A stretch of DNA of 5,285 nt, taken from IMG/VR virus record IMGVR_UViG_3300014523_000071; one strand, written 5' to 3'. Under the pieces are notes generated by a model. That model had not been told where the DNA came from and did not search any database. It worked only from the letters and a program-made list of their open reading frames with translations. Shown in pieces: positions 1-5,285 of this stretch. This DNA comes from a virus. Taxonomy: Duplodnaviria > Heunggongvirae > Uroviricota > Caudoviricetes. Within the stretch, counting starts at the first letter, position 1; each line of letters begins with the position of its first letter. Both the position numbers and the translations under genes were made by a program.

Positions 1-1836
1 TTCTGCTGTAATTTGGCTTGAAAGTATAGGGCGTATCGCATTTGCAGCATTATTTAGCGCTCTTTCATAGGCTGGTGTTCCTGCTTTGGTGTTTGCCAAA
101 CGTAAGAGAGCATTCCTTGCTGCTTTTGACTCATACAAGCGCATCATTGCACCGAAACCAGCCTCAAGCCCCATTGATACGCCAAGAGTCGCAGTTGCGC
201 CAATCGTCCTTATCCTGTTGGCTTGCGATTGCCCCGTCTGAGTTACTACATTTGCGGTGTCTGACCTTGCTGTTTGCTGTAGAACTTCATGAAGAGAATC
301 AAGCTCTTTCATGTGCTTTCCAGAAAAAATAGTGTTGTAAATTTCACCGCCTGACTGAGATTTCAGCTTATTAACTTCAGTGATGAACTTGGCTGGAGAG
401 TCCCCGGCCTTTTCCGCTATTTTGCTGACGTAAGCTGCACGCATAGCATCTTTCCCCTTATCATCCAGTGCGCTCCAGATTCGTTTCACGTCAGATGGTT
501 TTCTGCTTAATACAACGGTATTTATAAGTTCAGGACTGGCTTCACTGCTTGCCTTGTTGAGCTTGTTGGCAATGTTTTTATTAAGCACCTTATTATAAAC
601 GTTTGCATAATCGGAATTTGCTTTAAGGTATTTTGCTGCGTCTGATGCACCGAGGTTTTTAGCAACTGCGTTACGAAGGTCTTTTGACATTGCATTCTCT
701 ACCATATTGGTAGCTGCTTTTGCCTGGTTGGGGAAGACCATAGCATCTCCCTGAACATTAGATCTAAATGCTGTTCTGTGCTGACGCAAGAGATCAAACG
801 TAACATCCAAATCAGTTGCAGGGTTTGCTAATTCTTCACGTAGGTTACGCAAGGATGTAAGCAGGCTTTGATTGGCAGACGTCCCAAGCCGTTCCTGTCT
901 TGCGATCGCTGTATTCAGAGCATTCATGGTATTTGTTGTATCAACTGCGGCATTACCCATTTTATTGGTGACGTCATTGATAACAGCGCCAGCGGCATCC
1001 TTCCGTCCCCTTAACGTGGTGGTCAGAGATTTCACCACATCATCAGGGTTGTACTCACCAAAACGGTCAAAATAATTACTTACCAGTTTACTACGCGTTG
1101 CATATTGCTCCGCTCGCTTTGATCCTGTCCCGAGCAAAGCCCCCTCGGCATCCTGAGTAAGGCCGCGAGTGAAAGCATTTTTCGGCGGGATAACATCAGA
1201 TGTCATTGGTGTCACGCCCATCGATTCTGATGTGGCAATTTTCTTCGCCACTTCTGGCGCAATATCACCTTTTATAGCCGTTATTCCACGCCCTATTCCC
1301 TTTGCTGCTGCGGAAAGAACACCCTGAGCGGCAAGGTTAACTCCGGCATTTTTAGCTGCATTTTGTGCGAAATCGCCTTTCTGATTTGCGGCCTCTGCCA
1401 GTGAGCCAATAGCCATGCTTCCTGCCGTTCCAACTCCTGGAACTAAATACCCGCCAATTGTTTCTCCAGCTTGCGCATAAGGGTCTGTCGGTCGATTGAC
1501 TGGACGATAGACATCATCCAATACTTTTGGCCCACCAAGCCCCTGACTGATTGCATTAATCAGACTTGCGCCACCCTGCAATACGTCAAATGGTATGTTT
1601 ACCAGACCACGACCAGCCTGTTCTGCAATTTGCCCTGCACTTTGACCACCAGTGAGCCAATCGCCAGCTTGTTGCATCAATGATGGTTCTTCCCGTGTTG
1701 GTGCATTATTGGCCTGATTAACTGTTTGTTGCTGAACAGCCTGACCAGCAAAATACTCATCAATGGCGGTGCCAATATCTTCGGTGCTCGTACCATCAGG
1801 AAAGGTAAATGTCTTACCGTTTGCAGTTACTTTCAT
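1..1836 (-). CDS. Large phage virion-associated protein (tape-measure-like or DNA-ejection/internal-protein-like), partial; 3' end lies beyond the left window edge, 612 codons in window
   Basis: I checked every plus-strand triplet from position 1 to 1836 in this register and found no tta/cta/tca, so the minus frame is open throughout. Start ATG is at 1836-1834 and overlaps the upstream gene's stop (minus-strand TGATG). N-terminus reads [31 protein letters not shown]; the protein is Ala/Gly-rich. Plus-strand ORFs across this span are all under 100 aa. Family assignment is inference only. Confidence 0.8.
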
Positions 1837-2828
1837 CATTCCACCGTAAATTGAATGCCTGATTTTGAGGTATATGATCCGGATTGACTCTGCTGCTGTT
1901 GGGTATTTGTCGGTTGTTGGTTATTGCTCTGTTGTTGACTATTTGCAGCACTTGAAACCACCAAAGCATCATAAACGCGACCAGACTGACCACGTAATGA
2001 GTTATATTGGCCCTGCATTTTTCGCATTTTTGTTTCAGTAGCAGCCTTGGAATCACCAGGCTGAGGCAGGTACATTTTGGAATACTCCTGCATCTCTGGC
2101 AGAGTAATTGCTGCACCTGTTTCTGGGCGCAAAATTGCATACAAGGCGTCTCTCGCATTTACCATATATTGCTGCTCCGCTGGTGATAGGCTTAAATTTG
2201 CAATAGTCCCATCACCAAGAGAGCGATTTATTAATGCAACTCGCTTAGGGTCAATGCTTTTACTAAGCTGATTCATTGAGTCCATTGAATCTTTTAATCG
2301 CAAAGCAAATCCTGCCGCCTTCTTGGAACCCTCATTAGCCTTATCTATGATGCTTTGCGCTTGTGGCAAACTAATTGGTTTAATGCCATCACCAGATATA
2401 GGTTGGTTTAGTTTTCCGGCTTCCTCGCTGCCATCGGTGTAATACTTAGTTACCGAGCCATCAGGATTGGTTTCAACCTTAAGTAATTTCTTAGCATTGG
2501 GATTAATTCCCGCCGCTGCCGCAAATGCCGCTGCACCATCTGGATCCGCCTTTAACATTTGCGCGTACTGATTGTAATTCTGCATTGCGACTGTTGGTGC
2601 ATATGCTGACGTTAACGCATTTGCTCGGCTAATATCCTGCCCTCTCGCCTGAAGTGCCTCGCCAGCCTGATTGCTGCGGATTGTCTCTGCCAGTCTGCCT
2701 CGGTCAATCTCACGACCAGCCATCTTGTCCTGAACAGCAAACGCCTTTTCTGGTCCAAGCGCACCGAGAGACATAGTAGTCAGCATGTGTGATAGCTGCT
2801 CTGGATTCTGGATACCTGTCTGAATCAT
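1836..2828 (-). CDS. Phage virion-associated protein with Gln-rich low-complexity C-terminus; probably a 5'-truncated remnant (frame stays open to 2942 with no start codon)
   Basis: 330-codon minus-strand ORF ending in TGA at 1838-1836, coupled to the downstream gene. No Shine-Dalgarno precedes the ATG at 2828. The same frame continues upstream as [38 protein letters not shown] with no ATG/GTG/TTG until a stop at 2945-2943. C-terminal tail is Q/N/S/T-rich ([19 protein letters not shown]). Confidence 0.7.
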
Positions 2829-2942
2829 CCAGTCAGCATTAGCACCAACGCGATTTAACCTGTCCTTGTTGTCAGTAATGAATTTACTGTAGGCTTCCGG
2901 TCCCTGAGAAAGAGCGACGTTACCGTAATAGTCCCCTGTCGG

Positions 2943-3215
2943 TTAGGGAAGCTGCGTGTTGAGCTGGAAGCAACAGAGAACAACCTCATTGATAGTGAAT
3001 GCCATGTTGCTGAACTGGAAGAAGCACTACGCGACAAGCAGGCGTTACTTGAAGCCTCAGAAAAGCGCATAGCAGAACAAAGCTCGATTGTTACAGCCGC
3101 TGAAAAACTGGTTCGCTGTAAAGGCCGCTATCACAGTGAGCAAAACTATCGTGCGCTGGCTGCATTGTTTGGCGTAACAGTGCCGGATTTACCACCACTG
3201 CAAGCAGATGATTAA
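2943..3215 (+). pseudogene. 5'-truncated fragment of an Ea22-like coiled-coil early-left-operon protein (C-terminal ~90 codons, no start codon)
   Basis: Plus frame is open from 2859 to TAA at 3213-3215 with no in-frame ATG. Translation LGKLRVELEATENNLIDSECHVAELEEALRDKQALLEASEKRIAEQ... is heptad-like. The GKLRVELE and KRIA motifs match what I recall of phage lambda Ea22 (memory only, not searched). It ends 10 nt before the SD and ATG of the next gene. Confidence 0.45.
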
Positions 3216-3225
3216 GGACTAACCT

Positions 3226-3798
3226 ATGACCACTATTACCAAAGAGCGACTACTGACAATCAAGCAGTGGCGCGAAACATACGGACCTGGTAGCAACGTT
3301 GTACTGCCAGCAGAAGAAGCGGAAGAACTGGCACGAATTGCTCTGGCATCGCTGGAAGCAGAACCTGTAAGCCAAACTTACAACTTGCCACAAACGCACT
3401 TTGAACAGGTTGCTGACCTTTACGAAATGCAATTTGATGACGGACGCACTTGTGCCTTTCATACTGATGCACAAAAGGCTGCGCAATGGCTTCGGGCATG
3501 CGACGGAAACAGGGTTCAGGAATACGTGAAACTGGAGCGACTGCAGAACGCGCTATCGGGCAACTCTCCGGTAATTCCGGATAGTTGGATAAGCTGTAGT
3601 GAGCGAATGCCGGAAAAGAATCAGAACGTGCTTATTTCGGTGAATTTCGATAGCTCTCTGGTTGAACCGCTAATATGCTCCGCACGCTATACCGGAAGCA
3701 CCTTTCGGCGCGGAGATGCAACGATTAAGCCGGGTAATGGTATTGAGCAAGCAACTCACTGGATTCCGCTACCGGAACCGCCGCAGGAGGCGAAATGA
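3226..3798 (+). CDS. DUF551-like phage protein (variable N-terminal domain plus C-terminal DUF551-type domain)
   Basis: 190-aa ORF with SD AAGGA 7 nt upstream of ATG 3226. C-terminal region WISCSERMPEKNQNVLISV...ATHWIPLPEPPQEAK fits the DUF551 signature as I recall it (W-I-x-x-x-E-R-x-P-E ... T-H-W-x-P-L-P-E-P-P). Stop TGA overlaps the next start (ATGA). Confidence 0.8.
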   Translation: MTTITKERLLTIKQWRETYGPGSNVVLPAEEAEELARIALASLEAEPVSQTYNLPQTHFEQVADLYEMQFDDGRTCAFHTDAQKAAQWLRACDGNRVQEYVKLERLQNALSGNSPVIPDSWISCSERMPEKNQNVLISVNFDSSLVEPLICSARYTGSTFRRGDATIKPGNGIEQATHWIPLPEPPQEAK

Positions 3799-4052
3799 TG
3801 GATGTAAAAGAGAAGGTTTTGCAGGTGATGCGTTCCCGGGCTGCCCTGCAAGATAAAGCTCTCGGCGGGGAATATCCATTCAGAATGGCAACCTGGAATT
3901 TGCGGTTGGCAATGGAGAAGGAATTTCCTGATGAAGAATGGCGTTCGGCAGATTTGCGCAAAATTCTTATGGAGANNNNNNNNNNNNNNNNNNNNNNNNN
4001 NNNNCATGCCAGCCGGATTGGTCAGGCGGTATGGAGACTGGAGGTGCGGTAA
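3795..4052 (+). CDS. Hypothetical small phage protein, interrupted by a 29-nt N run
   Basis: ATG at 3795 and 3798 preceded by GGAGG at 3786-3790. It overlaps the stop of the upstream gene and its own TAA overlaps the next ATG (TAATG at 4050-4054). The frame is maintained across the N block if the N count equals the true length. No family recognised. Confidence 0.65.
   Translation: MMDVKEKVLQVMRSRAALQDKALGGEYPFRMATWNLRLAMEKEFPDEEWRSADLRKILMEXXXXXXXXXXHASRIGQAVWRLEVR
3976..4004. other. Run of 29 N (assembly gap or masked bases) inside a CDS
   Basis: Directly visible in the sequence. Confidence 0.99.
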
Positions 4053-4333
4053 TGGCTAACCTGCAACTTGCCGTCAAAGGTGAATACTTCGATGCCATGA
4101 TTCGCGGAGATAAAACGGAAGAGTATCGCCTGTGTAATGACTACTGGAATAAGCGAATTATGTTCCGGGAATATGACCGCCTGATTATCACAAAGGGATA
4201 TCCGAAGCGCGACGACTCCAGTCGCAGAATTGATGTTCCGTATGGAGGATATGAAGTGAAAACAATCACACACCCCCACTTCGGTGATAAGCCGGTAAAG
4301 GTATACGCGATAAAGGTGAATATCAATTGCTAA
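4052..4333 (+). CDS. ASCH-domain-like (PUA-fold) small protein, 93 aa
   Basis: Strong SD GGAGGTG at 4040-4046, 7 nt before ATG 4052. N-terminal LAVKGEYFDAMIRGDKTEEYR contains the GxKxxExR motif characteristic of ASCH domains, in the usual N-terminal position, and the size is right for an ASCH fold. I placed the start at 4052 rather than the track's 3938 because of the SD and the TAATG coupling. Confidence 0.8.
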   Translation: MANLQLAVKGEYFDAMIRGDKTEEYRLCNDYWNKRIMFREYDRLIITKGYPKRDDSSRRIDVPYGGYEVKTITHPHFGDKPVKVYAIKVNINC

Positions 4334-4349
4334 ATTAGTGGCATAGCAT

Positions 4350-4388
4350 AAAGATGCTTGCATTAATGAAGTGTGTATAATAACGCCT
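4350..4388 (+). promoter_or_regulatory. Candidate sigma70 extended -10 promoter (TGTGTATAAT) for the downstream small ORF
   Basis: Perfect TATAAT at 4376-4381 immediately preceded by TG at 4374-4375, in an AT-rich intergenic region. There is no good -35 at 17-bp spacing. The palindrome CATTAATG at 4361-4368 lies just upstream. Confidence 0.45.
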
Positions 4389-4444
4389 CATCAATTGTAA
4401 ACTACTGAAATAGCAAAAAATGCATATTAAAGAGGATTCGAAAA

Positions 4445-4636
4445 TTGAAAATGTTCATGCAAATAGACAGACGCATAGATCTTAATGGCAATTCATACTT
4501 AGTTAGATGCGAAGAGAGGCCTAACGGTGAGTGGCGTGTATATGATATTGACCGTAAGATCAATATCAGCACCATGAACAAAGACACTGCCTTTGATGAA
4601 TGGAAAGCTGAAGCTAAAAAACAACATAATTCGTAG
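4445..4636 (+). CDS. Small hypothetical protein (61-63 aa)
   Basis: SD AGAGGA at 4431-4436. Start is either TTG 4445 (8-nt spacing) or ATG 4451; stop TAG at 4634-4636. Translation MFMQIDRRIDLNGNSYLVRCEERPNGEWRVYDIDRK... matches no family I recognise. Local sequence is noticeably AT-rich relative to its flanks. Confidence 0.6.
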   Translation: MKMFMQIDRRIDLNGNSYLVRCEERPNGEWRVYDIDRKINISTMNKDTAFDEWKAEAKKQHNS

Positions 4637-4678
4637 AATTACAAAAACCCTAACCAATTGATGGATTTCTTTTATCTG

Positions 4679-4703
4679 AACTCGCTACAGCGAGTTTTGT
4701 TTT
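4679..4703 (+). terminator. Candidate rho-independent terminator or attenuator hairpin
   Basis: 7-bp stem AACTCGC / GCGAGTT (4679-4685 with 4690-4696), loop TACA, followed by TTTGTTTT. The T tract runs directly into the SD and start of the next gene, so read-through is plausible. Confidence 0.5.
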
Positions 4704-4715
4704 ATGGAGATGATT

Positions 4716-5015
4716 ATGGCCTGTTCAACATTCAACCCTCTAACGTTACAGAAATACCAGCCAGCCCCTGAAGATTTATGCTCACTGTGTGGCGGAAATC
4801 ATGGTAAAGCCGCCATGATTGAATGTAAGGACAAAATCCACATTTGCCTTAATTGCGTTGATGTCCTCGTTGATATCAAAAATGAGAGAGAAGATAAAAA
4901 GCGTAGCGAGGCTGTTCGAGCCTTAGATTCATGGATGCGAGATGGGTATAGTGCCGCGCAAATTTATGACTTAGCAATATCAAAAGGCGAAATACCAGGA
5001 GTGCGCATCGAATAA
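4716..5015 (+). CDS. Small Cys4 zinc-ribbon protein (CxxC...CxxC) with helical C-terminal half
   Basis: SD GGAGA at 4706-4710, 5 nt before ATG 4716 (the track's 4704 start is in the same frame). Contains CSLCGG and, 18 residues later, CLNCVD, which is typical zinc-ribbon spacing. Flanked by hairpin terminators on both sides. Confidence 0.7.
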   Translation: MACSTFNPLTLQKYQPAPEDLCSLCGGNHGKAAMIECKDKIHICLNCVDVLVDIKNEREDKKRSEAVRALDSWMRDGYSAAQIYDLAISKGEIPGVRIE

Positions 5016-5052
5016 GACGTAACCAATATTTGTATTGAAGAACTGAAAGAAC

Positions 5053-5079
5053 AAGCCGCCTGATGGCGGTTTATTTTTG
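5053..5079 (+). terminator. Rho-independent terminator
   Basis: 8-bp stem AAGCCGCC / GGCGGTTT (one G-U pair), loop TGAT, followed by ATTTTTG; about 40 nt after the stop of the zinc-ribbon CDS. Confidence 0.6.
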
Positions 5080-5093
5080 CCTGGAGAATTAAG

Positions 5094-5285
5094 ATGACCG
5101 ATACCAGCCTGATTCCTGAGAAAGAAGTGATGAACAAGCTCGGTGTTTCATCACGTCAGACAATCTGGAACTATACCAAACGGCACGGATTTCCGAAGCC
5201 AGTCAGAACCCACCCCAAATCATACCTTCGTGAAGCTGTTGAGGGGTGGATTCTTAACGGTGGCGTTAATCAGAAATGCTCCTGA
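5094..5285 (+). CDS. AlpA/Xis-family (excisionase-like) HTH DNA-binding protein
   Basis: SD GGAGA at 5083-5087, 6 nt before ATG 5094. The 63-aa product fits the Phage_AlpA / excisionase HTH pattern (EVMNKLGVSSRQTIWNYTKRHGFPKP...SYLREAVEGWI). Stop TGA is the last codon of the window. Confidence 0.8.
   Translation: MTDTSLIPEKEVMNKLGVSSRQTIWNYTKRHGFPKPVRTHPKSYLREAVEGWILNGGVNQKCS

What the first reader, a model, noticed from the sequence alone, without database searches (positions are those of the whole stretch)
2829..2945. Head-to-head junction of two 5'-truncated genes: likely deletion scar of a cryptic prophage
A minus-strand virion-type gene and a plus-strand Ea22-like gene both lose their N-terminal coding sequence at the same point, near 2940. 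There is no intergenic DNA, no promoter and no start codon on either side, and both frames are open across 2859-2942. In a lambdoid prophage this is the expected product of a deletion removing everything between a virion gene and the distal part of the early-left operon (immunity, replication, lysis and head genes). The remaining element would be defective but keeps the accessory genes next to xis/int. The window contains an N run, so an assembly chimera is the main alternative.
Basis: partly seen in the sequence, partly recalled or inferred. Interest (0 to 1): 0.6.

Follow-up and report, generated by a model that had tools for sequence, protein, structure and literature searches.

The report
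Deletion scar in defective P22-like prophage
This is a genuine, inherited deletion scar in a decayed P22-like prophage of E. coli, where about 27 kb of phage genes were lost and only a 25-base crumb of the coat gene remains between two truncated genes; it is ordinary prophage decay, not an assembly error.

Summary
On the minus strand, 1836-2922 encodes residues 131-491 of a 491-aa P22 gp20-type DNA-ejection protein. On the plus strand, 2944-3215 encodes residues 99-187 of a 187-aa Ea22-like protein. The two do not meet at one point. Between them, 2921-2945 (TACCGTAATAGTCCCCTGTCGGTTA) is an exact, collinear, same-orientation piece of the P22-type coat gene. So there are two breakpoints about 21 nt apart, each with a 2-nt TA microhomology. 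Measured on an intact relative, about 4.8 kb and about 22 kb are missing.

It is not a misassembly. The identical junction occurs in four other assemblies from at least three sample sets, and none of the three that overlap the variable positions is identical to the window. The N run is 1 kb away and simply hides 32 nt of an ordinary ORF.

The remnant lies beside sbcB in E. coli. It keeps gtr, tailspike, gp16, early-left accessory genes, xis and int. No complete E. coli genome (0 of 5,426) carries the scar. One metagenome contig carries the same scar joined to a TorI/argW-type attR next to dsdC.

This is a new instance of a well-known kind, and interest is low.

The parts
1..1836 (-). P22 gp16-type DNA-ejection protein gene. 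It is intact (614 aa in L112). Its last codons and stop lie 9 nt beyond the left end of the window.
   Evidence: Translation. Called as a 614-aa PF26808 Phage_P22_gp16 gene in L112 6069..7913. The window maps to L112 6078 onward.
1836..2922 (-). 5'-truncated P22 gp20-type ejection ('DNA transfer') protein gene. It holds codons 131-491 plus the stop. The first 130 codons, the ribosome-binding site and the late-operon promoter are gone.
   Evidence: 357/361 identical to residues 131-491 of the 491-aa PK8217 protein. Pfam PF16928 matches only model positions 120-217 of 218. DNA homology ends at 2922.
2921..2922 (.). Junction 1 (gp20 x coat): the TA dinucleotide shared by both parent sequences.
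   Evidence: Alignment of the window with its gp20, coat and Ea22 parents. gp20 parent ...GACGTTA|GCCC; coat parent ...GCAGATA|CCGT.
2921..2945 (-). 25-nt island TACCGTAATAGTCCCCTGTCGGTTA, an exact fragment of a P22-type coat (gp5) gene (codons about 249-257, 'DNRQGTITV'). It has the same orientation as gp20 and the same order as in an intact prophage. 21 nt (2923-2943) belong to the coat gene only.
   Evidence: The central 20-mer occurs in 100 IMG/VR stretches, all in one coat-gene context among those fetched. The exact 25-mer lies in the coat gene of the related remnant at the same locus, L108 16734. The only hit in the genome collection is a chance match in a Verrucomicrobiae MAG.
2944..2945 (.). 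Junction 2 (coat x ea22): the TA dinucleotide shared by both parents, with imperfect CGGT(T)A homology.
   Evidence: Coat parent ...TGTCGGTTA|TCAAC; Ea22 parent (L113) ...CTAACGGTA|GGGAAG.
2944..3215 (+). 5'-truncated Ea22-like gene: codons 99-187 plus the stop of a 187-aa protein. It has no usable start codon, so it is a pseudogene fragment.
   Evidence: Identical to the C-terminal part of L113 4931..5494. 88% identical over 49 aa to Ea22 of phage PhiR49_2. Homologues are annotated 'ead/Ea22-like family protein'. No in-frame start before 3165.
3226..3798 (+). DUF551 gene (190 aa), the first intact gene of the retained early-left accessory arm.
   Evidence: Pfam PF04448, 73.5 bits. The identical protein sits in an undeleted context in L113.
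3795..5015 (+). Four small phage accessory ORFs of unknown function. They are 86 aa (3795-4055, interrupted by the N run 3976-4004), 93 aa ASCH-like (4052-4333), 61 aa (4451-4636) and 99 aa (4716-5015).
   Evidence: Gene calls in L112. PHROG families 2814, 625, 16329 and 3680, all of unknown function. 'ASCH domain-containing protein' is the annotation on homologues.
5094..5285 (+). AlpA-like excisionase/HTH gene (63 aa). In L107 it is followed by a convergent, 20-nt overlapping tyrosine integrase and then sbcB.
   Evidence: phrog_66 'excisionase and transcriptional regulator'. Integrase in L107 at 6661..7839 on the minus strand, with PF13356 and PF00589. sbcB flank.

Best explanation
The junction is the scar of a large internal deletion in a P22-like (lambdoid) prophage of E. 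coli.

In window orientation, an intact prophage would read: gtrABC - tailspike - immI-region ORFs - gp16 - gp20 - gp7 - gp14 - gp26 - gp10 - gp4 - coat - scaffold - portal - terminase - lysis - Q/nin - replication - immunity - early-left operon - Ea22 - DUF551 - accessory ORFs - xis - int - sbcB.

Two collinear stretches are missing.
- About 4.8 kb, from gp20 codon 130 to coat codon about 257.
- About 22 kb, from coat codon about 249 to Ea22 codon 98.
- A 25-nt coat-gene island sits between two junctions, each with a 2-nt (TA) microhomology.

This much is shown: both truncations, the identity and orientation of the island, the missing content, and inheritance of the scar in several non-identical assemblies.

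The following is inferred.
- The joins arose by homology-independent (illegitimate, microhomology-level) recombination.
- They most likely arose in one complex event, about 0.6. This would be a nascent strand or broken end that jumped forward twice and copied about 21 nt at the intermediate stop (serial template switching or alternative end-joining with a templated patch). Two unrelated deletions would be unlikely to stop 21 nt apart.
- The result is a roughly 12-kb element that cannot replicate, lyse or package. It has lost pL, pR and the late promoter region, so gp20', gp16 and Ea22' are probably silent relics.
- The gtr genes, tailspike, a lipoprotein-like ORF, the accessory ORFs and xis/int remain intact.
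For: - **Truncated genes against full-length parents:**
- **Breakpoints:**
- **Coat origin of the 25-mer:**. The chance that a random 21-mer matches a 40-kb phage genome is about 2e-8 (my arithmetic).
- **Collinearity and orientation:** coat and tailspike are on the same strand and in the same order in L108 and L110.
- **Size of the loss:** gp20 breakpoint at L110 20523 and coat island at L110 25354-25378, giving 4.83 kb. The coat island to the Ea22-like gene in the same PK8217 prophage is about 22 kb.
- **Real rather than artefact:** the identical 36-nt junction string is in OAXB01000008.1 (= ERZ1745575 NODE_8, 212 kb, seen in 2 samples), in two different assemblies of run ERR526085 (a k127 contig and a Logan contig), and in ERZ27239737 k119_8067. 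The three contigs that overlap the variable positions differ from the window by clustered SNPs in gp16, by one SNP and by a 3-nt indel. The Logan contig is 100% identical over its span.
- **Defective content:** L112 has only gtrB, gtrC, tailspike, small ORFs, gp16, gp20', accessory ORFs, xis and int before sbcB.
- **Intact relatives with the same xis/int module at sbcB:** 557 complete genomes, for example the Stx1a prophage of strain 2013C-4974 with the full early-left operon upstream of Ea22-DUF551.
- **Microhomology:** at least 2 nt at both junctions has probability about 0.024 under random joining.
Against: - No read-level data were available, so contiguity rests on concordant assemblies.
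- Two of the four other assemblies come from one sequencing run.
- The single-event claim has no direct support. It rests on the improbability of two independent endpoints 21 nt apart and on the absence of half-junction intermediates in 5,426 complete E. coli genomes and in IMG/VR. That absence is weak evidence, because the full scar is also missing from those collections.
- Silence of the truncated genes is inferred only from a consensus promoter scan.
- The left chromosomal flank was never seen in a scar-bearing contig. L112 starts inside the gtr genes. dacD is seen only in the related remnant L108.
Confidence: 0.88

Rival explanations
1. Same scar, but made by two independent, sequential simple deletions whose endpoints happened to leave 25 nt of the coat gene. 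For example, an early-left-to-coat deletion came first and a gp20-to-coat deletion came later.
For: Prophage remnants often accumulate several deletions. The related remnant at the same locus in strain 160-11H1 has at least two separate internal deletions, shown by a truncated gp10 and a truncated scaffold gene. The island is collinear and in its native orientation, which two plain deletions would also produce.
Against: The second deletion would have to end within about 21 nt of the first junction without crossing it. I estimate this at under 1% for endpoints spread over several kb. No single-junction intermediate was found in 5,426 complete E. coli genomes or in IMG/VR.
Confidence: 0.33
2. 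Assembly chimera: two unrelated contig ends, or a collapsed repeat, were joined by the assembler, as the N run might suggest.
For: The window is a scaffold with a 29-N gap. No complete E. coli genome contains the junction.
Against: The identical junction is in four other assemblies from different pipelines (a SPAdes-style NODE contig, k127 and k119 contigs, and Logan) and at least three sample sets. Three of these contigs differ from the window elsewhere in sequence. The joins share only 2 nt, too little for a k-mer graph to bridge by mistake. The Logan contig runs straight through the junction for 2.5 kb. The N run is 1 kb away and corresponds to 32 nt of ordinary sequence in the other assemblies.
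Confidence: 0.02
3. The 330-aa ORF (M2828) is a complete, functional, naturally short gp20 variant, and the plus-strand segment is non-coding spacer, so no deletion occurred.
For: An ATG at 2828 gives an uninterrupted 330-aa ORF. Gene callers annotate 316- or 330-aa products.
Against: Homology to full-length gp20 continues 31 codons upstream of M2828, up to the breakpoint. The Pfam model is entered at position 120 of 218. gp7, gp14 and the rest of the upstream operon are absent, and a coat-gene fragment abuts the ORF. The plus-strand segment is codon-for-codon identical to the C-terminus of a 187-aa Ea22-like ORF.
Confidence: 0.02

Closest known systems
Cryptic or defective lambdoid prophages of E. 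coli (e.g. KplE1/CPS-53, Rac, DLP12, Qin)
   Same: An integrated phage remnant that has lost its replication, lysis and morphogenesis modules by internal deletion. It keeps its integrase/excisionase module and accessory ('moron') genes. KplE1 is likewise a roughly 10-kb P22/Sf6-type remnant (PMC2951348). That KplE1 also carries gtr genes is my own knowledge.
   Different: Different integration site (beside sbcB), different breakpoints and a different set of retained genes (gp16, gp20', tailspike). The retained genes are still 96-99% identical to those of intact phages, so the scar looks young.
Intact P22-like prophages of E. coli (e.g. the PK8217 prophage at ybhB/ybhC; phages P22, Sf6, HK620)
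   Same: Same gene order 7-20-16, then immI region, then tailspike. gp20 is 99% identical at protein level. The coat gene carries the 25-mer or a close variant. The early-left arm has Ea22-like genes.
   Different: The window lacks about 27 kb between gp20 codon 131 and Ea22 codon 98.
The P22-like remnant at the dacD-sbcB site of E. coli 160-11H1
   Same: Its gtr-tailspike end (99.6%) and its xis-int-sbcB end (99.8%) are the same as in the scar-bearing contig L112, so it derives from the same or a sister prophage.
   Different: It has an independent deletion pattern. It keeps gp10', gp4, a complete coat gene and scaffold', and it has lost gp26 to gp16 and the immI region. It is not an intermediate of the window's scar.
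Complex deletions with short templated patches (serial replication slippage, FoSTeS/MMBIR, alternative end-joining)
   Same: Two junctions a few tens of nt apart, 2-nt microhomologies, and an intervening patch copied from inside the deleted interval in native orientation. The comparison itself rests on my own knowledge of these models.
   Different: These models are documented mainly in eukaryotes and in E. coli reporter assays. Nothing here shows that the event happened in one step or which enzymes acted.

Membership tests
P22 gp20 ejection protein (Pfam PF16928 Inj_translocase) | Significant match to the family model above the curated cut-off | tested here: met
   171.3 bits against a cut-off of 29.7. 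99% identity to a 491-aa family member.
P22 gp20 ejection protein (Pfam PF16928 Inj_translocase) | Full-length gene, with the N-terminal about 130 residues (model positions 1-119) present | tested here: not met
   The match covers model positions 120-217 only. The alignment starts at residue 131 of 491. It is a gene fragment, not a functional member.
P22 gp20 ejection protein (Pfam PF16928 Inj_translocase) | Position in the 7-20-16 ejection-protein operon | tested here: inconclusive
   gp16 follows directly, with overlapping stop and start. gp7 and everything upstream are deleted (compared).
ead/Ea22-like family | Sequence homology to annotated Ea22-like proteins in the early-left operon of lambdoid phages | tested here: met
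   89 of 89 C-terminal residues are identical to the 187-aa ORF of L113. 43/49 identical to Ea22 of PhiR49_2. DNA hits lie under 'ead/Ea22-like family protein' annotations.
ead/Ea22-like family | Complete ORF with a start codon | tested here: not met
   Residues 1-98 are missing, and there is no in-frame start before 3165.
Defective (cryptic) prophage | Integrated beside a known attachment site, with its own integrase | tested here: met
   Tyrosine integrase next to sbcB in L107, L112 and L115. The same module is at this site in 557 complete E. coli genomes.
Defective (cryptic) prophage | Loss of modules essential for the lytic cycle (replication, lysis, head) | tested here: met
   L112 has none of them between gtrB and int, a stretch of about 12 kb. 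Intact relatives have them.
Defective (cryptic) prophage | Unable to produce particles or excise productively | not testable with these tools
   Needs induction and plaque or PCR assays.
Assembly chimera | Junction confined to one assembly or read set | tested here: not met
   The junction is in four other assemblies from at least three sample sets.
Single-step complex deletion (template switching or templated end-joining) | Short patch between two junctions, templated from nearby sequence | tested here: met
   A 21-25-nt exact coat-gene patch from inside the deleted interval.
Single-step complex deletion (template switching or templated end-joining) | Microhomology at each junction | tested here: met
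   TA at both junctions. Joint chance about 0.024. This support is weak.
Single-step complex deletion (template switching or templated end-joining) | Both junctions formed in the same event, with no single-junction ancestor | tested here: inconclusive
   No half-junction was found in 5,426 complete E. coli genomes or in IMG/VR. The full scar is absent there too, so the test has little power.

The most novel reading that the evidence does not exclude
The scar was made in one step by two consecutive forward template switches, or by templated end-joining, inside a prophage, leaving a 21-nt 'stepping-stone' copy of the coat gene. The finished deletion allele then moved between resident prophages by homologous recombination or a prophage-prophage inversion. 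That would explain why the identical scar now sits in both an sbcB-type and an argW/TorI-type element. Prophage 'deletion alleles' would then spread horizontally among prophages, rather than each prophage decaying on its own.
Probability: 0.25. Interest if true: 0.4.

Novelty: new member of a known kind. Interest (0 to 1): 0.2.

Why it matters
The main value is as a clean negative: the odd head-to-head pair of truncated genes is real biology, not a misassembly, and it is ordinary prophage decay. Two things give it modest extra value. First, the breakpoints are resolved to the base, and the 25-nt coat-gene island is a small natural example of a two-junction (possibly one-step, template-switch-like) deletion in a bacterial chromosome. 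Second, the dacD-sbcB locus now shows at least two independent decay routes from closely related P22-like prophages, and the same scar appears with two different integration modules. That is usable material for studying how defective prophages form and recombine. No new gene family or mechanism is implied.

Tried and rejected
- **The 21 nt as a gp20 or Ea22 variant.** I first asked whether the 21 nt between the two homology blocks was a variant gp20 or Ea22 allele. This was rejected. P22 and PK8217 gp20 and three Ea22 alleles all diverge there. Apart from one chance hit in a Verrucomicrobiae MAG, every fetched occurrence of the 20-mer is inside a coat gene.
- **FRT, IS or other engineered scar.** Nothing in the sequence resembles one, and no IS element is nearby (reading).
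- **Searches for the junction or half-junctions.** Complete E. coli genomes gave no match and IMG/VR gave none.
- **A complete genome with the same accessory-gene arm.** None covers at least 80% of 2944-5285.
- **The 161-aa ORF next to gp16 as P22 SieA.** No similarity was found.
- **tRNA attachment sites.** None were found in L107 or L112-L115.
- **More scar-bearing contigs via the common 99-aa accessory protein.** This returned only unrelated lambdoid prophages at the mdtA side.
- **Literature.** A search for a described P22-like remnant at sbcB found nothing specific.

Full report
**What is at the coordinates.** On the minus strand, one reading frame is open from 2942 down to a stop at 1836-1838. 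A second gene then runs off the left edge of the window. The first product matches Pfam PF16928, the DNA/protein translocase of the phage P22 injectosome, at 171 bits. Only model positions 120-217 of 218 are matched. The product is 357/361 identical to residues 131-491 of a 491-aa 'DNA transfer protein' in an intact P22-like prophage of E. coli PK8217. The downstream gene is a P22 gp16-type ejection protein, called as a 614-aa PF26808 gene in a related contig. On the plus strand, the frame open from 2859 to 3215 is, from 2946 on, identical to residues 99-187 of a 187-aa Ea22-like ORF in contig L113. It is also 88% identical over 49 residues to Ea22 of phage PhiR49_2. That frame has no in-frame start codon before 3165.

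**The breakpoint is double, not single.** Megablast against 5,426 complete E. coli genomes splits the region into a left block ending at window 2922 and a right block starting at 2940. Alignment with full-length parents shows that gp20 homology stops after ...GACGTTA (2922). Ea22 homology resumes at TAGGGAAG (2944).

The stretch between them is not random filler. The 20-mer CCGTAATAGTCCCCTGTCGG occurs in 100 IMG/VR stretches, and in every one fetched it has the same flanks. That context is a 417-aa P22-family major capsid gene, where it encodes ...DNRQGTITV.... Including shared bases, 25 nt (2921-2945, TACCGTAATAGTCCCCTGTCGGTTA) are an exact copy. The exact 25-mer is in the coat gene of a related remnant at the same chromosomal site (L108 position 16734). 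It lies there in the same orientation and in the expected order between tailspike and the early genes. Each junction shares just TA between its two parents. Having at least 2 nt at both junctions has a chance probability of about 0.024.

**What was lost.** I used the intact PK8217 prophage as a ruler.
- The gp20 breakpoint (L110 20523) and the coat island (L110 25354-25378) are 4.83 kb apart. That interval holds the gp20 N-terminus, gp7, gp14, gp26, gp10, gp4 and the coat C-terminus.
- From the coat island to the Ea22-like gene is about 22 kb. That interval holds the coat N-terminus, scaffold, portal, terminase, lysis, Q, nin, replication, cII/cro/cI, N and most of the early-left operon.
- About 27 kb of a roughly 37.6-kb prophage is therefore gone.

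**It is not a misassembly.** The 330-aa ORF is encoded on a Logan contig of run ERR526085 that is 100% identical to window 1547-3975 and reads straight through the junction. The 36-nt junction string occurs in these assemblies:
- OAXB01000008.1, which is ENA ERZ1745575 NODE_8 (212 kb, recorded in two samples).
- A k127 contig of ERR526085, labelled PRJEB6456 human gut metagenome.
- ERZ27239737 contig k119_8067.

The three non-Logan contigs all differ from the window. All three have G for A at 4689 and a 3-nt insertion near 5052. OAXB01 also has 19 clustered substitutions in gp16, and the ERZ27239737 contig has 9 of them where it overlaps. The k127 contig starts at window 1802, to the right of those patches. 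The scar is therefore inherited by several related but non-identical genomes. The N run (3976-4004, 29 N) stands for 32 nt of normal sequence inside an 86-aa ORF, 1 kb from the junction.

**The element and its host.** In L112 the order is: gtrB, a gtrC-like gene, tailspike, three small ORFs, gp16, gp20', the scar, DUF551, four small accessory ORFs, an AlpA-like excisionase, a convergent tyrosine integrase, then sbcB-yeeD-yeeE. One of the small ORFs is a homologue of P22 ORF59a, and another is a lipoprotein-like 161-aa ORF unrelated to P22 SieA. The chromosomal flank is 99-99.8% identical to E. coli.

The same xis/int module sits next to sbcB in 557 complete E. coli genomes. In strain 2013C-4974 it belongs to an Stx1a prophage with the complete early-left operon upstream of Ea22-DUF551-ASCH. 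Strain 160-11H1 has another remnant there. Its two ends are 99.6-99.8% identical to L112, but its internal deletions are different: it keeps gp10', gp4, coat and scaffold'. The locus therefore shows independent decay routes. No complete genome carries the window's scar or either half of it, and neither does IMG/VR.

**Mechanism.**
- *Shown:* two collinear deletions with 2-nt microhomology and a 21-25-nt retained island.
- *Inferred:* illegitimate, homology-independent joining. I judge a single complex event more likely than two unrelated deletions, at about 0.6 against 0.33. This would be a strand or end that jumped forward, copied about 21 nt of the coat gene, and jumped again. An independent second deletion would have to stop within about 21 nt of the first junction without erasing it.
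- *Caveat:* this comparison with template-switch and templated end-joining models rests on my own knowledge of those models. It is not a test done here.
- *Functional consequence (inferred):* the late promoter, pL and pR are gone. No promoter-like site is enriched near the junction. gp20' lacks its N-terminus and Ea22' lacks a start codon. These are relics. Any selective value of the remnant would lie in the intact gtr, tailspike, lipoprotein-like or accessory genes.

**A side observation worth recording.** Contig L114 carries the identical scar and the same accessory arm up to the terminator-like hairpin at window 5053-5072. It then continues into a TorI-like excisionase, the 16-nt KplE1 core CTGCAGGGGACACCAT, and dsdC-dsdX-dsdA. 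That is the attR end of an argW-integrating KplE1/HK620/Sf6-type prophage (core sequence and argW site from PMC2951348). L113, at that same site, holds the undeleted Ea22 and DUF551 alleles. An identical two-junction scar cannot plausibly arise twice. So either the deletion allele was moved between prophages by homologous recombination or inversion, or the L114 contig is a metagenome chimera across shared sequence. I could not distinguish these.

**Verdict.** The interpretation, a deletion scar of a cryptic lambdoid prophage, is supported, and the chimera alternative is rejected. This is a new instance of a very well-known phenomenon, with a tidy base-level anatomy, and interest is low.

Noticed in passing
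window 3976-4004: The 29-N run replaces 32 nt (TTGCTAAAGACGGAACAGTATCTAAAGATAAC) that are present in four other assemblies. It lies inside an 86-aa accessory ORF (3795-4055) and has nothing to do with the junction.
   Followed up: yes
window 1186-1267 and 1497-1546 (gp16): All 19 differences between the window and OAXB01000008.1 across 1-3975 fall in two short patches. 18 of the 19 are synonymous. The Logan contig of ERR526085 ends exactly at 1547. This looks like gene-conversion patches from, or assembly interference by, a second gp16 copy in another P22-like prophage.
   Followed up: partly
L114 1-4100 (ERZ27239737 k119_8067); switch at window about 5070-5083: The same scar and accessory arm are joined, after a terminator-like hairpin, to a TorI-like excisionase, the KplE1 16-nt att core (L114 3996) and dsdC. 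This is an argW-type attR instead of the xis/int/sbcB end. It implies exchange or inversion between prophages, or a chimeric metagenome contig.
   Followed up: partly
L108 9400-21500 (E. coli 160-11H1, dacD-sbcB): A sister remnant has the same gtr-tailspike and xis-int ends but a different internal deletion pattern. It keeps gp10', gp4, a full coat gene and scaffold', and lacks gp26 to gp16. This is an independent decay route at the same locus.
   Followed up: partly
window 5094-5285 and L107 6489-7839: The excisionase-like gene and the integrase are convergent and overlap by 20 nt (xis on plus, int on minus). This differs from the lambda-type co-oriented xis-int pair. The same arrangement is annotated in 160-11H1 and 2013C-4974.
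   Followed up: no
L129 (E. coli 2013C-4974) 1-21500: The same xis/int module at sbcB is carried by an Stx1a-encoding lambdoid prophage. The module is therefore shared between P22-like and Stx phages.
   Followed up: no
L112 5569-6054 (just left of the window, beside gp16): A 161-aa ORF with a lipoprotein-like N-terminus (..LLLAGC..) occupies the position of sieA in P22 but shows no similarity to P22 SieA. It belongs to phrog_6067, of unknown function.
   Followed up: partly
window 2855-3070, minus strand: A 71-aa ATG ORF runs antisense through Ea22', reads the coat island in the coat gene's own frame (NRQGTITV) and ends in out-of-frame gp20. A similar antisense ORF exists in the intact Ea22 gene (L113 5071-5349), so it is probably a by-product of codon composition rather than a gene.
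   Followed up: partly
window 4678-4697 and 5053-5072: Two terminator-like hairpins with T tails follow the 61-aa and 99-aa accessory ORFs. The second coincides with the mosaic boundary where L114 switches to the TorI module. The A/G difference at 4689 lies in the loop of the first hairpin.
   Followed up: no
window 4716-5015: The 99-aa accessory protein is very widespread. It is listed in 538 index blocks, and in the places shown it sits next to a lambda-type Exc/Int module beside mdtA. This illustrates how freely these small genes move between integration modules.
   Followed up: partly

What the first reader, a model, noticed from the sequence alone, without database searches (positions are those of the whole stretch)
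4052..4333. Minimal ASCH-like protein with GxKxxExR motif
The product carries RGDKTEEYR (G-x-K-x-x-E-x-R) at the position typical of ASCH domains. ASCH/PUA/EVE-type folds bind RNA or modified nucleotides. A stand-alone 93-aa version in a prophage early operon might sense or act on modified nucleic acid, or interfere with a host system that does.
Basis: partly seen in the sequence, partly recalled or inferred. Interest (0 to 1): 0.5.

Follow-up and report, generated by a model that had tools for sequence, protein, structure and literature searches.

The report
Small phage ASCH-fold protein, already annotated
The ORF is a real, widely conserved 93-residue phage protein with a stripped-down ASCH (PUA-like) fold and an intact GxKxxExR pocket motif. 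Public databases already label it "ASCH domain-containing protein", and its actual job is still untested.

Summary
**Observation: confirmed.** Window 4052-4333 (+) encodes a 93-aa protein. G19-x-K21-x-x-E24-x-R26 sits at the helix 1 / strand 2 junction, with the same residue numbers as in human EOLA1 and E. coli YqfB.

**Conservation.** In 126 diverse relatives (40-75% identity), G19 is kept in 117, K21 in 126, E24 in 125 and R26 in 123.

**Not new.** This exact sequence is in NCBI as "ASCH domain-containing protein". Homologous DNA (≥80% identity) occurs in 1662 of 5426 complete E. coli genomes and protein matches in 332 phage records (933W L0064, ST104 orf6).

**Setting.** It is an accessory gene of the leftward early region of a deleted P22-like prophage. 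No partner gene is conserved across 82 related loci.

**Most likely mechanism (inferred).** It works alone as a small pocket protein that binds, or deacylates, a flipped-out or free modified base.

**Function.** A role in sensing modification or in counter-defence has only weak contextual support and no experimental support.

The parts
4052..4333 (+). CDS of the 93-aa minimal ASCH-fold protein (stop codon included); homologue of 933W L0064 and ST104 orf6
4040..4044 (+). GGAGG ribosome-binding site, 7 nt before the ATG. The ATG at 4052 overlaps the upstream TAA (4050-4052), which suggests translational coupling.
   Evidence: Read directly from the sequence. Coupling is an inference.
4106..4129 (+). 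Codons for G19-D-K21-T-E-E24-Y-R26, the GxKxxExR motif at the helix 1 / strand 2 junction
   Evidence: Conservation: 117, 126, 125 and 123 of 126. Same residue numbers as the EOLA1 motif (PMC6803910). In YqfB and EOLA1, K21, T/E24 and R26 form the catalytic pocket.
4142..4156 (+). Y31-W32-N-K-R35, a family-specific motif in predicted helix 2. W32 is invariant; R35 is kept in 115 of 126.
4196..4204 (+). G49-Y50-P51, a near-invariant loop after strand 3 (123, 124 and 122 of 126)
4268..4285 (+). T73-H74-P-H76-F77-G78, the loop between strands 5 and 6. H74 is kept in 116 of 126, F77 in 117, G78 in 114. The loop covaries with Y12.
   Evidence: Y12->W goes with H74->S, H76->E and F77->W.
3795..4052 (+). 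Upstream, stop-start-overlapping gene (phrog_2814; DUF4752 in RefSeq relatives). It is interrupted in this window by a masked run of N at 3977-4004.

Best explanation
The ORF encodes a genuine, widely spread phage protein that is little more than the bare core of an ASCH domain. ASCH is the ASC-1-homology branch of the PUA-like beta-barrels. The predicted order of elements is strand, helix, strand, helix, then four more strands. The Glu24 version of the GxKxxExR motif places it with the TRIP4/EOLA1-like type rather than the YqfB (Thr24) type.

It is a non-essential accessory gene of the leftward early region (PL operon, the 'ea' / exo-xis region) of a P22-like prophage. Its start overlaps the stop of the gene upstream, so it is probably translated together with it.

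It most likely works on its own. K21, E24 and R26 on helix 1 / strand 2, together with conserved aromatic and histidine residues (Y12, W32, Y50, H74, F77), would line a small cavity. That cavity would take up one nucleobase, either free or flipped out of RNA or DNA, and probably a modified one. By analogy with the only two stand-alone ASCH enzymes with known chemistry (YqfB and EOLA1, both N4-acetylcytidine deacetylases), the likeliest activity is binding or hydrolytic removal of an N-linked group from a cytosine-type base or nucleoside early in infection.

- **Shown:** the gene, its conservation, the fold, and the motif with its position.
- **Inferred:** that the listed residues form one pocket, the ligand, any catalysis, and the benefit to the phage.
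For: - **Gene.** Real and under purifying selection.
- **Family size and spread.** 1253 clusters at 50% identity; 332 phage records, including temperate P22-like and Stx phages, virulent Jersey-like Salmonella phages, a Klebsiella jumbo phage and P2-like Ralstonia and Acidovorax phages; DNA matches at ≥80% identity in 1662 of 5426 complete E. coli genomes.
- **Motif.** Nearly invariant at 40-75% identity and placed at helix 1 / strand 2 as in EOLA1.
- **Fold, model.** The AF2 model has pLDDT 86.8 and all five models lie between 82.5 and 86.8.
- **Fold, Foldseek.** Probability 0.97 for PH0355, 0.91 for 3IUW and for YqfB bound to ac4C, 0.90 for PF0470. EVE and YTH reach at most 0.23.
- **Pfam.** The ASCH model is hit by 63 of 126 relatives at E <= 1 (best 4e-5), and DUF3850 by 22 of 126.
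- **Pocket precedent.** K21, T/E24 and R26 are the catalytic pocket in YqfB and EOLA1, and E24 marks the TRIP4-like clade.
- **Coupled positions.** Position 12 covaries with 74/76/77, which fits one shared pocket wall.
- **Works alone.** No gene other than integrase or excisionase recurs next to it in 82 loci.
- **Charge.** pI 9.1.
Against: - **No experiment** exists for any member.
- **Weak sequence signal.** The window protein is below Pfam's ASCH threshold (14.4 against 21.2 bits). Sequence searches of the PDB find nothing.
- **Missing parts.** The protein is shorter than characterised ASCH enzymes. It appears to lack the C-terminal helix that carries YqfB's fourth catalytic residue, E74.
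- **Pocket not checked in 3D.** I could not read model coordinates, so the claim that Y12, W32, Y50, H74 and F77 line the pocket rests on conservation and covariation only.
- **Variable histidine.** H76 is H in 83, E in 26 and Q in 7 of 126, so an HxH metal site is not general.
- **Redundancy.** E. coli already has YqfB, so a phage copy of an ac4C deacetylase has no obvious advantage.
Confidence: 0.5

Rival explanations
1. It is a single-stranded-RNA-binding protein or endoribonuclease, like the Zymomonas mobilis ASCH protein. It would act on host or phage transcripts or tRNA early in infection.
For: - Several database records call family members 'RNA-binding protein'.
- The protein is basic, pI 9.1.
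- ASCH was originally predicted to bind RNA (cited).
Against: - ZmASCH is 140-150 residues long. PDB entry titles list Y47F and S128A mutants, and S128 lies in a C-terminal part that this 93-residue protein has no room for.
- ZmASCH ranks below PH0355, 3IUW, YqfB and PF0470.
- 'RNA-binding protein' in the records is an automatic name, not a result.
Confidence: 0.15
2. It is a counter-defence factor. It would shield or process modified bases in phage DNA, cooperate with phage methyltransferases or Lar against restriction, or soak up a nucleotide-type immune signal.
For: - It sits in the early accessory region, where anti-defence genes cluster, and it also occurs in strictly virulent phages.
- A C5 DNA methyltransferase lies within 3 kb on the same strand in 9 of 82 loci, and in 7 of those it ends no more than about 440 nt upstream of, or starts within about 400 nt downstream of, the ASCH gene.
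- Other methyltransferases and Lar appear as direct neighbours in a few loci.
- The domain is fused to a PAPS-reductase-family enzyme in Acidovorax phages Alfacinha1 and Alfacinha3. In the related phage Acica that enzyme sits directly beside a C5 methylase.
- A BFVD structure named 'Restriction alleviation protein' matches with TM 0.72.
- ASCH and EVE domains serve as modification sensors in defence systems.
Against: - About 85-90% of loci have no methyltransferase nearby, and I had no background rate for phage early regions.
- The fusion occurs in only two nearly identical phages.
- There is no PADLOC hit.
- No phenotype is reported anywhere.
- Neighbours differ even among E. coli prophages.
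Confidence: 0.13
3. The ASCH scaffold is kept, but the protein acts through protein-protein contacts with no nucleic-acid or nucleoside ligand, for example by modulating a host or phage factor.
For: - Many small early phage proteins work this way (general knowledge).
- Recurrent short Cys-rich extensions, at either end, occur in some relatives. They could equally well be protein-binding modules.
Against: - The residues conserved most strictly (K21, E24, R26) are exactly those that form the ligand or catalytic pocket in characterised ASCH proteins.
- The extensions match no Pfam family, and some may be gene-calling artefacts.
Confidence: 0.1

Closest known systems
Human EOLA1 / TRIP4-like clade of ASCH domains (PDB 5Y7D)
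   Same: A stand-alone ASCH domain. The GxKxxExR motif carries Glu at position 24 and uses identical residue numbers (G19, K21, E24, R26) at helix 1 / strand 2. An aromatic residue occupies position 12.
E. coli YqfB, N4-acetylcytidine amidohydrolase (PDB 9KYF, 9KYH)
   Different: YqfB has Thr24 (the nucleophile) where this family has invariant Glu24. YqfB's E74 lies in a C-terminal helix that the phage protein seems to lack. Sequence identity is 13%.
PH0355 (2Z0T), PF0470 (1XNE), E. faecalis NP_814290 (3IUW): uncharacterised minimal ASCH / DUF3850-like proteins
   Same: These are the best structural matches. They are of similar small size (80-113 residues) and also have no known function. 22 of 126 relatives touch Pfam DUF3850.
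   Different: Only 15-23% identity. The phage family carries a helix 2 with YWxKR and a THPHFG loop that define it as a separate family (phrog_625).
Zymomonas mobilis ASCH ribonuclease (5GUQ)
   Same: ASCH fold and GxKxxExR motif.
   Different: It is larger (140-150 residues) and metal-dependent; the residues probed by mutation (per PDB entry titles) include S128, in a region absent here. It ranks lower among the matches.
EVE / YTH / SRA modified-base readers of the PUA-like superfamily
   Same: The same superfamily barrel, with the general idea of a flipped base held in a pocket.

Membership tests
ASCH superfamily (PUA-like clan; Pfam PF04266 and relatives) | [quoted passage not shown] | tested here: met
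ASCH superfamily (PUA-like clan; Pfam PF04266 and relatives) | GxKxxExR motif at the helix 1 / strand 2 junction, conserved among homologues | tested here: met
   G19, K21, E24 and R26 are present. They are kept in 117, 126, 125 and 123 of 126 relatives. The position matches EOLA1.
ASCH superfamily (PUA-like clan; Pfam PF04266 and relatives) | Detected by the curated Pfam ASCH model above its gathering score | tested here: inconclusive
   The window protein scores 14.4 bits against a cut-off of 21.2, E 0.062. Of 126 relatives, 63 hit at E <= 1, best 4e-5. This is a limit of the detection model, not a structural criterion.
ASCH superfamily (PUA-like clan; Pfam PF04266 and relatives) | Binds RNA, DNA or a nucleoside in the motif cavity | not testable with these tools
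   Needs biochemistry or an experimental structure.
YqfB-type N4-acetylcytidine amidohydrolases | Catalytic residues Lys21, Thr24, Arg26 and Glu74 | tested here: not met
   K21 and R26 are present, but position 24 is Glu in 125 of 126 relatives, not Thr or Ser. No helix equivalent to the one carrying E74 is predicted after strand 5. Residue list from PMC9599836.
YqfB-type N4-acetylcytidine amidohydrolases | Operon link to the TmcA/NAT10 acetyltransferase in some prokaryotes | tested here: not met
   No acetyltransferase family appeared among the direct neighbours in about 80 loci. The link is described in bioRxiv 10.64898/2026.08.01.741249.
TRIP4/EOLA1-like clade of ASCH | Glutamate at motif position 24, with K21 and R26 | tested here: met
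TRIP4/EOLA1-like clade of ASCH | Placement inside the clade by phylogeny or profile comparison | not tested
   No alignment of bona fide clade members was available. hhalign against the single YqfB sequence aligned the motif in register (residues 11-29 to 11-29) but was not significant.
ZmASCH-type ssRNA endoribonuclease | Metal-dependent RNA cleavage, with catalytic residues outside the core motif (Y47 and S128 were mutated in PDB entries) | not tested
DUF3850 (PF12961), phage-rich ASCH-like family | Match to the Pfam model | tested here: inconclusive
EVE / YTH modified-base readers | Closest structural similarity to EVE or YTH domains | tested here: not met

The most novel reading that the evidence does not exclude
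The family is a phage-encoded 'eraser' or 'reader' of a modified nucleobase that is used for counter-defence. For example, it might strip or mask an N-linked base modification, or bind modified nucleosides or immune signalling nucleotides, and so help the phage escape restriction or tRNA- or nucleotide-based immunity. That would explain its presence in about a third of E. coli genomes, in Stx phages and in virulent Salmonella phages.
Probability: 0.12. Interest if true: 0.65.

Novelty: already known. Interest (0 to 1): 0.27.

Why it matters
As an annotation it adds nothing, because the protein is already labelled ASCH in public databases.

It could matter as a target. This is a very common, completely uncharacterised accessory gene: its DNA is found in 31% of complete E. 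coli genomes, and the protein in Shiga-toxin phages and in virulent Salmonella phages considered for therapy. It keeps intact the three-residue pocket that was recently shown to deacetylate N4-acetylcytidine in YqfB and EOLA1.

A defined ligand or activity would say what a stand-alone minimal ASCH domain does for a phage. It would also give a function to a whole PHROG (phrog_625).

Tried and rejected
**Searches that found nothing useful**
- Sequence searches of the PDB with the protein and with two profiles gave only chance-level hits to a xylosidase and ribosomal proteins.
- NCBIfam and PADLOC gave no hit.
- hhalign of the family profile against the single YqfB sequence aligned the motif in register but was not significant.
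- A search for 'L0064' together with '933W' in the paper library found nothing.

- The search for related loci with the widest alignment failed because no conserved stretch was long enough. A narrower alignment worked.
- The afdb50 fold library was not available.

**Checks on possible fusions and partners**
- Longer relatives (P0208, P0262, P0241, P0199, P0207, P0203, and the 399-aa ORF in L082) had no significant Pfam domain in their extra parts. P0194 has only a sub-threshold reverse-transcriptase hit.
- Cys-rich N- or C-terminal extensions matched no zinc-ribbon or Lar model significantly. Some may be over-extended start calls.
- BLASTP clustering of all ORFs in 88 loci found no recurrent neighbour apart from integrases and antisense shadows of the gene itself.
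- Two loci carry an upstream protein with a GRKTQTRR-type motif. hhalign gave no significant relation to the family.

**Ideas rejected**
- An HxH metal site as a general feature: H76 is replaced by E or Q in a quarter of relatives.
- The antisense ORF 4022-4363 as the real gene: substitutions follow the + frame.
- A sigma-70 promoter directly downstream of the gene: the TTGCAT and TATAAT hexamers at 4358 and 4376 are only 12 nt apart, and the scan reported nothing there.

Full report
**1. What is in the sequence**

Window 4052-4333 on the + strand is an open frame of 93 codons plus a stop: MANLQLAVKGEYFDAMIRGDKTEEYRLCNDYWNKRIMFREYDRLIITKGYPKRDDSSRRIDVPYGGYEVKTITHPHFGDKPVKVYAIKVNINC.
- Its ATG overlaps the TAA of the upstream gene (TAATG), and a GGAGG lies 7 nt upstream.
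- The motif G-x-K-x-x-E-x-R is residues 19-26 (nt 4106-4129). It is the only such motif in any frame of the window.
- The motif turns up in 0.26% of shuffles of the protein.
- Compared with eight homologous genes, substitutions fall 109/89/305 on codon positions 1/2/3 of this frame. So this frame is the coding one, not the long antisense ORF 4022-4363, and it is under purifying selection.

**2. Where it sits**
- Window 1-2922 is 98% identical to the DNA-transfer (ejection) genes of P22-like prophages, on the - strand.
- From about 2945 onward the + strand carries, in order: the 3' end of an ead/Ea22-like gene; a DUF551 gene (3226-3798); a DUF4752/phrog_2814 gene (3795-4052, interrupted by 28 masked N); the ASCH gene; two small AT-rich genes; and an excisionase-like gene.
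- The same order (erf/abc, then ea genes, DUF4752, ASCH, xis, int) is annotated in P22-like phage ST104, where the gene is orf6, 'similar to 933W L0064'. It is also annotated in an E. coli prophage that has the same junction between ejection genes and ea genes.
It is the leftward early accessory region, here in a prophage with a large internal deletion.

**3. Is it an ASCH domain?**

*Sequence alone is marginal.*
- Pfam ASCH gives E 0.062, 14.4 bits against a cut-off of 21.2.
- NCBIfam, PADLOC and sequence searches of the PDB find nothing.
- PHROGs places it in phrog_625, function unknown.

*The family is large.*
- A profile search of 1.84 billion representatives found 1253 clusters at 50% identity.
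- In an alignment of 126 representatives that are 40-75% identical to the query, G19 is kept in 117, K21 in 126, E24 in 125 and R26 in 123.
- Other near-invariant positions are W32, R35, G49-Y50-P51, G66, H74, F77 and G78.
- Half of these relatives touch the Pfam ASCH model (best E 4e-5), and 22 touch the related DUF3850 model.

*Structure prediction agrees.*
- With a shallow alignment the best model had pLDDT 84, but the other four were poor.
- With 126 sequences all five models converged (82.5-86.8) on the same topology: strand 3-8, helix 10-18, strand 23-27, helix 30-36, and strands 43-48, 59-63, 67-72 and 82-88.
- Foldseek gives the same order: probability 0.97 for PH0355, 0.91 for 3IUW and for YqfB bound to ac4C, 0.90 for PF0470. 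EVE and YTH reach at most 0.23.
- The scores are modest (TM about 0.5), as expected for a 93-residue divergent domain, but the ranking is consistent.

*The motif is in the canonical place.*
- In human EOLA1 the motif residues are Gly19, Lys21, Glu24 and Arg26, in the alpha1-beta2 region that forms the cavity (PMC6803910). These are the same numbers as here.

**4. It is already known as such**
- The identical protein is in NCBI as 'ASCH domain-containing protein [Escherichia coli]', inside a 90%-identity cluster of 1505 sequences.
- The gene's DNA matches at 80% identity or more in 1662 of 5426 complete E. coli genomes, with up to five copies per genome. RefSeq gives every listed match that name.
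- tblastn finds it in 332 phage records. These include P22-like phages, Stx-converting phages including 933W, virulent Jersey-like Salmonella siphophages, a Klebsiella jumbo phage, and P2-like Ralstonia and Acidovorax phages.
- I found no experimental work on any member.

**5. What the anatomy says about mechanism**

Two stand-alone ASCH proteins have defined chemistry.
- E. coli YqfB deacetylates N4-acetylcytidine with K21, T24, R26 and E74 (PMC9599836).
- Human EOLA1 does the same with a K21/E24/R26 pocket. Glu24 is described as the hallmark of the TRIP4-like clade, which includes many bacterial members linked to restriction-modification and base-modification genes (bioRxiv 10.64898/2026.08.01.741249).

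The phage family compares with these as follows.
- It keeps K21, E24 and R26 almost without exception, so the pocket is what selection preserves.
- It is not a YqfB-type enzyme. Position 24 is Glu, and no helix equivalent to the one carrying E74 is predicted.
- Position 12 aligns with cavity residue Tyr12 of EOLA1 and is aromatic in 125 of 126 relatives.
- Position 12 covaries with the loop between strands 5 and 6. All 7 sequences with S74, and 8 of the 9 with W77, have W12. None of the 106 sequences with Y12 has S74.
- That pattern suggests helix 1 and the THPHFG loop form one wall of the same site. I could not check this in three dimensions because the model coordinates are not readable.
- H76 is not general (E or Q in a quarter of relatives), so a universal HxH metal site is unlikely.

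**6. Context in other genomes**

I fetched 80 loci from 185,000 species genomes, spanning alpha-, beta-, gamma- and deltaproteobacteria and one Dehalococcoidia MAG, plus several phage loci.
- *No conserved partner.* Clustering all ORFs showed no recurrent neighbour except integrases downstream.
- *Pfam scan of the direct neighbours.* Upstream: DUF551 in 4 loci, C5 DNA methylase in 4 and Lar in 2. Downstream: integrase in 6, HTH_17 (excisionase-like) in 3, C5 methylase in 2, D12 methylase in 1, PAPS reductase in 1.
- *Iterative search.* C5-methylase-like ORFs lie within 3 kb in 9 of 82 loci, always on the same strand. Six of them end no more than about 440 nt upstream of the ASCH gene and one starts 384 nt downstream.
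- *One fusion.* In Acidovorax phages Alfacinha1 and Alfacinha3 the domain is fused to the N-terminus of a PAPS-reductase-family protein. In the related phage Acica that protein lacks the domain and sits directly beside a C5 methylase, and tblastn matches in Burkholderia and Agrobacterium phages also overlap methyltransferase annotations.
- *One structural hint.* A BFVD model named 'Restriction alleviation protein' resembles the fold (TM 0.72).

These are hints toward DNA-modification or anti-restriction biology. They cover a minority of loci, I had no background rate, and the fusion is confined to one lineage. The main message is that the gene travels and presumably works alone.

**7. Best explanation and rivals**
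- **Best explanation (0.5).** It is a minimal, autonomous ASCH-fold pocket protein that binds, and perhaps hydrolytically trims, a single modified nucleobase or nucleoside early in infection.
- **ssRNA binder or nuclease like ZmASCH (0.15).** The structural match is weaker, and the region holding ZmASCH's extra catalytic residues is missing here.
- **Counter-defence factor working with or like methyltransferases and Lar, or a nucleotide sponge (0.13).** This rests only on the minority context above.
- **Protein-binding scaffold with no nucleic-acid ligand (0.1).** This is disfavoured because the most conserved residues are the pocket residues.
- **Decaying or non-coding ORF.** Excluded by conservation.

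**8. Verdict**

The functional speculation is reasonable and untested.
- Novelty: already known.
- Interest: low to moderate. The family is very common, sits in medically relevant phages, keeps the pocket of the newly defined ac4C deacetylases, and has never been studied.

Noticed in passing
window 3977-4004: A run of 28 N (masked bases) inside the upstream DUF4752/phrog_2814 gene. The reading frame across it cannot be checked, and the ASCH frame is also open upstream through it (ORF 3938-4333).
   Followed up: partly
window ~2922-2945: A junction between a 5'-truncated P22 gp16-like DNA-transfer gene (- strand, 1836-2828; matches end at 2922) and the 3' end of an ead/Ea22-like gene (+ strand, about 2945-3215). 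The prophage has lost everything between its ejection genes and its ea region. A similar join of truncated ejection genes to early-left genes is annotated in E. coli PSJ-23 (L001).
   Followed up: partly
window 4334-5090: An AT-rich stretch (35-41% GC, against about 50% upstream). It holds two small genes: phrog_16329 (63 aa) and phrog_3680 (103 aa, with a weak ClpX-type C4 zinc-finger hit). Terminator-like hairpins lie at 4678-4697 and 5053-5072. In ST104 the ASCH gene is followed directly by xis, so this looks like a moron-type insertion.
   Followed up: partly
window 4358-4381: TTGCAT and TGtTATAAT lie just downstream of the ASCH stop. The hexamers are only 12 nt apart, so the sigma-70 scan did not call a promoter. 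The TGnTATAAT could still act as an extended -10 for the AT-rich insert.
   Followed up: no
L007 4001-5380 (Acidovorax phage Alfacinha3 gp49); also Alfacinha1: A 459-aa protein in which residues 1-90 belong to this ASCH family and residues 99-365 are a PAPS-reductase domain (E 7e-27). The related phage Acica has the reductase without the domain, directly beside a C5 DNA methylase (L011). tblastn matches to the reductase in Burkholderia and Agrobacterium phages also overlap DNA-methyltransferase annotations.
   Followed up: partly
alignment A2 (e.g. P0171, P0178, P0217, P0228, P0267, P0268): A subgroup replaces E-Y-F (positions 11-13) and T-H-P-H-F-G (73-78) with K-W-F and T-S-E-E-W-G/N together. 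This is a concerted swap that may mark a different ligand specificity.
   Followed up: partly
L084 1859-2989 and L086 751-1527: In two loci the gene directly upstream encodes a larger protein with a YqfB-like G-x-K-T-Q-T-R-R motif. It may be a second, unrelated ASCH-like domain. hhalign to the family was not significant.
   Followed up: partly
window 3226-3798; L006 5273-5482: A DUF551 gene accompanies the ASCH gene both in this P22-like prophage and, as a 69-aa version immediately downstream, in the virulent Salmonella phage Kenya-K9. DUF551 was the direct neighbour in 5 of about 80 loci.
   Followed up: partly
literature: PMC13566846, Dickeya dadantii 3937 prophage 1, Dda3937_01763: A prophage gene annotated 'ASCH domain-containing protein', two genes from the repressor, scored essential in Tn-seq. 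I could not verify whether it belongs to this family. A gene this small may also be a false positive.
   Followed up: no
representatives P0147, P0167, P0172, P0174, P0209, P0222, P0223, P0229, P0235: Recurrent short Cys-rich (zinc-ribbon-like) extensions lie N- or C-terminal to the domain. None matches a Pfam family significantly, and some may be start-codon artefacts.
   Followed up: partly

What the first reader, a model, noticed from the sequence alone, without database searches (positions are those of the whole stretch)
4334..4703. AT-rich self-contained unit: extended -10 promoter, 63-aa ORF, hairpin
This stretch is visibly more AT-rich than the flanking genes and has its own promoter-like element (TGTGTATAAT), its own SD and a downstream hairpin with T tract. 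That is the typical layout of an independently acquired moron. The encoded protein (MFMQIDRRIDLNGNSYLVRCEERPNGEWRVYDIDRK...) matches no family I can name. The 5' leader of about 60 nt could carry regulatory RNA structure.
Basis: partly seen in the sequence, partly recalled or inferred. Interest (0 to 1): 0.5.

Follow-up and report, generated by a model that had tools for sequence, protein, structure and literature searches.

The report
Small low-GC phage gene cassette
This is a real 63-codon phage gene of unknown function on a roughly 330-base AT-rich cassette, swapped into the early-gene region of an E. coli prophage; it looks like a "moron", but its own promoter is unproven and the terminator it uses belongs to the surrounding phage, so it is fairly ordinary.

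Summary
Bases 4325-4662 are the most AT-rich stretch of the window (34% GC against 44-49% in the flanks). They carry a genuine 63-aa gene: TTG start at 4445, stop at 4636, Shine-Dalgarno GAGGA 8 nt upstream. Against the 67%-identical phage HK639 gp31 the differences fall 13/13/34 by codon position (pN 0.21, pS 0.81). The protein belongs to phrog_16329, a very small family.

Related prophages (933W, O157, O111) have the ASCH gene and the L0063-like gene adjacent. There, 30 nt stand where this window has 338 nt, so the extra-DNA and odd-composition criteria of a moron are met.

Three claims fail:
- The TG of the "extended -10" is one base out of register. No -35 exists, and two scans do not single the site out.
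- The hairpin with T tract (4678-4697) is backbone DNA, present without the cassette. The cassette removed the 5' arm of a second terminator.
- The leader has no structure and is the most variable part.

The gene is co-oriented with the early-left operon, so it is probably read from pL. Autonomous expression in lysogens is possible but unproven. The AlphaFold model (pLDDT 89) shows four strands and a helix, with no informative match. RefSeq leaves the gene unannotated in E. coli.

The parts
4052..4333 (+). ASCH-domain gene (93 aa), the upstream neighbour. Its last three codons (from 4325) belong to the cassette-specific sequence.
   Evidence: RefSeq annotation of identical loci; phrog_625 E 1e-49; weak Pfam ASCH match.
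4325..4662 (+). Low-GC mosaic cassette. 338 nt stand here where cassette-less relatives have 30 nt. The left joint follows GTGAATATC (4316-4324). The right joint lies between about 4651 and 4662, depending on the relative compared.
   Evidence: Alignment A2 with 933W, O157 F6294 and O111; break points across 45 loci; GC 0.344.
4322..4369 (+). Copy 1 of an imperfect direct repeat. It covers the ASCH 3' end, the stop codon and about 35 nt.
   Evidence: local alignment score 36, against shuffles of 14.5 +/- 2.5 (maximum 27 in 2000).
4390..4433 (+). Copy 2 of the direct repeat (period 68). It is a relic of an ASCH-type gene end (ATCAATTG-TAA) just upstream of the Shine-Dalgarno.
4376..4381 (+). 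Perfect -10-like hexamer TATAAT, preceded directly by TGTG (4372-4375). It is a candidate weak promoter and is unproven. Three of 21 haplotypes read AATAAT.
   Evidence: Sequence; not called by the scan; rank 31 in my rough weight-matrix scan; polymorphism.
4429..4436 (+). Shine-Dalgarno AAAGAGGA, 8 nt before the TTG start.
   Evidence: Sequence; equivalent SD-to-start spacing in homologues.
4445..4636 (+). 63-aa gene with a TTG start. It belongs to phrog_16329 and is a homologue of HK639 gp31. The predicted fold is four beta-strands followed by a C-terminal helix.
4663..4675 (+). Remnant of backbone terminator 1: its 3' stem arm and U tract (GGATTTCTTTTAT). The cassette replaced its 5' arm.
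   Evidence: Alignment A2; fold of the cassette-less allele shows a 9-bp hairpin with a U tract.
4678..4705 (+). Backbone terminator 2: an 8-bp hairpin followed by TTTTGTTTTAT. It probably ends any transcript not modified by antitermination. It was not acquired with the ORF.
   Evidence: present in loci without the cassette; fold.
4716..5015 (+). Downstream neighbour: a 99-aa homologue of 933W L0063 (phrog_3680) with a weak ClpX-type zinc-ribbon resemblance.

Best explanation
The feature is a mosaic accessory-gene cassette in the early-left (pL-side) 'ea' region of a lambdoid/P22-like E. coli prophage.

Shown:
- About 330 nt of low-GC DNA (4325 to about 4655) sit between the ASCH gene and the L0063-like/xis/int genes. 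Relatives have only a 30-nt spacer there, containing the 5' arm of the first of two tandem terminators.
- The cassette carries one real gene of 63 codons (TTG at 4445). It is under purifying selection and belongs to a tiny phage-only family (phrog_16329, HK639 gp31).
- The family recurs in at least seven lineages. In every one the gene is co-oriented with the early operon and lower in GC than its host phage. In the four distant lineages whose downstream sequence was read, it is the last gene before an intrinsic terminator.

Inferred:
- No terminator separates ASCH from the ORF and the strands agree. The gene is therefore transcribed by antiterminated early-left transcription after induction or infection.
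- Unmodified polymerase stops at the backbone hairpin 4678-4697, which shields xis and int.
- A weak autonomous promoter (TATAAT 4376-4381, no -35) may add low-level expression in lysogens. This is unproven.
- Translation is kept low, since five of seven lineages use a TTG or GTG start.
- The product is a 7.6-kDa soluble protein with no signal peptide or membrane segment, about neutral in charge, folded as four strands and a helix. It most likely acts stoichiometrically by binding a host or phage macromolecule, as small phage early proteins usually do. The target is unknown.
For: Cassette boundaries and presence/absence.

Composition. ORF GC is 0.38-0.45, against locus GC of 0.47-0.54, in all seven contexts.

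Coding:
- Differences from HK639 fall 13/13/34 by codon position, with pN 0.21 and pS 0.81.
- No other frame shows this pattern.
- pN is below pS in all 21 pairwise comparisons.
- Across 21 haplotypes the ORF has 8 variable sites in 192 nt, against about 20 in the 111-nt upstream spacer. The ORF changes are synonymous or conservative.

Start codon: an ATG, GTG or TTG sits at the equivalent position in seven lineages, each with a Shine-Dalgarno.

Operon context.

Overlap with the upstream gene in L009 and L012.

Terminators after the ORF in HK639, L011, L010 and L009.

Structure: pLDDT 88.8, pTM 0.73.

Protein properties.
Against: - No expression data of any kind were available, so the route of transcription is inferred from layout alone.
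- In HK639-type phages a ~125-nt non-coding stretch with a promoter-like TTGCCG-17-AATAAT travels with the ORF and its terminator behind four different upstream genes. That is the classical moron layout and favours the autonomous-promoter rival.
- The block 4341-4383 around the -10 is nearly invariant among 21 haplotypes, while 4384-4444 is highly variable. This could reflect constraint on a promoter, although the variable sites are phylogenetically linked.
Confidence: 0.6

Rival explanations
1. It is a true moron. The cassette is an autonomous transcription unit, fired from the TATAAT promoter at 4376-4381 (start near 4388) in the repressed prophage. Transcripts end at the hairpin 4678-4697. 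The protein benefits the lysogen, for example through exclusion, defence or altered host physiology.
For: - The segment is extra DNA between genes that are adjacent in relatives, and its GC is deviant. These are two defining features in Cumby et al. 2012 (PMC3594210).
- It has a perfect -10 hexamer, the only one on this strand.
- A 111-nt non-coding spacer is retained in an otherwise tightly packed operon.
- The block around the -10 is nearly invariant.
- HK639-type cassettes carry promoter-like hexamers, the ORF and a terminator as one mobile unit behind four different genes.
- L011 shares TGTG directly before GATAAT.
Against: - There is no -35, the TG is off register, the scan did not call the site, and it ranks 31st in my rough scan.
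- Three haplotypes have the -12 T changed to A.
- The terminator is backbone DNA, and the dinI-context copies have no terminator right after the ORF.
- L009 and L012 homologues have no intergenic space at all.
- AT-rich foreign DNA often contains chance -10-like hexamers. This last point is established knowledge and was not tested here.
Confidence: 0.3
2. The protein is an antitoxin-like or immunity-like inhibitor, resembling the HicB N-terminal domain or TriX. It would neutralise a host toxin or defence effector.
Against: - No Foldseek match reaches E 0.001.
- There is no conserved neighbouring partner gene across contexts.
- PADLOC gives no hit.
Confidence: 0.08
3. The ORF is spurious, and the segment is a non-coding regulatory or small RNA element. 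RefSeq leaves it unannotated.
For: - PGAP annotates no CDS here in the RefSeq loci examined.
- The region is AT-rich and has nearby hairpins.
Against: - There is a strong codon-position signature and conserved ORF ends across seven lineages.
- The phrog_16329 match is full-length at E 1e-48.
- There is no Rfam match in the unit at E up to 1.
- Folding is no better than shuffles.
- The AlphaFold model is confident.
Confidence: 0.02

Closest known systems
Morons of lambdoid phages (Juhala/Hendrix concept; HK97 gene 15, lambda bor and lom; reviewed in Cumby et al. 2012, PMC3594210)
   Same: - The DNA is extra compared with closely related phages and lies between genes that are otherwise adjacent.
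- Its GC content differs clearly from that of its neighbours.
- It carries a single small gene, with a -10-like element upstream and a terminator downstream.
   Different: - The promoter is unproven and weak by sequence.
- The terminator was already in the recipient genome and did not come with the gene.
- The gene lies in, and is co-oriented with, the early-left operon, so it does not need its own promoter.
- Some family members are translationally coupled to the preceding gene.
Escherichia phage HK639 gene 31 (YP_004934061.1, hypothetical protein) and PHROG family phrog_16329
   Same: - It is a homologue: 67% amino-acid identity over 61 residues, with a full-length profile match at E 1e-48.
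- It occupies the same position at the distal end of the early-left operon near int.
- It is followed by an intrinsic terminator.
   Different: - HK639 gene 31 is annotated with a 26-codon N-terminal extension that is absent from the homologues in other lineages and is probably non-coding.
- Its flanks, upstream region and terminator sequence are all different.
- HK639 starts with ATG where this window has TTG.
Non-essential 'ea'/b-region accessory genes of lambda and P22 (ea8.5, ea22, eaA-eaI, lambda orf61/orf63)
   Same: - They lie between the recombination genes and xis/int.
- They are small, dispensable and highly mosaic.
- They are expressed from pL under antitermination. That last point is established knowledge of lambda, not tested here.
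   Different: There is no sequence relationship. No solved structure matches by sequence, and only HK639 and one Stx2a phage among 50,697 phage records encode a relative.

Membership tests
Moron (Cumby et al. 2012, PMC3594210) | Extra DNA between genes that are adjacent in related phages | tested here: met
   ASCH and the L0063-like gene are adjacent in 933W, O157 F6294 and O111. There, 30 nt stand in place of 338 nt.
Moron (Cumby et al. 2012, PMC3594210) | [quoted passage not shown] | tested here: met
   GC is 0.344, against 0.493 and 0.437 in the flanks. This falls in the lowest 0.5% of 340-nt windows. The family ORF is below its locus GC in all seven contexts.
Moron (Cumby et al. 2012, PMC3594210) | Own promoter | tested here: inconclusive
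   There is a perfect TATAAT, but no -35, and the TG is off register. The scan did not call the site, and it ranks 31st in my rough weight-matrix scan. The block around it is conserved. HK639-type cassettes carry TTGCCG-17-AATAAT.
Moron (Cumby et al. 2012, PMC3594210) | Own terminator, belonging to the inserted unit | tested here: not met
   The hairpin 4678-4697 is present in loci that lack the cassette, and is absent after the cassette in the dinI-context copies. A usable terminator is nevertheless 42 nt downstream of the stop. Distant homologues each have their own terminator.
Moron (Cumby et al. 2012, PMC3594210) | Expression from the repressed prophage | not testable with these tools
   This needs RNA 5'-end mapping or a reporter assay in a lysogen.
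Extended -10 (TGn) sigma-70 promoters | TG at -15/-14, one base upstream of the -10 hexamer | tested here: not met
   The sequence is gTGTG-TATAAT. G is at -13, T at -14, G at -15 and T at -16. The scan tool did not report the site at all.
phrog_16329 / HK639 gp31 family | Full-length sequence match to the family profile | tested here: met
   E 1.3e-48 over residues 1-63 of a 63-position profile. There are 16 invariant residues across 8 members.
HicB-type antitoxin or immunity protein | Adjacent cognate toxin gene and specific fold similarity | tested here: not met
Known regulatory RNA or sRNA (Rfam) | Covariance-model match or significant conserved structure | tested here: not met
   No Rfam match falls within 4300-4720 at E up to 1. 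Leader folds give z of -0.27 and -0.51. The leader is the most variable part.

The most novel reading that the evidence does not exclude
The cassette is a genuinely autonomous, lysogen-expressed unit. Its tiny protein (four strands plus a helix) is deliberately translated at low level, since five of seven lineages use a TTG or GTG start. It would be a new stoichiometric inhibitor of a host nuclease, toxin or defence effector, or conversely a superinfection-exclusion factor. That would make it an uncharacterised anti-defence or defence family, missed by RefSeq annotation in E. coli.
Probability: 0.12. Interest if true: 0.55.

Novelty: new member of a known kind. Interest (0 to 1): 0.25.

Why it matters
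The importance is modest.
- It is a clean, base-resolved example of mosaic exchange in lambdoid prophages. An AT-rich one-gene cassette replaced half of a tandem terminator.
- It flags a real, conserved small gene that NCBI's pipeline leaves unannotated in E. coli RefSeq genomes.
- If the protein turned out to be an anti-defence or exclusion factor, it would add a family to a field that is actively mining exactly these accessory regions. Nothing found here shows that.
- It also shows that 'promoter + ORF + hairpin' read by eye can overstate how self-contained a unit is.

Tried and rejected
- Rfam scan of the whole window at E up to 1: nothing in the unit. The only hit is a sub-threshold STnc420-like match at the next terminator, 5033-5079.
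- Pfam, NCBIfam and PADLOC for the 63-aa protein: no hits.
- Profile search of PDB sequences: only noise.
- Exhaustive HMMER search of 1.8 billion representatives: 8 hits, of which 2 are spurious repeat proteins, P0010 and P0011.
- Word-indexed profile search of 5.8 billion proteins: 13 clusters.
- Scan of species-representative genomes: no relative.
- Regulatory leader structure: rejected.
- Long-range pairing TTGCAT.../...ATGCAA around the start site. It is perfect over 10 nt in L010 and 8 of 9 in the window. The window's minimum-energy fold does not use it, and it is absent in HK639 and L011, so I treat it as coincidence.
- Antisense ORF 4402-4587: rejected, because the codon signature is weaker than in the sense frame.
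- Literature search for HK639 gene 31: nothing relevant.
- The hairpin after the ASCH stop (4334-4367) as a conserved element: 17 of 21 haplotypes carry a mismatch in the stem, so I make no claim for it.

Full report
**Context.** The + strand from about 2941 onward is the distal part of the early-left (pL-side) operon of a lambdoid/P22-like E. coli prophage. In order it holds:
- an ead/Ea22-like C-terminus;
- a DUF551 gene (3226-3798);
- a DUF4752-like gene (3795-4052, interrupted by a masked N run at 3966-4004);
- an ASCH-domain gene (4052-4333);
- the finding;
- a 99-aa homologue of 933W L0063 (4716-5015);
- an AlpA/excisionase-like gene (from 5094).

In near-identical RefSeq loci the same series continues into xis, int and the attachment site, and is preceded by cIII, kil, erf and abc. 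All these genes share one orientation.

- The segment is the most AT-rich part of the window. GC is 0.344 for 4323-4662, against 0.493 upstream and 0.437 downstream. Only 0.5% of 340-nt windows are as low.
- The ORF 4445-4636 exists, and AAAGAGGA lies 8 nt before its TTG.
- The hairpin at 4678-4697 with a T tract is called as terminator-like.
- A perfect TATAAT lies at 4376-4381, the only one on this strand.
- The 'extended -10' does not hold. The hexamer is preceded directly by TGTG, so TG falls at -16/-15 and -14/-13 rather than at -15/-14.
- TTGCAT (4358-4363) is only 12 nt upstream of the hexamer, and hexamers at 16-18 nt match TTGACA at 0-2 positions.
- The consensus scan did not report the site. 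A rough weight matrix that I wrote from textbook base frequencies ranked it 31st on the + strand.

**The ORF is a real gene.**
- It matches phrog_16329 end to end (E 1.3e-48).
- Among 50,697 phage records, only a Stx2a phage (97%) and HK639 (67%; gene 31, annotated as hypothetical) encode a relative.
- The window-HK639 DNA alignment is conserved only inside the ORF. Differences fall 13/13/34 by codon position, with pN 0.21 and pS 0.81. No other frame shows this pattern.
- Two very large protein searches found only 13 clusters, and 8 representatives of which 2 are spurious.
- Seven lineages were recovered with DNA: the window, HK639, L046, L011, L010, L009 and L012. pN is below pS in all 21 pairs.
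- Among 21 haplotypes of the E. coli cassette, the ORF has 8 variable sites in 192 nt, all synonymous or conservative. The 111-nt spacer upstream has about 20.
- The start is the codon at 4445. Five of seven lineages use a non-ATG start.
- HK639's annotated 26-codon extension has no counterpart in the homologues from other lineages. Between HK639 and L046 it has a higher pN/pS than the core (0.54 against 0.19).

**Boundaries.**
- In 933W, O157:H7 F6294 and O111:H8 08-4455 the ASCH gene is followed directly by the L0063-like gene.
- Alignment A2 shows identity up to GTGAATATC (4316-4324) and again from GGATTTC (4663). Between these points the relatives have 30 nt and the window has 338 nt.
- The relatives' 30 nt plus the shared GGATTTCTTTTAT form a strong 9-bp terminator hairpin.
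- So the cassette replaced the 5' arm of terminator 1, and terminator 2 is recipient-backbone DNA. About 270 of 297 matching E. coli genomes, and most of 181 phage records, match only this hairpin and the start of the next gene.
- Other copies of the same cassette end at about 4653 and continue into a LexA-box/dinI-like unit. Others end at 4710/4714, followed by a different gene.
- On the left, nearly all copies share homology from the ASCH start (4053). One copy (L031) joins at 4292. In E. coli, ASCH and the ORF therefore usually move together.

**An internal duplication.** Bases 4322-4369 (the ASCH 3' end, the stop and about 35 nt) recur imperfectly at 4390-4433. The alignment score is 36, against shuffles of 14.5 +/- 2.5. 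The TATAAT lies in the 20-nt joint between the copies. This suggests the ORF once sat about 45 nt behind an ASCH-type gene end, and that the longer spacer, with its -10-like hexamer, arose by a local duplication. This is an inference.

**Promoter: for and against.**

For:
- The -10 hexamer is perfect.
- The block 4341-4383 is almost invariant, while 4384-4444 is very variable. The variable sites are linked in a few lineages, however.
- In HK639-type phages a 125-nt non-coding stretch, the ORF and a terminator travel as one unit behind four different upstream genes. Homology begins exactly at the upstream stop codon. The stretch contains TTGCCG-17-AATAAT, and both hexamers are kept in a diverged variant.
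- L011 has TGTG-GATAAT at the corresponding place.

Against:
- The sequence is weak by the standard criteria, as described above.
- Three haplotypes have the hexamer changed to AATAAT.
- In L009 and L012 the gene overlaps the stop of the preceding HOT-like (DNA_pol3_theta) gene (ATGA), which leaves no room for an intergenic promoter.

The question cannot be settled without RNA data.

**Leader.** The predicted 57-nt leader and longer versions fold no better than shuffles (z -0.27 and -0.51). Rfam finds nothing. The region carries indels. The regulatory-leader idea is not supported.

**Most likely mechanism.** The gene is co-oriented with the operon and no terminator lies between ASCH and the ORF. 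It is therefore read by antiterminated early-left transcription during lytic growth. This follows from lambda biology and was not tested here. Unmodified polymerase should stop at 4678-4705. A weak promoter of its own may add basal expression in lysogens. I put about 0.3 on that being the main mode. The protein probably acts by binding some host or phage macromolecule at low dose; this is a guess from its class.

**Comparison and verdict.** Against the moron definition in PMC3594210, two features are met: extra DNA and deviant GC. One is inconclusive (promoter), one is not met for this copy (own terminator), and one is untestable here (expression in the lysogen). The best description is a moron-like accessory-gene cassette of a catalogued but uncharacterised family. 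RefSeq's failure to annotate the gene in E. coli is a small practical point. Interest is low to moderate.

Noticed in passing
window 2923-2940: There is an abrupt junction between minus-strand P22-type DNA-transfer (injection) protein genes (1-2922; the Inj_translocase match is on the ORF 1836-2828) and the plus-strand ead/Ea22-like C-terminus. None of 5,426 complete E. coli genomes carries this junction, although each half is common. The cause is either a rearranged or deleted prophage, or an assembly chimera.
   Followed up: partly
window 3966-4004: A run of 39 N (masked) lies inside the DUF4752-like gene, so that gene cannot be read completely.
   Followed up: no
window 4322-4369 and 4390-4433: An imperfect direct repeat with period 68 duplicates the ASCH 3' end, its stop codon and about 35 nt. 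The candidate -10 hexamer sits in the joint between the copies.
   Followed up: yes
L006 2786-2850 (O157:H7 F6294); also 933W and O111: Prophages without the cassette carry two tandem intrinsic terminators between ASCH and the L0063-like gene, upstream of xis and int. The pair folds with z -2.98. The second hairpin region acts as a shared joint next to different downstream genes.
   Followed up: partly
L036 3400-3690; L031 3390-3500: In one group of prophages the cassette is followed by a LexA box (TACTGTGTTTATATACAGT) and a gene that I read as dinI-like from its translated sequence. I did not check this with a search. If correct, it is a separate SOS-controlled moron.
   Followed up: no
L004 3881-3911 (HK639): The HK639-type cassette begins, right after the upstream stop codon, with a near-perfect 14-bp hairpin (ACTGATAGCCAGTT / AGCTGGCTATTGGT) that has no U tract. 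The cassette sits behind four different upstream genes. What the hairpin does is unknown.
   Followed up: partly
L010 4942-4951 and 5009-5018; window 4358-4366 and 4454-4462: Complementary segments (perfect over 10 nt in L010, 8 of 9 in the window) bracket the Shine-Dalgarno and the start codon. The pairing is predicted to form in L010 (z -2.0) but not in the window, HK639 or L011.
   Followed up: partly
window 5033-5079: A terminator (5053-5072) follows the 99-aa gene, with a sub-threshold Rfam STnc420 match (23 bits against a gathering score of 70; E 0.34).
   Followed up: no
window 4716-5015: The 99-aa homologue of 933W L0063 shows a weak resemblance to the ClpX-type C4 zinc ribbon (Pfam E 0.014, NCBIfam ClpX E 0.002; both below the family cut-offs).
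   Followed up: no
proteins P0003-P0007: Several database copies of the 63-aa protein have altered ends. Some C-termini differ from the Lys-rich stretch (AEAKK) onward, and some N-termini are replaced, including a Salmonella remnant. These are decaying copies or sequencing errors.
   Followed up: no
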